Below, one piece after another: positions 1-64,000 of a DNA stretch of 64,000 bases. This stretch comes from a virus. Taxonomy: Duplodnaviria > Caudoviricetes. Positions within the stretch are counted from its first letter, which is position 1; the number at the start of each line of letters is the position of its first letter. The notes beneath the pieces are model-generated. The model did no database searches and was not told where the DNA came from. It worked only from the letters and a program-made list of their open reading frames with translations. The stretch is from IMG/VR virus record IMGVR_UViG_3300021400_000131, positions 12,648 through 76,647 of that record; one strand, given 5' to 3'. The translations under genes were made by a program, and so were the position numbers.

Positions 1-1
1 C

Positions 2-724
2 GACATCAATGAAGGTTATCTGCGTCCCATCTCCTTTGATATGGAACACGGGCTTTCTTTCGCACTTTTCGGACAGGTCAGCAATGCTTTCAATGTCTCT
101 TGCTACGGCGCTGATTCTCGTCGCTATGGCCTCAGCGACATACCTACTGTCCTTCTCAGGGTCGATGTATGTTCCTCGGCCATCCCCTATCCCAACACCA
201 CCAGCCTTTTGCACGGCCTTCCTTACGCCGTCCGTTATCTCGCTCTTCATTGACTTCGGGAAATCTTTGCCAAACTTGTGCACTATGTCAGGCACCGACA
301 CGGTTCCGTCTTTGCGCAGCTTGTCTCGCGCAGCGGCCTTGCAGTCATTCATCGCATCATGCATCGCTGCACGTTGACCTGGCACATATATCTTTTGCCT
401 GTAAATGTTGTCAATGGTTTGACCATCAGAGCACATGTCGATGTACTTCATGCGCTCATTGTCATCAATGCTTGCGAGCCATTCTGCCGCAAGCTTGCGG
501 TACTTACCCTTGATAAGCTCAGCGCTGCCGCAGACTTCATAAGCCCTGATGAGTGCATACGCCTCATACTTAGCAAACATAATCGACTTCTCATGAAACA
601 TGTCAGCAGCTCGCAGAGCCTCCTTGATGGTGTCAAGCTTGAAGAGCAACTTTCGTATGTCTTGCTCACTGGTAGCGCAATCAAGCTCATCCATAAAAGC
701 ATCGGCCTTTATGATTTCATTCAT
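2..724 (-). CDS. Hypothetical phage protein, truncated by the window edge
   Basis: Manual translation from ATG at 724 (RBS GAGGAGAGGAGG): MNEIIKADAFMDELDCATSEQ..., open to the window start; absent from the ORF track. Confidence 0.7.
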   Translation of the reverse strand, partial: MNEIIKADAFMDELDCATSEQDIRKLLFKLDTIKEALRAADMFHEKSIMFAKYEAYALIRAYEVCGSAELIKGKYRKLAAEWLASIDDNERMKYIDMCSDGQTIDNIYRQKIYVPGQRAAMHDAMNDCKAAARDKLRKDGTVSVPDIVHKFGKDFPKSMKSEITDGVRKAVQKAGGVGIGDGRGTYIDPEKDSRYVAEAIATRISAVARDIESIADLSEKCERKPVFHIKGDGTQITFIDV

Positions 725-2718
725 ACAGTCCTCCTCTCCTCAGCATCGAGCCTCCTTCCGCACATCGGACACACCTTCGGGTGGAACATCACCGTCGCTG
801 GAAGCGTGTACTTGCCTGCCCTGTCATCGTCAATCAGGACCAGCAACGACCACTCGTTGTCCTCGAAGTCGAACCAGAGGTTGACGCGGCCCTGCGAGTG
901 GTGAACGAGGTCATCGTCATTGGTGAACGCCCACTCACCCACAAGAACGCCGCCCTCAAGCTCGCCACCATTGCGGGCAACGGCAGCGTCTAGGTCACAG
1001 AACTCGCAGCTCACTCTTCGTCCTGCTTCCATGCGTACTCGACGCCAGTGACGGTGTAGGTGGGCTTGCTGTAACAGTTGCCGTCACCACTGTCCTCGAC
1101 GTGCTTCTTCTCGTGGATGATTGCCTTGATTGCGACGCAGCGCCCATAGCACTTCGGGCAAAGGTCAAGCTCACGCTTCTCGTAGCCAAACATGTGCGAC
1201 TCAGTGGTGTGCGTCTCGACCAAAACCTCGTGACGCCAGCGGTTCTCTCCATTGAAGTGCTCGCCAAAGTCTCGCTCCGCGCCGCACATGTCGCACTTGA
1301 CATGAATGATGTTCTGTTGCATCTCTACTCCCAAAGCTTGATTGACAGCGTTCCGTCATCGAGGTCGATGCCGTGCTCCTTGAGCTTCTCCAACTGCTCC
1401 TGCATCTGCTCGTGCTCGTCGATGATGCGTGCAAGCTCATGCACGTCACCATCCCAGAAGCACTCGCCTTCCAGCTTCAACTCCAAGTTTCCGTTGACTT
1501 GCAGGTAGGCGCTGACCGAGTGGATGTTGCCAGTCTTTTTCAGGTAGTTGCAACCGCTACTCTCAGCACGCTCATACACGTGGCCGTACATCCAGAGGTA
1601 GTCGCCATCTCCGTCCTCGACCTCGTGATCGTCAATCTTGGACGTGTCCCAGCGCGTGCGGTAGTACTTGCCCCACTCGTCTAGCGTCATGTCCCAGAAG
1701 GGCGACTCTCGGAACTCATCGAAGGTGTACTCCTTAGACCATTCGCAACCACTCCGAATGGAGCGCCATCCGTTCTCGTGAATCTCGGTTATGACATCAT
1801 CCTGAACGACAACGGTAACGGTGTCGGAATAGGTGCTAGGGATGACCCTAAGCATCCTTGCTGATACCTCGCCAACCTCCTTTCCACCCATGTTGCGGTA
1901 CTCGATATTGCCGTCTGACTTGCCGCAGGTGTCGTAGGCGAGCTTGAGGTCACGAACGTTCTTTGGGTCTGGCTTGGGCTTTGGCTTCGTGGTATTCGGA
2001 AACATCCCTAGTCACCGTCCCATACGCCATCGGGACGCATCCTCGCAAACGCGAGGAGCTGCATCAACGGTCGCTTTGCGTTGCCCTCGGTCGCATCCCA
2101 ATAGTCATCGCTCGTCTCGTCACCAAGGGCGGCAATGGCCTTCTCAAGTACGGGGATGGACTCTGCGCCGGACATGCCATAGATTGTGCGGATGCCATTC
2201 TCGCCCAGCACGTCATCGCGTCGATAGAACTTGCCGTAGTTGTAGGTGACGTTGAGCCAGCATTCCGTGGTACCGCCGACTGCATAGGTGCCGCCGCGCA
2301 TGAAGTGCGACTCATTAAGCTCTATCGGCGTGTTGTCAATGTGGTCGTTGAGGTAGATGTCGTAGCTCACTCGGCATCACGCTCCTCGCGCAGCTCGTCA
2401 AGCACCTCGCGCCACTTCTTCTTGCGACTACCACGCATCGCCATGAGCAGCGCGGCCTCGTCAACGACCTCCTGTGCGTGACGCTCCATCCACTTGTCCA
2501 TGTAGTCGCTGACGTACTTGTGCCAGTTGACCTTCGGCTTGCCATACTTGTCGTTGCCGTATGGGCCGTATCCGTAGTCTCGCGGCAGCGCCTCGGCGAT
2601 GCCCTGCCTGACCACGGAATCGACAACCTTGGCTACCTCGTCGCGCCCAAGCTCGGCGATCTGCCTTTCGATGGGCGACGTGTCGAAGCAGAACGGAATC
2701 GTTACGTCGTGAATCATG
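721..2718 (-). other. Run of five small hypothetical early genes (721-1014, 1011-1322, 1325-2005, 2008-2370, 2367-2718)
   Basis: Abutting or overlapping co-oriented ORFs with RBSs; CxxC motifs in the first two. Confidence 0.7.
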
Positions 2719-2725
2719 TCCCCTC

Positions 2726-3022
2726 CTAAAAAGAAAGGGCCGTCTGGCCCTCTTCCTTCTTCTTCCTTCTTGTTTCCGCATGGTGCTTGGCGTCGTATTT
2801 GAGGTGGCATCGAGCGCATCCGGCCATAAGGTTCTCTGGTCTGCAATCCTCTGGCGTGTGATTCAGGTGCATCACCGTGAGGATGCGTCCGTGGTCCTCG
2901 ACCTTCTCGCCAGGTCGATAGCACTGAATGCCACATATCTGGCACTTCCAGTCTGCGGCATCCTTCACCCTGAACGCTATTTCGTTCCAGTTCTTCGGGT
3001 AGCGCTTCCTATCCATCGGCAT
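2726..3022 (-). CDS. HNH endonuclease family protein
   Basis: CQICG...LTVMHLNHTPEDCRPENLMAGCARCH HNH/Zn motif. Confidence 0.8.
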   Translation of the reverse strand: MPMDRKRYPKNWNEIAFRVKDAADWKCQICGIQCYRPGEKVEDHGRILTVMHLNHTPEDCRPENLMAGCARCHLKYDAKHHAETRRKKKEEGQTALSF

Positions 3023-3437
3023 CGGCGTCATCCTCCAACATGCAAATGAGGTCATCAGCGAGGTTGGCTAGGTTGCTCTTGGCATTCAGCAGCTCTTGCT
3101 TGACCTTGCCATCGGTGAACGCCGCCAGAACCTCTAGCTTTCCCTCAATCCAGCCGACCGTGAGAACCATGTCTGGGATGCCGCGCTTGTCGTTAATCAT
3201 TGTCACTCCCCTAGAACGGCAAGTTTTCGGGTAGCAGCTTCTCACCACAGAACGGGCAGTAGCTAATCGTGGTGATGCTCATGCCCACGTAGCATGACGG
3301 GTCGCCATCCCAGTCCGGCTGGAAGTCAATCAGCGTCCATTTGCCGACGCGCTCGTAATTGCGGATGGACATGTATGCCTTCAGCGAACCCTCGCAACGG
3401 TGCGTGATGTAGTTGCCGCGCCAATCATTGCCAGCCA

Positions 3438-3635
3438 TCAGCCGACCCTCCTGTTCCATACGGCAACGACGTTGCGTTCGCCATACTCGTACACGTGGTA
3501 GTCGGTCTTGACGTGGCACTTGGAGCACTCGACCTTGCTATGGCTCGGCTCGTCGCTGATATAGAGGTGCTTAATGCGTGCCTTGCCACCACAGAACGGG
3601 CAGGGAAGCAACACCTTGCTCTCAGTCACAGCCAT
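3438..3635 (-). CDS. Lar-family restriction alleviation protein
   Basis: LLPCPFCGG...VECSKC...AVWNRR pattern typical of the Lar family. Confidence 0.75.
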   Translation of the reverse strand: MAVTESKVLLPCPFCGGKARIKHLYISDEPSHSKVECSKCHVKTDYHVYEYGERNVVAVWNRRVG

Positions 3636-4087
3636 GCCCTGACCACCACCCACCTGCTCCAAGGCAGCGACTCCGTGATTGCACGTGCGATGGTGTCGGC
3701 GAAGTCTCCCATGTCAACCTCGACGCCACAGAAGTCGGAAAGCACGTCGCTTGGGATGTCGTTGAGTCCCAACTTGCCACTCATGCCATGTTCGACCGCA
3801 CAATCCCACCACGACTCGAACAGGGCCTCGGACACCTCGCACACAACCTCGTCCTCGTCGTTGTAAATCTTGTCGAACTGAACCATGCCATCGCAGAACT
3901 CGCCGAACAGCAGCCAATCGACGCTGGCCTCAACGCCCTCGTGGTAGTACCAAGAGTAATCGTCTGGCCCGTTCTCGGTAATCATGATGACGGGCAGATC
4001 GGGGTTCTGCTCAAGCACATTGCGCACTTGTTCGGCGTTCTTGCGGCCAAGCTCAATCGTTCGCTTTATACTCCTTGCCATCACCAA
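3626..4087 (-). CDS. Hypothetical acidic phage protein
   Basis: 153-aa ORF in operon context. Confidence 0.6.
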   Translation of the reverse strand: MVMARSIKRTIELGRKNAEQVRNVLEQNPDLPVIMITENGPDDYSWYYHEGVEASVDWLLFGEFCDGMVQFDKIYNDEDEVVCEVSEALFESWWDCAVEHGMSGKLGLNDIPSDVLSDFCGVEVDMGDFADTIARAITESLPWSRWVVVRAWL

Positions 4088-4306
4088 TCACCCCTCGAAC
4101 AGCTCCTCATACGTGCAGCCAAGCACCGACTTCAAACGGCGAAGCATGATGTACGACGGCTCTGACTTCGCATTGGCCCAGCGATACACCGTCTGTGACC
4201 TGTCAAGGCCCAAAAGCCGAGAGAGCGTGGACTGGTTAAGCCCGCGCTCCTTCATCAGCCGTGACAGCCGCGTGGCGAACGCGCCAACAGGCTCGTCCTG
4301 CGTCAC
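4088..4306 (-). CDS. XRE-family HTH protein
   Basis: LMKERGLNQSTLSRLLGLDRSQTVYRWANAKSEP HTH_3 pattern. Confidence 0.85.
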   Translation of the reverse strand: MTQDEPVGAFATRLSRLMKERGLNQSTLSRLLGLDRSQTVYRWANAKSEPSYIMLRRLKSVLGCTYEELFEG

Positions 4307-4813
4307 GCTTGGTCACCGCCAGCATCTTCGAGAACCTTGCGCAAGCCCTCAGCGTAGTCGCTCAGCGACGTCATCGCGCCAGCCGTGTCGAGCTTCCCGT
4401 CGAACGCCGACGATGCGGCGTCAGCAAGGTTGCGAACGCCGTCCCAGTAGGCGAGCGTTGCGATGTTGATTACGGGGTCATCGTCAGGGTCGATTGCCTT
4501 CCTGCCCTCGGCTGCGAGCACCTGTGCCGCGATGATTACGGCAAGGGAGTCGCTTGCGCTCATTCGATCACCCCGCAGAGCCTCAGCGCCTCCTCGGCGG
4601 TTTCCACCCACGCCTTGCGGGTGTAGCGGACGCACATCTTGCCGTCATACGTCTGGCTCGGGAAGGCCCAGCAGTCGCCATCGAGGTTGCGGAAGTTCAC
4701 GATGGGCGTGCCCTCTCCGCGCTGCTCCCACTCGATGCCAGCCTTGTCCAGCATCTCCTTTAGCTTCTCCATCTCGGCATCGCCGAGCTTGCGGGCGTTA
4801 ACGTCCACCACCA

Positions 4814-5527
4814 TCACAGCTCACCCCTGTCAAGAAGCTCGCGCAGCAGGGAGCGCGTGCGCTCGTGCCGCTCGTCCGGGCTTCCGTCATTGACCAGCGG
4901 AAGCGGCTCCTGCGGCAGCTCATCGCCCTCGCCCTCTCCGCCATGCATCTCGTGGCAGACGATGGCGTCCATCGTGTCGCCGCAGTCGAGCGCGTCTGCG
5001 GTGGCGTTGAGCGCGTCTGCCAGCACGCGGCACTCGTCCGCGTCGGCTACGCTGTCAGCGAGGTACGCGATCACATCGTCCCACGCCTCGGTGCGGACGC
5101 GGTTGCGCCCGACCTTGCGCAGGGCGCACGTCATGACGCCGCGCATCGGCTCGTACTCGTCGCAGCCCGCCGCCTTGGAGACGGTCTTGGAATTATCCGA
5201 CCACAGAACGATTGTCGCAGGGTCGTTTAGAATCACACGCTCGGGCTTAGGTGCATCGCATCCCATATCGACACCAAGCCTCTTTGCCGCCAGCTTGAAC
5301 GCGCTGCCAAGGTATTCCGGGTCGAACCCGCCGACTCCGCAGAGGTGAATAGTAACGTCTGTGTTCCCGATAGTCGGGAAGAGCGCAGTGCCGTCAGTGA
5401 AGGTGGAGCCAATGCTATAGTCACATTCGATATTCACGGAAAATGGCCTCTGATACTCGCCAATAAGAATCTTCTTGTCCTTCGTCAATTCAGTTCCTCC
5501 ATTCCCCACGCCGGAGCGCCAAAGCAC
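4814..5527 (-). CDS. Conserved phage hypothetical protein
   Basis: ILNDPATIVLWSDNSKTVSK motif common in gut phages. Confidence 0.55.
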   Translation of the reverse strand: MLWRSGVGNGGTELTKDKKILIGEYQRPFSVNIECDYSIGSTFTDGTALFPTIGNTDVTIHLCGVGGFDPEYLGSAFKLAAKRLGVDMGCDAPKPERVILNDPATIVLWSDNSKTVSKAAGCDEYEPMRGVMTCALRKVGRNRVRTEAWDDVIAYLADSVADADECRVLADALNATADALDCGDTMDAIVCHEMHGGEGEGDELPQEPLPLVNDGSPDERHERTRSLLRELLDRGEL

Positions 5528-5949
5528 AGCCAGCAGAAGTCAAGCAGGGTCATGCACAGCCAGTCGTGCTCGTCGCTGGCATGGAGTGGCAGCTTCTCGG
5601 TGACTGCATTGAGCGCGAGCCACGTGCCGCCCTGCATCCACACCTCGGACCGCATGACGTTCTGGTTGTAGTGGTTCACGACGAGGATGCCGCAGTCAGC
5701 GCCCGAGTTCCCTGTCTCCTTGACGGTCTGCTCTCGGAAGTCGAGCATCTTTTTTTCGTTCGGGTACGACTTGTTCCACTTGGCCTCGACGCAGATAGTC
5801 AGGTCATCGACGCTCAGGCGGATGTCACCGTGGTCCTTATCGCCGTGGAGCACGACGCGCTCGCAGCACTTGATACCGTTCCAGTCGTTGAACACGTCAA
5901 CCAGCGCAGTCTCGTACCTGGTCCCCTTAACCTTGGACGGGTTTGCCAT
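5485..5949 (-). CDS. Holliday junction resolvase (PD-(D/E)xK, actinophage type)
   Basis: MANPSKVKGTRYE...HGDKDHGDI...CVEAK motif. Confidence 0.8.
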   Translation of the reverse strand: MANPSKVKGTRYETALVDVFNDWNGIKCCERVVLHGDKDHGDIRLSVDDLTICVEAKWNKSYPNEKKMLDFREQTVKETGNSGADCGILVVNHYNQNVMRSEVWMQGGTWLALNAVTEKLPLHASDEHDWLCMTLLDFCWLCFGAPAWGMEELN

Positions 5950-6284
5950 TAGCGGTCCGTCCTCTTGAGGTAGAGGTGCTTGTCGCGCATGTACACCTTG
6001 ACTGGAAGCTTCGCTGCCACAATTGCGTGGCGCAGCGCGTTGTAGGCGCTTGCCAACTTCTGGCTGAAGTCGGTGACTTCGGCGCACTCTATGCTGCTCT
6101 CATAGAACTCGGTTATGATGTCTTTCCAACAGCTGCGTGAGCCGACTGTGGAAGGCTTTGCCTCAACCAGCTTCATTTGATACCTCGATTCCGTTAAGCT
6201 CTGCCCATGCCCTCTGCCATGCAAGCTCGCTCTGGTACTCGATGGTCCCGCACAGCCCGATGAGTGCGAGCATGAGCACGATGA

Positions 6285-6593
6285 TTACTCCAAGGATGAT
6301 TCGGTCCGTGCGGCTGAGGCCCGAAGCTTCTCCTGCCACGTAACCCAATCGCTCTCCCTGATGCGGCGGTATCGCTCCCCGCCGTTGGGCGCGGTGGCTA
6401 TCAGCTCTCCGCGTCGGATGGCGGCGTTGATGGTTGACTTGGGCCACCCGGTCATCTTGACTAGCTCGGCCACGGTGTAGCTGCGTTCGAGGCAGGTGAT
6501 GCTCGCGTACAGCTCGCGTGCAACGTCCGTCCTCGTGTACGACACGCCGTTGACCGTGATGATCTCGGGATGCCACACGTCCTTCTCTTCCAT
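6285..6593 (-). CDS. Excisionase-like HTH (HTH_17/MerR-like) protein
   Basis: YTVAELVKMTGWPKSTINAAIRRGELIA...YRRIRESD; lies downstream of cro. Confidence 0.7.
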   Translation of the reverse strand: MEEKDVWHPEIITVNGVSYTRTDVARELYASITCLERSYTVAELVKMTGWPKSTINAAIRRGELIATAPNGGERYRRIRESDWVTWQEKLRASAARTESSLE

Positions 6594-7166
6594 GCATGTT
6601 CACCCCTCCCGTGTTGTAAGATGGGTGCCGTCTCGGCCTGCACAAGTTGAGACGGCACCAAGTTGAGGCTCCTCACCAGTTGCCGCTGATGGGGGGCCGT
6701 GGTTTTTGTTGCTGTTAGTCTTTTCCTGCCAATGCTCTGAACCCTTGAGGGGTCAGCCGCGCCAGTACCCAAGTCGGACGCAGCCCCCTTGCTGGTTACT
6801 AACCCTTAGCATGGCAGCTTCGGTAGTGCTCTTTGCTTGTGACCATCGCAAGGAAGTCAATCCGTCGAGCGCACGCGCTAACACATGCGTGCGTCCAAGC
6901 CTCTGCTTTACGGCTGCAATAGGGTTATGCCTTGTGTGCAGTCAACCTCAGACACGGGAAGCGTCGGGCATTGCGTGGTGCTGGACTAGGCCCAGCGGTG
7001 AATCGGCTCCGGCAGGTTGCCGTATGCAGGACTAAACCGAAAGGAGGGATTTAGGTGATTTGCAACCTTTCGACGGCACATCCGAAGTGTGGGACGGGGA
7101 AGGCCGAAGTGAGCCGACTCATCGACGGGTCTAGGTGTCCCTCCCCGCGAAGGGGAGGGGTTGATG

Positions 7167-7391
7167 CTAGTCGGATGGGGTTACGTCAAGCAGCTCGCTG
7201 ACCGAGCAGTTGAAGAGTTTCGACATCTCAACCGCATCGAAGATGCTGAAGTCCGTCTTGCCGCTGAGCTTCACGTAGAAGGTCGACCTGCTCATGCCGA
7301 TGCTCTCGGCAACAGCCTCTTTCTTGACGTTGTTCCTCTGGCAGTAGTCATCAACCCAAGCGTTGATGTTATTGACCATCTGTTCTCTCAT
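7167..7391 (-). CDS. Cro-like HTH regulator
   Basis: KEAVAESIGMSRSTFYVKLSGKTDFS; divergent from the repressor. Confidence 0.85.
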   Translation of the reverse strand: MREQMVNNINAWVDDYCQRNNVKKEAVAESIGMSRSTFYVKLSGKTDFSIFDAVEMSKLFNCSVSELLDVTPSD

Positions 7392-7410
7392 CGTCGTACC
7401 TCTCCAAATA

Positions 7411-7504
7411 GTACCGATTTCAGGACTCGGCGAATTAGATTATTGCGTACTGAGTTCGGTGCTGCAATACTTGTTCCAGCAGTTTTTGTATTGATTTCTG
7501 GACT
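7411..7504. promoter_or_regulatory. Three related operator half-palindromes of the lysis/lysogeny switch
   Basis: GTACCGATTTCAGGACT (7411), GTACTGAGTTCGGTGCT (7447), GTATTGATTTCTGGACT (7488) between divergent HTH genes. Confidence 0.65.
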
Positions 7505-7519
7505 GGGCGGAGGTAGATC

Positions 7520-7771
7520 ATGGAGTATTCGGACATACTGCGTTACTACCTCAAGAAGTGCAACATCACACAAGCTGAACTCGCTAGGAGAATTGGCGGT
7601 ACGTCTAGGTCGACCATTGGCGAGCTGATGAGCGGGAGGTCCAAGACGCCATCAGTCTATAAGGCGAAAGCCATTGCCGAGGCTCTTGGCGTGTCGCTTG
7701 ACGAGATGATAGACATGCTCGTGCATGACACTGTTCCAGATGTGGAGCCGAAGCGCTCGGACAAAGAATAA
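7520..7771 (+). CDS. CI-like repressor (XRE HTH only, no S24 peptidase domain)
   Basis: ITQAELARRIGGTSRSTIGELMSGRSKTP; located upstream of the integrase. Confidence 0.8.
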   Translation: MEYSDILRYYLKKCNITQAELARRIGGTSRSTIGELMSGRSKTPSVYKAKAIAEALGVSLDEMIDMLVHDTVPDVEPKRSDKE

Positions 7772-7903
7772 TTCAAATGAAAGTAAAAACGCATCAAACC
7801 CCCGTGGACAGACGAGGGCTTGAAGGGGGCTACACCACCACTTACACGAAAGGCGGGTGGCAAGCTACGGCACGCACGAAGCGCACTGAGGAGATGTTAG
7901 CAC

Positions 7904-9064
7904 ATGGCTAAGAAGCGACTGAGGGACGAGTGGGGTTCGATCACCGAGGTTGACCGCAACGAGAGGTACCGCATCCGCTATTGGGGCAAGGATGAGAGCG
8001 GCACCTATCGACGCATGACCTGCACTGTCCGTGGTACGCGACGGAACGCGGAACGCAAGCGGGCTGAACTGATGCTCGAACACAGCGAGGAAGCGCAATG
8101 CGTCACCGTCGATTACGTCTGGAAGCACTGGTACCTTCCGACTCTTGAGCGGCGCTGCAAAGACGGCGAGATGTCCGACAAGACCGTGAGCCAGTACAAG
8201 AGCCGCTACGGCTCCGCAATATCCGAGAGGTGGGGGCAGGTGCCGTGTGACGGAATCAGGCCACTTGACGTGCAGCAGTGGCTCGACGGCATCAGCTACA
8301 CCAAGGCGAGCCAGTCGCTCAACATGCTCAGGCCAATGCTCGACTACGCCGTTAGATATGGCGAGATACCTTCCAACCCGTTCAGGGAGCGCTATCTGCT
8401 TCCGTCGAAGTCAACGGTCAAGCGCATGGACGATGGCGTATGGAAGCTCGGCGAGCTGAACCAAGTGTGGGAGCATGTGCGCGGAGAGTGGTTCGAGGGT
8501 GCCTTCATATGTGCGGCGTTTGGCGGGTGCCGTGTGGGCGAGTCGATTGGCGTCCAGGTAGGCGACATAAATCGCCTTGACGTTGACGGCCTATGTGTTG
8601 CGGTTGTCAGGGTCGAGCGTCAGGTGAAGAACGCTGGTGGCGTTTCCGAACAGTTGAAGAACCCGCAAAGCAGGAGGCCAATCGTCATTGTCGGCAAGCC
8701 AGCGGAGCGCCTGTGCGAGATTGCCGAAAGCGCATCGATCTGGGTTACTGGCGACGGCTTCGGTGGGCCAACGACACAGTTGAGGCTTGGAACATCATGG
8801 AAGCAGATGGCAGACCGATTGCCAGATGGGATGTGGCACCCGTTCAGGAACCTCAGAAACAGCTACCAGACGTTCATGCGCTGGGAGGTTGGACTTGCCC
8901 CGTACTACATCGAGGAGCTGCTTGGTCACAAGGGAACGACGGTCACCGACAAGCACTATGACAGGCCGGACGAGAGCGCCATCGTTGGCGTCACCGTGGC
9001 GGCATGGGAGGCGTACCTAAAGGCTTTGCGGGCGCACGGAAAAGCACCCTTCGATGCACGTTAA
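7904..9064 (+). CDS. int: Tyrosine integrase
   Basis: Catalytic motifs GCRVGE, HPFRNLRNSY, LLGH, TDKHY; 386 aa. Confidence 0.93.
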   Translation: MAKKRLRDEWGSITEVDRNERYRIRYWGKDESGTYRRMTCTVRGTRRNAERKRAELMLEHSEEAQCVTVDYVWKHWYLPTLERRCKDGEMSDKTVSQYKSRYGSAISERWGQVPCDGIRPLDVQQWLDGISYTKASQSLNMLRPMLDYAVRYGEIPSNPFRERYLLPSKSTVKRMDDGVWKLGELNQVWEHVRGEWFEGAFICAAFGGCRVGESIGVQVGDINRLDVDGLCVAVVRVERQVKNAGGVSEQLKNPQSRRPIVIVGKPAERLCEIAESASIWVTGDGFGGPTTQLRLGTSWKQMADRLPDGMWHPFRNLRNSYQTFMRWEVGLAPYYIEELLGHKGTTVTDKHYDRPDESAIVGVTVAAWEAYLKALRAHGKAPFDAR

Positions 9065-9069
9065 CGCTC

Positions 9070-9265
9070 GTCTGGGATATTTTGGGATACGACAACCTTA
9101 TACAGCTATCATGACCTGCTGTTCTTTTGTAACTAAGTACACGTTCCCGAACTATCAGATATGGTCTGCAAGAACAGCTTAGTCAATCTACGAGCAGTTA
9201 TTCATCGTATAAGGTTGCTGTGGATGCCATGAATCAAGAAATAGGGATACGATAGGGATACGGCA
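9070..9265. other. attP-like region
   Basis: AT-rich non-coding stretch 3' of int with paired GGGATA direct repeats at 9074/9084 and 9244/9255 (arm-type sites); core not identified. Confidence 0.55.
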
Positions 9266-9578
9266 TTTGTTTAATGTTTTATGTATGTTCACAGGTGCCG
9301 CACAACTCGTCGCAATAAAAAAGCAAGCACCCCCACCACGTCTGGCAGGGGTGCCACTAGTGGGCGCGTCTATAGCCACGCCCGTGTGACTGTTTCAGTC
9401 GGGCCGTCACCGCCGCTCTACTTTTCTGGGCAAAGTAGCCAAGCCCGCCATTTTCCGTATGGGGATGGCTCCCCTGGCAACGCGGCTCTCCGTGTGGGAG
9501 CTACCCGAACGGACTGCCACGCTAGGCAACGCTGCATGCGTGCGCCGCCATCACTGATGCCATTGTACCACCGAACGC

Positions 9579-9611
9579 AAAAATCCCCCGCCCCCATTGC
9601 GGGGACGGGGC
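9579..9611 (-). terminator. Intrinsic terminator ending the late operon
   Basis: Minus strand CCCCGUCCCC-GCAAU-GGGGGCGGGG followed by a U-run. Confidence 0.75.
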
Positions 9612-9624
9612 AGCTTGCCGCAGC

Positions 9625-10262
9625 CTACGACACGAAAGTAATGCCAACCAAAGCAAAGGGGGCGCCAGTTTCATCCGGTGACGGAATCTCGCTTGGCGTC
9701 GGAATCGTGAACCCCATCCAATGCTTGTTCTCGCCGACGTAGTACTGCACGCCATCGACTCCCCTGTACAGGCGAAGAGGGTAGTCTCCTGACCACAAGG
9801 AGGACTTGAAGCCTACCATCAACGACGCGCCCTCTTGCTGTAGGCTGGAATTGGACGAGTCGAGGCCAATGACCATATAAAGCCCAGCGCGGAGCTGGGG
9901 ACCAGGACTTGGGCTGCCGTCCACCCTGAGCAGTGGCGCAGTGGAGAGGGTTTCTGCGCTGTCATAGTCGCTGTCGAGCGTGATGGGGCTGTCGTAGATG
10001 CGCCACGTGTCCATTGGTATGGTGCCAGACCCGGTGACGATGAAAGCTACGCTCTCGTTCGGAAGGTCGCTACCGCCACCCCCACCACCCCGCCGATGTT
10101 CGGTGCGAGGTTCCTAATGGCCTCGGCGATGGTCCCACCATGAGCCTCGCCACCAAGGGCTACGGTCACGGCATCCACCGCCTCGGCAATGGTCTTTGGA
10201 GCGTCACCGTCATAGCCATTTGCCTCGGCAATGGCGGCAAGCTCTTTCTTCTTCGTAGCCAT
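9625..10262 (-). CDS. Array paralog 4 (anchor + Gly linker + variable domain), split by a -1 frameshift
   Basis: MATKKKELAAIAEANGYDGDAP... (10047-10262) joins ORF 9625-10014 through GGGGGGSDLPNESVAFIV if one base is added near 10084-10094. Confidence 0.7.
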
Positions 10263-10373
10263 GTGCTACCTACTTTCCGTTTCGCGTTGGTGCGGTGTGG
10301 CGTGGTGGCAGGATGCTGCGTACTACTTTCGTAACGTTTATCCTGCCATCTCCTGTTGTGTTTAGATCACCTG

Positions 10374-10844
10374 TTAGCCAAGGCCGTGTTTCGTTGCTAT
10401 ATTGTTTTTTTCCACGTCGTTGTTGGAGTTGATCCGAATATACGTGATTTGTCCGCCTTGGCTACCGAGTCCGTAAAAATCCGCATACTGATACTCGCTA
10501 TACGTGGCAGCATCGCAGAAGTCACTCAACGGCATCAGTTGATAATTCCACACGTCATTCGAGCCATCCGTAAGACCAGTAATAAGTGCCCAAACAGGCA
10601 GACTTGCACGTACTGCTTCGCCAATCTCAGCAAACGTCTTATCGGCTGTGATGGTGGTACCGCTTTGAGTGTTAGTCACGGTAATTTTTACGATGAAAAG
10701 CTCACCGCCACCGCCACCGCCGCTGCCACCGCCGCCCATGACGGAGCCAAGTGCATTCACGGCCTCGGCAATGGTGCTGCCGCCATCGCCATCGTAGCCC
10801 TGCGCCTCGGCGATGGACATGATTTCTTCCTTGATGGTTGCCAT
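10374..10844 (-). CDS. Array paralog 3
   Basis: MATIKEEIMSIAEAQGYDGDGGSTIAEAVNALG...GGGGSGGG...ADKTFAEI. Confidence 0.85.
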   Translation of the reverse strand: MATIKEEIMSIAEAQGYDGDGGSTIAEAVNALGSVMGGGGSGGGGGGELFIVKITVTNTQSGTTITADKTFAEIGEAVRASLPVWALITGLTDGSNDVWNYQLMPLSDFCDAATYSEYQYADFYGLGSQGGQITYIRINSNNDVEKNNIATKHGLG

Positions 10845-10968
10845 GATGGCCTCCTGTTCTGTTCGTGCCATCGCCGATTGGCGGTGGCGGTTAGCTTGTT
10901 ACCTCGTAGTGCCGTGGCCGACGCGCTGCGCGTGGTGGCTGCTGCACTCGTGGAGTCGGCTGAGACGG

Positions 10969-11427
10969 CTAAGAAAGCATCGTTGACGTGTACTCCTTGT
11001 TGCTGCCGCTGGTGCTTGTAGACGTGATTTTCATCCCCTTTAGGGACCAAGCCCCCATGCCATCGTCCTTTCCGTAGAGGGCATATACATCGACCTTGCA
11101 AGCGTCATCTGATACTTCGGATACTCTATAGCTAGTCGTATTCATATAGCTAATCCCGTCAGAAGGGATAAAGACACCATCAAGGCTAAAGTAGATAAGA
11201 GCGCCCTCGCTGTACAAATCATAGATTTCCTTGTTGGTCTTGTCGGCAATTATCGGACCCGTTTCACTAAAACTAAAGGTGACCTTGACCAGCTTGCCGC
11301 CGCCGCTGCCACCGCCACCCATGACGGTTCCGAGCGCGTTCACTGCCTCGGCAATGGTCTGGGGAGCGTCACCGTCATAGCCATTTGCCTCGGCGATGGC
11401 GACGATCTCTTCTTTCTTCGTAGCCAT
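10969..11427 (-). CDS. Array paralog 2
   Basis: MATKKEEIVAIAEANGYDGDAPQTIAEAVNALG...GGGGSGGG...ADKTNKEI. Confidence 0.85.
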   Translation of the reverse strand: MATKKEEIVAIAEANGYDGDAPQTIAEAVNALGTVMGGGGSGGGKLVKVTFSFSETGPIIADKTNKEIYDLYSEGALIYFSLDGVFIPSDGISYMNTTSYRVSEVSDDACKVDVYALYGKDDGMGAWSLKGMKITSTSTSGSNKEYTSTMLS

Positions 11428-11523
11428 GTGCTACCTACTTTCTGTTTCGCGTTGGTGCGGTGGGTGGAATAGTTGGTTAGAGAGCTAGGTGGGTGACACA
11501 TGCCCCGAAGCCGTCCGGGGCGA

Positions 11524-11985
11524 TTAGGAGCCGAGCGTGCCCCTTGCACCCTTGAAGGTCGTGCCGCTCGGTGCCATTGCAATCAATGACACAGCAACCT
11601 CAGTCTTGTTCATTGATGTGGTTATGGTCACAAGGTAGAACTCAAGGACGGTTACCATGCTTCCCGCGCTCTTGTCATATGTCATGCCAAAAGAGCCAAG
11701 TCTATACACGCAATTGTCATATCCGCTCATGGAGTGGTCGTGGATGACCACGACATCGTAGTTGCCCTCGTTGACGTAGGCAACGGCCTCCTCATAGGTC
11801 ACGTCTGTGGTAAGCACATCGTCACCACCTGTGGCAGTAATGATCATGCCTGCGCCCCCACCAGAGCCGCCACCGCCAACATAGCCAGCAGCAACCTTGA
11901 TGGCCTCAGCCGTGGTTCCCGGCATGTCACCTTCATACCCACCCTCGCGGGCAATAGCTACAAGCTCTTCCTTCTTAGTGGACAT
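11524..11985 (-). CDS. Array paralog 1
   Basis: MSTKKEELVAIAREGGYEGDMPGTTAEAIK...GGGGSGGG...TDVTYEEA. Confidence 0.85.
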   Translation of the reverse strand: MSTKKEELVAIAREGGYEGDMPGTTAEAIKVAAGYVGGGGSGGGAGMIITATGGDDVLTTDVTYEEAVAYVNEGNYDVVVIHDHSMSGYDNCVYRLGSFGMTYDKSAGSMVTVLEFYLVTITTSMNKTEVAVSLIAMAPSGTTFKGARGTLGS

Positions 11986-12001
11986 TCGCCCTCCTTAGAC
12001 A

Positions 12002-12045
12002 GAAAGAGGGCGGGAGAAGATTGCCTTGAGCAACCCCCCCCCCGC
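12002..12045 (-). terminator. G:U-rich hairpin/attenuator ahead of the paralog array
   Basis: Minus strand GCG10UUGC-ucaag-GCAAUCUUCUCCCGC followed by CCUCUUUCU. Confidence 0.5.
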
Positions 12046-12142
12046 ACCAACTTTTCGATTGATACCGGGGCGTTTTCCCACGCCGCCCCATTGGCACGCT
12101 TGGTGGTGCCTCACCATTCCCACGTGGGTGGATGGAGTTCCT

Positions 12143-12517
12143 TTACCTGTGACCCGCGCAAAGCCTGTCGATGCAGACGGGTCTGCCAAGCGCCCTGCTT
12201 GCTGCGGCCACCGCCTCGATGGCATGGCCTTCGACAAGCTGTGCCGCCCACTCCTCGGTTGGCACCCAAGCGCTCGCGGGAATGCCGGAGCGCAGCCGCC
12301 CAAGGAGTCCCCATGACAGCGTGATCGCGTGCGCTATCTCGTGCAGCATCACGCGGTCGAGGAGCGGCGGCATCACCGACTCGCTGACGCATACCGTCCT
12401 CGTCGCTGGGTCAGTGGTGGCGAGCCGTTCGATGCCCGTTCTGTCCGTGAGCCTAGCGTCTCCTGCTGGCACCCTGACAACCCTCCACACGTCCCCGTTG
12501 ATGACGAACGGCCTCAT
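12143..12517 (-). CDS. HExxH Zn-metallopeptidase-like protein (ImmA/IrrE-like)
   Basis: MRPFVINGDVWRVVRV...VMLHEIAHA. Confidence 0.7.
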   Translation of the reverse strand: MRPFVINGDVWRVVRVPAGDARLTDRTGIERLATTDPATRTVCVSESVMPPLLDRVMLHEIAHAITLSWGLLGRLRSGIPASAWVPTEEWAAQLVEGHAIEAVAAASRALGRPVCIDRLCAGHR

Positions 12518-12711
12518 GCTACATGCCGAGCATCTGCCGCAGCTCGCGCTGCTGAGTCCCTGCCGTTGACCTTGATGATGCCGTTCACTGGCTGCTGCAC
12601 GGGCATCGGCTGGGGCTGGTACCCCATAGGAAGCTGCTGCGTGACGCCGTAGCCCTGCGGGACCGTGACCTGTGGCAGGTACGGGTTGTTCCATGTCGGC
12701 GTGTAGGGCAT
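12514..12711 (-). pseudogene. Truncated Gln/Pro-rich phage protein (probable deletion fusion)
   Basis: MPYTPTWNNPY...QQPVNGIIKVNGRDSA ends abruptly; ATGA overlap with the next gene. Confidence 0.45.
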
Positions 12712-12714
12712 TGA

Positions 12715-12885
12715 CTATGCCTTCTCTCTCTCGACGGTTACGACGCGCTCCGTGTGAAGGCACCGCTCGCACGTCAGCTCGACCGTCCTGACCCCATTGA
12801 GGGACCAGTCGGAGTAGAGCAGCATGTACAGCGGTGCGCCGCACTTGGGGCATCGGCGCTCCGTTACTATCGACTCGTCCCTCAT
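12715..12885 (-). CDS. Small Zn-ribbon protein
   Basis: MRDESIVTERRCPKCG...TCERC. Confidence 0.55.
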   Translation of the reverse strand: MRDESIVTERRCPKCGAPLYMLLYSDWSLNGVRTVELTCERCLHTERVVTVEREKA

Positions 12886-13009
12886 GGCAGAAGCCCAGCG
12901 ACGAGCTGTGCCACGGACGAGACGATGTGGAAGATTCCCACGCACGCGAGCAAGATGAGGGCGAGCATCGCGGCGTCGGCCTCCTCTATGCTCGTGTGCC
13001 GACGCCGCC

Positions 13010-13774
13010 TCACTTGACCACCCTGCCGAAGTCGCAGGTGGCAATCGCGGTGTACAGGCGCTTCTTGGTGCGTGGCCCGATGTGGGTTGCCCAGACGTAT
13101 CCGTTGCCGATAACCACGCCGTCGAACGTCCACTGGTCGCCAGCGTCGAAGTGGGTGACCTTCTTGCCCGTCTTGGTGCTGGGCGCGTCGCGGACGTTGG
13201 TGAACTTGTTGAACTCGTACTCGAACGTCATGGGAATCACCTTCGTCGCTGTGCTTGTGGTGGCAGACGTTGTGCCGTAGCTGACCTTGACCGCCTCTAT
13301 GGTGCCGTCGCCAGCGCGGTTCGGCTGGCTGTAGCCGTGGGCGCTGTGGTCGATGAGGTGGTCCATCACCTGTGCCGCGACCTCTGCCGCAGGGATGCCG
13401 TTGACGGTCTTGCCGCCCTCGTAGCGCAGGAGCTTGGTCCAACTGCCCTGACGGTACGCCGAGCGGGCAATCTCGCCGCCCGTCTGGTCGCCCCTGTTGG
13501 GGCCAGTGATGCCGCCGTACTCATCGATGCGTGCGCCACCTTGCATGTTGTTGCCCAAGTACATCTCCGTGTGACCCTCGCGCCAGAGCACGTCGCCGCG
13601 CTGCGGGGACGATAGGCTGCGCTGCACGAAGCCGTTCTCGGCCAGCAGCTCAAGCTCGTTGCCTGTCCACATATACGAACCATAGGGAAGCACGTCTGCC
13701 GCGCGGTAGCACATGCGCACAGCCTCGGAGCAGTCAGCGTCGCCTCCGTGGATATAGACCGTGGCCGTCGCCAT
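13010..13774 (-). CDS. Endolysin: NlpC/P60-type amidase/peptidase plus SH3b cell-wall-binding domain
   Basis: DCS catalytic Cys, PQRGDVLWREGHT His, GDQTGGEI; C-terminal NVRDAPST...NGYVW SH3_5 pattern. Confidence 0.85.
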   Translation of the reverse strand: MATATVYIHGGDADCSEAVRMCYRAADVLPYGSYMWTGNELELLAENGFVQRSLSSPQRGDVLWREGHTEMYLGNNMQGGARIDEYGGITGPNRGDQTGGEIARSAYRQGSWTKLLRYEGGKTVNGIPAAEVAAQVMDHLIDHSAHGYSQPNRAGDGTIEAVKVSYGTTSATTSTATKVIPMTFEYEFNKFTNVRDAPSTKTGKKVTHFDAGDQWTFDGVVIGNGYVWATHIGPRTKKRLYTAIATCDFGRVVK

Positions 13775-13776
13775 CG

Positions 13777-13989
13777 CTACTCCTCCGTGGGCTTGGCGGT
13801 GTAGGTGCTGATGCCCATCACAGCGCACAGGAAGGTGTACACGACCGCGATGGTGCGGGTCACCTCGTCGGCGTAGGGCCAGCCCCAGATGCCAGCGAGT
13901 CCGGCATACAGGACCGACACGGCGGGCATGACCACGGTGACAATGAACTTGATGAGGTCGTAGACGTGATTGGGAAGCATGTAGGTCAT
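13777..13989 (-). CDS. Holin (Dp-1 family)
   Basis: LPNHVYDLIKFIVTVVMPA...YADEVTRTI..TFLCAVMGIS; two TM segments; directly upstream of the lysin. Confidence 0.85.
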   Translation of the reverse strand: MTYMLPNHVYDLIKFIVTVVMPAVSVLYAGLAGIWGWPYADEVTRTIAVVYTFLCAVMGISTYTAKPTEE

Positions 13990-13993
13990 GGTT

Positions 13994-14440
13994 CTACTCC
14001 TTCTTCTGGTGCTCTCGGTCAGGCAGGTCCATGACCTGTTTGACCAACTGCTCGACGAAGTGGTTCTTGATGCCGTGCTTGGCGCATATGTCGCAGTAGA
14101 CCTCGTACTCGGCCCAAAGGCTGTCCTTCTCCTCGGTGGACGCGCACTTGAGGTCATCCATGTAGCGGTGAATCTTGTGCGTGATGTCGGAGCGCATCTG
14201 CGTGCACTGCGCCTCTAGCACGGACTCGATCTTGGTGTCCTGGCAGTTCATGCGCTTGTCGATGTCCTCGCGCCACTCGGCCTCTGCCTTGCGCTTGGCG
14301 TCGGTGGCCTCCTTGTCCTTGTCCATGCGCTCTGAAATCTTGCGCTGGCCCAGGTTGACCATCGCCTGACCGAAGCAGATGAGGATTGATGCCACGATGG
14401 GCGCTGCCCATCCGATGAGTCTGGATAGCTGTGCGTCCAT
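13994..14440 (-). CDS. Lysis-module membrane protein (N-terminal TM plus coiled coil)
   Basis: One TM helix and a YxxYxxxGxxNHF-like C-terminus; position before the holin. Confidence 0.6.
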   Translation of the reverse strand: MDAQLSRLIGWAAPIVASILICFGQAMVNLGQRKISERMDKDKEATDAKRKAEAEWREDIDKRMNCQDTKIESVLEAQCTQMRSDITHKIHRYMDDLKCASTEEKDSLWAEYEVYCDICAKHGIKNHFVEQLVKQVMDLPDREHQKKE

Positions 14441-14554
14441 GCGCGGTTTTCTCCTTGGGTAATGAAAAAGGCCACCCAGACGGATGGCCTTCGTAGCTGT
14501 TTAGACAACTGTGCTACAGGTAACACTATAGCATTCTTGCTTTAATTTGTCCAC

Positions 14555-14665
14555 CTAGAGCGTAAGCAGGATGGCTACCTCTAGCACCGCCACCGCGAAC
14601 GCGATGGCAAGGCAGACGCGGAACTGAGCTTGCAGGTGCCTCTCGTGCGGTGACGGGTATGGCAT
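14555..14665 (-). CDS. 36-aa single-TM peptide
   Basis: Manual translation MPYPSPHERHLQAQFRVCLAIAFAVAVLEVAILLTL; RBS GGAGG overlaps the upstream stop. Confidence 0.5.
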   Translation of the reverse strand: MPYPSPHERHLQAQFRVCLAIAFAVAVLEVAILLTL

Positions 14666-14667
14666 GG

Positions 14668-14892
14668 CTACGCCTCCTGACCGTAACAACGGCTTTCCAG
14701 CACGAAGCAATGGTTGTTCATCAGCACGGCACCGTGCACGGGCAAGCCGCTTACCGCTGCCGCTGCAAGGACGCTATGGAACTTGCTCTCTGCCTCCTCG
14801 CGCGTGTCATGCTGGGTGACGAGGTTCGCGACCTTTCCGTCCTCCATGGTTTGCAGCTCTACGACTACATACTTCTCCACTGTGACTCCCAT
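14668..14892 (-). CDS. Small tail-associated hypothetical protein
   Basis: 74-aa ORF directly after the distal tail gene. Confidence 0.6.
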   Translation of the reverse strand: MGVTVEKYVVVELQTMEDGKVANLVTQHDTREEAESKFHSVLAAAAVSGLPVHGAVLMNNHCFVLESRCYGQEA

Positions 14893-16218
14893 CTAGTTGA
14901 GGCGTACTGCGGTAATCCATGTGTCTCCCGCACCGCTGGTTATCGACGCGCTTCCAGCCAGATACACCGTTGTCTTGGAGCTGAACGTGCGGAGCGCGGA
15001 TACGTTGAGAACGGCGAAGTTGCCGCTCGACTGCCTGATGCGGACGCGCTCGCCCCATAGGGTGCCCGACGCGCCCGAGCGGAAGCCCACTTGCATGTTG
15101 CGGTCGCCGCTGGCCGACGCGCTGTTGAACGTCCATGCGCCAACGAACATGTAGGAGCCAGCGGGAATCGTGATGCGCGGCCCATTGGTGTACGTGTCGA
15201 TTCCTGCCGTCGTGATGGCATAGCTCCCGCTGTTCTGGTAGCGGGTCGGGTCGCCGAGCTGGAGGTACGTGCTGAGGCTTGAGTCGTACGGGTCTGAGAA
15301 CCTGATGGTTTTCATGCCGTTTATGTTCATATCCGTGCGGCCGTTGAAGTTGTTGATGTCGATGTCGCTGTAGTTGTACTCGCCACCTATCTCGACTATC
15401 ATCCGCGACCCCTCGGGGTCGGCCTCGACTATCATGCCCGCGCCGTGGCGCTCGTACCCTCCCGAGTCGAGGTACGTCGCGCCGACGTATCCCGCGTCAG
15501 CCGAGTCGCGCATGGTGATGAGCTGGCGGTTGTTAATGCCTTTGAGAACATCGACGGAGTTGCCGTCTATGCTCACGTGAATGTCGGCGTCGCGACCTAT
15601 CTGCGCTCCCGTGCCGAGCAGGCGGGCGATGATGTTGCTACTCTCGTTGCCCTCGCCGTCGTAGATGGCGATGCCGCTCGGCAGGATTGCTAGCAGGTTG
15701 TTGGTCCCGTCGCGGAAGAGCTGGCCGATGCTGTTGATGAGCACGTTCGCCCCCGTCTGCGCCGCCTGCCACGCCTCCTGCGTGGCCTCCGTGACGTGGA
15801 TGCCGCTGGTGTCGGCCCAGAAGTGCTGGTTGACGGCATCCGCGACGGCCTGTGCAGCCTCGGCGATGTTGAGGGACGCGGCGACCCTGCCGCCCAAGCC
15901 TGACACGGCCTTCCTGACGGGCGCAAGCGCCTCGCCCACGAACCGCCCACCGACGCTTGGGCTTGTGCTGTTGCCCGTGATCGTGACGCCGTTGTTCTCG
16001 ATGTTGTACGTCACCGTGTCACCAGGCTGTGCCTCGGCGACGATGCCTCCCGCAACGGGCGTGTCGAAGTCGTTACCGGGGATGCGCACCCAGCCGACGC
16101 CGGACTCGTCTCGGCGCACGAACGTCGCTGTGCCCCTTCCGCTCGGGGCAGCAGCGTCCTTCGGGGTAAGCGCCTTCTTGAGTGCCCATGCCACGCGGGC
16201 GCTTATGTCCTCTGCCAC
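14893..16218 (-). CDS. Distal tail / receptor-binding candidate
   Basis: 441 aa, last large tail gene; beta-rich C-terminal domain (TIPAGSYMFVGAW). Confidence 0.65.
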   Translation of the reverse strand: MAEDISARVAWALKKALTPKDAAAPSGRGTATFVRRDESGVGWVRIPGNDFDTPVAGGIVAEAQPGDTVTYNIENNGVTITGNSTSPSVGGRFVGEALAPVRKAVSGLGGRVAASLNIAEAAQAVADAVNQHFWADTSGIHVTEATQEAWQAAQTGANVLINSIGQLFRDGTNNLLAILPSGIAIYDGEGNESSNIIARLLGTGAQIGRDADIHVSIDGNSVDVLKGINNRQLITMRDSADAGYVGATYLDSGGYERHGAGMIVEADPEGSRMIVEIGGEYNYSDIDINNFNGRTDMNINGMKTIRFSDPYDSSLSTYLQLGDPTRYQNSGSYAITTAGIDTYTNGPRITIPAGSYMFVGAWTFNSASASGDRNMQVGFRSGASGTLWGERVRIRQSSGNFAVLNVSALRTFSSKTTVYLAGSASITSGAGDTWITAVRLN

Positions 16219-17249
16219 GTCTTGACCTCCATCCTAGATTCCTCCTCGACCACAATTCCCACCTCACACTTGACCGACTGGCGCATCACGCGCATGTCGC
16301 CGTCGAGCCTGACCGACGCGAGGGAGCCGCGCACGAGGTCGTGCGGACACACGTCGGGCCACCACTCGCGCGAGTAGGTGCGCGAGTCGTAGACGGTTGA
16401 CTCCTCCTCAAGGCGTCGCGCCGCGTATGCCGCAAGCGTCTCGCCGTTGACCCTCACGGGTGACTCGTCCCTCACGTCATGGACCCACCCGCGATGGACG
16501 GTGGACGTGACGGAGAGCGGGTCATCGTTGATGGCCGTCGCCTCGTCGCTGTTCTCTATGGCTCTGTAGCGGTTGGGAACCTCACTGTAGTCGAGCGCGT
16601 AGTGGACCCCCGTGTGGACCAGACGTGCGTGCGCGGCGTCGAGCTGCAACGCGGGGACTGTCGGCTTCGCCACCACGCGCACCGTGCCGTCGCCCGCTAT
16701 GCGCAGGACGTGGTTGCCAGCGTCGAGCACCTTCCACACGGCCTCAAGCGCGAACGTGCCTGGGTCGAACACAAGGTGCTCGTCAAGCGTGAAGCCACCG
16801 CCAACCTCCACGGGCGCGTTGATGCAGTCGCGCAGCACCGACGCGCACCACTGTGCGCCATCGACACCCTGCGGCGCATAGGAGCCGTCCGAGAGCATCG
16901 TGACGGAGGCGGGGTAGAGGACGGAGCGGCCCTGTATGTTGCGCTCGTCGGAGCTGTGGTCTATGTCGCCATCGACAAGCGAGCATTGCAGCGTGCAGAC
17001 GTTGACGCGCTCAAGCTCGCCGTTCTGCTGGGCGGTCATAACAACGCGGTAGTAGCCCTCCTCGAAGCCCTCGCCGACTGGCGTGACTGACGTGAGGGAG
17101 CCGCGCCCCAGAAGGGGCGCGTCCTCGTCCATCGTAGTCTCGTAGGTGACCGCCGTGATGCCGCCAAGAGGCTCGCCGTCAGCCCATGTGTCCTTGTTGA
17201 CCCGGAACACGCGCCACGTTGCGCTGTACCCGGCCCTCCAATCAATCAT
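16203..17249 (-). CDS. Minor tail (baseplate hub-like) protein
   Basis: MIDWRAGYSATWRVFRVNKDTWAD...; position after the large tail gene. Confidence 0.7.
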   Translation of the reverse strand: MIDWRAGYSATWRVFRVNKDTWADGEPLGGITAVTYETTMDEDAPLLGRGSLTSVTPVGEGFEEGYYRVVMTAQQNGELERVNVCTLQCSLVDGDIDHSSDERNIQGRSVLYPASVTMLSDGSYAPQGVDGAQWCASVLRDCINAPVEVGGGFTLDEHLVFDPGTFALEAVWKVLDAGNHVLRIAGDGTVRVVAKPTVPALQLDAAHARLVHTGVHYALDYSEVPNRYRAIENSDEATAINDDPLSVTSTVHRGWVHDVRDESPVRVNGETLAAYAARRLEEESTVYDSRTYSREWWPDVCPHDLVRGSLASVRLDGDMRVMRQSVKCEVGIVVEEESRMEVKTWQRT

Positions 17250-17250
17250 G

Positions 17251-20200
17251 CTATGGCTCCTCAGACTCCTCGACGGTTGCCACGTATCGCGTCAGCGCAA
17301 CCTCGTCCGCGTCGATGGTGACCGCGAGCGCGTAGCTCCTGCGCTGACCGCCCATGCTGTTGACCTGCACGTTGGCCTCGTAGGCGCAGCCATCGGGCGT
17401 GCGCACGAAGCACGACCCCGCGTAACTCGCAAGCCGCCTGAGCGCCACCACCTTGTCCTGCTCCCACACGCGGATGATGTCGGAGTTGTAGGTTCCCTTG
17501 CGCTCCGTGCCCTCGTTCCAGTAGCCGTCGATCGAGCCGTCCAGCTTGTGTCGGCTCTCGAAGTCCTTGGTGTAGGCGTCGGTCACCGAGAGGTTGTAGG
17601 GAAGCTCCACGTACTCCTCGCCGAAGTCGATACGCAAGTCCTTGCCGGGAAGCTCATACTCGAAGTCATCCCAGGCAATGTCGCCATCGACGGTGCGGCA
17701 CGCGATGCGGTATCCGTACTCCCCCGTGCCATACGGCGCGTAGGGGTCGGTCACGGTGCCGCCAATCTCGACGCCCTCTGCCACGAGGTAGTATCCATCG
17801 GGCGTGGAGCGCCACACGTCGTAGAGGTCGGTTTCCTCGTAGCTGTCGGTCGGTGCCGCGAGCGTGATGGAGCACTGCCGTACCCTGATGCCATCCTCGT
17901 CAGTCACGTCGCTCGGCGTGATGGCGATGCCGTCATAGCTGGTCGGTGCCTGATGCGCCCAAGCGACAAGAAACTCGCACTCAGCCGCCTCGGAGGTGAG
18001 GCCCGTCTGGTCTGTCGCGCGTGCAGTCACCGAGTAGAGCGCACCGTCTCTCAGGTCAAGCCCGTCAGGCGCGAGGATGACGCCCTCGAATGCGTCCGCG
18101 TCCTCGTCGGCCTGCTGCCAGTCGGACGCGCTGCTGCCCTCCACGAGCTGCACGAGGACACGGGAGCCAACCACGGACGGTGAGGCGGCGACCATGACGT
18201 AGGTGCCAGTCTCGTCATCCATGAGCGTGTGGGTGAGAACCACGTGGTATCCAGCGACGCCCTCGCCAGCGATGGCGGTTGTCGTGCTTCCCGCCGTCGT
18301 GGCGTCACCGATGATTGCGCCGTCCGCATCGACGGGAACGAGCGACACCTGCCACTGCTCGTCAACCTCCTCCGGCGGCTCGCCCTCCTCAGGCACCTCC
18401 TGCGGCACGACCTCGACTTTGGCGGTGTAGGTGGTGCCCTCAGTGGCGGCAACGGGGCTTATAGTGCGGAGTCGCGCACCATCGGTCGTGAGCCAGCGCA
18501 CGCCCTCGCTGTCGATGGTGTAGTAGCCATTAACCCACTTGGACGGGTCGTTGGTGAGGAGGTTCGCCGACGCGGGCCTGCTGATCGCGGCCCACGTGGG
18601 GGTCACCGTGTCGGACCACATCACGTCGCCCGCCATCTGCCTGAGCTGCCCCAGCGCACCGACATCGACGCCCTGTGCCCTCACGGTCACGGCAACGTTC
18701 GACGTGGGCGACGAGCCGCGCACACGGAGGACGAGCGGCTGTGCCGTCACGTCGCCAGCGGTGAACGTGGTGCCGTCGTATGCGCCAGCCTCGACCGAGA
18801 GCGTGGGTGGCTTTGCGATGACGATTACCGACTCCTCGGACTGCGACGTGCCGCCGCCCGTATGGACGATGACGGAGATGCGGACGTTGCCATTGGAGTC
18901 TGCCGACGCCTGTAGCTCGTCTGCCGCGAGCGTGCAGGAGCCGAGCGCGTCCGTGCCACTCTTGAGCACTCTGCCGTCGCTCACTATCTCCCAAGCGGTC
19001 TGGGTGCCGCCGTCGAACGCCCACGACACCGCGCAGTCGCTCCCGATGGGGACCGATGCTGGTGCGGTGAGCGTGACAGCGCCGGGTGCCACAGACGGCG
19101 TGACGGTCCTTGCGTCAGACCACGGCGAATAGGTGGTGTCGGCATCGTCGCGCTCAAGGTAGCGACGCGCCTTGATGTAGTAGTTCGTCCCCTGCTCAAG
19201 GCCGCGCACATCGACGGTGCATGACTTGTCCCACTCGGTCGCGGACGCCGCTTTCGGGTCATCGTCCCACGTTACCTCGAAGGTGTCGGGCTGGTCGGTT
19301 GAGGTCCATGCGTCCTCGCGGTCGGACCATGCGACCTCAGTGCCCGTGTTGCTGTCGTTGGCGTAGCCCACGGTCACCATAGCCCCAAGGCCGTCATCAG
19401 CGCTCGTACACGAGACGATGGCACACTGGTCATCCTCCGCTGTCGGTGCGGGGGTATACAGCTCCTTGAGCTGGTAGTAGTCGGAGTAGCGGTAGAAGCC
19501 ATCCTCGATCTGGTTCCAGCTCTTGATGCGCACCCACGAGCGCTTGCCCTCAGTCTCGGGGATGACGAGCGACATGTCCACAGAGAGCGCTGTGCATTCG
19601 CCATCGTCAGGAACGCCGACATCGCGCCAGTTGTCCTCCTCGGTTGCGGGGATGTCGGACGCCCTCTCGTAATCGACGTTCGCAAGCACCTGTAGCCTCA
19701 CGCCCGTTGACGGGTGCTCCTTCGTCCTCATCAGGTCGATTGGGATTGTGACCTTGCCAAGCTGCTCGCGCGACGGGCAGCTCACCTGCTCAGTGAGGAT
19801 GACTGGCTTGTTGGGCCAGCTCACGTAGATTTCCTGCGACGCATCCGCAGAAGGCCCTGAGTAGCCGCGTGCCTGGGCGGTGACGCGGACGCGGACGTAC
19901 TGCTCGTAGGTAAGGTGAAAGCGGTCCTCGACATCGTACTCTGCCGTGTAGCTCGTGGCTTCGGTGTACTTGACGATGCTGGTGTTGCGGTCAGCACCCG
20001 TCTTTCGGGTGTCCTCGACATCGATGGTCACCCTCGTGTTGAGGCGGTCGCGGTAGTCGTTGCCCTCGTCGCTCTTTATGGTGCAGGAAACGTGGCCCGT
20101 GTCCTCAGCGTGCTCAAACGACGAGACTTCCGGCGTGCGTGAGACGCCGTAGGAGCGCGTGGCCGTTCTCGTCGGCCCCTTGCCCTTCGAGTTGTAGCCA

Positions 20201-20565
20201 CGGATGTTGAAGGACAGCGATGTGATGTACCAGCTCCCCTTGCGCGGAAACAGGTCGTAGAAGCTGGTGCGCTTCTTGTTGCAGAGCGTGATGTTGCCAA
20301 GACTGAGAGACGCCTGCGTGAGTCCCGTGTTGCCGGACCTGTAGGTGAGCGTGGTCCAGCGCTTCGTGTGGCCCGACGTGTCCTTGAGTCCGATGACCCA
20401 CCACCACTCGAAGCCCTGTATGCGGTGGTCGTTGGTGTCCTTGAAGTCTGCTGAGTTGTTCTTCCACGTGACCTTGTGGTTCGTGCTGCCGCCGCTGTCG
20501 CGCGTCGGTGCCGTCACGCTTCCAGGTCCACCTGTCGGCTTCCTCTTGATGGACGTTGCTGCCAT
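17251..20565 (-). CDS. Large minor tail protein with FN3/Ig-like repeats
   Basis: 1104 aa immediately after the tape measure; beta-strand repeats (TNYYIKARRY, EYGYRIAC). Confidence 0.75.
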   Translation of the reverse strand: MAATSIKRKPTGGPGSVTAPTRDSGGSTNHKVTWKNNSADFKDTNDHRIQGFEWWWVIGLKDTSGHTKRWTTLTYRSGNTGLTQASLSLGNITLCNKKRTSFYDLFPRKGSWYITSLSFNIRGYNSKGKGPTRTATRSYGVSRTPEVSSFEHAEDTGHVSCTIKSDEGNDYRDRLNTRVTIDVEDTRKTGADRNTSIVKYTEATSYTAEYDVEDRFHLTYEQYVRVRVTAQARGYSGPSADASQEIYVSWPNKPVILTEQVSCPSREQLGKVTIPIDLMRTKEHPSTGVRLQVLANVDYERASDIPATEEDNWRDVGVPDDGECTALSVDMSLVIPETEGKRSWVRIKSWNQIEDGFYRYSDYYQLKELYTPAPTAEDDQCAIVSCTSADDGLGAMVTVGYANDSNTGTEVAWSDREDAWTSTDQPDTFEVTWDDDPKAASATEWDKSCTVDVRGLEQGTNYYIKARRYLERDDADTTYSPWSDARTVTPSVAPGAVTLTAPASVPIGSDCAVSWAFDGGTQTAWEIVSDGRVLKSGTDALGSCTLAADELQASADSNGNVRISVIVHTGGGTSQSEESVIVIAKPPTLSVEAGAYDGTTFTAGDVTAQPLVLRVRGSSPTSNVAVTVRAQGVDVGALGQLRQMAGDVMWSDTVTPTWAAISRPASANLLTNDPSKWVNGYYTIDSEGVRWLTTDGARLRTISPVAATEGTTYTAKVEVVPQEVPEEGEPPEEVDEQWQVSLVPVDADGAIIGDATTAGSTTTAIAGEGVAGYHVVLTHTLMDDETGTYVMVAASPSVVGSRVLVQLVEGSSASDWQQADEDADAFEGVILAPDGLDLRDGALYSVTARATDQTGLTSEAAECEFLVAWAHQAPTSYDGIAITPSDVTDEDGIRVRQCSITLAAPTDSYEETDLYDVWRSTPDGYYLVAEGVEIGGTVTDPYAPYGTGEYGYRIACRTVDGDIAWDDFEYELPGKDLRIDFGEEYVELPYNLSVTDAYTKDFESRHKLDGSIDGYWNEGTERKGTYNSDIIRVWEQDKVVALRRLASYAGSCFVRTPDGCAYEANVQVNSMGGQRRSYALAVTIDADEVALTRYVATVEESEEP

Positions 20566-20577
20566 TGGTACACCCTC

Positions 20578-23500
20578 CTACAGGTTGAGGATTCCGAGCG
20601 TTCGTGCGATGGCGTTGGCAACCTCGTCTGGGCCGCTCACACCAGTTACCGTGACCGTGATGTTATTCTGTGGCTGGTTGCCACCAAGCTTCCGTGCCAC
20701 GGCGTCGGAGATGTCATCGATGTAGGGCATCGAATACTTGCGGTTCGTCAGCGGCACGAGAGAGTTGCCGCTGTACAGCTCAGCGCCGTCCTCGCCCACC
20801 CAGCCGATGTTTGTCAGCGTCGGGCGCGTGAAGATGCCTGCGGCGTGCTTGGGCATCTTGTTCGGGTTGATGTAGGTTCCTGTCGCCTTCTTGACATCCC
20901 TCGTAACCCGCGTTGTGGTGAGCGTGACCGCCTTGGATTGCAGACTGTTGATGGCGTGGACAAGGTTCCACGTGTTCGATGCAGCCGCGCCGCTCGCAAC
21001 GTTGCCGTTTGCGGATATGTAGACGCTCTTGTTCCTCATGTTGTTGGCCGCAGTGTTCAGGCTCGCAACGTTCTTAGCGGCCTTGTCGCTTCCAGCGGCG
21101 TTGCCAGTCGCCTTGTACGACCTGCTCTTGCTGCTCATCTTGTTGGCAACCTCGTTGAGGTCGGCAATCCGCTCGGTGGCCTTCTGCAATCCGTTGGACG
21201 AGACGGTGATGGTGCTACGCACGTCGGTGGGCACCTTTCCAAGCGTGTCTGTCACGGCCTGTATGGCACCCGTGTCTGCGGTGACGCCAACGTTGATCTG
21301 CTTGTCGGTGCCAAGCTCTTCAATCTGGCTTGCGAACGTGCTGGTGTCGAGACGGACGGGGATGTTGATGCCACCAGTGTCGGCTCCGTTGACGGCACCA
21401 GAGAGGTTCGCGGCAAGCTCGCTCGTGTCGAGCGTGACGTTGACGTTCATGGACGTGCCCTCTTCGGCCTCGTCCTTCGCCTCGTCAATGCCGCTATCGT
21501 CCACCTCCGCGTTGACGGGCATATCCGCGCCCTCTTCGGCGTTGGCCTTCGATTCGTCAACAGAGCTATCTTCCACCTTGGCATTAACAGGCATGTCAGC
21601 GCCCTCTTCGGCATTGGCTTTAGCCTGATCGATGTTCTCTTCGCCCTCGACCTCGGCGTTGAACTTCAAGGTGTAGTCGTTGCCCGTCCACTCGTATATC
21701 TCGCCCTCAAGAGTCTCGAAGCTGGTGTGGTCCTCGTTCCACTTGATCTCGCCGTACTTCTCCTCAAGCTGCTTGTCGTTCCACTCGTCAATGAGGCCAA
21801 TCAGCGTGTCCATGTCGCCATCAGCCTGCTCGACCATCTTGCCGAAAACGTCGGGGTTCTGGTTTGAAAGCTCGGCAAACTCCTTGGCACCGACGCCCGC
21901 GTCCTGGAGGCCCTGTGCGAGCGTTTTGACCTTGGGCTGAATCTCCTCAAGAGAGCTTCCCCACTGGCCGTTGGCTATGATGGCATCGCTCATGGCCTGC
22001 GTGGTCATCATTATGCCCTCGCGCTCGCCATAGGCATTCGAGGTATAAAACGCGTTCTTATTGATAGCGCCAGTGAGCGCATCGTCGTACACCTTTAGCT
22101 CTTCGCCAGCGGCCTGGTACGCCTCGCGCGTCTCGCCTACCGCCTGGTTAAGCTCACGATAGGTTCCTGTCATACGGGCGGCGTTCTTGGCATCCTCCTC
22201 GGTCATGGTGTAAAGGTTGCCATAGCGGTCAACCGACGTGTCGCCAGTGTGCTCCTTGGCATACTCCTTCACAAAGTCGCGGCGTGCCTTACGCGCCTTC
22301 TTGTAGGCAATCTCCGTCTCTGCCTGCGCCTTGGACGCCTCGGTGTACATCTCCTCGTAGGCACTTACTTGCAGCTCGCGCTTCTTAGACTCGATGAGCT
22401 GGTCGATCTCGCCACGGAGGTTGCGGACGGAACCAGACTCTTTGTCATAAGCGCCGAAGAGAATGTCATGCTTGGTATAACTAGTGCCAAGGGCCTCGTT
22501 CAACCCGTCGATAGCCCATTTCAGTTCACCCTGACTACCAGCGTAGTCTTTGCCAGCACCAGCGGCCTTGTCGATAATCTCCTTGTACTTCTCAAGCATG
22601 CCGATGGACTCGCCCGTGCTCTCGCGCACCTCGCCGATCTTGCGGTAGTGGTCCTGCAAGCCGGAGAGGAAGTCGTTCATATTGACCTTGGCATCCTTCC
22701 AAGAGGTGCCGTATTGGGCGACCGCATCCTTGCCGTACAGCATCTCTGCCGCAAGACCGTCTGCACTCCCCTTCATGTCCTCCATGACGCCGTTGAACTT
22801 CGCGGCCTCGGCGTTGGACTTCACTATCTCCACGAGGAACGCGCCGACCGTCGCTGCGGCAATGCCGCCGAAGATGCCCAGGAACAGACTCCCGCTCGTA
22901 GCTGCCGCAGACAGACTGCTGGCAAGTTTCGTGACAGCAGTGCCAACATTCGTGAGCATGCTACCCTTGGTGCTCAGCTCCGTGACGCCGCCGCCAAACG
23001 ACTTGAACCACACGATGCCTTGGGAGACGGTGTTTACGATGAGCTTGGAGAGGCCACCAAAAATCTTTCCGAGATTTGAGAACATAGCAGCCGCGACTGG
23101 CTCGACTGCGGCGAACCCTGCCGCAAGACCGCCAAAGAGGACGATGCTGCCTTTGGCCTTGTCATCCAGCTTGTCAAAGAAGCTGATGAACCTCTCAAGT
23201 GCCTGCGTCGCAGTTTTCATGTAGGGCACCATCGCGTCGCCAAACTCTGCGGCAAGGACGCCAACGGTGTTCTTTAGTTTCTCGTATGTGCCAGAGAAGC
23301 CTTCTGCCTTGCGCTCGGCCTCACGCGCCGCGTCACCAGCATCGCCGAACTCGTCATCGAGTCCATTGAAGGCGTCGGTAGCCATGCGCACGGAGTTGTC
23401 AACCGTGTCAACCGTCTGCGCTAGTGCTGCGAGCGTCTGGTTCTGGCGGACGCCGTTGATATCAAGGCCCATGAGGGTTGCGAACACCTCGTCGCCATCG

Positions 23501-26500
23501 TCCTTTAGGCCCCGCACGAACGCCTTCAGCGTATCGCTCGGCTTGCTGCGCCACTCCTCCGCGAACTTCTCGGCACTCATGCCAGCGACCTCGGCGTACT
23601 TCTCTAGGCTGTCGCCGCCAGCGCTCACGGCCTTGCTGATGTTCGTGATGGTGGTGGCGATACCACTGGCTGCCGCCTCGCTCTTCTGTCCAGTCGATGC
23701 GATTGCAGCCGCCCAGCCCATAAGATCCGGGGTGCTGAAGTGCGCCACGTCGCCGATTGCGGAGAGACGCTGCGTAATCTGCATGATGTTGGACTCCTGC
23801 GTGGGCATGTTGTTGCCCAGGCGCACGAGCGCGTCGCCGAACTTATCGATGTTATCGGTGTCGAGGTCGCCCATGACGTTCATGATCTGGCCCATCTGAA
23901 GCGCGATGGTGTCAGATTGAATGTCTGTTGCCACGTCGAGGTTTGCAGCCACCTCTGCGAACTTGCCGATTCGCTCTGCTGCATCCTCGGCCTTCTTGCC
24001 GCTCTCGTCCATACCGACGCCAAGCTGCGCGGCGATTGCCTCCATCTCAAGCATGTCAGAAGCGCTCGTGACATGTGACATGCTGTACTTCATGGCTGCA
24101 TCGTAAAGTTGCTTGTACTCGCCCTCCTCGGCCTCGAACGTCTTGCGGAGGTCGCGGTACGAAGCGTCAATCTCGCTCGATGACGTGATGATGCTGCGGC
24201 CAGCGCGTGACGCAAACTGGCCTATCTGGACGCCAGCGTTGACAGCCGCCGTGCCGACCTCGCCAAAGTTGACGTTCATCGACTTCTTCAGCTCGTCAAT
24301 CTGAGTGTCGGTGGTGCGTATCTCGACTTCAAGCTCCTTGAATTCGTTCACCGCCGCTGCGGTGTCCGCCTCCTTGAGGGCGTCCTGAAGGGCCTTCTTG
24401 AGACGCGCAAGCTCCTCCTCGTTCTGGACGCCGGACTGCTCGAAGTTCTTGAGCGCTGCCCGCGCCTGTTCCACGTTCGCATTGGCCTTCTGGAATGCGA
24501 CGGCTGCGTTGCCCGTGTTGCGTGCAATCCTGTCGATGCCGTCAGCCTTGTATGCCTCAAGTTTGGAGCGGAGGGTGTCAGCCTTCTCGCGCGTCGCGTT
24601 GATGGCCTCGCGCAAGGCAACCATGCTCCTGACGGTAGTCGATATGCTGAGCGGCCTTATCTGCGACGCCTTGTTGAGTGCATCGAACCTGCCGCGTGCT
24701 TGCTCGGCACCAGCGCTCACTTGGTCGAGAACCGCGTCGATGGGCTTCAGGTAGTGCGCGACGGTGGACATGCCATCGAAGGAGCGGCTTGCTCCAGCCG
24801 CCGTCTCGCGCAGCTCTGCAAGGTCGAGCTTCGTCCGCGTGATCTGCTCGTCAAGGTTGCCCATGTCCTTCGCACGCTGCATGAAGTCGGCGTTCTTGAA
24901 TGCCGCCTCCATCTCGCCCTTAGCGTCCTCAAGGAGCCTATTGCACTCCTCAATCTCGGCGTTCAGCTCATTGATGCGCTGGGCACCTTCTTCGGTGCGG
25001 CCAGCAGCCTCGCTCATGCCCCCCAGCTCTTCCTGAGCGGATGTCGCCCTTGCCTGAAGCTTGTCAACGACGTCCGAGAGGACGCGGTACCGACTCGCCG
25101 CCTCCTCCGCCTTCACTGCAACGTTGCCAGTGGTTATGTCTAGGTTGGAGACGCCAGCGCGCTCAAGCTCCGCCTTTGCCGCGTTGAGTTCACGAAGCTT
25201 TGCCTCGGCAAGGCTGATTGCCTCGGCTGTAGCGTGCATCTGCTGCTCAGTGAGTTCGGTGTTGCCGGGGTTCTCCTGAAGGGCGCTGCTCAGCTCGTCA
25301 GCCCGGCGCTTGGCGTCATCGAACGCGGAGCCTAGCCCCTTGATCTTCTCGTTCACGTCGCCGAAGCTCCTGAGCGCCGTCGAGCCATCAGAGAGGCTGT
25401 CGAACCGCTCCTTCAGCTTGTCGAGTGCAGAGAAATCGACTTCAGGCACAATCTTCTGTCCGGAAGCCTTCTGCATAGCGACGTACAGGCGGTCCATTGT
25501 CGCCTCGTTCTGGGCGACCTTCACATCGAGATCGGAGACTTCCTGACGCTGGCGGGAAAGGTCGAACTGCTGGAACGCAGCCTCCTCGTCGGCCTTTGCG
25601 CCCCTCAGCTGCTCGCGCAGGTTGGCAAGCGCGCGATCATACGCATCGATGTTCGCTGAGAACGCTTCGTTGTCGCGTTTACCCTGCGTGTTGGCGATCT
25701 CGATGTTCAGCTCACGGACGCGGGCAGCGGCCTCATCGTAAGCGGCAGCGGCCTCGTTGGTCTGCTGCGCGGCGGACTTTGTGTAGTCGGACGCCTCGCG
25801 TATCGCGTCGATGTCGTATGCGGCGAGCTGCTCCTTGAGTCCCTGTGCCTCCTCTGTCGCAAGGCGCTCCGCCTCTTCAAGAAGCTCCATCTGCGTCGCG
25901 GCGATGCGAACGTTGTCCGGGTTCAGCTCAAGGGCACCCTTGAGTGAGTCGGCAGACCCCTCGGTTGACCTGAGCGATTCGGAAATGGCCTCGTACTGCG
26001 TGCGGAGGTTGGCAAGGCTGGACTCCACGCTGGATGGCATCTTGATGTCGGCGAGGGACTTCGCCATCTTGACGAAGCCTGCATCGACCTCAGCCACCTG
26101 CGCTTTCAGGCTACTGTACTGCTGAACAGCATGCGCCGTGTCCATACGTTGCTGCGCTGCCTCAAGGTCGGCCTTGAGAATCTTGAACATGCCGTCAGTC
26201 TCGCTGCCAGTGCGCGTGTACTCGTCAAGGGCACGCTGTGCCTTGTGGAACGCGGCTTCAGACTGCTCGACCTCCACAGAGATGCTGCCGACCTCCTGCG
26301 CCGTCCTGTCAAGCCCTGCGGACTCGTAGGAGGCGATGCGCTCCTTCAGGAGGTTGGACTGCATCTGCGCAGTGACCATCGCCTCGCCAAGAGCCTTCGT
26401 GTGTTGTGCGGCGAGGTCGAGGTTGGATGGGTCGATGGTGAACGCCGTGTCGAGACGACTGAAGTACTCCTGCGCCGTCTTTGCAGCAGCGGACACGAGA

Positions 26501-27204
26501 GTGAGCCTTTGGTTTACAGGCTCAAGCTGGTTGCCAAGCTCGCTGAATGACTTGTAGCGGTCAACCTCCGCGAGCTGGCGGTTGATCTTGTTGATCTCGG
26601 CTTCCTGTGCGGCAAGCTCCGCGTTCAGCTCGCCAAACTTGGCGGCGTTCGTGTAATCATCGAGGGCGGCGCGGGCTTCCTCCCAGCGGTCCTTGAGTTC
26701 CATGACCACATCGGCCTGCTCGTCGCCGACAAGGCTGCGAAGCCTCTTCTCGTCGAACGTCCCAGCGCGAGTCTCTTCCGAGACGTCGTAGTCAGTGGCC
26801 TCTTTGATGGCCTTGGACATCCATTCGAGTTCCCTGTTGACCTCTGCGTACTTCATCTTGGCACGCTCTGCCGCGAGCGTCACGCTGTCAGTGTTCCGTG
26901 CGAGGTCGGCGACGTCCTTGGCTGCTTGGCTCACAGGCCATTCGCTGAGCTGCTTGATGCCCTGGTTGAGCGAACTCATCTTCGCAGCGATATTCACAGC
27001 TTGGGCACCGAGTGCGCCAATCTGTCGGGTGGCGACGTTGATGTTGCCGGGGTCGATGCGTGTCGCCTGAGAGAGCTTGCGCAGCTCGGAGCCAGTCTTG
27101 AAGATGGCTGAGTTCGCTGTGCGCAGACCAGTGCTCAGCTTTGTGAGGTCAGCGCCAATCCTGATGGTCAAGCCCTTGTAGGCACCTGCTGGCACGCGGA
27201 CCAC
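20578..27204 (-). CDS. Tail tape measure protein
   Basis: 2208-aa Ala/Glu-rich coiled coil; GAYKGLTIRIGAD N-terminus; TP901-like core (LGNNMPTQESNI). Confidence 0.92.
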   Translation of the reverse strand: MVRVPAGAYKGLTIRIGADLTKLSTGLRTANSAIFKTGSELRKLSQATRIDPGNINVATRQIGALGAQAVNIAAKMSSLNQGIKQLSEWPVSQAAKDVADLARNTDSVTLAAERAKMKYAEVNRELEWMSKAIKEATDYDVSEETRAGTFDEKRLRSLVGDEQADVVMELKDRWEEARAALDDYTNAAKFGELNAELAAQEAEINKINRQLAEVDRYKSFSELGNQLEPVNQRLTLVSAAAKTAQEYFSRLDTAFTIDPSNLDLAAQHTKALGEAMVTAQMQSNLLKERIASYESAGLDRTAQEVGSISVEVEQSEAAFHKAQRALDEYTRTGSETDGMFKILKADLEAAQQRMDTAHAVQQYSSLKAQVAEVDAGFVKMAKSLADIKMPSSVESSLANLRTQYEAISESLRSTEGSADSLKGALELNPDNVRIAATQMELLEEAERLATEEAQGLKEQLAAYDIDAIREASDYTKSAAQQTNEAAAAYDEAAARVRELNIEIANTQGKRDNEAFSANIDAYDRALANLREQLRGAKADEEAAFQQFDLSRQRQEVSDLDVKVAQNEATMDRLYVAMQKASGQKIVPEVDFSALDKLKERFDSLSDGSTALRSFGDVNEKIKGLGSAFDDAKRRADELSSALQENPGNTELTEQQMHATAEAISLAEAKLRELNAAKAELERAGVSNLDITTGNVAVKAEEAASRYRVLSDVVDKLQARATSAQEELGGMSEAAGRTEEGAQRINELNAEIEECNRLLEDAKGEMEAAFKNADFMQRAKDMGNLDEQITRTKLDLAELRETAAGASRSFDGMSTVAHYLKPIDAVLDQVSAGAEQARGRFDALNKASQIRPLSISTTVRSMVALREAINATREKADTLRSKLEAYKADGIDRIARNTGNAAVAFQKANANVEQARAALKNFEQSGVQNEEELARLKKALQDALKEADTAAAVNEFKELEVEIRTTDTQIDELKKSMNVNFGEVGTAAVNAGVQIGQFASRAGRSIITSSSEIDASYRDLRKTFEAEEGEYKQLYDAAMKYSMSHVTSASDMLEMEAIAAQLGVGMDESGKKAEDAAERIGKFAEVAANLDVATDIQSDTIALQMGQIMNVMGDLDTDNIDKFGDALVRLGNNMPTQESNIMQITQRLSAIGDVAHFSTPDLMGWAAAIASTGQKSEAAASGIATTITNISKAVSAGGDSLEKYAEVAGMSAEKFAEEWRSKPSDTLKAFVRGLKDDGDEVFATLMGLDINGVRQNQTLAALAQTVDTVDNSVRMATDAFNGLDDEFGDAGDAAREAERKAEGFSGTYEKLKNTVGVLAAEFGDAMVPYMKTATQALERFISFFDKLDDKAKGSIVLFGGLAAGFAAVEPVAAAMFSNLGKIFGGLSKLIVNTVSQGIVWFKSFGGGVTELSTKGSMLTNVGTAVTKLASSLSAAATSGSLFLGIFGGIAAATVGAFLVEIVKSNAEAAKFNGVMEDMKGSADGLAAEMLYGKDAVAQYGTSWKDAKVNMNDFLSGLQDHYRKIGEVRESTGESIGMLEKYKEIIDKAAGAGKDYAGSQGELKWAIDGLNEALGTSYTKHDILFGAYDKESGSVRNLRGEIDQLIESKKRELQVSAYEEMYTEASKAQAETEIAYKKARKARRDFVKEYAKEHTGDTSVDRYGNLYTMTEEDAKNAARMTGTYRELNQAVGETREAYQAAGEELKVYDDALTGAINKNAFYTSNAYGEREGIMMTTQAMSDAIIANGQWGSSLEEIQPKVKTLAQGLQDAGVGAKEFAELSNQNPDVFGKMVEQADGDMDTLIGLIDEWNDKQLEEKYGEIKWNEDHTSFETLEGEIYEWTGNDYTLKFNAEVEGEENIDQAKANAEEGADMPVNAKVEDSSVDESKANAEEGADMPVNAEVDDSGIDEAKDEAEEGTSMNVNVTLDTSELAANLSGAVNGADTGGINIPVRLDTSTFASQIEELGTDKQINVGVTADTGAIQAVTDTLGKVPTDVRSTITVSSNGLQKATERIADLNEVANKMSSKSRSYKATGNAAGSDKAAKNVASLNTAANNMRNKSVYISANGNVASGAAASNTWNLVHAINSLQSKAVTLTTTRVTRDVKKATGTYINPNKMPKHAAGIFTRPTLTNIGWVGEDGAELYSGNSLVPLTNRKYSMPYIDDISDAVARKLGGNQPQNNITVTVTGVSGPDEVANAIARTLGILNL

Positions 27205-27210
27205 CCCCTG

Positions 27211-27456
27211 CTATATCCAGTTCTTGACGTCCTCTTCCGTTGCGTAACGGACGTCCTCTTTCTCCTTGGGACTCTTTGCGGCCTCGTATGCCTCGGCGCG
27301 GGACTCGAACAGCATCCTGCACACGCTCCACGGCATGCGCAGCGCCTCGTCCCATGCGACGCCAAGCTTCAGAAGCTCGGTCCAGATGTGCGTGTAGGGA
27401 AGCTGTATCTCTGGACCTTTTGCCGGATTACTCGGAGGCGGCGGCTCCGGCGTGAA
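27211..27456 (-). CDS. Tail assembly chaperone extension (gpGT-like), reached by frameshift
   Basis: Open frame FTPEPPPPSNPAK...LKLGVAWDEALRMPW...EEDVKNWI* with no start codon near its 5' end, in the +1 frame relative to the TAC. Confidence 0.6.
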   Translation of the reverse strand, partial: FTPEPPPPSNPAKGPEIQLPYTHIWTELLKLGVAWDEALRMPWSVCRMLFESRAEAYEAAKSPKEKEDVRYATEEDVKNWI

Positions 27457-27829
27457 ACAAACCCCGCTGGCACTCGTCGAACACGGCCTGCGAGATTTCG
27501 CTCATGTCAATGTCTCGCGTAGCTAGACACCACTCGATGAACGACGGCACCTGCACGCCCATCCTGTTCTCGCGCCGCGCGATGGCCTCGGACGTCTTGA
27601 GCATCGCCCAGAACGCACGCAGCTCGGCCATCCAGTTGTCGATGGTGTAGTCCATCGCCACCATGTTGCCGCTCTCGTCGAAGTTGCTGGCGGCGCGTCG
27701 AATGTCGATGCGCCCGAACACGTCCTTGATGAGGTCGCTCTTGAACTCCTGCTCGTAGATGACGAGGGTGTAGGTCGTAGCCTCGTACTCGCGCTCAATT
27801 CCGTTGTGCTCGTAGTCGATGGTGGGCAT
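27428..27829 (-). CDS. Tail assembly chaperone (gpG-like)
   Basis: Position between major tail and tape measure genes. Confidence 0.75.
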   Translation of the reverse strand: MPTIDYEHNGIEREYEATTYTLVIYEQEFKSDLIKDVFGRIDIRRAASNFDESGNMVAMDYTIDNWMAELRAFWAMLKTSEAIARRENRMGVQVPSFIEWCLATRDIDMSEISQAVFDECQRGLFHAGAAASE

Positions 27830-27947
27830 GTCTACCTTTCGTCGCAGTGTTCCATGTCAGGCGCAAAGCGCACAAAGAAAGGCCCTCTCCCCCATTCCGG
27901 GGAAGAGGGCCTGTGCTTCGGGTGCTCTGCTTGAGCGTTTTGGCTTG

Positions 27948-28559
27948 TTAGCCGTTGGCGGGTGCGGTGCCGGGGGTGATGACGGCGTTCCAGAACTTGT
28001 CGAAGGCATCGTGCGTCTGGCCGGAGTCATCGCAGTGGGCCTTGAGGACGTTCACCGTCTTGGCGCTGGTGCCCTCGCCAATGGTGAAGTCGCGGCCAGC
28101 GGCGGTGTAGTTGACCGACACGGTGTCGGGGTTGGTCGAGTCCGTCATGGTGTTGGAGGACTGAGACGGGGCGGTGAACGTGACGTTGTAGCGGACGCCG
28201 CGCTGCTTGCCCTCATTGCCGGAAACCTCATAGCCAAGCGCGAACGTGCGGGTAACAGGCTCGGTGTTCTGGTAGGTCAGGCCAGAGGTGGCATCGTTCT
28301 GGTATCCGAAGAGGTCGGTGTACATCTCGGCGGTGATGGCCGCAAACTCAATGGTGCCCGTCTCTTTGCCTGAAGCACTGATTGTGGCATAGATGCCATC
28401 ATCGGCATAGAAGTCGTTCTGGGTGGTGTCGGCATCGGAAGAGAGAGAGACGGCACCGGGGATAGACTTCCAAGGGCCGTAGGTACCAGCGGTACCATTC
28501 TCGCCGGGGGTGTAGACGGAGTAGTGGACGTTCTTGAGTCCGTAAATAACCTTGCCCAT
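27948..28559 (-). CDS. Major tail protein (phi13 family)
   Basis: MGKVIYGLKNVHY...IPGAVSLS...FYADDGIY motif. Confidence 0.9.
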   Translation of the reverse strand: MGKVIYGLKNVHYSVYTPGENGTAGTYGPWKSIPGAVSLSSDADTTQNDFYADDGIYATISASGKETGTIEFAAITAEMYTDLFGYQNDATSGLTYQNTEPVTRTFALGYEVSGNEGKQRGVRYNVTFTAPSQSSNTMTDSTNPDTVSVNYTAAGRDFTIGEGTSAKTVNVLKAHCDDSGQTHDAFDKFWNAVITPGTAPANG

Positions 28560-28578
28560 GTGTGGGCCTCCTATTCTG

Positions 28579-28902
28579 TTATGGGTGGAATGTCAGGGTG
28601 TAAGAGGTGACCCATGAGCTTTCCATGGGCACCCACGACTCGTAGCATGCGTAGGGGCCAAGCTTCGCAAGCTGCTCCTCAAGCGCGTCAACCTCGTCCT
28701 CGTCAGGCTCAGCCTGATAGAGGTCCACGTCGTAGCGCTGAAGCTTCGCGTAGTTGGCGTTGTCGGCAAAAAACTCGCCCTTCTTGAGCCTGCGGTACGA
28801 GAACCACGGGAGGGGCGGAACCTTGCCCTCGGGCCAGCCGCTCTTTGTGCCACGGATGCCGGACTCGCAAAGAGTCGCGTATACCGTTTCGTCAGGCGTC
28901 AT
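28579..28902 (-). CDS. Tail terminator/completion protein
   Basis: Synteny; FFADNANY...YDVDLY pattern. Confidence 0.7.
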   Translation of the reverse strand: MTPDETVYATLCESGIRGTKSGWPEGKVPPLPWFSYRRLKKGEFFADNANYAKLQRYDVDLYQAEPDEDEVDALEEQLAKLGPYACYESWVPMESSWVTSYTLTFHP

Positions 28903-29401
28903 TTATGGCCCTCTCGATTGAGGCGTCCAGATTCTCTTCCAGCTTCTTGAACGCGGTGTCTGCCGCTGGCTCTATGTGCGGGTGTGGGGCAGCGCGGAAG
29001 TAGCCATGGCCCTTCTCAAGCAGGTGCGCAAGTCCGGGATGTGACGGCGAGCCGACTTCGCCGGATGGCGCGTCGCCGCCCGTGATGAGCTGGTGCCTGA
29101 TGGAGCTTGCGTAACGGCCAGTCTTGTAGACCTTGCCGTACCACTTGATCTCCTTGACCTGCCCCTTGCGCTTGCCGCTCTTGTAGCGGATGATGCCGTC
29201 CTTCTTGATCTTGCCCCACCCGCCACGCGAGTAGGAGACGCTGAGGACGGCTCTGGCGTTCTTCTTCCACTCGTCCTCGCCCGTCTGCAACGCCCCCTCG
29301 ACGGCCTCTGGGGTCACGTCCTTGACGTTCTTTCCCACGCGGTCGAGCAGGTCGGTGAGGGCCTTGGCGAACTTGTCGGCTTCGACTACGACGTCACTCA
29401 C
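28892..29401 (-). CDS. HK97 gp10-like tail-completion protein
   Basis: LAHLLEKGH...PHPHIEPA motif. Confidence 0.8.
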   Translation of the reverse strand: MSDVVVEADKFAKALTDLLDRVGKNVKDVTPEAVEGALQTGEDEWKKNARAVLSVSYSRGGWGKIKKDGIIRYKSGKRKGQVKEIKWYGKVYKTGRYASSIRHQLITGGDAPSGEVGSPSHPGLAHLLEKGHGYFRAAPHPHIEPAADTAFKKLEENLDASIERAINDA

Positions 29402-29756
29402 CGTCTGTCCTGTCTCCGATTCGCTGTCCGATGGTCAGCGTGCGGAACTCGCCAGCGCCAGAGGAGTACATGACCTCGTAGCGCTCGCCGTGGTAGATGC
29501 ACTGGCTCTCGCCCTTGTAGTCGATGGCACGGAGCTGAATCATGTGCTCGTTGCGCAGGCCGACGTCGATTGGGTCCGTGCTGTTCGCCATGCGCACCTC
29601 TGAGGAGCGCAGGTTAGCCATCGCCATGACGCCTATGGTCATGGGGTTGCAGTAAACGGTTCGCGGCACCTGCTCGCCCTTGTGCCATGCGCCGGATGCG
29701 TCCTGATAGCTTTCGGGGCTAGAGAGCAGCGTCACGACGTCATTCCAGCGCGACAT
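29394..29756 (-). CDS. Head closure / head-tail adaptor (SPP1 gp16-like)
   Basis: Synteny; YKGESQCIYHGERYEV pattern. Confidence 0.75.
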   Translation of the reverse strand: MSRWNDVVTLLSSPESYQDASGAWHKGEQVPRTVYCNPMTIGVMAMANLRSSEVRMANSTDPIDVGLRNEHMIQLRAIDYKGESQCIYHGERYEVMYSSGAGEFRTLTIGQRIGDRTDGE

Positions 29757-30055
29757 CAGCCCTCCTCATCGTCCTCGTCGCATGCGTCCGAGTGCATGAG
29801 GGCCGTGACGGTCATGCGGTAGTCATCGCTAAAGCGTACAGCCTCGCTATTGTCGTAGCCGTAGTGCGCCTTGCAATACATGAACACGGCCTGCTTGGCG
29901 AGGGGGTCCATTGTGCCATTCTCGTTAAGCAGCTCCTCGCGCACGCCAAGACGGCGCATGTCGCGCAGAGCTGCGGCGATGTGAGTCTCGATTTCCGCGT
30001 CAGTCTCTTCGGACATGATGCGGAGATGCACGCGAGCCTCGTCAAGCAGGGCCAT
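29756..30055 (-). CDS. Head-tail connector (gp6/gp15-like)
   Basis: LLDEARVHLRI...AVFMYCKAHYG motif. Confidence 0.85.
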   Translation of the reverse strand: MALLDEARVHLRIMSEETDAEIETHIAAALRDMRRLGVREELLNENGTMDPLAKQAVFMYCKAHYGYDNSEAVRFSDDYRMTVTALMHSDACDEDDEEG

Positions 30056-30059
30056 GTGA

Positions 30060-30389
30060 TTACTCCTCTAGCAATGCGATGAGCTGTGCCTTCTTGGCAC
30101 CCTTGGGAACGTCGATGCCGCGCTCCTTGGCGAGTGTCTTGAGCGTCGCCACGGTGAGCTTGGAGAGGTCAACCTGCGGGTCTGCCACAGGCTCAGCCTC
30201 GTGCGTAGCCTCCTCGACGGGCGCTGGCTCCGGCTTCTCCTCGTCGATGGCCTCGAAGGTGATGTAGCCGGGAAGCTTCGCATCGATGTAGGCGGCTCGC
30301 TTCTCGGTGGCCTCGAACTGGTCGCCAACGTTGCGGTCGCACTTGGCAACGAAGTCCGCGAAGCGCCGCAATACGGTGACGAGAACCAT
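30060..30389 (-). CDS. Head-associated protein with C-terminal HeH/Rho-N domain
   Basis: DLSKLTVATLKTLAKERGIDVPKGAKKAQLIALL. Confidence 0.75.
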   Translation of the reverse strand: MVLVTVLRRFADFVAKCDRNVGDQFEATEKRAAYIDAKLPGYITFEAIDEEKPEPAPVEEATHEAEPVADPQVDLSKLTVATLKTLAKERGIDVPKGAKKAQLIALLEE

Positions 30390-31759
30390 TACGCGCCGAC
30401 CTTCTTCTTGAGGATGGCCCAGCCGTAGGGATAGACGGGACGGCCATCAAGGGCAGTCAGCACGCGGGTCTTTTCGGTGTTCGTCTCGTAGTCGGACCAC
30501 TGGACCGTGGAGAGCGGCATACCGGGCTGCGTGTTGATGACGTAGTTGTTCCAGTTGCCGAAGATGCCGATGACGTCGCCATCAGAGGCGGCATCGAAGC
30601 TCGGAAGCAGGGCGTCCTCGACAAGGTTGACGTTGCGGCCACGCAGCTTGTACACGGCCTCGTCGTTGAGAACGTCGGCCTTGCCCAGCGGGCGGTTGTT
30701 GTCATCGTGCAGCAGGTCGATGTGCATGCCCCAGGTGGAGTCGCCGAAGGTCCACTCGCCGCCGTCGCGGTACAGGCGGTTGAACACGGCGGTGTTGTAG
30801 AGCAGCGAGTGCCAGAACTTCCAGTCATCGACGTCCTCAGCGGTAACCTCGATGATCGCGGCACGCGGGGCGATGTAGCCAGACTGACCCTCGGTGCCCT
30901 GACCCACGATGCGCGGGTCAACGGTGAGGCCGAGCGGCTGGGTGGTGCCGTTACCACGGAGGATTGCGGCCTCGATTGCCTTGACCATAGACTTCGCCAG
31001 CGCGGGCGGGACCATAGCCTTGAGGTCATCGGTCAGGAGGGCCTGAGCGAGCATGGTGCGGGAGAAGCGGACCTCAAGCTGGTGCCAGCTGAAGCTGAAC
31101 GCGGTCGGGTCCTCTTCCTCGTTGTAGGGAGAGACGTGCTTATCGTCCTCAAGCCACGACGCGGTGAACTCAAGCTGGTTCTCGCGGTAGGTGATGGCAC
31201 CGGGGAGCGAGAGCTTCTGCACCTTGGAGTAGATGTTGCCGTACTCGTCGAGCGGCTGGATGATGCCGCCGATGAAGGAGTGCGGGAAGGCGATGGTGTT
31301 GGTCAGCGTGTTCACGAAGTCGCCAGTGGCAGAGAACTCGCCGTTGATGGCGTTGGTGATGTCGATGTTCGCACGCTGCTGCATCTCGTAGGGCATCGGG
31401 CGGCGGCGCAGGATGTGGTCTGCGAGGGCGCGACGGTACTCCTTGGTGTCGGTGAAGTGCTCAGGCTCGTTCATCGGCTGGATGCTGTGGCGGGTCTGCG
31501 GGACAGGCTCGCTCTGGGCGATGACCTTGCCAGCGCCGGACTTGACGGCATCGAGCTTGGAGCGCTGAAGGCGCGTCTCCGCGTTCTTGCGGCGAATGGC
31601 GTCCTCGGCATAGCCGACCTCGGCCTCAAGCATGTCGATGGTGACGTCCTCGGGAAGCTCCTCAGCGGCGAGCGCGTCATTGAGTAGGGACTGACGCTCC
31701 TCAAGAGCGTCGCGGTCGAGAGCACGGTACTCAGCCGCGCTCATGGGGGTGAACTCCAT
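30389..31759 (-). CDS. Major capsid protein (HK97 fold, N-terminal delta domain)
   Basis: Start MEFTPM at 31759 with RBS AGGAAAGGAG; ILRGNGTTQPLG motif; follows the protease. Confidence 0.9.
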   Translation of the reverse strand: MEFTPMSAAEYRALDRDALEERQSLLNDALAAEELPEDVTIDMLEAEVGYAEDAIRRKNAETRLQRSKLDAVKSGAGKVIAQSEPVPQTRHSIQPMNEPEHFTDTKEYRRALADHILRRRPMPYEMQQRANIDITNAINGEFSATGDFVNTLTNTIAFPHSFIGGIIQPLDEYGNIYSKVQKLSLPGAITYRENQLEFTASWLEDDKHVSPYNEEEDPTAFSFSWHQLEVRFSRTMLAQALLTDDLKAMVPPALAKSMVKAIEAAILRGNGTTQPLGLTVDPRIVGQGTEGQSGYIAPRAAIIEVTAEDVDDWKFWHSLLYNTAVFNRLYRDGGEWTFGDSTWGMHIDLLHDDNNRPLGKADVLNDEAVYKLRGRNVNLVEDALLPSFDAASDGDVIGIFGNWNNYVINTQPGMPLSTVQWSDYETNTEKTRVLTALDGRPVYPYGWAILKKKVGA

Positions 31760-31796
31760 AGCCCACTCCTTTCCTCTTTGGTTGTGATTGCTTTGG

Positions 31797-32423
31797 CTAC
31801 AGGAGGGAAAGCCCCTTGAGCCGTTCTGCAAGGGCGGACTTGCGCTCTTGCATCTCCTCGGCACGCCGCAGCACCTCCTGCTGCTTGCGCCTAGCCTCAA
31901 TCGCTCCGTCGAGGTAGGAACGTGCGCTTATCTCGGTGTTGGGGTTCGCAGGGATGCTCACCGCCGACACGTCGAATACCTTGCTGATTCTGGTGATGGT
32001 CGAGTGGATGGTCCCGTCCTCGTCCTCGTCCCAGTCGAAGCCGTCCTCGGCGATGACAAAGCCAAAGCTCATCTCGTCGATGAGGCCATTCTTGATGGAC
32101 TCGTAGAGGTCGCGTCCCTCGCGGCAACCGCCAAGGTACGCCTCGCACCACCCGCCGTGCTCGTCGATGCCGACGCTCAGCGAGTTGTTGCGCTGGCGTG
32201 CGAGTGGAGCGCCATCGTGGTTGAGCTGGAAGATCACGTCGCTCATGTTTGCCCCGTCGAGGGCGTGAGAGTCGACCGTCTCGTACCAGTCGGACATAAG
32301 CTCGTACTCCTGCCCGAACGTGGTGAAGTACCCCTTTACCTTGTAGGAGTCATCGCCGTCGACGGAGCGGAAGTTGTTGGCAGCGAAGGTACGGTACTGC
32401 CTGTCATTCGGAAGATATGGCAT
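31797..32423 (-). CDS. HK97-family prohead protease
   Basis: VKGYFTTF...QLNHD...MSFGF...DVSAVSIPANPNTEI. Confidence 0.92.
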   Translation of the reverse strand: MPYLPNDRQYRTFAANNFRSVDGDDSYKVKGYFTTFGQEYELMSDWYETVDSHALDGANMSDVIFQLNHDGAPLARQRNNSLSVGIDEHGGWCEAYLGGCREGRDLYESIKNGLIDEMSFGFVIAEDGFDWDEDEDGTIHSTITRISKVFDVSAVSIPANPNTEISARSYLDGAIEARRKQQEVLRRAEEMQERKSALAERLKGLSLL

Positions 32424-33717
32424 CGTCATCCTCCTCTGCGTCGTCAGATGAAGAAGGTCCGTCATCGTCTGACGGGCCTTCGTCTGTGTCTGTGTCTGTG
32501 TCTGTCTGCGAGCCGAGCGGGTGACCGCCGCTCGTCGCAACGATGTTGTTGTTCTCGTCGAGAAGGATGAACTCGCCGCGAAGGATGCGCATGTCCCCAC
32601 CGGGGATGTGCGGCATCTGTAGGATGTCGGCAGCTTGGTTGAACGACATCGCGGCGCGGTCCATCATCGACTCGATGACCTTGCGCTTGCTCTCCGGCGT
32701 GGCGTACTCAAGGTAGCTGGACGAGAACATGATGCGGTTGCCGTGGCGGCGCTGGATGGGAGTGATGAGCATCTTGGTAAGCTGCTCGCCCAGCATCAGC
32801 GCGAACGGCTCGATGCATCCCTCGTAGAACGCACCCCACTGCTCTTCCGTGTAGTCGTTCGTGAGGATGTGTTCGTTGATGCCGAAGTACGTGTAGAGCG
32901 CCTTGTCGATGCGGGCCATCTCGCCCTCGTCGATGGTGTAGCTCTGCTCCTTGATCTGCTGAATGGACTCCCACGTGTTGTCGTAGACCATCATGCCGCT
33001 GGTGTTGCGCGGCCCAAGGTTGGCCTCGCCGAACTTCTCGCGCTTCTTGTCCATCTGGTCCGGCTGCACCAGTCCGACCAGCTTGCCGATGAAGCGGATG
33101 CGTGCGCCGTTCTTCAGCGCCAGCTCCTCGGCCTGACGCTGCGCGTCCATGAGGCGGAGCGTCGATGTGAGCGGGATGTTCTTGCCGCCGAAGATGTCGC
33201 TGTAGAGCTGGAAGCGGGTGAGGATGCCGACTTGGTAGAAGCCGAACGCCTGAACCTCGCCGCTCGCAAGGTGGAACACGATGAACGGCTCACCCTCGTA
33301 CTCCACGACCTCGGCAGAAGTCGGCTTCAGAGGGTAGAGGCCAATCACCCGGTAGTCCCTGTCGAGCTGCGGAACGACGTATGCCGTGGTGTCCGTGTAC
33401 AGAATCGTCGCAAGGCGGCGAAGGAAGTCCGGCCACGTCATCTCGTCGTTGGGCCACGTCTCGAAGAGCCTCTGCACGCGCGGGTTGACGCTGGTTCCAC
33501 CCTCTGGCATCACGAACTCGGGCTTGAGCTTGGAGCACGACAAGGCGATGCGCTCGACGATGGCGCGTGTCTGCGCCTGCTCGTAGAGGGAGCCGTCGAA
33601 CGCGGAGAACGTCGGTGCCGTCTCCGTGAACGTCTGGAAGCCAGTTGTGGTGGTGAGGTTGGATTGCTGCGTCTGCCTGCGCCAAGAGGCGGGGACCAAT
33701 TTAGACAAGAATCCCAT
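32404..33717 (-). CDS. Portal protein (HK97 family)
   Basis: RAIVERIALSCSKL...WPNDEMTWPDF...; synteny terminase-portal-protease-capsid. Confidence 0.92.
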   Translation of the reverse strand: MGFLSKLVPASWRRQTQQSNLTTTTGFQTFTETAPTFSAFDGSLYEQAQTRAIVERIALSCSKLKPEFVMPEGGTSVNPRVQRLFETWPNDEMTWPDFLRRLATILYTDTTAYVVPQLDRDYRVIGLYPLKPTSAEVVEYEGEPFIVFHLASGEVQAFGFYQVGILTRFQLYSDIFGGKNIPLTSTLRLMDAQRQAEELALKNGARIRFIGKLVGLVQPDQMDKKREKFGEANLGPRNTSGMMVYDNTWESIQQIKEQSYTIDEGEMARIDKALYTYFGINEHILTNDYTEEQWGAFYEGCIEPFALMLGEQLTKMLITPIQRRHGNRIMFSSSYLEYATPESKRKVIESMMDRAAMSFNQAADILQMPHIPGGDMRILRGEFILLDENNNIVATSGGHPLGSQTDTDTDTDEGPSDDDGPSSSDDAEEDDDAISSE

Positions 33718-33753
33718 GACACACACTATATCTTGTATTAGCCGTAATGTCAA
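33718..33753 (-). promoter_or_regulatory. Near-consensus housekeeping-sigma promoter giving a leaderless portal mRNA
   Basis: TTGACA (33753-33748), 17 bp, TATAGT (33730-33725), 7 nt, ATG; no SD. Confidence 0.8.
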
Positions 33754-33779
33754 CCGTTAATTGGCACAATATATTGTGG
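33723..33779. promoter_or_regulatory. Tandem NrdR-box-like operators at the portal promoter
   Basis: acaCTATATCTTGtat (33723) and gcaCAATATATTGtgg (33764), 41 bp apart; match acaCwAtATaTwGtg. Confidence 0.7.
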
Positions 33780-33796
33780 TTATGCTAGAATGTAGG

Positions 33797-33985
33797 GAGT
33801 GAACCCCGGAAGCCTCTGGCTGACCTCCTCTCCCAGCCACGCGCAACTCTAGGGTGTTGTCGTGCCAGTGACGGCGCACAAGCTGGCACAGAGAGAAGCA
33901 GTGGGGCCTCAATCGCCTGTTGTGCCTACTCACCACTGCGCTAGAAGGGGACGGCGATCTCGGTTGCCGCCCCCTTTCTCTTCGC
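33797..33985 (+). ncRNA. Candidate sRNA between terL and portal
   Basis: Extended -10 TGcTAGAAT (33783-33791), three hairpins, GC terminator 33947-33974 followed by a U-rich tract. Confidence 0.55.
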
Positions 33986-34046
33986 TTCTTTCTTTTATAT
34001 TTTCTTTCTTCTCTTCTCTTTCCTCCCAGTTGCTACCCATACAGAC

Positions 34047-34105
34047 AGGAAAGAGAGTGAAATTCTAAGACCCATCCAAGTCTTAGAATTTCCTCTCTCT
34101 TTCCT
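34047..34105. terminator. Long inverted repeat downstream of terL
   Basis: AGGAAAGAGAG-T-GAAATTCTAAGAC / GTCTTAGAATTTC-CT-CTCTCTTTCCT, stem of about 24 bp. Confidence 0.65.
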
Positions 34106-34203
34106 ACTGTTAGGTATGTGCTGTGACTAGTACGTTGTACTTGCTTGTGAGAGGGCTGGTTTTCGACAGGGCGATGTTGAAACCTTGCGGCGCTGTTGAA
34201 AAG

Positions 34204-35934
34204 CTACCAGCCGATGGCCTGCATGTACTCCTCCTCGTTGCGCTTCAGGGCACCGTAGGCGCACAGCTCGGCCATGTAGCCATCGATGCGGTTCTGTGGG
34301 CGCAGCTCCTTCTTCTGTGGGAAGTAGTTGTCGTTGTTGTCCGCGCGGGCGTTGACGTTGGAGCGGCACCACTGAAGGACTGGGTTGTCATTGTCGATGA
34401 TGCGCTTGGCACGGAGGTCAAGGCGGTGCTCCTTCATGAGCGGGCTGATGACCTTGGCGTACTGCTCGACGGGGCGTGCCCTGCTCTCCCCCACGAGCCG
34501 CTGAAGCTCAAGCTCGGTGTGGTCATCGACGTGCCACTTGTCGTAGCCCACCGCGAACGGGTACACGCCCTCGTCCACAAGCTCGCGCAGCCACTCGATG
34601 ATGACCATCTGGTTGACCTTGTTGCCGGGGACGATGCGTATCAGCCCGTCAGCGGCCCACTGGTGGTACGGCACGCCGTCCCGCTCCTTGAAGGAGTTGC
34701 TGTTAATCTCAACCTGGTCCTCGGCAATCCAGAACATGGCTCGCTCGTAGATGTGGTCATCGTCTGGCTTCATGCACATCATGACGGCGGCATTGAGGTC
34801 GCCACGGTCAGCGAGGTCGAAGCCGACGATGCCGTAGCGGAACTGCGTGGCGTCGAACGTGTACGTCTCGCGGTTGACGCACTCCTCATAGGTGAGGAAC
34901 GATGCGTAGGAGTTGGACGGCAGGTTCATCTCCTTGGTCAGCAGCGACGGCATACGCGCCGGGGACTGCTGCGCCTTGCTCACGCGGTTGCGCAGGTAGT
35001 CCCACTCCTTCGTTATGCCCAATCCCGGTGAAGCCTTGGGCCACATGCGCTCGTCCCATACCTCGTCCCTGCTGTCCAACTCGTAGAGGAACGGGAGGAA
35101 GGTGTCATCCTCGATCTTGCCGTCAAGCCATCCGTAGGCGTACTTCTTGCGCTCGTCCCAGATGCCCTCGCGCACGTAGTTCTCGGTGCTGATGATGAAG
35201 AGCATCGGCGACTTGCGCGATGACATGGACTCGGTGAGCAGGTCGTAGGTTGCGCCGCCGTCCTCGCATGCGGCAAGCTCGTCAAGCACCGCGAAGCTCG
35301 TGTTGAGTCCGTCAAGCTTCTTGGAGTTGGAGCTGATGGTGCAGAGGTAGCTAAGCGTCTTGTCGTAGTTGAGGCCGGAGATTCCGCGCTTCTGCACCAT
35401 GCCGCGACGGATGCGCTTCTTGAGCTGCGGTGACATCTCGACCATGGAGTTTGTCGCGCCGTAGCACAGACGCGCCTGGCTCTCGGACGTCGCGCCGTTG
35501 TAGACCTCCGCACCTCCCTCGCCGTCGCTGGTGAGCATGTAGAGGTTGAGCGCGGCCAAGAGCGACGTCTTGCCCGACTTTCTCGCCCACTCTACCAGCA
35601 CTTCTCTGAACTGGCGTGCGTTGTCATCGTCCACGAAGCCGAAGGCCGTCTCGACAACGACGCGCTCGTAGGGAGCGAGCACGAACGGCTGGCCCATCTT
35701 CTTTGCGCTAGGGATGCGGCAGAACTTCTCGATGAAGCGCACGGGTCGCGTGGCGGCGTCGATGTCAAAGTGCCACTGCTTGTATCCATTGCTGAAGCGC
35801 GGCAGCATTATCTCAGCGAGCTTCTTTACATGGCGGCTCACGGTATAATTGCCGTCCATGCATCCAAGAAAGTACTGCTCAGCGTCGGAGCGTCCGTGCT
35901 CGTCAACGTAAACGAACGGCTCCCAGCTAGGCAT
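34204..35934 (-). CDS. terL: Terminase large subunit (cos/HK97-phi13 type)
   Basis: Walker A WARKSGKT, Walker B VLDE, nuclease GFDL...RIDG. Confidence 0.95.
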   Translation of the reverse strand: MPSWEPFVYVDEHGRSDAEQYFLGCMDGNYTVSRHVKKLAEIMLPRFSNGYKQWHFDIDAATRPVRFIEKFCRIPSAKKMGQPFVLAPYERVVVETAFGFVDDDNARQFREVLVEWARKSGKTSLLAALNLYMLTSDGEGGAEVYNGATSESQARLCYGATNSMVEMSPQLKKRIRRGMVQKRGISGLNYDKTLSYLCTISSNSKKLDGLNTSFAVLDELAACEDGGATYDLLTESMSSRKSPMLFIISTENYVREGIWDERKKYAYGWLDGKIEDDTFLPFLYELDSRDEVWDERMWPKASPGLGITKEWDYLRNRVSKAQQSPARMPSLLTKEMNLPSNSYASFLTYEECVNRETYTFDATQFRYGIVGFDLADRGDLNAAVMMCMKPDDDHIYERAMFWIAEDQVEINSNSFKERDGVPYHQWAADGLIRIVPGNKVNQMVIIEWLRELVDEGVYPFAVGYDKWHVDDHTELELQRLVGESRARPVEQYAKVISPLMKEHRLDLRAKRIIDNDNPVLQWCRSNVNARADNNDNYFPQKKELRPQNRIDGYMAELCAYGALKRNEEEYMQAIGW

Positions 35935-36277
35935 TGAAGGCATCGAACTCGTCCTCCTCCTCTGGTGCCGTGGCGTTCTTGGCGAACGATGACACCTTCT
36001 TGGCGAGGTCACCCAGTCGACCGATGGCCTTCTGGTAAGCCTTGAACTCGGCACGCTCGACGCGCTCGATGTGGCGGTTGTTGACGGTGCCGACCTCCTT
36101 CTCCTCCATGACGCCCTTCTCCTGTATTACGAGACGCAGCGCCTCGGTCATGGATGCGAGCGCGTCATACTCAGTGAGGAGATCGTCTAGCAGCGCCTTG
36201 TCAAAGCCCGTGAGTCCGTCCGACTCTCGGTGCAGGCGGTCAAGGCGCGGCGTGTCGTACTTCTTCTTTGTTGCCAT
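35927..36277 (-). CDS. terS: Terminase small subunit
   Basis: Overlaps the terL start; helical P27-like, ends EEDEFDAF. Confidence 0.8.
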   Translation of the reverse strand: MATKKKYDTPRLDRLHRESDGLTGFDKALLDDLLTEYDALASMTEALRLVIQEKGVMEEKEVGTVNNRHIERVERAEFKAYQKAIGRLGDLAKKVSSFAKNATAPEEEDEFDAFNA

Positions 36278-36350
36278 ACCTCTCCTTGCGACAGAAGGAG
36301 CCATCCCTACGTTTCCGCAGGTAGGCGACTCACTCGGTTGTGGGTCGAAG

Positions 36351-36692
36351 CTAGAGGTGTGGCGTTTCCTTCCTGATGACGCGCCCATGCTCGTCGAACG
36401 CGACGCGCATTTCGGTAGTGCCGCTGTGGACGAATGCGTGGCAGTCTTGGCAAAGGCGCTGGAAGTTCTCGTATGCGAGCGTCACTGACGGGTCATCAAT
36501 GTTGTCGGGGTTGAGGTGTACCTTGTGGTGAACGACCTTGGCTGGCGTGAGTTTGCCCTGCTCAAAGCACCGTTCGCACATGCCAGGGGGAACGATGCCC
36601 CACGGTGTGTCAATGGGGCGCTCCATATATGCCTTGCGGTTGTGAAGCCATGCTGGTGAGTGGTAGAAGCTCGTTGCGAACTTTCGTGACAT
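36351..36692 (-). CDS. Packaging-associated HNH endonuclease (HK97 gp74-like)
   Basis: CERC...VVHHKVHL...NFQRLCQDCHAFVH next to terS. Confidence 0.88.
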   Translation of the reverse strand: MSRKFATSFYHSPAWLHNRKAYMERPIDTPWGIVPPGMCERCFEQGKLTPAKVVHHKVHLNPDNIDDPSVTLAYENFQRLCQDCHAFVHSGTTEMRVAFDEHGRVIRKETPHL

Positions 36693-36711
36693 ACTCCCCC
36701 GCCATTCCTAT

Positions 36712-36758
36712 GCACTATATCTTGTGGTTTTCTCAAGTTTGCAAACTATATATTGTGG
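36712..36758. promoter_or_regulatory. Tandem NrdR-box-like operators upstream of HNH-terS-terL
   Basis: gcaCTATATCTTGtgg (36712) and aaaCTATATATTGtgg (36743), 31 bp apart; each contains a TATAGT -10 candidate on the minus strand. Confidence 0.75.
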
Positions 36759-36804
36759 TTTCCCTAACTATCCTACACAGGAAAACGAGAAATTTCAAAC
36801 TATC

Positions 36805-36885
36805 ACGCGCACCAAAAATTGACTGGGGGCGCCGGTCCCACTGGAAAGTTGCATGATTTATGCACTATGGGGGCGGTTAACCGTT
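36805..36885. other. Putative cos (cohesive-end) region
   Basis: GC-rich GGGGGCGCCGGTCCC (36825-36839) in AT-rich DNA upstream of HNH/terS; resembles 3'-cos sites of HK97-like phages. Confidence 0.4.
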
Positions 36886-37000
36886 TTAGCTTGCACACAA
36901 ACTTTCATACCCTACCTTTTCGGTGGGAATATGTTCCACAATTCCTAGCGTTTCGGTAGGTTTTAGTCTTTATTCCTACTGTATCAGTAGGGTTTTATTG

Positions 37001-37160
37001 TTAGGTACCTTATTGTTAGGTACCTTACCTTTAGGTACCTGATTGTTAGGTACCTTTTGATTAAAAAGACAATCGCTAGGTACCTGATTGTTAGGTACCT
37101 AGTAGTTAGGTACCTACTGATAGCAAATTATTTGCTAGGTACCTAGCAGTTAGGTACCTA
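37001..37160. repeat. 15-bp-period array of palindromic YTAGGTACCT
   Basis: Copies at 37001, 37016, 37031, 37046, 37076, 37091, 37106, 37135, 37150. Confidence 0.95.
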
Positions 37161-37509
37161 GCAATTGCCAATTTTGGCATGATTTATTTTTATGCAATGA
37201 CCAATGCATTTCTATGCAGTATTTTCTGCGTTATTCAATAATTCGGGCAATATCACGGCATTTTATGCGCTGTTTTGCATTGATTTTGAATTATGTATCC
37301 AATTCCTCATATTTCAGTAAGTCTAGGCACTACTACCCCACATTTGCGTTGAATGGCCTTAAATCGCCTTAGAATGGCCTTAAACGCGATTGTGTACATA
37401 GTGTGTACGTTTGAGTTAGGTTGACATTTAAACCTAACCATGCTATTTATCGCGCGCGCACGCGTTACCTATCGTTATTGGGTCGATATACCGAACACTA
37501 TGTATGTTA

Positions 37510-37563
37510 TTACTCACACTGTGCATTAATACTCACATTGTGTAATATTACTCACACTGTGCA
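37510..37563. repeat. Three 19-bp-period repeats TACTCACAYTGTGYA
   Basis: Copies at 37511, 37530, 37549. Confidence 0.9.
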
Positions 37564-37769
37564 ATATCTTTTCCGATTCTATTTTTCGTGCCTCAAATGG
37601 CAATTGTGTAGGAATTGTGTAGATAATCTGACGTCTACAAAACAAGGTAAAGATTTAACCTTAGTTAACACCACATTCTACCTGCTTAAATGCGACTCGA
37701 TCGAACGTTTCCGCAGGTCAAAGTGCCTGTTTTGCGTTTCCGCTGGTAGATGCCTATATCTTGTACACA

Positions 37770-38225
37770 AATAAACGTCTGAGCTGGGAATTTGATTATG
37801 TGGCGTTCAATTCGTATCTTTATAGCCAGCGACGGGGACACCCCGACGGCGAACCTTAAAATCGGATACCTGATGCACCCACGGGTGTATCGACAGCATA
37901 GCCTAACAAGCTCCCTAGCCGTGGGATTCTGACAGTGACAGTGTTGGCGCTCAAACACGGATATAGCAGCCACAAGCCGCAATACGGCTATGTTGCAAGT
38001 AGGTGAAAAGCCTACGTCTAAAAACATTTACTATCTTGCAAATGTTGTTTAGGCAACATGGGTGAGCATACGCCACTAGTGTCTGGAATTGAGTACGGAT
38101 GCAAGCGTTGGAATTGAGTACGGCGCGATAGGTGTGTGCCGCCTGTGTCGTGGGCACAGGACATGGTTCTGTACCCACAGCACAGGTGAATTGTGCCTGT
38201 AGGAAACAATCGCTAGAGAGAGGAA
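37770..38225 (+). ncRNA. Candidate large structured leader or ncRNA
   Basis: Many hairpins with plus-strand G:U pairs; no credible ORF; leads into the RBS of the first early gene. Confidence 0.4.
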
Positions 38226-38231
38226 GCAATC

Positions 38232-39162
38232 ATGTCTAAAGCCTATCGTGTCACGTTCTTTGATAAGAACTACATTCGCCCCAACATTGAGCTGGTAGTC
38301 TATGCCACAGCTAAGTACCTCGCTGTGGATGCCGCTCGTGAACAGCTGCACGACATTGCCAGCCAGCGCATTGAGTACATTACCAATGGCATGGCTGGCA
38401 CTATGCGTGAGGTGACCAACCACAAGGGTGAGGTCCAGCGCTGCCGTGTGCTGGAAGTCTCCCCTGAGTATTACAACATCCTTGTGGATGAATGCTGGGG
38501 CATCGCTGAGGTCATGCAAATTGAGGGTGTCGCTAAGGGCGTCTCTTCTGAATCCACAGTCGCTAAGGCTGAGGAAGCCCTGCGCAAGAATCATGACAAC
38601 TGTGAACGTGAGAACGCGGGAGATTCATGTGTGACCCGTCGCAAGAAGCGCTGGACAAAAGCTCAAAAACGTGCCGCCAATGCCGCTCGTGAACAGGCCG
38701 CTAAGCTCTCTCTTGTCGCATAAGTTAGTCGATGGGCATACTGGTGGAACTACGCTACCAGTATGCCCATCGAAACCAGAACCATCTTCTCGTTGCGTGA
38801 ATTTGGCAAAGAGCAGAATCAATCACAATTCTGCTATTTGCTGGTATTCAGGCAACCAACAAGGTTAGGAGACAATTATGCTTAAAACCAGTGCCGCCAC
38901 GGACACTCTCGGTGTTGATGTGTCTTATGACGGGTGTGATTTCTTTATCACTCCTTATGACACAGACGTAATCGCTGTAATGTGCAAGCGTCATGGTGAG
39001 TGGGACTTCTATGACAGGAAGCCCTACAAGACCTTTGCAGAAGCCTGTGAAGCCATCTTCTACGGTACGATTCTCGTTGACCGCGCTGAGCGTGGGCACA
39101 TTAACATTGACATGTTCGGCAATTATACCGGGCTTACGCCCCTCACCTATTACGAGTCGTGA
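38232..39162 (+). other. Two hypothetical early genes (38232-38723, 38878-39162)
   Basis: Strong RBSs; separated by a 19-bp-stem hairpin at 38729-38773. Confidence 0.7.
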
Positions 39163-39210
39163 GAGGCTTCTAAGCTTGTATAATCCTTCTAGTCGATTGA
39201 AGGGAGGAAT

Positions 39211-39438
39211 ATGCGAGCTGACAAGGTACTACGTGAGATTATAAGCAAAGAAGGTCTGTCTGCTACCGAAGTTTCAAAACGAATCGGTAAAACTAGGCAA
39301 TACATGACTACTTTGTTCTCACATCATCGTATCCCACAAGCTGATACGATGGCGCGAATTTGTGACGTCGTGGGATACGATTTGCTGGTACGTTCTCGTG
39401 ATGATGGTTACGAAATAACTATCGACCCTCCCGAGTAG
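39211..39438 (+). CDS. Small XRE HTH regulator (moron-like)
   Basis: EGLSATEVSKRIGKTRQYMTTLF; own TATAAT (39179) and downstream terminator (~39465-39495). Confidence 0.75.
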   Translation: MRADKVLREIISKEGLSATEVSKRIGKTRQYMTTLFSHHRIPQADTMARICDVVGYDLLVRSRDDGYEITIDPPE

Positions 39439-39515
39439 ATCGCCCACAACAATTCTGTACCTAAAGCCCCTGGCCTAACGCTAGGGGCTTTTTCTATCTC
39501 AAGGAAGGAGTAGCC

Positions 39516-40634
39516 ATGTGCAGCTACACTAACGCCGAAATCCTCAATGAGCTTGAGGGCATGCATCGCCATGACGAGCTTGAAAGCAAGCTCGCAAATC
39601 TCATGGATGACTACTTTGCCATCGACGAGGAAGAGCGGGCGTATTACGCCCTCTCCGAGTGGTGGTGCGAGTTTGGGCACTACATGCCCGAGAACACCAC
39701 CATCAGTATCGAGTGGCGTGATTGGGGCAAAGAGCGTGAAGCTCTTGCGAAGCAAATTGACCAAGTGGAGAACGAGCTGGTGTTCTTCTAGGTCAAACGA
39801 TGCCGAGCCGGGCGGCTAATCCCGGCATGTGTTAGGGGCTGGACTCTGCAACGAGTCTGGCCCCTATTGCATAGGGCAAACAAACGAAGAAAGGAGTAGC
39901 CATGTGCAAGAACTACCGAATCCAGAATCAGGTTATCGAGGAAGCGAAGCAGGACACCCCCGAGGTGTACGCCCTCTTCGAGCAGGGGGACAACCTTGTA
40001 GGGCTGGTGAAGGTGCTTAATCGCACCCTCGCCATGTTCTACAACGTCCACAGGTACGGCGACACCGAGCTGTACGCCCACACGAGCACCGAGGGCGTGA
40101 GCTTCAAGCTCATCAAGCGTGTGTTCGGGGTCGATGACCCCATGCTGCGCGGCATGTACCGAGTCGTGCCCTGCTAGTGCTCTCCCCTTTTTTACCCTGC
40201 CATATCAAAAGTTGAACCAATAAACGAACCGAGCGGGTAGCTAGGTGACCGAGTGAAGGCCCTAGTCCGGCAGGTGTAGGTGAGGTTCAACTTTCTACGA
40301 GAAACGAGCCACAAATGCAGCAAATGTTTGAGTTTCTTCAAGTCCTGAACAGCCCTTGGATGCGTGAGTGCTTCCCACTGTGGGCTGCATTGTTCGTCAT
40401 AGTCGGGGTGTACATCAAGCATCACCCCGAACTCTAGTCACCAGTAACGAGCCAGAAGGCTCGAATCGAAAGGAGAACGTCATGTCCAAGTACGCCATCA
40501 ACAAGGTCGCAGACGAGCGCGGCATTGCCCGCAGCACCGCCATGCTCATCTGGGAAGCCACGCAGGACGTGGCCGAGTTCATCGCTGCTATCGAGGACTA
40601 CGCCGCGGGTCGCGGCTTCGTCCTCGCCTACTAG
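39516..40634 (+). other. Small hypothetical genes (39516-39791, 39902-40177, 40482-40634) and a possible 40-aa hydrophobic peptide (40315-40437)
   Basis: RBS AAGGAG before three ORFs; the peptide has a weak RBS. Confidence 0.6.
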
Positions 40635-40646
40635 GAAGGAATCATC

Positions 40647-41516
40647 ATGACCATCATCGAGCAGCCGCAGATTGCCAACTTCCCGACCGATGGGTTCGAC
40701 CCCATCGACGCCCCCAAGCCCACCGAGTCCAACGCCACCAAGCCCACGAACAAGAAGGGTAACAAGACCATGACCAAGAAGAACGCCACCAAGACCAACA
40801 CCACCAAGAACGCCAACGCAAAGAAGGAGAACGCCACCATGCCCAAGACCAACGCCGCCGCCAACGAGTCCGCCGCCACCCCCAAGCCCAAGAGCGCCTA
40901 CACCGAGCGCAAGGAGTACGCTGCCGCCCTGCGTGCTCAGTATGCCGACGAGATCGCCGACACCGAGCCGCTGGCTGGTGTCACGTCCTGCCTCCCCGGC
41001 AAGACCATCGCCAACCTCACCGATGACCCCAACGAGCAGGACTTCCTGGCCCGCGCCGCCGCCTACTTCGACGCTGGCACCGCCTTCTGCACCGAGTCGC
41101 AGGCCAAGAAGTTTGGCGGCACCCTCGCCGACCCCGAGCACGTGGCTGGCATCCTCGTGAACTGGAAGCCCAAGACCACCAAGGCTGGCGTGACGAGCAC
41201 GTGGCAGGCGGTCGTGTATCCCGTCGATGCCTTCGAGTGGGAGAACGGCACTCCAACCTTTGACGAGCAGCTTGACGCCGAGCGCAAGGCCCGCCGCGCC
41301 AAGCGTGCCGCCAAGCGTGCCGCCGACGCCCTGAAGGAAGCAAACGAGAAGGCTGGCATCCCCAACAAGCCCAAGCGCCGCACTGCCAAGGCTACGACCA
41401 AGCCCGCAGCCGCCGCACCGAGCGCCGACGTGGCCGCGATGACCGAAACGATGAACGCCCTCATGCAGCAGAATGCCCAGCTCATCGCTGCGCTGACCGC
41501 TGCCCTCGCCAAGTAG
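40647..41516 (+). CDS. ArdC-N-like ssDNA-binding domain flanked by Lys/Ala-rich tails
   Basis: FCTESQAKKFGG...GILVNW...VVYPVDAFEW resembles ArdC-N TxxQAxxxGG...I.W...Y.V; strongly biased codon usage. Confidence 0.45.
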   Translation: MTIIEQPQIANFPTDGFDPIDAPKPTESNATKPTNKKGNKTMTKKNATKTNTTKNANAKKENATMPKTNAAANESAATPKPKSAYTERKEYAAALRAQYADEIADTEPLAGVTSCLPGKTIANLTDDPNEQDFLARAAAYFDAGTAFCTESQAKKFGGTLADPEHVAGILVNWKPKTTKAGVTSTWQAVVYPVDAFEWENGTPTFDEQLDAERKARRAKRAAKRAADALKEANEKAGIPNKPKRRTAKATTKPAAAAPSADVAAMTETMNALMQQNAQLIAALTAALAK

Positions 41517-41613
41517 TCACCTAGCTGCGCCTACAACCTGCCCTCTAGTGACGAGCTAGAGGGTGGGCATGTGGGCACATCCGCCCACAAACGAGCTTGA
41601 AAAGGAGAGCCAA

Positions 41614-42702
41614 ATGAACAACTTTATCTTTCTGGGTCACATTGAACCCGCGCCTACCCCCAAGTCCTTCTTCATCCCTGCGAAGAACTACAACAACGGC
41701 CATGGAATAACCGCTTGGGGCTGCAAGTGTCCCGAGTGTGGGGCTTACCACGAGTTCACCTTCGGCAACAGGTGGAACTTCTGCCCCGCATGTGGCTGTG
41801 ATGCCACCGAGAAGAAGTACGAGTGCCGGATTCAGTAAGGAGCGAACACCATGTCTTATAAGCGTTGGCAGAAGCGCAAGGCACCACGAGTTCACCGCTC
41901 GATGGTTGAATGCGAGCGCTTCGGCGATACCGTCTCATTCCGCAAGCTGCACAGCAACGACTGGGACTTTTGGTGGAAGGAAGAGTGGGACCACTCAATC
42001 AGGAATCGCTGCTGGAAGAACCAGCGCAAGACCAAGCACCAGTACAAGCGCACCGCCTACATCGACCTCTACGAGCCGTACCCGCACGACGAGTGCGGCC
42101 TTGTCATCACTGACGAGCAGATCGACCAGCTCTACGAGCTGTTTACCACCTACGACCTCGCCGCCTTCGGCGTCACCCTCTAGGAAAGGAGTACCACCGT
42201 GCAAACCAACCAGCAGCTTGACCCCATCACCCACCCCAAGCGCCGCCCGAGGATAACGCAGAACTGGAAGCACCGCACGAAGCGCTGCCACCAGTACCAC
42301 CGCACACCGAGCATTACGCTCCATCCTGGCTATGCGTGGATGGATAACGAGGGGACGTTCATTGTCCCCTTCGACGAGGAAATCACCTACTAGGAAGGAC
42401 GAGCCACCATGAGCAAGTACCACGGCATCATCGAGCACCCCTACGGGATGGACTACATCCAAGCCCGTGCGATGGTCAACAGCTACAACGAGCACGTCGA
42501 CGCCACCGACCGCTGCGCCGAGTGGGCGTACACCTCTGATAGTGCCTTCGACCAGCGTGTGTATGGCCGTCTCGCCGAGGAGTACATGGACATGAGCGGG
42601 CAGGAGCTTTGCACGCTCCTCCATTACGGGTGGGACTACGTGACCATCGATGATTGGGGTCACATCGCCCTGAAGAACGAGCAGATGGCACTTGCCGTCT
42701 AG
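41614..42702 (+). other. Small hypothetical genes (41614-41838 Zn-finger, 41851-42183, 42199-42393, 42409-42702)
   Basis: Tandem ORFs with AAGGAG/AGGAC RBSs. Confidence 0.7.
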
Positions 42703-42722
42703 AAGAGAGAGGAAAGCGAATC

Positions 42723-43388
42723 ATGGAATGGGTCACGAAATACACCGAGGTTCACCCCGATGCCGTCATGGTGACGGCACGAGCACTTGCCGCCGCTGGC
42801 ACCTTCACCGCCAAGGAGACGTACAAGTACGCCATTGGCGGCGTCCACATCAAGAGTGGTGCGGTCACGACCCTCACCGCCACCGACAGCTACAAGCTGG
42901 TGCAGGTGACGAGCCGCAGGGCGTCCGGCCACACCAACCCCAACGACGAGTTTGTGCTTGACTGGCAAGGATTGAAGGCCACGAAGATGCTCACGCCACG
43001 ACCGAAGGCGAGCATGTGGGTGGCTATTCACCGCTCACCTGCCAACAACGACCTGAACCTCGTGTTCCTAGAGGAGAAGGGCGAGGGCCAATACACCGAG
43101 CGCGGCAGGGCCACGGTGAAGGCGCTGGATGCCAACTTCCCGAGCGTCGAGCCGCTGTTCAAGGGCAAGGCTGAGTACGCAAAGGGTGAGCAGTCCAACG
43201 CTGGCCCCTACCTCAACACCAGCTACCTCATCGACCTGTTCAAGGCTATCGAGTTGGCGGTGAGCGCCGATGGCGCAGCCGCAACGAGCTTCATCCACGG
43301 TCCCAACTGGAACCAGCCCATGTTCTTCGAGGCCGAGAACAAGAGTGGTGAGGCCGTCACCGCCATCTGCATGCCCATCCGTCACTAG
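42723..43388 (+). CDS. Truncated DNA polymerase III beta-clamp-like protein (domains II-III)
   Basis: GGVHI...LTATDSYKL, DANFPSVEPLF, YLNTSYLIDLF, QPMFF...ICMPIR match DnaN domain II/III motifs. Confidence 0.75.
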   Translation: MEWVTKYTEVHPDAVMVTARALAAAGTFTAKETYKYAIGGVHIKSGAVTTLTATDSYKLVQVTSRRASGHTNPNDEFVLDWQGLKATKMLTPRPKASMWVAIHRSPANNDLNLVFLEEKGEGQYTERGRATVKALDANFPSVEPLFKGKAEYAKGEQSNAGPYLNTSYLIDLFKAIELAVSADGAAATSFIHGPNWNQPMFFEAENKSGEAVTAICMPIRH

Positions 43389-43406
43389 CAGAGAGGACAA
43401 CGAAAA

Positions 43407-43508
43407 ATGAACGTCACTCGCAGGGGATTCATCAAGCTCTTCGCAATCGGGTTCGTCAGCGCACTGGCTGGCGAGCTTGACGCATCCGACGATGACGGTG
43501 GTGGCTAG
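43407..43508 (+). CDS. 33-aa twin-arginine (Tat) signal microprotein
   Basis: MNVTRRGFIKLFAIGFVSALAGELDASDDDGGG*; RBS AGAGAGGACAACGAA. Confidence 0.7.
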   Translation: MNVTRRGFIKLFAIGFVSALAGELDASDDDGGG

Positions 43509-43555
43509 CTGGCTCCACCGCACCGCAATGACCAACGAGAGAAAGGACAACGAAA

Positions 43556-44685
43556 GTGGGCTACTACAGCGACATTCGATTCAACACCACCGCAGCGGGC
43601 TACAAGGAGTTCCTTGCAGCCCTGCCCGACGAGTTCAAGGACCCCACCAAGTGGGGCCTCTTCGACAAGCATGGCAACCCCGAGGTGTTCGAGGAGTACG
43701 ACGGCGGCGTGATGTTCGGGTGGGATGGCGTCAAGTGGTACACCGATTGGGGCACCTACCTCTACGGCAACAACCCCTTCGCCGACGTGCAGGCCGTGAT
43801 GGCGGCTTTCAACGAGGTGTTGGACAACGGCGTGCCCATCGAGTACATCCGCGTCGGAGAGGAAACGGGTGACATCGAATACGGTGGCGACATCCACTAC
43901 GCCAGCACCGAAGGGCCTACCTGCTACCTTGGCACGTCCACGACAATCGAGCTGTACTAGGAGGGAGCAAGCATGAGAGTCAAGCCAATCGAAGAGTTTG
44001 ACTACGAGGGCCAGCACTACAAGTACGTGACCTTCGAGTTCAACACGCCGTCGACCCACGAGGCCACGGTGTGGCTGGACGAGGACAACGAGCCAACGGG
44101 CGGCGAGGAGATCGCCTACGGTTCGTGGAACACGTTCGACAAGCAGGAAGTCGGCGAGTACCTGCACCACTACGGCATCGACTTCGGCGAGGTGCTGCAA
44201 CGAGCGGTTGCAGCATAGCACCGACAACGAACCACGGAACCAAGCGGCCATCCACAAGGGGTGGCCGCAACTCATTAGAGAGGAAGCACGACATGCTCAA
44301 CGAGTACACCCGCACCTACATCGTCAACGGCGACTTCAACAACAGCGGCGTCAACCGCATCGACGTGAGCATCGACTACCGAAAGGGCGGCATGAGCTAC
44401 TGGGACGGCGGGATGCGCCCCCGTGGCTACTACTTCAGCATCAGCCCCTACAAGCTGGTCGACCACGGCTACTGCACGAGCCGCGAGGTGATGATTGGCG
44501 TCCACGGCAGCGGCTCCGCCGACTGCATCCTACCCTGCGAGCGCCAGTCCAAGAAGCGCTTCGAGACGGCGTGCGGCATGGTGGACGAACTCACCGACAA
44601 AATCCTGCCTGCCTTCCTTGCCAAGCACGGCATCGAGCTTGAGAGCAACGAGTACACCGAGAAGTGGGACGAGCGCCGGGTCTAG
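43556..44685 (+). other. Hypothetical acidic/aromatic genes (43556-43960, 43973-44218, 44293-44685)
   Basis: Strong RBSs, high GC3. Confidence 0.75.
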
Positions 44686-44757
44686 TGGCGAACGGCCACC
44701 TGTGAGGACTCACAAGGACGAGAGACACATCAGGGAACAAGAGAGAGGACAACGAAA

Positions 44758-45060
44758 ATGCAGAAGCTCATGACCAAGGCAATTGAGAAGAAGGCACCCC
44801 GTCTCTACGAGCAGGAGGACAAAGGCGGCGACGCCATCGTGTACGCCCACTTCTTCTCCTGCTTCAGCAATTGGGACTGGTACATGACGGAGTACGACCC
44901 CGAGAGCCGCCTGTGCTTCGGTCTGGTGAAGGGCTTCGCCACCGAGTACGGGTACTTCTCCATCGACGAGATGGAGGGCATCAACCGCAGCAAGGGCTTC
45001 AACATCATCGAGCGTGACCTGTACTGGGAGCCGTGCACGGTTGGCTCCCTGATTGACTAG
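44758..45060 (+). CDS. DUF2958-like protein
   Basis: AHFFSCFSNWDWYMTEYD...CFGLVKGFATEYGYFSIDE...IERDLYWEP. Confidence 0.8.
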   Translation: MQKLMTKAIEKKAPRLYEQEDKGGDAIVYAHFFSCFSNWDWYMTEYDPESRLCFGLVKGFATEYGYFSIDEMEGINRSKGFNIIERDLYWEPCTVGSLID

Positions 45061-45598
45061 CGACGGCAGGAGGAAGCGAGCATGAAGCACAGTATGGAGG
45101 AAGTTCGCATCGACCTCAACAACTGCAACCGTTGCCTTGCACGGCTTGGCATCGACCGCAGGCTGCGCATCGAGGCGATAAGGGACGGCGGGACGGCAGG
45201 CTCCCGCCGCCTTGTGTGGAGCGACAACCACATCGTGAGCAACCGCTGCAAGCAGGGCGAGCTGTACAAGGTGGTGAGCACCTTGAAAGAGGTGCTTGAG
45301 GACATCACCAACGAAATCGAGGAGTACGGAGTGTGAGCACATGGAAGTGAACGGCATCCGCATGACCTACGAGCGACGGTGGAGCTTGCTGAATGGCAAG
45401 ATTTTTATGGTGGACTTCACCCTCAACGACCCCACGGGACGCCTTAACTACGCAAGCGTGAGCAAGCGTGCCAACAGGCCGTTCCGTGTGAGCGTTGGAT
45501 GGAAGCCTTCGCCAAGCCACCACTACGTCATCGGCGACTACGAGACGGCAGCGCAAGCACTCAACCGCATCATCGAGTACATCGGGAGGTAACGAACT

Positions 45599-46318
45599 AT
45601 GGCACGAGAGCAGATTATCGACCGCATCAAGAAGCTCCTCGCCCTTGCGAAGGACAACGCAAGCGCAGCGGAGGCCACCGCAGCCGCGCTCAAGGCGCAG
45701 AAGCTCATCGCCGAGCACGACGTGAGCAAGGACGAAATCTACGGCGAGGAGCCGGAGGAAATCGACGAGACGCAGAGCTTCGACATTCACGGCAAGCCGT
45801 GGGCAACCTACCTTGCCCGCGCCATCGCCGACAACTTCCGCTGCAAGCACTACTTCTGCGACACGACCAGCCAGAACTACTGGACGCGCCGCAAGAGCGT
45901 GACTGGACGCAAGGTGGTGTTCGTCGGCTACGAAACAGACGCGGAAGCCGCCCGCGTCACCTTCGAGCGACTGTACGAGATCGGCGAGAAGCTTGCTGAC
46001 GCCGAGTGCCGCAGGGCCAAGCGCCTGTATGGCACGACGAGGGGCATGCGCAACAGCTTCCTCGTCGGCGACAACCGCACGTCGGGGTTCGTCGCTGGCA
46101 TCCGCAGCGAGCTTGAGAAGCAGTCACACGAGCTGATGCTTGTGCGACCGAAGTCCGTGGATGACTACTACACCGAAATCAGCAGCGGGTTCGGCACCAT
46201 GCGCAGCAACCTGCGCAGCCAGGGGTACAGCAGTGCGGCGGCGAGCCGTGGCTACGACGCAGGACGAGACTCGCTGAGGAGCGCCCGCATGGGCGGTCAG
46301 CTGGCACTTGAGGGTTAG
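45599..46318 (+). CDS. DUF2786 domain protein
   Basis: IIDRIKKLLALA...EATAAALKAQKLIAEH N-terminal motif. Confidence 0.85.
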   Translation: MAREQIIDRIKKLLALAKDNASAAEATAAALKAQKLIAEHDVSKDEIYGEEPEEIDETQSFDIHGKPWATYLARAIADNFRCKHYFCDTTSQNYWTRRKSVTGRKVVFVGYETDAEAARVTFERLYEIGEKLADAECRRAKRLYGTTRGMRNSFLVGDNRTSGFVAGIRSELEKQSHELMLVRPKSVDDYYTEISSGFGTMRSNLRSQGYSSAAASRGYDAGRDSLRSARMGGQLALEG

Positions 46319-46333
46319 AAAGAAGGAGCAAGC

Positions 46334-47741
46334 GTGGCAGACAAGGGCAAGTACGAGATTCGCTGGTGCTGGAACGGGAGCAAGCGCCAGGTGGCCTTCG
46401 TCGACCGCTTCGACACCGAGGAAGAGTGGCACGACGTCATCTGGAACCAGCCATACGACATCATCGACGAGACGGACACCGTGTGCTTCATCGACTACGG
46501 TGACAACGACGATTAAGGGGGCAGCGAGTGAAGTACGTGGTCAGCAAGGACGAGAAGAGCGGGCTTTGGTACGTCCACATGGACGGCTTCGCCTACATCC
46601 CCGTGTTTGGCTCGTTCCGCAAGAGCAAGCGAGCGGCACAGGCAATCGCACGAGAGAGGAACAAGTGGCAATGATTGTGCGAATCAAGGTCGAGGAGTTC
46701 TACGAGGTCGAGGTGGACGATGACAACATGACGGACGCCAAGCAGACCATCGAGACGGAGATGGGTGACGGCGTGCGCTGGTACTTGGACAACTGCACCG
46801 ACTACGTGGGACGCTACATCTTCTGCGAGAACGCAGAGAACCACATTGGCCTGCACAACTACGAGCAGGTGGATGCAGAGTAGGAAGGAGATGGCATGAC
46901 ACTTGGACAGTTGCTTGACAGCATGACCGTCTACGGCCCCGTGGGGCTGTGGCGGGGCGCGATTTTCGGCAACGCCGCAGCGCCCGAGGTGTGGTACGAA
47001 AATCCGGCAGACATTGCGACGTGCGACCCGAAGCTCCTAAAGCTTGAAGTTGTCGGCGTCTGCGTCGCCGCAGGCGAGTTCACCGACTACGACGATAACG
47101 TGCTGCTTGAGATTGGCCTTGAGTGGGACGGCTTCGAGAATGACGAAGAGATGTGGGAGGGCGCACGATGATTGCGACGCAGGGAAAGACGTCACTGACC
47201 AGCGAGCAGGTTCGGGAGCTGATTCCGGGCCTGCTCTTTTGCAAGGATTGCGAGCAGTGGACACCGCACTATGGCGAGTGCAAGGAAGAGGGCTACTGCA
47301 ACTTTGGCCTTGGCTCTGCGTGTGCTGATGACTTCTGCTCGCAGGGAATACCGAAACGCCGCAACACATGGGGCGACGTCAAGCGCTGGCTGGACAAGCT
47401 CACAGACGAAGAGCTGAACCTAACCGCCTACGTCTACCTCACCAACAGCAAGCAGTGGGACGGAGCGCACGAGATCACGGGGATTACCCCGTGGGACAGC
47501 AGCCGACCCGTGGTGCGGCAGGACAACGAGCTGGCATTCGACATTGAGGAGTAACGACATGACCAAGGCACAGGCAAACAAGATTCTTAACTTCATTCGT
47601 CACCACTACGACATGGTGGGACAGGAGGAGTACTTCGACCTCTGCGACATGCTCTTCGACATCATCGAGCACGACGCGAACGCCGGACGCTATGCGGCGG
47701 CGCTCGCCAAGGACAACCCGGACTTCTTCGAGATGAAGTGA
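46334..47741 (+). other. Run of tiny hypothetical genes (46334, 46529, 46672, 46896, 47168, 47559 starts)
   Basis: Abutting ORFs, many with overlapping stop/start. Confidence 0.65.
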
Positions 47742-47802
47742 GATTATGTCGTGTCATAGTGAGACAATAGCGACGGCGTGTGAGTAGGAGAGAGGAACGA
47801 CA

Positions 47803-48441
47803 ATGCTGAACATTTTCACCGACAACTGGGACAATCCACCAATCCTCAACGAGGATGAGAGTGTGTACCGCATCTACACCAGCAACCACAATGATGTACT
47901 TTACGCCATCACTGACCTCACGGGGGACGAACTTGATGACGAGGTGCGGTTCGCATTGCGCCACACGTTCGGCGATGCCGTGAAGCTCGTTGACCTTGAG
48001 GACGTGTCGTGCATCATCTACGAGGAAGCGGAAGCAAAAGAGAATGCCCGCAAGGATGCCGACGAGAGCTGGGACGGCGAGGGCTACTACCTCATCGGCT
48101 GGTCTGATGGCGGCATGGACTGGACCAACAACGGCCCGGTCTGGTTCGACCGCAAGGACGATTTGGCCGACGAGCTTGAAGCCGCTTACGCTGACAACAC
48201 AGATACTCATCTGCCCTACGCCGAGAAGGTTGTCGTGTTCGGCAACTACGATGATGGCGGCTTCGATGCGATGTTCGGCAAGTTCAAGGAGGACTACGAC
48301 ATTGAGGGTGTCATTGAAGCCATCGACGAGGCAACGCGACCAACGGCTGACGGCAAGAACCGCTATTGGGTCGGCCTGACCACGCCCGAAGAGGGGCAGG
48401 AAGAGCTGAACAAGATTCTTGAGGAAAACCTCAAGAAGTAG
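47803..48441 (+). CDS. Strongly acidic 212-aa protein (DNA-mimic candidate)
   Basis: D/E-rich throughout, few basic residues; own RBS and downstream UUCG terminator (48474-48503). Confidence 0.6.
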   Translation: MLNIFTDNWDNPPILNEDESVYRIYTSNHNDVLYAITDLTGDELDDEVRFALRHTFGDAVKLVDLEDVSCIIYEEAEAKENARKDADESWDGEGYYLIGWSDGGMDWTNNGPVWFDRKDDLADELEAAYADNTDTHLPYAEKVVVFGNYDDGGFDAMFGKFKEDYDIEGVIEAIDEATRPTADGKNRYWVGLTTPEEGQEELNKILEENLKK

Positions 48442-48536
48442 CTCACATTTGACAACTGACAGCGCACGGCAATGCGGCCCACTTGCTTCGGCAAGCGGGT
48501 CGTTTGCTTTGCACTGGCAGCGAGAAAGGAGCCGAC

Positions 48537-51500
48537 ATGGCGAACCTGCACACCTTCAGTGAAGTCAGGAATGAGTGCCTTACGTGGCACTATGAGAACC
48601 GCAACAACATCAACGAGTTCTTCTGGAAGCTGCGAGAGGACGGCGCAGTGTACAGCCCGACGCTTGGCGCGGCGGTCCTGTGGTGCGAGTGGAAGTCTGG
48701 CGGCGAGGTTGTCGACCGAACGTTCGAGGTCGTGTTCGACGTGACGCCGGACAACCTTCGTGAGCACGTCGAGTTCATCAAGGAGTGGGGCGGCTGGGAC
48801 AAGTGGGCGACCGACCTGCTTGCAGACTTCGAGCATTACAGCTTCAACCTGAACGAAGAGGACGAGGTGCAGACGTGCATCGCCGTGCTTGCGGCCATCT
48901 GCACGGCCCCCGACTGGACGAGCAACCCCAAAGAAGTGCTTTGCCACAAGTGAGAGGAGCAAGGAATGGACAACAATCCCAACTACAACAAGACGCTCTT
49001 TCACCTCATCGCAACGAAGGCCGTCGAGATTTGCGACACCAATGGTGCCTACGAGGAGCTTGACGAGTACGACATTTCGCAGCTCCTACTTGCACTTGAG
49101 CGTCACGTTGACAAGAAAAACGGCGTGGTTGGTGCCGCCTTGTCGCTCGCAAGCGAGTGGATGACCGACTACGCCTCCGAGCTTGACGAATGCATCGAAG
49201 AGTTGCTGGACACGCTGTGTGCCCACGGCTACCTGATGAAGCTCAACAACAAGACCGACGCCGTTTACGTGAGCATGATGAGTGGCAAGTTTAAGTGTCT
49301 CCGAGAGGATTAGACATGGACAAGTACGAGGAACTTGCACTGGCAATCGTGGACTACGAGATGGTGGGCTACTACGACCTGATGGATGCCTACGGGAGCG
49401 AGACTAACGCCTTCCACTGCATCGTGAACGACCTGTACAGCAACAAGATTGACGTGAGCTGGTACAAAGAGCTGCTGGAACACGAGGAGCCTGACGAGGA
49501 AGAGACGGTGATGCTCAACCGCATCATCGAGCTGGCAGACGAGATTGAGAAGGAGAGCAACTAATGAGCGCAGAAAAGCAGCTTTTCCACCTGATGGCCG
49601 AGAAGATGCGGGAGCTGGCGTGCGAGACGCAGGGCTTCAAGCCGGATGATGAGGATGTGAGTGACGTTTTTTGCGCCCTCTGCATGTTGATTGATGGCAT
49701 GGACCACACGACAAGCCACGTCGAAACCGCCGCCGCCGCACTTGCCGTGGCGTCTGGCGAGTTCAGTAACGACCTGTATTACCACATCAACGAGCGTGGC
49801 GACACGTTCGACTGGTTGCTCGATTGCATGGTGAAGGACGAGATTCTTGAGCGCCTTGACGGCGACAACCACAAGGTCTACCTGCGTACTGACGAGTAAG
49901 GAGCACGACATGACCAAGTACGAGTGCAAGTGGTTCCACACTACGAGGAAGCACCCCCACGCATGGAGCGACGCCAAGGGAAGGGAGCTGATGGAGCTTG
50001 TTCACGACTACTACGACGATAAGGATGCTCTCATGGCCGACGTGCTGCGGCTGGCTGGTGAGAAGCGGTGCCTGCTCATCATGGACATGGACCCGAACCC
50101 CAAGCAGCGGTTCCCTATCTGGTGGTACCTGCATCCGTCCCTGCGCTTCGACGGCTGGCAGCTCAGCAGCTTCGACTACTGGGGCGCACGGTGCCACTAC
50201 GACGTGAAGCACGGAGACGTGCACGAGCTTTCCTACGACCTGCCTGACAACTTCGAGTGCTGGTACTACGGCAACTAGAGAGAGGACAACGAATGATTAT
50301 GACGTTTGAGCGCATCTACGAGGTGGAAGTCTACGCCTGTGACTACGACTTCGTGAACGACGAGTGGGATGACGAGAGGGATTGCGTCTCACAGAATCAG
50401 TACGACAGCTACAACGCAGCGGTGAGTGCCGTGCGCAGCATCACGCCGAAGGCGGCGATGAAGCTTGAGCGGAAGTACGACCGCAACGGTCTGGACATCG
50501 TGATCTACGAGCGCTGCTTCGCCAACGACGAGGAAGTGAGCTGGGAAGAGGTTGGGTGCGCCGAGTGGATTGGCGCGTGCTGCAATGTCATGGACGTGTA
50601 GGAAGGACAGGCAATGACCGACGAGTACAGGCTTTTCATCAGGGACAACGCAATCACGACAGAACAAGCGCTTTTCAACCTGCGCAACGCCTTGCGAGGC
50701 ACGAGCATCGACGAACTTGAGTCGAAGTCATACCACGTCGAGGAAATGCGGGGTGTCGTTAGCAGACTTGTTAGCAAGCTTGAGCGCATGGGACGAAACA
50801 ACGAGGAACAGGAGTAAGAGACATGGCAAAGAGCATCTACACGCTGGTGGACACGGACTACGTTCGTGACTACCTCATCAACAACACCGAGCTTATCGAC
50901 GATGACAACAGCATGACGGACGAGCAGCTTGACCAGACCATCGACCGCATCGTTTCCGCATCCACTGACGGGCGGCTCTTCGTGATGCTGGGAGAGTGCT
51001 TTGCGCACTCCCGCAAGTTCGACAAGCTGCTCGACCTCGTTGACAGCTGCATGTACGACTTCGTGGCCGAGTGCCTGAAGGAAATGGAGGAGTAGACATG
51101 GCATACAAGACCTTCGCAAAGACCGACATCGTTGTGCTCAACGCCTTCGAGGCTGCGGCATACGTCAACATGTGGTGCGAGTTCAACAACCGCGAGCCGT
51201 TCGGTGAGAGCGAGTTCAGTGACGCGCTTGACTACGGCATTGATGCCGGGGCGATCACGCAGCTGAACGATGACCAGTTCGAGTTGTGGTCACTTGAGAA
51301 CGTAGGCAACGTCATCCGCTATCAAGCAAGCTACCTTGTCAACGCCGACGTGCCCTACTACTTCGTCCGCATCTACAAGAACGATAAGGAGAACAAGCCA
51401 CTTGAGAGCCTGTTCAGCGAGCGTTGGCGCAAGATTCGCACCTTCACGCTCCGCTTCATCCCTAAGTACAAGGACTAAGGAGGACTAATCATGGCATTCG

Positions 51501-54500
51501 TCTATATCGACTGGCACAAGAACGAAACCATCCCCTACTGGAATGACATCTACGACGAGTGGAGTTGCACCGAATTCTTTGAGGAAGGTGATGACTACCT
51601 CGTGTTCCACAACACCGACAACAACGAGTATGCCGTGTATCTCAAGCTTGGCAACAACGGAGGGCTTTGCTCGCTCGTGCAGCACTTCGACCTGTTCAGC
51701 CGCCTTGTAGACAACGATGATGGGCTTTCGGACGAGCTGTACGGAGTCATCCGGCAGAAGGCAATCGACAAGGGCTTCCCCGAGCACTGGAACGAAATCA
51801 ACAGAACGATGACGTGGCGCACACTCATCAACGAGCTTCAAGTGAAGTACAAGGATGTCCTTGATGACCCTGCTCAGGTGTGGGTGCCGCAGGATGCGGA
51901 CTTCGACGAGTTCTCATTCATCACGGGCGTCAGCCCCTACCACCTTGGTGACACCCCTGGCTTCGACCACAGCAACCCCGTGTCAATCAATCTTCAGGAG
52001 GCTTAATCATGGGAGAACCTAAGTTCGACCTCACCTTCGAGTGGGGACACGACCTCAACGACGTGAGCCACAACATCCGAGACAGCGAGCGCGTTGACAA
52101 GATTTGCCCGGTGTGTGGCAGCGAGAACATCTACTGCTCGGTGGACGGCGAGAGCGATGACTTCGACACCATCACAAACCACTACATCTGCGGCGATTGC
52201 AACAGCGAGTTTAGCTACACGTGGTGGATTGGCAACGTGTACGTCTACAAGCAGGGACGCGTCGAGGACAAGGAGGAAGAGTAGGCATGACGCCACAAAA
52301 GAAAGCAGCCGTGTACAAGAAGCGCGCCATCGAGCAGGCACACCACCTTGCAGAGTTCTTCCAATGGCAGTACGACATGCCAGTGAAGGTCACATGCTAC
52401 GAGAAAGACAAGGTATGCAAGTTCTTCAACAGATACATTCCCGACGCCGTGCTCTTGGTTGACGGCAACACATGGAACGACCTGTACATCAACCTAAAGA
52501 CAGTCGAGGAAGTCTACGAATTTGGTGCCGCACTCAAGAGTGCGGCGCTTCGACTTGAGGAGGAGTAATGGCACGACGCAGGTTCGCGGACGGTGCTGGC
52601 TACACCCGCCACTGCTGGGAGTGCAGGCACGCCAAGGGCTGGAAGGACAGCGGCACCATCGATGGGAAGTGCGCCACGTGCGAGCTTACGGAACGCACGG
52701 TGTACAAGTTCAGCAGCCCGAACAACCCGTGCAGCCACCTTCCATACGAGTGTGACTACGAGAGCTAGGAGTAACGACATGTCACTGATGAAGAAAACGA
52801 AAGCAGGTACCATCATCGCCAACACATGGGGAAGGCGAGGGTCGTTCGATGACAAGACGGGGGACGCTGGTATCACGGTGGCGCTATATGGCACCACCCC
52901 AGTCGTGTCCGTCGAGTGCCAAGGAGACGAGCTGGTGCTGCTGGTGAATGACGAGGCGGCAGAGCGCAGCGGCTTCAAGGTCAGGCACACCAATCTGAAA
53001 TGGCAGGTGAAGTAATGAACATGTGCATGAGCGATTTCCAGTGGCCCAACCCGACGCACGAGTACAGCAATCTCAAGGAGGTCAACAGCTTCACCGACCT
53101 CCACCAGATCACAGCCGACGAGATGTGGGACAAGTTCGACATGCACTACAACTGCGTCGATACGCTCCCGCTCTACGTCAGCGACGATTGGAACCTCATC
53201 ATCAGCCCGTCAGCAGACGTTCTTGACGGACTTCGCTGGGGCGATGACGATTGGGGCAAGTGCTGGGGCTTCGAGTGGGCGATTCACGATGACACCGATG
53301 GCACTTGGGACGGCTCCTTGGCAGAGTACGGCTTTGGCTCGCCTTGGGAGGCGTTTCGTGTGGCTATGCGCTACCGTGACGCCTTCCTCGCTGGTGACAG
53401 CGAGGGGTTCAACGCAATCTAGGGAGTGATAGACATGACAGAGAGCGAAGTGAAGGACTATCTGCTCAGCGGCGGCGCGTTCTGGCACTGGCCCACTGGC
53501 ATTGTGATCTTCTACGACGAGGACTTTGACGAAATGTGCGAGAAAAGCGACACGTTCGGCGTGAGCGTCCTCAATCTCAGTGAGATGGAACCGGGCGGCT
53601 TCGAGGGTGTGTGGAGCGGCTACCACGCATCGAACGACTTCAGCATCGACCGTGACACCGCCGCACGCATCATTGCTGGCACGCCTGAATGGCTCAAGAC
53701 GAACGACCAGACGTGCAGCGAGCGTATGCTACTCGCAAAGGCGTGCTTCCACGAGTACGCCAGGGCTGCGGCATCAACGCTGCATAAGCTCAACCAAATC
53801 GCAACGTTTGAGGAGGAGTGAACATGACCGCACACGACATGTACGAGATGGCTGAGAGCCACTTCAACGCCATCTACCATGGCGGCTTGATTCGTGGCCG
53901 CAACATCGACGGCGAGGAGATCGCCGCCTACGTCTACGAGCTGTACGCCTACTTCGGTAGGCCAACCTACATCGACTGCGACGATGGCTTCAGGGTTAAG
54001 GAGCTTGACGCGCTCCGCATGATTCGCTCCTTGCAGCAGATGTACCCACCAATCGACCGCAGCGGCGACACGCGCCCCGAGAGGTTGCCGGATGCCGCAT
54101 ACGCAGCCTACGGCACGATGACGGACACCAACGACTACGAGCCGCTGGCTGACTACGGAAGGGAGTAAGCATGGCAAAGTTCGTGCAGTACGACGCCCTA
54201 GAGAAGTGGGCGAAGGACAACGACGTGAGCTTCCGCGTCGACCACTACAACGACTGCCACATTCTGAGCGTGAGTTGGTACCTCAAGCCCGTCGATGGCA
54301 CGAAATGGTGGCGGGCGCAGAGCCGCCCGGTCGTGTGGGGGCTGCTGCGGTATCAGCACAGTGGTGGCAAGGTCGACCTGCGGCCATGGAACAATCACGG
54401 CAAGGTGGCCGAGTTCGTCGGCATGTTCGACGAGATGCGCAAGAAGGCACCGATACAGCCGACACAGACGCTAGGAGCATTCCACTAGGCATCCGAGAGG

Positions 54501-54792
54501 GTGCCTAGTTCGTTAAAGGAGAGGAAAAGACATGCGCAACCATCAAGTTTGCTGCCCGCAGAAGCTCAACGAGCTTAGCAAGCTCGCCTGTGACACCGCA
54601 GAGCAGTGGAAGCGGATGCTTTGCACAAATGACAGCCGCTCCACGCTCACATACGAGAAGTTGGAGCAGATTCGCGCCCAGATTGAGAGCGAAATCAAAT
54701 ACCTGCACGACAGCGGATATGTCACCGCCTACAGCAGCGACACGCTGACATGGTATGCCATCGACGCCGACGAGCATTGCCCGTTGGTCTAG
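48537..54792 (+). other. Run of about 19 small, mostly acidic hypothetical genes
   Basis: Continuous chain of 60-170 aa ORFs with RBSs (e.g. 48537, 48966, 49316, 49564, 49910, 50293, 50614, 50823, 51098, 51491, 52009, 52288, 52568, 53426, 53818, 54171, 54532). Confidence 0.75.
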
Positions 54793-54806
54793 GAGAGGAG
54801 AAGGAC

Positions 54807-55325
54807 ATGCGATTCGTTTGGTTCAAGGCCGACTTCCGCACCCCCATCGAGGAGGTCAAGAAGCAGTACCGCAAGCTGGTCATGGAGCACCATCCCGACC
54901 GTGGCGGCTCCGAGGAGGACATGAAGGCCATCAACGCCGAGTGGGACTGGTTCAAGACGCACAACTACAACATCCACCAGACCAAGGAAGGCTCCGTGTA
55001 CACGGACGAGCGGCAGGACGTGCCCGATGAGGTCACCGAGCGCTTCGCGTGGCTCATCAACGTGCTCATCGCAATGGAGGGTGTCGGCATCGAGATTTGC
55101 GGGTCGTTCATCTGGCTGTCCGGCAACACCAAGCCCTACAAGGAGGTGCTGAAGGCTCTGGGCTTCCACTGGGCACGCAAGAAGCGCATGTGGTACATCG
55201 CGCCTACCAGCTACCGCAAGCGTGGCGGCGAGCGCACGATGGAAGAGATTCGCGGCTGGTATGGCTCCTACACGGTCACCCACGGCCACGAGGTGAAGGA
55301 CGAGCAGCTTATGCTCACGGCATAG
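54807..55325 (+). CDS. J-domain (DnaJ-like) protein
   Basis: VKKQYRKLVMEHHPDRGGSEEDMKAINAEW with HPD motif; C-terminal ICGSFIW...GFHWARKKRMWY domain. Confidence 0.85.
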   Translation: MRFVWFKADFRTPIEEVKKQYRKLVMEHHPDRGGSEEDMKAINAEWDWFKTHNYNIHQTKEGSVYTDERQDVPDEVTERFAWLINVLIAMEGVGIEICGSFIWLSGNTKPYKEVLKALGFHWARKKRMWYIAPTSYRKRGGERTMEEIRGWYGSYTVTHGHEVKDEQLMLTA

Positions 55326-55343
55326 AGAGGTGCGTGACTGAGG

Positions 55344-57297
55344 ATGAACTACAAGGCGATTGCGGTGGAGAGGGCTGGCGCGTTCGTCAACGAGCTGTGG
55401 CGCAAGACCGGGCACCAGTACGTGACACGAACATACACGCTCGGAAAGCACCACCTTGTGATACGAGACGTGAGCACGGGCAATGACGTCACCACCTTCA
55501 GCGGGAGCCGTTGGAGGGACGTTCTTGAGGGTGTGAGAGACGGATGGAACGCATACTGCGCCGTCCGCGATGCATAGAGACAAGCGAAAGGGAAATGACA
55601 TGGCAGACTTCACTTTCCTCGACCACAACGGCAAGGCGGCGTTCCCCGTGGCACATGTGCCGGACGAGGTGATCGCCGTGTTCGAGGACAACGGCATGAG
55701 GGTCGACGCACTGGACACATGGTGCGGGATGTACCGCTTCGAGCTTGAGGGGCACACCAACGCTGGCGGCGACATGCTGCACACCATCGAGGTCATCAGG
55801 GAGCAGGTGAGCGACCCGAAGGCGTGGTACCAGGCGTTCGACGAGGTGTATGAGTGCTTCGACCCGTGGGAGGAGGCTTTCAAGTGGTGCGACCAGTGGG
55901 GAAGGCCCGTCAGGACGCCTTTCGAGCATGGTGCCGACCTTTTCCACGACATTGAGGACTATGACAGCGACACGCTGAAGGAAATCGACAACAAGCTGCA
56001 CAAGCTGGCATTTGGGAGGTAGTTGACATGGCAGAGGCAAAGAAGAAGCTCACGGTGACCTACGAGGACGCGCTTGAGGCCGCATACGAGTTCTGGACGG
56101 ACTACTACGACGAGAGGGAGCACTACGACGCGGTTAAGGGTAGCCGCAGCCACGACTGGCGTGAGTTCATGAGCAAGGAGCTTCGGGTGATGGCAAGCAA
56201 GTCCTGCACCGCAGAATGGATACTCTGCGACATGTTCGGGCTGTCCGAGGAGCGCGTTCACGATGACTTGGTGGCTCTGAGGGCGAAAATCAGGGAGACG
56301 AGGGCTTCGGCATGAGATTCGAGCTGTTCGAGTGGCGCGACAGGCGCTACCAGCACGTCAAGTACGTGTACGTCACCAAGGACGAGGCAAAAGTGTACGA
56401 GAAGCGATTGAACGAGGGCTACACAGGCCCTCGTTTCATATTGAGGGAGGAAACGTGTCCTATCACACGCTAGAGCACAAGATTTCGTCGATGAGGGGCT
56501 GGAAACGGCCCCTCTACTCTGGAACGAGGGTCTACCGCACGAAGATGGACGTCATGAGGCGCATTTCGTGGCTTCAGCACGAGTACGGGGACGAGAACGT
56601 GGCCCACATGCCCTGCAAGGGCGACCCGAGCACGGAGATCGTGTACGTGAGGCTCAACTAGCGAATTTGGAGGCAGAAAATGGACGGACAGCTCGTTTTG
56701 GACCTGTTTGGGCACACAGAACCCAACCAGAGGGCGCTTGAGGGCTGCTTAGAGTGGCTTCACCGGGTCCACGGGTGCTCCGACGCCGTGGATGACGTCG
56801 TGAGGGCGATTTTCGAAGCCTGCGGATGCGACGGGTACGACCGTGCGAAGGTCATGACGGTACTCGACGGCGCACACCGCGTCAGCGGCTTCACGCTGGC
56901 CGACGCATCGCTCTTTGGCGTGTTCGACCCAACCCTCGACTACCACGTGTGCTGGGACAGGGCATGGGCGGCTAGGAAGGGCGTCTGGAAGCCGTTCATC
57001 GCCCTTGTACACTCCTGCGACTACAAGAGCATCGACAACCCCGGCTTCTATGACGCCAACGGCGAGAGAATCTAGCATCTGCAACGAGTTTTGGAGGTAT
57101 CAGGCATGATTGCGTCAGTCACGTTCACTAAGAGCATCAGGGAAGTCCCCACGACGTGTGCCAAGTGCCCGTTCGTGGACATTTGCGCCGAGGCGCTGCA
57201 CGGGATAACGAAGAGGGGCGGCATGGAGTACACCGTAGCCGCCATGAGGGGCAGGAACAAGCATTGCCCGCTCAAGATAGAGGAAGGGGGTCGCTAG
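55344..57297 (+). other. Small hypothetical genes (55344, 55600, 56028, 56312, 56455, 56680, 57106 starts)
   Basis: Tandem ORFs with RBSs. Confidence 0.65.
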
Positions 57298-57299
57298 TC

Positions 57300-57677
57300 A
57301 TGCGCAGCTACGCACTTCACCGCCCGATTGGCCCGTTCACGTGGCCGAGCGAGCACCACGACAAGGTTGCTGAGATTGTCAACTGGGACACCATGCAGTA
57401 CGTGCCGGAAATCAGGCGCAGCGCGTTCGGGTACATCGAGTGGACGGAGCTGCCGCCGATGGCCGACCTGAACCGCTACGAGCTGATGGTCCCGAAGGAG
57501 CAGGACGAGCTTCTGCCAAAGATTGGCCGTGCGCTCGCCATGATGTACGAGAGGGCGTGCGAGAGCGGCCTTGAGGGTGACCAGGAGCAGCTTCAGCGGT
57601 CGTGGGAGCGTGCGCGGGACAGGTACGGCTACACCGACGAGCAGATCGGCGACGCCATGTACGAGTTCTTGGACTAG
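57300..57677 (+). CDS. DarA C-terminal-like (polyvalent-protein) domain protein
   Basis: YALHRPIGPFTWP...IVNWD...AFGYIEW..LP...LNRYEL pattern. Confidence 0.55.
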   Translation: MRSYALHRPIGPFTWPSEHHDKVAEIVNWDTMQYVPEIRRSAFGYIEWTELPPMADLNRYELMVPKEQDELLPKIGRALAMMYERACESGLEGDQEQLQRSWERARDRYGYTDEQIGDAMYEFLD

Positions 57678-57687
57678 GTGGGCAGAA

Positions 57688-57906
57688 ATGACGGTTGGGA
57701 AGCGAATCAGGGCCGCTCGACGCAAGTTGGGGTGGACTCAGACGCAGTTGGGCGACATTGTTGGCCTCAGCAAGCAAGCAATCAGCGGATACGAGCACGG
57801 AAGCCACATTCCGAACGCCAATGCCATCAAGTACATCTGCCTTGCGCTGAAGGTGTCCTCTGACTGGCTCATCGGGCTTACGGATGACCCAAAACCACGC
57901 CCATGA
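57688..57906 (+). CDS. XRE HTH regulator ending the early block
   Basis: IRAARRKLGWTQTQLGDIVGLSKQAISGYEHGSHIP...VSSDWLIG. Confidence 0.9.
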   Translation: MTVGKRIRAARRKLGWTQTQLGDIVGLSKQAISGYEHGSHIPNANAIKYICLALKVSSDWLIGLTDDPKPRP

Positions 57907-57929
57907 GGCCATTTTTGGCCCTCTGGGCA

Positions 57930-58060
57930 CGAAAAAAGGCCCCCAACCACCCATTTTTGGGCAGTTGGGGGCCGTTCTTGGCATTCTGGGACGATTCTTT
58001 GGCCCTAAGAGCATGGAGCTCCGCGAGTCGCGGGCAGACTCCATGCTCTCAGGCCCAAAT
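57930..58060. terminator. Hairpins at the convergence of the two arms
   Basis: GGCCCCCAAC/GTTGGGGGCC (57938-57973) and AGAGCATGGAG/CTCCATGCTCT (58008-58049). Confidence 0.55.
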
Positions 58061-58068
58061 TTTGCCCT

Positions 58069-58850
58069 CTAGTAGTGTGAAACGACCTCCGCGACCAGCT
58101 CGCGCACCTCCTTTGGCGTGTCTGCGGTCACCTTGTGCAGCTCAAGCTCGTCTCGGTGCTCGATGCGCGTCTTTGCGATCGTCCCATCATCCAGACGGTG
58201 CCAGACGTCGTACTCGTAGCCCCCTGGCATGGCCTCGATGCTCACGCGCACGACCGCAGTGCCCTTCTCAAGGCCGGGAAGCCCCTTGATGTCCTTTGTT
58301 GCGACCAGAAACTTGAAGTCCATTGCCAAATCTCCCTACCTGAACCACTTGTTGCCCTTGGTGAACCATGCGCCGGGATGAATCTCGCCCTCAGCGTCAC
58401 GGAACGGCGTCGCGGACGGCTCCGGCTGCTTGGAAAGCCCCACGGGACGCACGCCTCTGTCGCCGTGCAGAATCTCCTCTAGCATCCGCGCGTCAAAAAT
58501 CTGCTGGAACCGCTTGTAGACGTATGCCCAGAAGAAGTCCTGATGGTAGTCATCCCACGTCTCGACCTCCGCGATGAGTTCGGGGCTGCGCTCCTCTAGC
58601 CTATCCCTGAAGAGCCTCTTCGACTGCTCCACTACGTCCATTTGATGGTTCCTCCCTTGCCTATGCGCGGGTAAGGCGGCACGACGGTGCCGCCAGACTC
58701 CACGAACACGTGGTACTCGGCAACGACGCCCTCGTTGACTTGGAGCAATGCGTCGGTCATGCCGTCCTCGTCGCTGATGAATGCGTCAACGCGGCTCGTC
58801 GGGAGCGCCCCGAAGAACTCGCGCCACAGCAGATCGATCTCGGCGCTCAT
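58069..58850 (-). other. Three small hypothetical genes (58069-58329, 58336-58641, 58632-58850)
   Basis: Abutting ORFs. Confidence 0.65.
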
Positions 58851-59644
58851 CGTCCCATCTCCTTGAGGTGCGCGATGCCGATGTGCTCCCACTGCTCTAT
58901 GGATGCGTCCATCGTCCTAGACAGGAGCGCCACCTGCTCGCCACGGCGCATACCGCTGAGCGATTCGACGTGGCGGACCTCCGAGAGGTCGCGTGCGATG
59001 GAGTTCCACGACTCCGCCTGTAGGTAGTAGCGCGTGACCATCTCCACGGTGAGGTCATCGGCTATCTTCGCCATCCCGTGAACGACGTCCCACGCCTCGT
59101 CAAGCGGCTCCTGAAGCTCAGCGACGTCCACAAGCTCATGCTGGGCGTCAAGCATCTCGTCCACCTTGCGCATGGGGTCAAGGATGCCGTGCTTGGAGTG
59201 CGGGCCAACGTTGTAGCCCTGCGGGCCGATGGCCTGCTTCTTCAGCTCCAAGTCCTCCTCGATGTGCCGTATTTGCAGCGCTGCGTCGCGCGCCGCGTCA
59301 AGAACCTCGCGTACCGTCAACTCTCCCCCATCCCTACGCGCCCTCGGGTGGCTGGTGAGGTGCCAGCCACCGCAGTACGGGCATTTGTAGACATAAAGGG
59401 GACTCTTGGAGTAGTGCCTTTCGATGTATTTGAGGGCTGATTGGCGGTTCTTGAAGCGCGACTTCCTGCCGCACGCGGAGTGACCTTCGTTAGCGTAGCA
59501 TTCCGTGACCCTCTTGTCACGCCGCTCGCGCTCGCGCTTGCGCTTGCGGTTTACTTTCTTCATTTTTGCCAGACGTCGCTCGGTCTTTGCGGGAAGGTAG
59601 CGCTTGTCCTCGTGCCACCTGCTGCCGTGCTTCGCCTTCGACAT
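58847..59644 (-). CDS. Zn-finger fused to RinA/ArpU-like transcriptional activator
   Basis: CGRKSRF...YKCPYCGGWHLTSH, then helical domain ending VTRYYLQAESWNSIA. Confidence 0.55.
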   Translation of the reverse strand: MSKAKHGSRWHEDKRYLPAKTERRLAKMKKVNRKRKRERERRDKRVTECYANEGHSACGRKSRFKNRQSALKYIERHYSKSPLYVYKCPYCGGWHLTSHPRARRDGGELTVREVLDAARDAALQIRHIEEDLELKKQAIGPQGYNVGPHSKHGILDPMRKVDEMLDAQHELVDVAELQEPLDEAWDVVHGMAKIADDLTVEMVTRYYLQAESWNSIARDLSEVRHVESLSGMRRGEQVALLSRTMDASIEQWEHIGIAHLKEMGR

Positions 59645-60165
59645 TATTTTCCCGTACTGCCAAGCCCGCTGTCTCCGCGCTCGCCGCCCGAAATCTCATC
59701 GACCTCGACGTAGGTGGGGTAGGCCACTGGCATAACGACGAGCTGCGTCACCTTGTCACCGGCCTTGAACTCCTTTGGGTAGTCGCCGTGGTTGTAGACG
59801 CGAAGGCGGATTGAGCCAGTGTAGCCCTCGTCGATGACACCCTCGACGTTGATGCACGCCTTGATGTTGAGGCCGGACTTGCTCTTGACCATGCCGACCG
59901 TGCCGCGAGGGAGCTGCACGTGCACGCCTGTGTCGATGTCCACGGAGCTGTGCGCTGGCACAGTGAAGCCCTCCATGCAGCAAAGGTCAGCGCCCGCATC
60001 CGTCGCGTGCGCACGGACGGGAAGCTTTGCGCCTTCGTCAAGGGTGACGCTCACGGTGGGGAGCCACGGCGATGGCGGCTCGGCCCGCGCTGGCTGAATG
60101 ATGTTGATGCAGCGCCAAACGACGCCCTCGACGTACTCCTCGAACTTCTCCTTCAGCTTGCCCAT
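59644..60165 (-). CDS. dut: Trimeric dUTPase
   Basis: AGADL, DTG, KSKSGL, GVIDEGYTG, VTQLV, ERGDSGLGSTG motifs. Confidence 0.95.
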   Translation of the reverse strand: MGKLKEKFEEYVEGVVWRCINIIQPARAEPPSPWLPTVSVTLDEGAKLPVRAHATDAGADLCCMEGFTVPAHSSVDIDTGVHVQLPRGTVGMVKSKSGLNIKACINVEGVIDEGYTGSIRLRVYNHGDYPKEFKAGDKVTQLVVMPVAYPTYVEVDEISGGERGDSGLGSTGK

Positions 60166-60170
60166 GTTGG

Positions 60171-60725
60171 CTACTCCTTTCCAACACCCGTGATGCGCTC
60201 GTGCAGCCCGCACGGCACGAACTCGTTGCAACCGCCGTGGATGACGCACTTGGGCTGCATGAGGTCTGCGAACTCGGGGTTCGCCTGAACGACGGCATCG
60301 CGTATCTTGGTCATGACCATGCGCGTCTCGACAGACGCCTGACCGCAGAGCCGCATTCGTGCCATCTGCATGAGTTCCTGCGCGTTGATGTCCATGACGT
60401 GCGTGACAAAGGCCCCTTGCGGGGCCTCGTTGCGGTCGTACTTGTCTTGTCGGTCGTTGCGCTGCGACGAGACGTAGTGCTCGACGCCGAACTTGTGGCG
60501 GCAGAAATGCACACTCACCCAGTAGGGAACCTCCATGCGAATGGTGAACATCAGCGTGCGGATGGGCGAGTGCTCGCACCGAAGCATCCTGCGCTTCCAC
60601 TCGTCGGTCACCTCGCTGCCCGCATACCGCTTGCCTATGGTGTTGAGTGCCAGCAGCTTGCAGCGCTTCCAATCATCCTCTGTCGGGTGCCGCAGCAGCT
60701 CGACCCTAATTCCGTCGCTACTCAT
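60171..60725 (-). CDS. thyX: FAD-dependent thymidylate synthase (short phage ThyX)
   Basis: EHSPI, VSVHFCRH, VSSQRND, NAQEL...RLCGQAS motifs. Confidence 0.8.
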   Translation of the reverse strand: MSSDGIRVELLRHPTEDDWKRCKLLALNTIGKRYAGSEVTDEWKRRMLRCEHSPIRTLMFTIRMEVPYWVSVHFCRHKFGVEHYVSSQRNDRQDKYDRNEAPQGAFVTHVMDINAQELMQMARMRLCGQASVETRMVMTKIRDAVVQANPEFADLMQPKCVIHGGCNEFVPCGLHERITGVGKE

Positions 60726-63700
60726 CGAACAGCTCCTTGAACCCCTCTAGGTCATCGTCGGTGGGGGTCCACACACTCACAACCTTGTCGCTCTTGACGT
60801 AACGCCCATCGACGGTGACGAGCCACGTGTTGCGCTCCACTTTCATGCGCACGAGGTCGGTGTCCCCGCTTACGACATGAATGTCCGTGTCAACCGTCGT
60901 GAGCATGGTGATGCTACTTCCGTCCATTCGCTTCCGCCTTCCTCCTCAACTCCTGAATGTTTTCCTTGACACCCTGCACAAGCTGCTCGTACACGCCATC
61001 GCAGCCGTCCATGACGTAGATCGGCGTGCCATTGCGCATGTTGTCCTGCACCGCGTCAACGCATCGGCGCACATGCTTGATGGTGTCGCGCGACACGCTC
61101 ACGGTTTCGGTGCAGTAGTTGCCATTCACGTCGCACCAGCAGTACACCTCTCGCAAGAACTTGCTGAGGTCGCGCAGCGCGTCGGTTGCCGTTACCTGCT
61201 TCACTTGCACTCCTTTGGCTCGTAGTTCTCGGTCATGTCGTTAATTGCCGCAAGCAGACGCCCCTCGATCTTGTCTGCCGTCAGCGTTGTCTCGCGTGCA
61301 ATGAGCGTCACCAGCTCGTTGACCGTAAGCTGGTCGTTCAGGCAACCGGGGCCACAGAAGCTACTGCTTATGATGTCGTAGTGCATTGCCTCCCCCTCTC
61401 GTCCATTTGCTCCCTCAGCCTGTCGGAGCACTCGCGGCACAAGTCCCACGTCCTGACCCTGCTGCTGTAGGAGCTTGGCACCTGTTCGATGCGCACGATG
61501 TAGCGTTCGCCGTGGTGCTCTAGCTCCATTCCGCACACGTCACAGACAAACCTGTGCATCGCTTCCCCCTTTCGTCGCTGTAATAGGAAGGCACCCGCAG
61601 CTCTTGCCACGGGTGCCAGCTCTGCTATCTCAGAATCTCGTCCAGCTCGTCCATGAGCACTTGGTCTGGCTCGCAGCAGTCCAGTTGGTGCGAGCTTGAC
61701 ACGAACCTCACGGTGCCGCCGCCGTCGAACCTGACGATGGGCATGCTGCCACCATGCGCCGTCCACGTGCCGTTGAGCGTCTTGGTGGACTTGAGCCAAT
61801 CGACGTACTCCTCGAACTCCCACACCGACTCGCGGTGCGTGCGGCTCATGACGTGGGGCCTCTTGCCTCTGAGCGCAAGCAGCGTCACGCGCAGCTTCCC
61901 TCTAGGAGTCACTTCCTGTGTCCCTTCCTGCCGCGCCGCAGCATCGGCACGGTGTACCTGCATCGGCCAGTTGCCAGATTGTACAGCCCGTTCAGCGAAT
62001 ACCATTCCGTCCTGAGCGTGAACGACACTGGCTCATGGAGCTTTAAGAGCGCTTCGTGCCACCTGTCCAGCTCCTCCTCGTCGCTGTCAGAGACGAACGC
62101 GATGCCGCCCTCATCGACGTAGCCAAGGTTCTGCCACTCCCCATCGTCGGTTGCCCTGTACATGAACCCGCCAGTCGCAACAAGACTCTTGTGATCTTCC
62201 ATCACGCACCTACCATTCCCATCAGCCACCAGAGCGCCGTCACCGTCACAAGGCACGTCGCCGACGCCAGCGCCATGATGCACACCGATTGCAAGAACAG
62301 CCCCAGAAGGCTCTCATCGCCCATCACTCGTCACGCTCCCCGAACACGATTACGAACAGCACGAGCGTCACCAGCGTCACGCCGCACCCCAGCCACACGC
62401 CTGCCGCGAACTCAGTCATTCGGCATCAGCCCCAACATGCGCACCGTCTCAATCCTCTCGTCATCACTCTTGGTTGGCACAAAGCACTCGGGGTGCATCT
62501 CGTCCGCATTGACGCACTGGACACGCGAGCGCTTGCCATCCGTGTTCACGGGAAACGGTTTGATGGCGTTCTTGACGCGCTTGGTTATGTCCTCGATGCT
62601 CCTGATGCAGACGTAGCCCCACACGTCACCACGCAGAACGACACCACACCACTTGCACCAGACGCACATCATCGGCTCCGACTCGGAGAACCAGTCCATG
62701 CGCTCCAAGACGTTAGCCACGCGCATCGACCCCGATTCTCCTTGCAATCCTGCGCACGTCGCGCGGACTCAGCCCGTAGTTGGCCGCTACGATGGACGTT
62801 GGGCAACCGTCCCTCAGCATGCGCTCGACAACCTTGCGGTCCACCGTCGTGTAGCCACCACATCGCACGTCGCTGGTCCTGATCTGGGCCACCTTGCCCA
62901 TCACGCATCGCCTCCCGCACACGACACCGTCCTCACGCGGCCCCATTCGTCGCTGTCAGAGACGAACGCGCCGCTCCTGTAGATCATCATCGGCTTGTCC
63001 TCTAGTGCGCTGATAACGTAGTCGCGGATGTGGTCGTACACCTCGTCCGCGTCCGCTTGCAGCTCCTTGAGTCCCTTTTCCTCGCAGCGCACGCAGAGCG
63101 TCGTGACGCTGATGAGCGCATCGACCAGCCATTGCGCCTCGTCATGAGTCATTGCCATCCCACACATCCTTTCCACAGCGACGAATGCCGCACGCGCCCT
63201 CGTGGATGCAGCGGGCAACCCACGTCTGGCTCTCCCACGAGTGCCCGCTGCCGATGCCCGTCTCGTAGTCGAAGCGCAGTTCTAGGTGCGGACATGGCGG
63301 GCAGTTCTTTACCCTGTCGATTACCCTCAGCTCCATCAGCCGTCACTCCTCACGTACTCCAATGCCGACTTTATTAGGCAGACCAACGCGTACAACCCAA
63401 AGTAGGCAACCACGTCCCTCTTGCCGATGGTGCTAAAGAGAAGCATCGCCGCCATGAACGACATGACGGCGCGGTTGAAGTAAAGCTCGCTTGACAGCTT
63501 GTGGTATAGCTCGTCGTTACCCATCAGCCCACCTTCATTTCATCGGAGAGCACCTTTGTATTCAAAAGAGCCGAAAAGTCAGCAAGCTCATATAGCGACA
63601 TGCCCACAGGAGGCTCGGTGAGGTTCGTGTGCTCGCAGTTGAAAAGCCTGCCGCATGTCGAGCACCGCTGACCGATGTAGATAAATGGGCGCTTGTATCC

Positions 63701-63835
63701 CGTGATGCTAATTGCCACATCCTTGTACACATGCTTGTGGTCGCTCTTGACGTGGACCTTCTTGCGCTTCTTCTTGAATCGCGGCTCGTCTGGCAACGGT
63801 GTGTACTTGTACCGCAGGGAATCTTCGTTTGGCAT
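60718..63835 (-). other. Run of about 13 small hypothetical genes, several Cys/Zn-type
   Basis: Abutting minus-strand ORFs continuing the replication arm. Confidence 0.65.
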
Positions 63836-64000
63836 CAGAACGGCACCCCCTCGTCGGACTCGATAGGCTCACGCCCCACGACCTCGATGCCGCAGAGGTT
63901 CAGCACCTCGTACACCTTGGCGTTGCTTGGCTGTCCGAAGTGGAACATGCTCACGCAGATGTCCCGCAGGTGACCAGCGAGCACGCTGTGCTGCGGCAGG

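Follow-up and report, generated by a model that had tools for sequence, protein, structure and literature searches.

The packaging and head gene promoters of a complete 76.6-kb rumen phage each carry a pair of predicted NrdR boxes. NrdR is described in the literature as a repressor dedicated to ribonucleotide reductase (RNR) genes, and the genes that follow the two pairs are HNH/terminase and portal/protease/capsid, with no RNR operon or nrdR downstream. On balance, and with moderate confidence, we favor the view that these pairs are operators of the host NrdR, recruited onto the packaging and head promoters and coupling virion production to DNA synthesis. Coordinates below are those of the window, the 64-kb stretch of phage DNA that was analyzed.

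Direct reading of the sequence confirmed four 16-bp sites, arranged as in a preliminary description of this DNA in two pairs with centre-to-centre distances of 31 and 41 bp. Upstream of HNH-terS-terL, a proximal box at 36712-36727 (20.4 bits) and a distal box at 36743-36758 (23.0 bits, 2 consensus mismatches, all six critical positions) are 31 bp apart and leave a 15-bp spacer (36728-36742). The portal pair consists of a proximal box at 33723-33738 (22.2 bits) and a distal box at 33764-33779 (23.9 bits), 41 bp apart on either side of a 25-bp spacer (33739-33763), and both of its boxes are conserved in alignment A1. When up to 3 mismatches to the 16-bp NrdR consensus are allowed, these four boxes, with 2-3 mismatches each, are the only ones in the whole 76,647-bp genome, apart from an overlapping register shifted by 2 bp at 33721. 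All four harbor C4, A6, A8, T9, T11 and G13, the positions reported to be critical for NrdR (PMC13584703), and the core motif common to the boxes has 8 matches against 0.98 expected, a number reached in none of 100 shuffles.

Scores were calculated with a position weight matrix (PWM) built only from 47 boxes upstream of Atopobiaceae nrdD genes, the host being placed at the family level. On this matrix, whose training boxes were pre-selected by consensus similarity, the phage boxes score 20.4-23.9 bits and the nrdD boxes themselves have a median of 19.9, so that in the comparison with host nrd promoters proposed in the preliminary description the phage boxes equal or exceed the median nrdD box. 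The next-best site in the phage scores 11.3 bits, and 100 simulations of a Markov null gave maxima of 13.2 bits on average and of 19.95 bits at most. The choice of family comes from portal relatives found in 15 of 272 Atopobiaceae genomes; as these portals are 38-56% identical, Atopobiaceae are the likely host family, a placement at family level. Of 61 genomes of this candidate host family, 59 have nrdR, and the nrdD genes of the family are preceded by tandem boxes at a distance of 31-32 bp, some of them identical to phage boxes: the 16-mer of the distal portal box is also found ahead of an nrdD gene of Atopobiaceae (L048). One Atopobiaceae metagenome-assembled genome has two strong consensus matches (L022, L023) away from nrd genes. 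Matches of 30-32 bp between window DNA and Atopobiaceae genomes were considered as CRISPR spacers and ruled out, none of them lying in a repeat array.

A fifth, single site had also been proposed, at 37751-37766. The sequence is present and has an 11-mer in common with two boxes, but it is a degenerate look-alike of 4.7 bits with 6 consensus mismatches by hand alignment: it is missing from the genome list at up to 4 mismatches, lacks the conserved flanking positions 2, 3, 14 and 15, and is without a partner 31/32 or 41/42 bp away. Its score and the lack of a partner rule it out as a functional single NrdR box. The identification of the sites as NrdR boxes is thus upheld for the two pairs by score, spacing, promoter overlap and conservation, all read from sequence, and fails for the fifth site.

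NrdR pairs have been reported with spacers of 15-16 or 25-26 bp, i.e., an integer number of helical turns (PMC12051234), and the phage spacers of 15 and 25 bp fall in both classes. In vitro, the affinity of Streptomyces coelicolor NrdR was about 100-fold lower for 25-26-bp than for 15-16-bp spacers, so the portal pair may be a weak operator; Escherichia coli NrdR bound 26-27-bp spacers well (PMC12051234). An overlap with the promoter and the start of transcription is classical for NrdR boxes (PMC9110341). In the phage, both proximal boxes enclose a predicted −10, and at the portal promoter the predicted −35 falls between the boxes. The portal promoter reads TTGACA-17-TATAGT on the minus strand (33753-33725), an 11/12 match that bears out its earlier description as near-perfect; its −35 hexamer (33748-33753, invariant in A1) sits in the 25-bp spacer just downstream of the distal box, and its −10 (33730-33725) in the proximal box. 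The TATAGT at 36719-36714 on the minus strand likewise lies in the proximal packaging box, and another is found inside the distal HNH box, such that 3 of the 4 boxes contain this element; an overlap of the sites with TATAGT −10 elements had been noted. Since the right half of a proximal box coincides with a −10 and discriminator also present in box-less relatives, the match of such a box to the consensus comes partly for free.

Pfam supports the previously assigned gene identities (HNH, TerL, portal, S78 protease and capsid), except that the small terminase rests on position. Downstream of the packaging pair, all on the minus strand, come the HNH endonuclease gene (36351-36692, PF01844), the putative small terminase (35927-36388), an ORF with no Pfam match, and the large terminase (34204-36054, PF03354 and PF20441), after which a bidirectional terminator-like hairpin (34059-34092) divides the packaging operon from the portal promoter. 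The head operon, also on the minus strand, comprises the portal gene (32404-33717, PF04860), the prohead protease (31797-32600, PF04586) and the major capsid protein (30389-31900, PF05065). Because the portal ATG at 33717 is only 7 nt past the −10, the portal mRNA is probably leaderless; relatives that likewise lack a leader (L001/L002, L003, L010 and L014-L018) have the −10 6-8 nt ahead of the ATG, and other relatives have a leader. On the opposite strand, the distal portal box abuts an extended −10 of a putative divergent promoter (33783-33791, plus strand), whose TGnTAnAnT pattern is kept beside the distal box in four lineages (alignment A3). A small plus-strand transcript with a terminator-like end is predicted at about 33798-33985 and would fall under the portal NrdR pair.

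The complete phage genome has no detectable nrdR or ATP-cone gene and no RNR large subunit (PF02867, PF13597), so the boxes serve neither a phage NrdR nor phage nrd genes, and candidate regulation falls on the head and packaging operons. On these gene neighborhoods, the lack of RNR downstream would argue against classical regulon membership, not against NrdR binding. A dUTPase was confirmed, in agreement with the preliminary description; the reported thyX corresponds to a ThyX-like frame that is above the cut-off but a weak match. With these two genes and yet no RNR, the phage depends on the host dNTP supply. The temperate lifestyle that had been presumed is unsupported, as tyrosine and serine recombinases (PF00589, PF00239) were not matched in the record, which has terminal repeats and a completeness rating of 100%. 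Most of about 20 further phage ORFs had no Pfam match, and an Rfam scan of the 64-kb window at gathering thresholds returned no family. NrdR cannot be the sole late control, since a third strong late-type promoter in the lysis region (14553-14525) has the same −10 and no boxes, carrying a hairpin-terminator leader instead.

In five lineages of related phages, the same promoters retain box pairs whose sequence has changed. Portal pairs are 41 bp apart in L001/L002, L070 and L089 and 42 bp in L016, and L010 has a 31-bp pair shifted upstream of the −35; at the HNH promoter, the 31-bp pair is kept in L001/L002, L089 and L016. Across 16 distinct boxes of relatives, positions 3, 4, 5, 6, 8, 9, 11 and 13 are invariant, a set that includes all six positions reported as NrdR-critical (PMC13584703), while positions 7 and 16 are free to vary and 1, 10 and 12 vary partly. 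The conservation suggested for examination in the preliminary description is therefore found in these lineages but not in most portal relatives, which have the same portal promoter without boxes (L003-L009, L011-L015, L017-L020 and prophages L092-L110), so the sites are dispensable for the phage family. Other palindromes stand at the same place in box-less relatives. The best TerL identity to GenBank phages is about 40%, and thus there is no cultured close relative. Contigs of four sequencing runs at this stretch revealed strain variants and contig breaks only, and nothing on transcription starts or expression.

Unrelated viral contigs also have near-consensus NrdR pairs next to genes for terminase, portal, scaffold or capsid. 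L071 has terL, a pair and an SPP1-type portal in this order, L079 has a pair between the portal and scaffold-capsid genes, L087 has two pairs, and head- or packaging-flanking pairs are found in L059, L072 and L073. No RNR large-subunit gene is present in 30 of the 34 viral records with such pairs. Among cultured streptococcal phages, Streptococcus thermophilus CHPC663, pneumococcal EJ-1 and many Javan prophages have near-consensus pairs (23.9 and 27.6 bits, 16-bp spacer) which, like those of the present phage, are not at nrd genes; theirs precede early/replication-module or regulator genes, whereas here the pairs precede head and packaging genes. Both the clade of this actinobacterial rumen phage and several viral lineages of low GC have pairs at head or packaging genes. 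In the open-access literature, we found no paper that describes NrdR boxes at the virion genes of phages or discusses the streptococcal-phage pairs. It is possible, and we propose this only tentatively, that many unrelated phages independently wired NrdR operators onto their own promoters, at head/packaging or replication modules, as a general dATP/ATP checkpoint that would gate development according to energy and replication status while titrating NrdR for host dNTP synthesis, in which case NrdR would not be RNR-specific in practice.

We infer NrdR occupancy, repression and timing at the phage promoters as follows. When DNA synthesis is slow or energy is low, NrdR loaded with dATP plus ATP or ADP would bind each pair as a tetramer, bend the DNA and block the −10 and −35, keeping head and packaging genes off. 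Phage replication would then drain dATP, converting NrdR into ATP-only oligomers unable to bind DNA, and upon its release the packaging and head promoters would both fire, thereby coupling virion production to active DNA synthesis; the head-operon pair would control the small divergent transcript too. The growing number of phage genome copies might in addition soak up NrdR, which would help a phage without its own RNR. Repression that holds until dATP falls during phage DNA synthesis is in keeping with published NrdR biochemistry, and when pneumococcal phage SpSL1 infects lytically, the NrdR regulon of the host is strongly derepressed (PMC6755750). The arrangement points to a phage whose virion production would be linked to the dNTP or replication state of the cell.

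The boxes might instead act mainly as decoys that titrate scarce host NrdR as phage genome copies increase and derepress host RNR genes, to the benefit of phage DNA synthesis, with any effect on phage promoters being secondary. Such a role would suit a phage with a dUTPase and a ThyX-like gene and without RNR, the prevalence of RNR-less records among viruses with pairs (30/34), and boxes that match the consensus at least as well as the median host-family nrdD box. Decoys, however, have no need to overlap promoter elements, and the pairs of five lineages, in three geometries, all remain fixed on the −10/−35 of the same two promoters, at only two pairs per genome; we regard titration as the main role as unlikely. 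Titration is compatible with the operator explanation.

It seems quite improbable that a phage DNA-binding protein is the late repressor or activator and that the likeness to NrdR boxes is coincidence or mimicry. The phage does encode HTH proteins, one of GerE/LuxR type and small early ones, half-site-like motifs cluster in an AT-rich region at 37380-37620, and the other palindromes of box-less relatives would make the promoter region a general operator slot. Yet all six NrdR-critical positions are among the invariants of the 16 distinct boxes, spacings of 15 and 25-26 bp are specific to NrdR, identical 16-mers stand upstream of host-family nrdD genes, and these pairs are shared by unrelated phages that differ widely in GC, for which one common regulator is unlikely; such sites would in any case be bound in any cell with NrdR. 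We consider it very improbable that the boxes are no more than promoter sequence, made of AT-rich −10-like elements and UP-like DNA in a genome of 59% GC, and that no repressor acts on them: TATAGT in 3/4 boxes, the reliance of actinobacterial promoters on the −10 and the similar −10 and discriminator of box-less relatives speak for it, but the distal boxes are full palindromes outside the −10/−35 of their promoters, C4 and G13 are invariant although a −10 makes no use of them, the null comes nowhere near four sites of more than 20 bits, and the lysis-region promoter has the same −10 with no box.

Operator pairs on the virion promoters of an RNR-less phage point to an undescribed way to time morphogenesis via the host nucleotide pool, a reading strengthened by the occurrence of such pairs in phages unrelated to this one. 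It is directly testable, given that the operators are short, that NrdR proteins are easily purified and cross-bind consensus boxes, and that cultured streptococcal phages have analogous pairs. It would bear on predicting phage behavior in slow-growing or starved gut bacteria and on reading NrdR regulon predictions that contain prophage genes.

The phage boxes are 16-bp partial palindromes like those through which NrdR regulates nrdRJ and nrdAB in S. coelicolor, nrdAB, nrdHIEF and nrdDG in E. coli, and its targets in Listeria monocytogenes and Streptococcus pneumoniae, and they have in common with the boxes of RNR operons the critical positions, tandem spacers of 15-16 or 25-26 bp and promoter overlap (PMC9110341, PMC12051234, PMC13584703). 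Unlike in these systems, the targets are packaging and head genes, in a virus without nrdR or RNR. LexA controls lytic genes in temperate phages such as CTXphi and GIL01, and here too the operators of a host repressor that senses stress or metabolism would lie on phage promoters, with host physiology timing development; LexA, however, responds to DNA damage, whereas the sensor here would read the dATP/ATP pool and act on the virion genes of a phage in which no integrase was detected. In T4, late transcription is coupled to replication via the sliding clamp, gp33 and gp55, and the logic would be alike in that virion genes come on only after phage DNA replication is under way. T4 relies for this on a phage sigma factor and co-activator loaded at forks, whereas the coupling here would run through metabolite depletion and a host repressor.

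The source record of the window is a 76,647-bp IMG/VR virus (GC 59%) with direct terminal repeats and a completeness rating of 100%. Its minus-strand gene series runs downwards from ~36,700 through an HNH endonuclease (36351-36692), a putative small terminase (35927-36388), TerL (34204-36054), a non-coding gap of ~490 bp, the portal (32404-33717), an S78 prohead protease (31797-32600) and the capsid (30389-31900), after which come the tail and lysis genes. The preliminary description had placed four NrdR-box-like 16-mers in two pairs, at 36712/36743 (packaging promoter) and 33723/33764 (portal promoter), and we recovered all four there. They are the only sites within three mismatches of the NrdR consensus in the whole genome, the scan additionally listing one register of the 33723 box shifted by 2 bp, and their common core occurs 8 times versus 0.98 expected. 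Using a position matrix trained on 47 boxes that closely precede nrdD genes across 31 Atopobiaceae genomes, with phage sequences left out, we found that the phage boxes score 23.9, 23.0, 22.2 and 20.4 bits (training median, 19.9 bits), that the next best phage site reaches 11.3 bits, and that the maximum never exceeded 19.95 bits over 100 simulated genomes. A fifth proposed site, at 37751, has an 11-mer in common with two boxes but was rejected as an NrdR box, because its score is 4.7 bits and it is unpaired. All sequence criteria that can be tested support the identification of the four sites as NrdR boxes. No ribonucleotide reductase (RNR) operon lies downstream of either pair, as a classical NrdR operator would have, and this is precisely the interest of the case.

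Portal relatives in IMG/VR (49-85% identity) form two groups, with and without boxes. Five lineages (L001/L002, L070, L089, L016 and L010) carry pairs at the same promoters as the window phage. At the portal promoter the pair distance is 41 bp in L001/L002, L070 and L089 and 42 bp in L016, and L010 has a 31-bp pair displaced upstream of the -35; 31-bp pairs also precede HNH where the contigs extend that far. Box sequences differ between lineages, and over 16 distinct boxes positions 7 and 16 are free to vary, 1, 10 and 12 are partly variable, and 3, 4, 5, 6, 8, 9, 11 and 13 are constant, the constant set including all six positions reported to be critical for NrdR (C4, A6, A8, T9, T11 and G13; PMC13584703). 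The other portal relatives, including prophages in Atopobiaceae chromosomes, keep the promoter and start region and lack boxes, many having a hairpin-terminator leader or different palindromes instead. NrdR pairs are thus one option among several exchangeable regulatory devices for this promoter.

The portal promoter (33753-33725) is TTGACA-17-TATAGT, as previously described, and is the top of only three strong predicted sigma-70-type matches genome-wide. Its -10 lies inside the proximal box and its -35 within the spacer, with the distal box just upstream. Since the portal ATG (33717) is 7 nt downstream of the -10, the portal mRNA is probably leaderless; in relatives of this type (L001/L002, L003, L010, L014-L018) the -10 is located 6-8 nt before the ATG, and L004-L009 and L011-L013 have a hairpin leader instead. 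In the box-less L004, L005, L007, L009 and L011-L013, the kept promoter is followed by a conserved start beginning CATGGGA, an inserted hairpin-terminator leader and a re-initiated portal start, such that this conserved stretch is part of the gene in some phages and of the leader RNA in others. At the packaging promoter, TATAGT sits within the proximal box, with ~21 nt separating it from the HNH start codon downstream. Adjoining the distal portal box is an oppositely oriented extended -10, conserved in four lineages, so that a single pair would control promoters pointing in both directions. The candidate small transcript that this -10 would drive (33783-33985, plus strand), between terL and portal, retains a CU-rich segment even where the remainder diverges, has a GC hairpin and T-tract at its end, and had no match in Rfam.

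Other control elements were also found. The stretch 14441-14553 (minus strand) holds a third strong promoter, TGGACA-17-TATAGT, which has an extended -10; downstream of it come a hairpin, an intrinsic terminator and a Shine-Dalgarno sequence, and then a lysis-region gene. This late-type promoter has no boxes, showing that late control does not depend on NrdR alone. The window contains exactly two copies of the 9-mer TTGTCTAAA, each just downstream of a TATAGT promoter (the lysis-region promoter and the portal start), which hints at antitermination-type late control working alongside NrdR. A ~900-bp AT-rich non-coding region (36760-37700) separates the early block from the packaging operon. It contains about ten phased AGGTACCT palindromes (37000-37160), as well as three tandem repeats (37500-37565) in which GAGTA follows a CACA-N-TGTG core; these are probably operators for a different DNA-binding protein. 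Two Atopobiaceae genomes (L128 and L129) have near-identical tandem copies of the latter repeat, a small additional clue to the host family.

Atopobiaceae are the best host lead. A sheep-ileum Atopobiaceae MAG encodes a portal 56% identical to that of the phage, portal relatives occur in 15 of 272 Atopobiaceae genomes, some on megabase contigs, and nrdR was found in 59 of 61. Atopobiaceae nrdD genes carry tandem boxes at 31-32 bp distance, and two of their 16-mers are identical to phage boxes. The phage genome itself contains no nrdR, ATP-cone or RNR large subunit, and does not support the premise that the phage is temperate. It encodes a DnaB-like helicase and a dUTPase, the latter as the C-terminal part of a long ORF (59644-60672, minus) whose true dut start is probably internal. 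A 191-aa frame with weak ThyX (PF02511) matches overlaps this ORF in a different frame, so that dut and a short thyX-like gene would be adjacent or overlapping. The TerL ORF is 616 aa in the window and in L058 (= L001; 806-2656), versus 993 aa in L068 (= L002; 806-3787), the in-frame insertion of ~377 aa being probably an intein. Contigs of these independent relatives start at one shared base (L001:1 and L002:1), ~103 bp upstream of the HNH box pair (window about 36822-36845), and contigs from another metagenome run likewise end at ~36841. Shared ends near the HNH-terminase operon fit a physical genome end (cos site), or they could be an assembly break.

How might the pairs act? With ATP only, NrdR forms oligomers incapable of DNA binding; as a tetramer loaded with dATP/ATP (or dATP/ADP), it occupies a box pair and obstructs the promoter (PMC9110341). 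During lytic infection by pneumococcal phage SpSL1, the host NrdR regulon is strongly induced (PMC6755750). Taken together, these data make the proposed dNTP-sensing late switch coherent: high dATP or low energy would lead NrdR to repress the head and packaging promoters, and phage DNA synthesis, by draining dATP, would release them. Binding requires an integer number of helical turns between boxes; natural spacers of 25-26 bp exist in streptococci, S. coelicolor NrdR binds ~100-fold more weakly at 25-26 bp than at 15-16 bp, and E. coli NrdR binds well at 26-27 bp (PMC12051234). In the window phage the packaging pair has a 15-bp spacer and the portal pair one of 25 bp, and the latter pair may be the weaker operator. 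The best supported functional reading, which we hold slightly more probable than its negation, is that host NrdR gates the virion genes by sensing dNTP or energy status, perhaps together with NrdR titration.

We found no published description of NrdR pairs at phage genes in the open-access literature. When IMG/VR was searched by exact pattern for pairs of near-consensus boxes lying 31-42 bp apart, 34 contigs were returned, against a roughly estimated chance expectation well below one, and only 4 of these 34 records hold an RNR large-subunit gene. In several contigs outside this phage clade the pair directly adjoins head or packaging genes: it lies between terL and an SPP1-type portal in L071, between a terL-like gene and a phosphoesterase followed by portal in L073, and between portal and scaffold-like plus major capsid genes in L079; L087 has two pairs, one before terL and one before major capsid, and L059 and L072 also belong here. 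In other contigs, primase or helicase genes are near the pair. In a BLAST search of the L071 region against cultured phages, nothing but the pair itself was matched, and this in S. thermophilus phage CHPC663 (L113, record 28576-28651), whose two boxes (23.9 and 27.6 bits; 16-bp spacer) lie at the start of the replication module. Many streptococcal prophages contain similar sequences, as does EJ-1 (L114, record 8663-8709), whose site overlaps an annotated extended -10, and ~25 streptococcal phage records match the CHPC663/EJ-1 pair region; in these two cultured phages the near-consensus pairs are located in early or replication-module promoters. Two RNR-encoding viral contigs carry overlapping box arrays with a 15-bp offset (L064, 13681-13743 and 14413-14459; L088, 3209-3255 and 3925-3987), forming interleaved double pairs, a layout that differs from the simple pairs of the other contigs.

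Follow-up and report, generated by a model that had tools for sequence, protein, structure and literature searches.

The window analysed here, a stretch of 64,000 nucleotides, covers positions 12648-76647 of an IMG/VR virus record that is complete at 76.6 kb and bears terminal repeats, and derives from an uncultured rumen phage. The TerL and portal genes of this phage flank a gap of 486 nt (33718-34203), to which independent gene calls of the same contig assign no gene, and which contains the candidate RNA described below (Table 1). Three small ORFs in this gap, one of 68 aa on the plus strand and two of 36 and 59 aa on the minus strand, were considered and rejected as genes because they are not preceded by a Shine-Dalgarno (SD) sequence, and also because they cross the terminator or the purine tract, where the indels of relatives are not multiples of three. 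The plus strand of the gap is pyrimidine-rich overall.

Table 1. Features of the TerL-portal gap, its flanking genes, and the early genes with GAGAGGA at the SD position. Coordinates are those of the window.
Feature	Position	Strand	Basis or remarks
TerL gene	34204-35943	-	Pfam
Portal gene	32404-33717	-	Pfam Phage_portal
Portal promoter, TTGACA-17-TATAGT	33715-33753, including ATG 33717-33715	-	11 of 12 consensus matches; kept in relatives
NrdR-like box 1	33723-33738		Overlaps portal -10; 2 mismatches to ACACWATATATWGTGT; kept in relatives
NrdR-like box 2	33764-33779		Inside spacer of plus-strand promoter; kept in relatives
Extended -10 of candidate sRNA promoter, TGcTAGAAT	33783-33791	+	Sequence; predicted start near 33798
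Predicted non-coding RNA, ~180 nt	33798-33980	+	No called gene; no Rfam or tRNA match; fold
Conserved 5' element	33803-33855	+	Alignment of four versions; pair count
5' element, outer stem	33803-33808 / 33850-33855	+	
5' element, two G-C pairs	33812-33813 / 33841-33842	+	
5' element, apical stem (hairpin 1)	33817-33822 / 33834-33839	+	GGCUG 33818-33822; loop ACCUCCUCUCC 33823-33833; CAGCC 33834-33838
Two further hairpins	33862-33939 (33862-33889 and 33899-33939)	+	GUGCCAG/CUGGCAC 33862-33868/33883-33889; GCAGUGG/CCACUGC 33899-33905/33933-33939; not conserved in relatives
Intrinsic terminator	33944-33985	+	GC-rich hairpin 33944-33977 (-21.7 kcal/mol), then U-rich run UUUCUCUU
Homopyrimidine mirror repeat	33973-34023		51 nt, 25-nt arms, 1 mismatch; score reached by 0 of 200 shuffles
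23-bp hairpin 3' of terL	34049-34105		Compensatory changes at 8 upper-stem pairs (7 sequences compared)
Early genes with GAGAGGA at the SD position	38232, 42723, 43407, 44293, 44758, 47803, 48966, 49316, 50293, 54532, 54807		

The best cellular match to the portal protein, with 55% identity, is found in a prophage within an Atopobiaceae MAG from sheep ileum, and the viral relatives of this protein come mostly from the same few metagenome sample sets. Judging from these two observations, the phage probably infects one of the Atopobiaceae (Coriobacteriia). The 3' end of the 16S rRNA reads GGATCACCTCCTTTCTA in two Atopobiaceae genomes. The relatives used for comparison (L numbers) were collected through the portal protein, and those contigs that bear the conserved 5' element carry structural genes only. 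A further relative, ~92% identical over 33799-34242, was found as contigs in a bovine-gut run that is probably DNA. Three metatranscriptome runs linked to the source sample yielded no matching contig, and none of the data sets listed as carrying the region is recorded as RNA.

Comparison of these relatives shows that sequence is swapped at the TerL-portal junction. The gap is merely 36-130 nt long in many of them, whereas it reaches 1.4 kb in L012. The corresponding region of L010 holds an ORF that by eye resembles an HTH-type gene, and that of L058 a 900-nt insert with tandem repeats, a GIY-YIG gene following the portal gene in the latter. The TerL protein of L051, with 957 aa, bears a LAGLIDADG-type insert.

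The preliminary description had proposed an extended -10 pointing away from the portal gene, with the second of two NrdR-like boxes in its spacer. Both features are present, the box lying between a TTGGCA hexamer (33761-33766) and the extended -10. The spacer between these two promoter elements measures 19 bp, which is why a consensus promoter scan did not include the candidate sRNA promoter among its listed promoters. On the opposite strand, the portal promoter has its -10 placed 7 nt ahead of the portal ATG, a layout that is the same in relatives and from which the portal gene appears to be leaderless. The two promoters are back to back, with 7 bp separating their -35 elements.

Matches to the NrdR-box pattern number five in the window, against 0.15 expected, two of the five being overlapping registers of the first site. 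They form two site pairs, namely, 33723-33779, with sites 41 bp apart, and 36712-36758, with sites 31 bp apart; the latter overlaps the promoter of the HNH-terS-terL operon, and the former, which six relatives have kept, overlaps that of the portal-head operon. The TGnTAnnnT motif is likewise kept in place in six relatives (L003/L004/L053, L018, L051/L052, L054 and L057), which retain the entire order of portal ATG, box 1, TTGACA, box 2 and TGnTAnnnT and differ in sequence downstream of the promoter. L055, L056 and L059 lack the RNA body and, together with it, both the extended -10 and the NrdR-like boxes.

Downstream of the plus-strand promoter, the three hairpins and the GC-rich terminator with its U tract, as originally proposed, were all recovered (Table 1). 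The apical loop of hairpin 1 consists of pyrimidines only, except for its leading A, shares ACCUCCU with the 16S rRNA 3' tail of the host family, and has a mean unpaired probability of 0.79. No known RNA was found by Rfam cmscan, either in the whole window at the gathering score or in 33500-34400 at E <= 10, ARAGORN found no tRNA, and blastn against the GenBank phage collection gave no match. Compared with shuffled sequences, the whole RNA does not stand out in stability (z = -1.4 on the plus strand and z = -0.6 on the minus strand), and the 5' element of the window alone is no more stable than its shuffles (z = -0.14).

To evaluate the conservation of the 5' element, four versions of it (window, L018, L051/L052 and L054), of which only three are independent, were aligned over 58 nt. 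In the three-helix structure 98.2% of cells are paired, as compared with 36-59% after shifting the 3' partners by 1-3 columns. Compensatory changes are seen at three pairs, namely, A-U/G-C, C-G/A-U/G-U and G-C/U-G, although three independent versions make for sparse covariation statistics. The 5' elements of the window and L018 are ~95% identical, the apical hairpin and loop being the best-conserved part between the two, whereas the portal proteins are 51% identical and the adjacent promoter region ~75%; this difference argues for selection acting on the 5' element rather than for recent transfer.

The loop occurs as ACCUCCUCUCC, ACUCCUCUCC or, in L054, CCUCCCUCU. Each substitution among these versions is an exchange of C for U or vice versa (four out of four between the window and L054), and the predicted unpaired probability of the loop ranges from 0.71 to 0.90. 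In L057 the promoter and the outer stem are kept, and the CU loop is replaced by a 34-nt insert. The 7-mer UCCUCUC of the preliminary description is thus altered in L054 and lost in L057. The stretch with hairpins 2 and 3 is replaced or missing in L051, L054 and L057, and these three relatives, as well as L026, each have their own distinct GC hairpin and U run at the place of the terminator, so that the predicted RNAs of the different versions measure 102-186 nt. Two unrelated RNA bodies, those of L003/L053 and L026, follow an equivalent promoter in the same slot and likewise leave pyrimidine runs of 12-13 nt exposed.

Few copies of the element exist in the public collections searched. A covariance model of the 5' element, R1, matches only the known copies and the L057 scaffold, and found no copy in the 151 Atopobiaceae genomes searched or in four related phage records. 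Scans with exact and degenerate hairpin patterns of IMG/VR, JGI metagenomes and GTDB genomes retrieved the L018 contig only, besides two matches in unrelated high-GC genomes that were taken as chance.

Two other elements share the gap with the candidate RNA. First, the homopyrimidine mirror repeat, whose left arm is the U tract of the terminator, is 94% C/T and has TATAT at its centre. Its mirror symmetry is kept, with differing arms, in six relatives (L003, L051, L055, L056, L059 and L026), and homopyrimidine mirror repeats are the classic sequence requirement for H-DNA, that is, intramolecular triplexes. Second, the 23-bp hairpin 3' of terL has an invariant lower stem, GGAAAGAGAG-U-GAAA / UUUCC-UCUCUCUUUCC, and no U tract on either side; a pattern scan for its arm gave, beyond the known relatives, four unrelated matches that were taken as chance. 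Since both the mirror repeat and the 23-bp hairpin persist in relatives that have neither the RNA nor the NrdR-like boxes, they are separate elements.

The recurrence among relatives of the promoter, of a 5' stem-loop with compensatory changes, of a pyrimidine-only loop and of a terminator indicates that a non-coding RNA gene of ~180 nt on the plus strand is probably real. That a plus-strand RNA is in fact made from the TerL-portal gap we hold to be fairly likely on these comparative grounds. What such an RNA would do is a different matter, for which several explanations have to be weighed.

A first alternative is that the RNA acts in cis, either as an antisense or insulator opposite the 3' region of terL and the terL-portal read-through, or through promoter interference or balance with the portal promoter, the CU loop being incidental in a strand rich in pyrimidines. 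Any plus-strand RNA made here would be fully complementary to late read-through RNA, and the -35 elements of the back-to-back promoters are 7 bp apart; furthermore, the RNA body is freely swapped among relatives while promoter and terminator persist, and L057 dispenses with the CU loop altogether. Against this, the apical hairpin and loop form the best-conserved stretch relative to L018, the substitutions in the loop stay within the pyrimidines, and a CU run is exposed by all three unrelated RNA bodies of the slot. We therefore regard a purely cis-acting role as possible, though rather unlikely.

The function could also reside on the minus strand, where the stem-loop displays GGAGAGGAGGU, a strong SD-like sequence without a start codon, within the terL-portal read-through mRNA, and could serve, ahead of the leaderless portal gene, as a ribosome-docking, stabilising (STAB-SD-like) or processing element. 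The structure folds equally well on that strand, and the alignment contains one mismatch on the plus strand and two on the minus strand (the difference being G-U versus A-C pairs), counts that leave the strand undecided; the adjoining purine tract is in addition rich in SD-like words. A conventional SD is rejected for GGAGAGGAGGT on the minus strand, as no start codon comes after it. Against a minus-strand role, the portal promoter has the element on its upstream side, so that the main portal transcript would not contain it, and it is missing in relatives that still need to express terL and portal. Moreover, the plus strand is indicated by the GC hairpin with its U run, by the conservation of the extended -10 and by the placement of the stem at +5 to +14 relative to this promoter element, which makes the minus-strand alternative unlikely.

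An equally doubtful explanation is that the locus has no dedicated function, and that what we see is a promoter- and hairpin-like remnant of mosaic recombination at the terL-portal swap site. The variability of the slot (the HTH-like ORF of L010, the insert of L058, the short gaps of many relatives), the weak fold z-scores and the handful of copies in the public collections searched are consistent with such a remnant. Against a remnant speak the compensatory changes, the pyrimidine-only loop, and a promoter and terminator that have been kept among phages whose portal proteins are 51-89% identical to that of the window.

The function originally suggested for the RNA was more specific, namely, that of a multi-target sRNA that is made when late genes switch on, and whose UCCUCUC loop silences the early and host-takeover genes with GAGAGGA at their RBS. 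The sequence features on which this proposal was built were all confirmed. The window contains 20 copies of GAGAGGA, where 9.9 +/- 3.3 would be expected, and none of 100 shuffles reached 20. All 11 sites listed previously lie 5-9 nt upstream of independently called early-gene starts, which amounts to 11 of 54 early genes with GAGAGGA at the SD position as compared with none of 31 late genes (Fisher p = 0.006). Likewise, the 10-nt loop match reported before the ORF at 724 exists, as GGAGAGGAGG located 5 nt before the ATG at 724. It is the longest perfect complement to the sRNA loop noted in the window. The ORFs ending at 721 and starting at 724, which overlap as ATGA (721-738, minus strand), gave no significant Pfam match.

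The enrichment of GAGAGGA has to be read against the SD usage of the host family, in which this is an ordinary form. In two Atopobiaceae genomes (G008 and G012), GAGAGGA-N4-10-ATG occurs at 94 and 129 sites, much like GAAAGGA, which occurs at 96 and 87. GAAAGGA is fully complementary to the 16S tail, while GAGAGGA pairs with it through one G-U wobble. At the GAGAGGA sites of the early genes, the advantage of the loop over the 16S tail amounts to 1-4 kcal/mol. Per gene, GAGAGGA is about four times as frequent in the early block of the phage as we estimate for the host, a figure that relies on an assumed, rather than counted, host gene number. In related phages without a copy of the element, GAGAGGA RBSs are also present, 16 of them in G003 and 6 in G002.

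The duplexes between loop and RBS average -10.7 kcal/mol for early genes (n = 54), -9.0 kcal/mol for late genes (n = 31) and -4.6 kcal/mol inside genes; early and late genes do not differ significantly (p = 0.09), and nothing is left of the difference once the pairing with the 16S tail has been subtracted (p = 0.67). The strongest predictions fall, among others, on TerL, the protease (at 32423) and terS. When the full RNA was tested with unrestricted duplexfold against all translation start regions it performed no better than shuffled sequences (-40.5 versus -39.7 +/- 1.4), and no extended complement of the RNA was found among these regions. Since the loop resembles the 16S tail (ACCUCCU), practically all SDs of the phage pair with it; and because any CU run pairs with any SD, such pairing is no evidence of targeting.

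Thus, despite the skew of GAGAGGA towards early genes, its favourable pairing with the loop and NrdR-like boxes through which the RNA would be controlled along with the head genes, a dedicated shut-off of early genes is very improbable and an early-gene regulon is not supported, because early and late RBSs do not differ in pairing once SD strength is accounted for, GAGAGGA is a common host SD that element-free phages carry as well, the loop 7-mer is changed or gone in L054 and L057, and 43 of the 54 early genes do not have the motif.

What remains of the original sRNA proposal is a divergent, terminated, non-coding unit with an exposed anti-SD-like loop, which best fits the relatives; it is the early-gene regulon that falls away. 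We consider that the best explanation of this unit is a generic anti-SD base-pairing riboregulator, chaperone-independent and self-contained on the plus strand, to which we would give a probability of about 0.38. According to this explanation, the extended -10 promoter would fire away from the leaderless portal promoter, on the strand opposite to the late genes, and, since the NrdR-like boxes cover both divergent promoters, these two operator-like sites would switch the RNA together with the head genes. The resulting RNA of ~180 nt would present its 5' stem-loop with the CU apical loop, and would end at the GC hairpin and U run. The exposed loop would then pair with purine-rich SD regions, best with those of the GGAGAG/GAGAGG type, albeit with a mild preference, and in doing so it would compete with the 30S subunit, as 6C, RsaE/RoxS and cuckoo sRNAs act. 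As a general anti-SD, the loop would have targets that are not limited to early genes, and among which there may be late mRNAs of the phage and about one hundred mRNAs of the host.

It is tempting to speculate beyond the generic riboregulator. The host boxes could sense the dNTP pool, so that an NrdR-switched mimic of the 16S tail would out-compete ribosomes at GAGAGG SDs and reprogram late translation, the slot itself being a swappable cassette for anti-SD RNAs. If this were true, the late switch would reprogram the translation of a fifth of the phage's early genes and of some one hundred genes of the host, and different phages would carry different anti-SD RNAs in the TerL-portal slot. We find this extension improbable, somewhat more so than the minus-strand and remnant explanations discussed above.

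If the RNA is real, it would represent a compact case, that is, an RNA of ~180 nt with a defined 11-nt seed, co-regulated with head genes via sites resembling NrdR operators, in a slot that in related phages also houses other RNAs exposing CU runs. Very few trans-acting sRNAs have been described from phages, and to our knowledge none from those of Coriobacteriia. The negative result is also of general relevance: that a CU loop is complementary to SD sequences does not constitute evidence of a regulon, as the same motif is an ordinary SD of the host.

How, then, does the candidate compare with known RNAs? Of the features of trans-acting anti-SD sRNAs, sequence and comparison indicate an independent promoter and terminator and a predicted non-coding transcription unit, as well as a conserved structure exposing a C/U-rich loop, with L057 as the exception; a target set distinct from all SD-bearing mRNAs is not seen. 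Among phage RNAs, c4 of P1/P7 and sar of P22 are antisense immunity RNAs that mask an RBS, each with one dedicated and extensively complementary target. The RNA described here is alike in being a small phage-encoded RNA that would act on RBSs, and unlike c4 and sar in that its loop is a generic anti-SD sequence of 7-11 nt and in that it has no Rfam match.

Three bacterial families offer closer parallels. First, the 6C sRNA (6C/B11 of M. tuberculosis) binds the G-rich RBSs of many mRNAs through C-rich loops without a chaperone (PMC6486639). With 6C (Rfam RF01066) our candidate shares the host phylum, Actinomycetota, a C-rich hairpin loop facing purine- or G-rich RBSs, and a short terminated transcript. 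In contrast, 6C has two loops that each contain a run of at least six C, whereas the phage RNA has one mixed CU loop, ACCUCCUCUCC, with a longest C run of 3, and no C-rich loop in its second and third hairpins; in addition, the RNA is phage-encoded and was not found in the 151 Atopobiaceae genomes, and RF01066 gave no cmscan match in the window at the gathering score or in 33500-34400 at E <= 10. Second, the cuckoo or alpha-r14 sRNAs of Alphaproteobacteria consist of 2-4 adjacent hairpins, each with a CCUCCUCCC loop on variable stems (PMC4615179). The resemblance lies in the anti-SD-like loop motif, CCUCCUCUCC in the window, and in stems that change in a compensatory manner while the character of the loop is kept. 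Unlike cuckoo RNAs (RF02344 and related), the phage-borne RNA belongs to another phylum, carries the motif, with one extra U, in its first hairpin only, and has no Rfam match. Third, RsaE blocks formation of the initiation complex through an unpaired UCCC motif at the SD (PMC2790875). RsaE/RoxS RNAs of Bacillota are similar in directing an unpaired C-rich motif at the SD region and in their Hfq-independent action; they differ in having UCCC repeats rather than the CUCUCC/CCUCC found here, where a single UCCC lies towards the 3' end of the loop, and in host and genomic setting, without homology or an Rfam match to RF01820.

Because covariance-model matches and the defining multi-loop architecture are both absent, membership of the 6C, cuckoo and RsaE families fails. 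On our best reading of the sequence comparisons, the candidate is therefore to be filed outside these families, as a new phage-borne anti-SD sRNA with a C/U loop.

Follow-up and report, generated by a model that had tools for sequence, protein, structure and literature searches.

We analysed a window of 64,000 nucleotides that spans bases 12648-76647 of a 76,647-bp IMG/VR record of an uncultured phage. The record carries direct terminal repeats and its completeness is rated 100%. On the plus strand of this window, positions 43407-43508 contain a reading frame of 33 codons that starts with ATG, ends with TAG and encodes a protein of 33 residues (P0006), hereafter called the micro-gene. The locus had been singled out from the DNA letters in an original prediction of a microprotein that is essentially only a Tat signal peptide. 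The translation of the frame and the features listed there were correct. The start had been placed at 43390; the ribosome-binding region indeed begins there, but this part is not coding and the ATG itself lies at 43407.

A conserved early ribosome-binding site had also been claimed, and this could be verified. A purine-rich Shine-Dalgarno site can be read directly at 43391-43397 (plus strand), about 10 bases before the ATG, together with a 12-base translation-initiation motif at 43394-43405 (plus strand) that is common to neighbouring genes. The window contains exactly three exact copies of this motif (the other two at 43544-43555 and 44746-44757), and in each case only 0-1 base separates the motif from a start codon. 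When up to two mismatches were allowed, 18 matches were obtained against 3.5 expected, a five-fold excess, and none of 100 shuffles reached 18. Since the motif precedes all three starts, the micro-ORF shares its initiation signal with accepted genes nearby. The motif looks like a phage-specific extended translation-initiation signal. The identical stretch of 12 bases sits within a longer purine-rich context, and closely similar stretches are found ahead of further plus-strand genes in the interval from 44 to 56 kb. An RNA element at the locus was considered as well and rejected, given an unremarkable local RNA fold (z-score -0.76) and no terminator or promoter-like site at this position.

The window is organized in two modules. 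Large terminase, portal protein, capsid protein and a 2208-aa tape-measure-like protein are encoded on the minus strand, and many small plus-strand genes form a long array between approximately 40 and 58 kb, which starts after a strong terminator at 39463-39491. A stretch of low GC content (36000-40000; 0.48-0.50 compared to about 0.60 elsewhere) separates the minus-strand structural module from the plus-strand early module. It has the terminator at its end and is probably a regulatory or divergent-promoter region. The micro-gene is an accessory early gene of this phage. Neither an integrase nor a resolvase gene was found in the complete genome and the phage is probably virulent. A TatA gene was likewise not found in the phage genome. 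On the minus strand, positions 59644-60672 encode a 342-aa protein whose dUTPase domain is confined to the C-terminal 130 residues; no family was found for its N-terminal part of about 200 residues.

Directly upstream of the micro-gene, a gene at 42654-43388 (plus strand; 221-244 aa) matches phrog_3007 (‘RusA-like resolvase’, E 1.5e-10) and no Pfam family. A 32%-identical homologue is encoded on the metagenomic contig L006, two genes upstream of the micro-gene found there. Downstream, positions 43556-43960 (plus strand) encode a protein of 134 aa that adjoins the micro-gene in three lineages. Homologues of this gene are present on four other contigs. The protein matched no Pfam or PHROG family, and its AlphaFold model (mean pLDDT 55.5) was too poor for a fold search. 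In IMG/VR the 134-aa family was recovered at one distant locus that lacks a micro-gene, and the JGI metagenomes contained nothing.

Distant homologues of the 134-aa protein (26-34% identity) were found among 185,579 species genomes, mainly in Eggerthellaceae and in some Bacilli MAGs. Because these relatives lie mostly in Eggerthellaceae (Adlercreutzia, Parvibacter), the phage likely infects a high-GC Gram-positive gut bacterium of this family, and a host among the Coriobacteriia is plausible on the same gene comparison. The large terminase was uninformative as a guide to the host, with at most about 40% identity to Firmicutes phages and Coriobacteriia prophages alike. Searches of cultured-phage records gave no match, either by blastn with the DNA of the region or by tblastn with the peptide. 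Labels in ENA of the contigs on which further members of the micro-gene family are found (L006-L015; XIEF21, WILK20, TONG22) resemble those of what we take to be ruminant gut metagenome studies. If we read these labels rightly, the family presumably belongs to phages of the rumen or ruminant gut.

According to the original prediction, the microprotein is made up of a signal-peptide-like segment and a short acidic tail and of nothing else. We found this composition in all six variants, the ORF of the window included, and the predicted elements (T-R-R-x-F-I-K, a hydrophobic core, A-x-A and a 12-aa acidic peptide) were all present. The n-region comprises residues 1-10 (43407-43436, plus strand), with the twin-arginine motif T-R-R-x-F-I-K at residues 4-10. 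It is followed by the h-region at residues 11-18 (43437-43460, plus strand), where an uncharged run begins that reaches residue 22 and thus covers 12 residues (11-22). The c-region at residues 19-21 (43461-43469, plus strand) has the A-x-A sequence A-L-A, a candidate type I signal peptidase site at which the peptide may be cut. Residues 22-33 (43470-43505, plus strand) form the acidic tail, which has a net charge of -5.

We searched exhaustively for relatives of the microprotein with phmmer among 1.84 billion cluster representatives. This yielded four matches at E<=0.001, with lengths of 31, 32, 32 and 34 aa, and none longer. A fifth relative was found on a related contig (L005), so that six distinct versions are available, all between 31 and 34 aa long. 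All five variants other than the one in the window have a strong purine-rich Shine-Dalgarno site 5-10 bases upstream of the ATG. The microprotein showed no similarity to the capsid protein of its phage. Degenerate DNA patterns for the conserved core gave 0 matches in IMG/VR and the JGI metagenomes, and the family is rare, with six variants on about 15 contigs.

An alignment of the six variants (A1) revealed invariant residues at R5, R6, F8, L11, A19, A21, G22, E23, D29 and G32. The consensus of the n-region is (S/T)-R-R-x-F-[ILC]-[KRG]-L, with serine or threonine before the arginines in all six. At the later basic position K, R and G all occur, and R5 and R6 are never replaced by K. In four of the variants the uncharged run has 12 residues and in the other two 16, with a mean Kyte-Doolittle value of 2.1-2.4; the best 19-residue window reaches 1.34-1.87 across the family. 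Net charge changes from +2 to +3 before the core to -5 to -8 after it. The tail has 11-14 residues in all variants; its composition is conserved more than its order, and the last residues vary. The signal part is conserved to the same degree as the tail.

At the codon level, pairwise dN/dS between the six variants ranges from 0.10 to 0.47, with dS from about 0.8 to saturation. Four different codon pairs specify the two arginines, and one serine persists despite a switch between TCC and AGC codons. As judged from these comparisons, the micro-ORF is shown to be a genuine gene of constant length that is under purifying selection for its protein. It is also a clean case in which comparative genomics validates a microprotein of about 30 aa.

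It had been foreseen that the frame might turn out to be a remnant, with long proteins as its homologues. All detectable homologues have 31-34 aa, and this expectation was contradicted. The N-terminal 20 positions do resemble the leaders of long host enzymes, as one would expect from a truncated Tat-exported protein. However, the significant homologues are uniformly short, conservation extends to the position of the stop, the tail and the translation signals, and purifying selection acts on the protein. We therefore rejected a truncated remnant as well as a chance frame; both are hardly tenable in view of the uniform length, the conserved signals and the dN/dS values.

The family members are encoded in co-directional, operon-like arrays of small, phage-like genes on metagenomic contigs, and several of them overlap a neighbouring gene by 4 bases. 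Among the contigs with a homologue of the 134-aa gene, L002 (89% identical) carries an identical micro-ORF at the same place. On a 64% identical contig (L005) a diverged homologue of 33 codons, equipped with its own Shine-Dalgarno site and overlapping the start of the next gene, flanks the 134-aa gene on its opposite side. Two contigs with 80% identity (L003 and L004) have no micro-gene within the region examined. Among related phages, the micro-gene is hence placed on either side of the 134-aa neighbour or is absent, and no gene was found to co-occur with it in all family loci.

On two contigs (L006:1714-1824 and L013:2728-2832) a gene for a hydrophobic mini-protein of 34-36 codons overlaps the micro-gene by 4 bases, and the two genes may constitute a small membrane-protein module. 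Such an arrangement, along with the small size of the microprotein and its layout of a hydrophobic stretch and a charged tail, would fit a mini-peptide that damages the membrane independently of any export machinery, in the manner of type I toxins or holin accessory proteins. We consider this very unlikely. The hydrophobic run has only 12 residues in most members, no promoter-like signal hints at an antisense RNA, the RNA fold is not exceptional, and the micro-gene resides in the early/replication region away from the lysis genes. Furthermore, a membrane-damaging role leaves the conserved Tat motif unexplained.

Tat signals have the consensus motif S-R-R-x-F-L-K and an h-region for which a minimum of 12 residues is stated (PMC7317946). 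Both features are found in the family, which has an S/T-R-R-x-F-L-K-like motif in the n-region and an h-region with 12 or more uncharged residues that is followed by A-x-A. Sec signals, by comparison, do not tell lysine from arginine (PMC7317946). Because the arginine pair is never replaced by lysine while the later basic site varies between K, R and G, an arginine-specific recognition is indicated. The alignment thus supports the twin-arginine motif as a selected feature.

We further searched with the family profile, and its positions 1-20 matched the N-termini of large ORFs in five Eggerthellaceae genomes. Beyond the family itself, the matches of this profile were confined to N-termini of large ORFs in Eggerthellaceae genomes. 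The ORFs recovered were confirmed as molybdopterin oxidoreductases, a FAD flavoprotein, a 4Fe-4S subunit, the small subunit of a NiFe hydrogenase and a 5'-nucleotidase, all of them classical Tat cargo. At the level of the profile comparison, the similarity of the family to host Tat leaders appears specific. Eggerthellaceae genomes used as stand-ins for the host encode TatC and contain 9-36 molybdoenzyme Fe4S4 domains per genome. A specific host gene as donor of the micro-gene was considered and rejected; the best host match, the leader of the 5'-nucleotidase, resembles the micro-gene only in generic signal features.

Curated models gave a weaker result. The family retrieved only TIGR01409 and, for one member, TIGR02811, and did not match PF10518. 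TIGR01409 matched three of the six members at E<=10 and reached 15.7 bits, just below its cut-off of 16.7. In a six-frame search of the 76.6-kb genome with this model, the n-region of the micro-ORF was the single match (14 bits). With an independent HMM trained on 23 host molybdoenzyme leaders, the family ranked at the top of 1709 phage six-frame negatives, but by a margin of about 1.5 bits or less (10.1 and 8.1-8.5 bits, compared to 8.6 for the best negative); this model has low power, and genuine host leaders of other enzyme families score equally low. Look-alikes in the ESM Atlas were short clusters with PF10518 (score 0.85), which we regard as a lead only.

The core of the microprotein is also shorter (12 compared to 14-22 residues) and more hydrophobic (Kyte-Doolittle 2.1-2.4 compared to 1.1-1.7) than that of six host Tat leaders. 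A basic Sec-avoidance residue is absent from the c-region, and no basic residue follows the core. A less hydrophobic h-region and a basic c-region residue, both of which the family lacks, are tendencies of Tat signals and not requirements (PMC7317946). The original assignment as a Tat signal peptide is partly supported, by the selected motif and the architecture, but the curated cut-offs are narrowly missed and the core looks more Sec-like.

These properties raise the possibility of a small peptide of the Sec/YidC type that is exported or inserted without Tat and whose arginines serve another arginine-specific contact. The basic N-terminus, the short and strongly hydrophobic core and the acidic tail obey the positive-inside rule, with charges of +3 on the N-terminal side and -5 to -8 on the C-terminal side. 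The differences in the core from host Tat leaders, the missing Sec-avoidance residue and the failure to pass curated Tat models are in line with this reading, and in many cases Tat and Sec signals can replace one another in function (PMC7317946). However, it does not account for an invariant arginine pair with F at +2 and S/T at -1 in all six variants while the other basic site swaps between K, R and G, nor for a profile that retrieves classical Tat substrates and no other secreted proteins. From helix geometry, moreover, an uncharged core of 12 residues would be too short to form a stable membrane-spanning helix. We regard a Tat-independent route as the main rival, though a doubtful one.

Among known entities, a Tat signal peptide appears to be closest to the micro-gene family by motif and architecture, and the members of the family are well supported as genes by their comparison. 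Tat signal peptides represented by TIGR01409 and PF10518, such as the leaders of molybdopterin oxidoreductases or NiFe hydrogenase small subunits, share the motif, an h-region of at least 12 residues and A-x-A. In contrast to these, the micro-peptide is phage-encoded and has no cargo domain but 11-14 acidic residues in its place. Its core is shorter and more hydrophobic, a Sec-avoidance residue is missing and it falls just under the curated cut-offs. In the literature surveyed, including the review PMC13673990, we found no description of a stand-alone Tat signal encoded by a phage.

The reading that we prefer, with a probability of about one half, is that the micro-gene encodes a stand-alone Tat-type signal that is handled post-translationally by the host translocase, so that its acidic tail comes to lie outside and is probably cleaved off after A-x-A. 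A peptide of this size would be too short for co-translational targeting and would leave the ribosome first. The host TatBC receptor could then bind the arginine pair post-translationally, and the peptide would insert as a signal-peptide hairpin with the acidic tail as the second arm. In known substrates the c-region together with early mature residues makes up this second arm (PMC7317946). As the membrane potential favours negative charge on the outer face, the tail would be drawn to that side of the membrane, and type I signal peptidase could cut after A-x-A. After cleavage, a signal fragment of about 20 residues would stay in the membrane or at the receptor, and about 12 residues would be left outside as a polyanionic peptide. 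Recognition of the micro-peptide by Tat, its topology and its cleavage are inferred. Small unstructured hydrophilic cargo is tolerated by Tat, according to a passage of PMC13673990 that cites Richter 2007.

What such a signal would do for the phage can be approached from its conservation. Given that signal part and tail are equally conserved, we favour over a diffusible signal an effect that is exerted at the membrane or on the translocase, for example by occupying or triggering the Tat receptor or by excluding other phages. One form of this is a peptide that occupies TatBC or signal-binding chaperones and blocks or futilely activates the translocase, thereby stopping the export of host respiratory enzymes. 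Equal conservation of signal and tail is unusual for a mere address, and the micro-gene lies within an early operon. Candidate hosts, with 9-36 molybdoenzyme Fe4S4 domains or leaders per genome, depend heavily on Tat. In addition, binding of a signal peptide alone triggers assembly of the translocase, and the early mature region provides the hairpin's second arm (PMC7317946). On the other hand, an acidic tail should ease passage and not jam it, and the invariant A-x-A points to normal processing. The micro-gene also seems dispensable, as it is missing from the region examined in a related phage. Taken together, we judge a decoy or trigger of this kind to be rather unlikely. The same holds for the more specific idea that occupied TatBC, or TatA assembly triggered without cargo, switches off or short-circuits the export of respiratory reductases early in infection, which we put forward with considerable reserve. 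If true, a peptide acting on the translocase would be the Tat pathway's first natural peptide effector.

A diffusible signal had also been proposed, namely an arbitrium-like communication precursor that is exported and processed to an acidic peptide sensed by later infections. Arbitrium AimP and Phr propeptides are likewise short (about 40 aa) and combine an N-terminal export signal with a short C-terminal peptide, and AimP is encoded by phages. The combination of a signal and a short propeptide on a mobile element is matched by the micro-gene, and the last residues of its tail differ between variants. AimP and Phr, however, have Sec-type signals, adjoin a TPR receptor and occur in temperate phages, and none of these three traits was found for the micro-gene. 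The prediction had already remarked that no obvious TPR receptor gene was visible, and we found no TPR or receptor-like gene among ten neighbours. A search of 401 Coriobacteriia genomes recovered no family member, the sole match being one host Tat leader, and hence gives no sign of lysogeny. Furthermore, we know of no imported signal that is polyanionic like this peptide. Because neither an integrase nor a resolvase was found in the complete genome, no receptor-like gene among the ten neighbours, no partner gene common to all family loci and no member in the 401 Coriobacteriia genomes searched, an arbitrium-like role is very unlikely.

Enterococcal pheromone plasmids provide another likeness of kind only. 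Their inhibitor precursors (prgQ/iCF10) are also micro-ORFs on mobile elements that resemble signal peptides and are processed at the membrane (PMC7117660). These precursors are processed by Sec/Eep, and their active part is the hydrophobic C-terminal end, which is sensed by an adjacent RRNPP regulator. The micro-peptide differs by its twin-arginine motif and its polyanionic C-terminus, and no PrgX-type regulator was found among its neighbours.

A further comparison concerns TIGR02811 (‘formate dehydrogenase region TAT target’), whose members are likewise very small proteins that consist largely of a Tat leader. They have about 60-70 aa and a conserved C-terminal motif and are encoded beside formate dehydrogenase genes. 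Only one of our six family members matched this model (E 0.0025), and its neighbours are phage early genes with no formate dehydrogenase setting. With 31-34 aa, an acidic tail and a location in a phage early operon, the micro-gene family is an analogue of TIGR02811 in kind and no relative.

Tat signals are known as addresses on folded cargo, and here a selected viral gene would encode the address almost alone. If our preferred reading of a stand-alone Tat-type signal is correct, either the signal itself is the effector, competing for the translocase or triggering it, or Tat serves phages as a route by which very short acidic peptides reach the cell surface. In either case mechanistic studies would gain a natural minimal Tat substrate with 19-21 signal residues. 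The micro-peptide would also offer a handle on the manipulation of the respiratory metabolism of gut Coriobacteriia by phages. The drug- and diet-transforming reductases of these bacteria are largely exported by Tat. Among the stand-in hosts, Parvibacter caecicola (G004; 2.5 Mb) had 36 matches to molybdopterin-oxidoreductase Fe4S4 domains, almost all of which fall in ORFs that are 735-1156 aa long and have twin-arginine leaders. Judged by these leaders, its Tat-dependent reductase repertoire is very large for the size of its genome.
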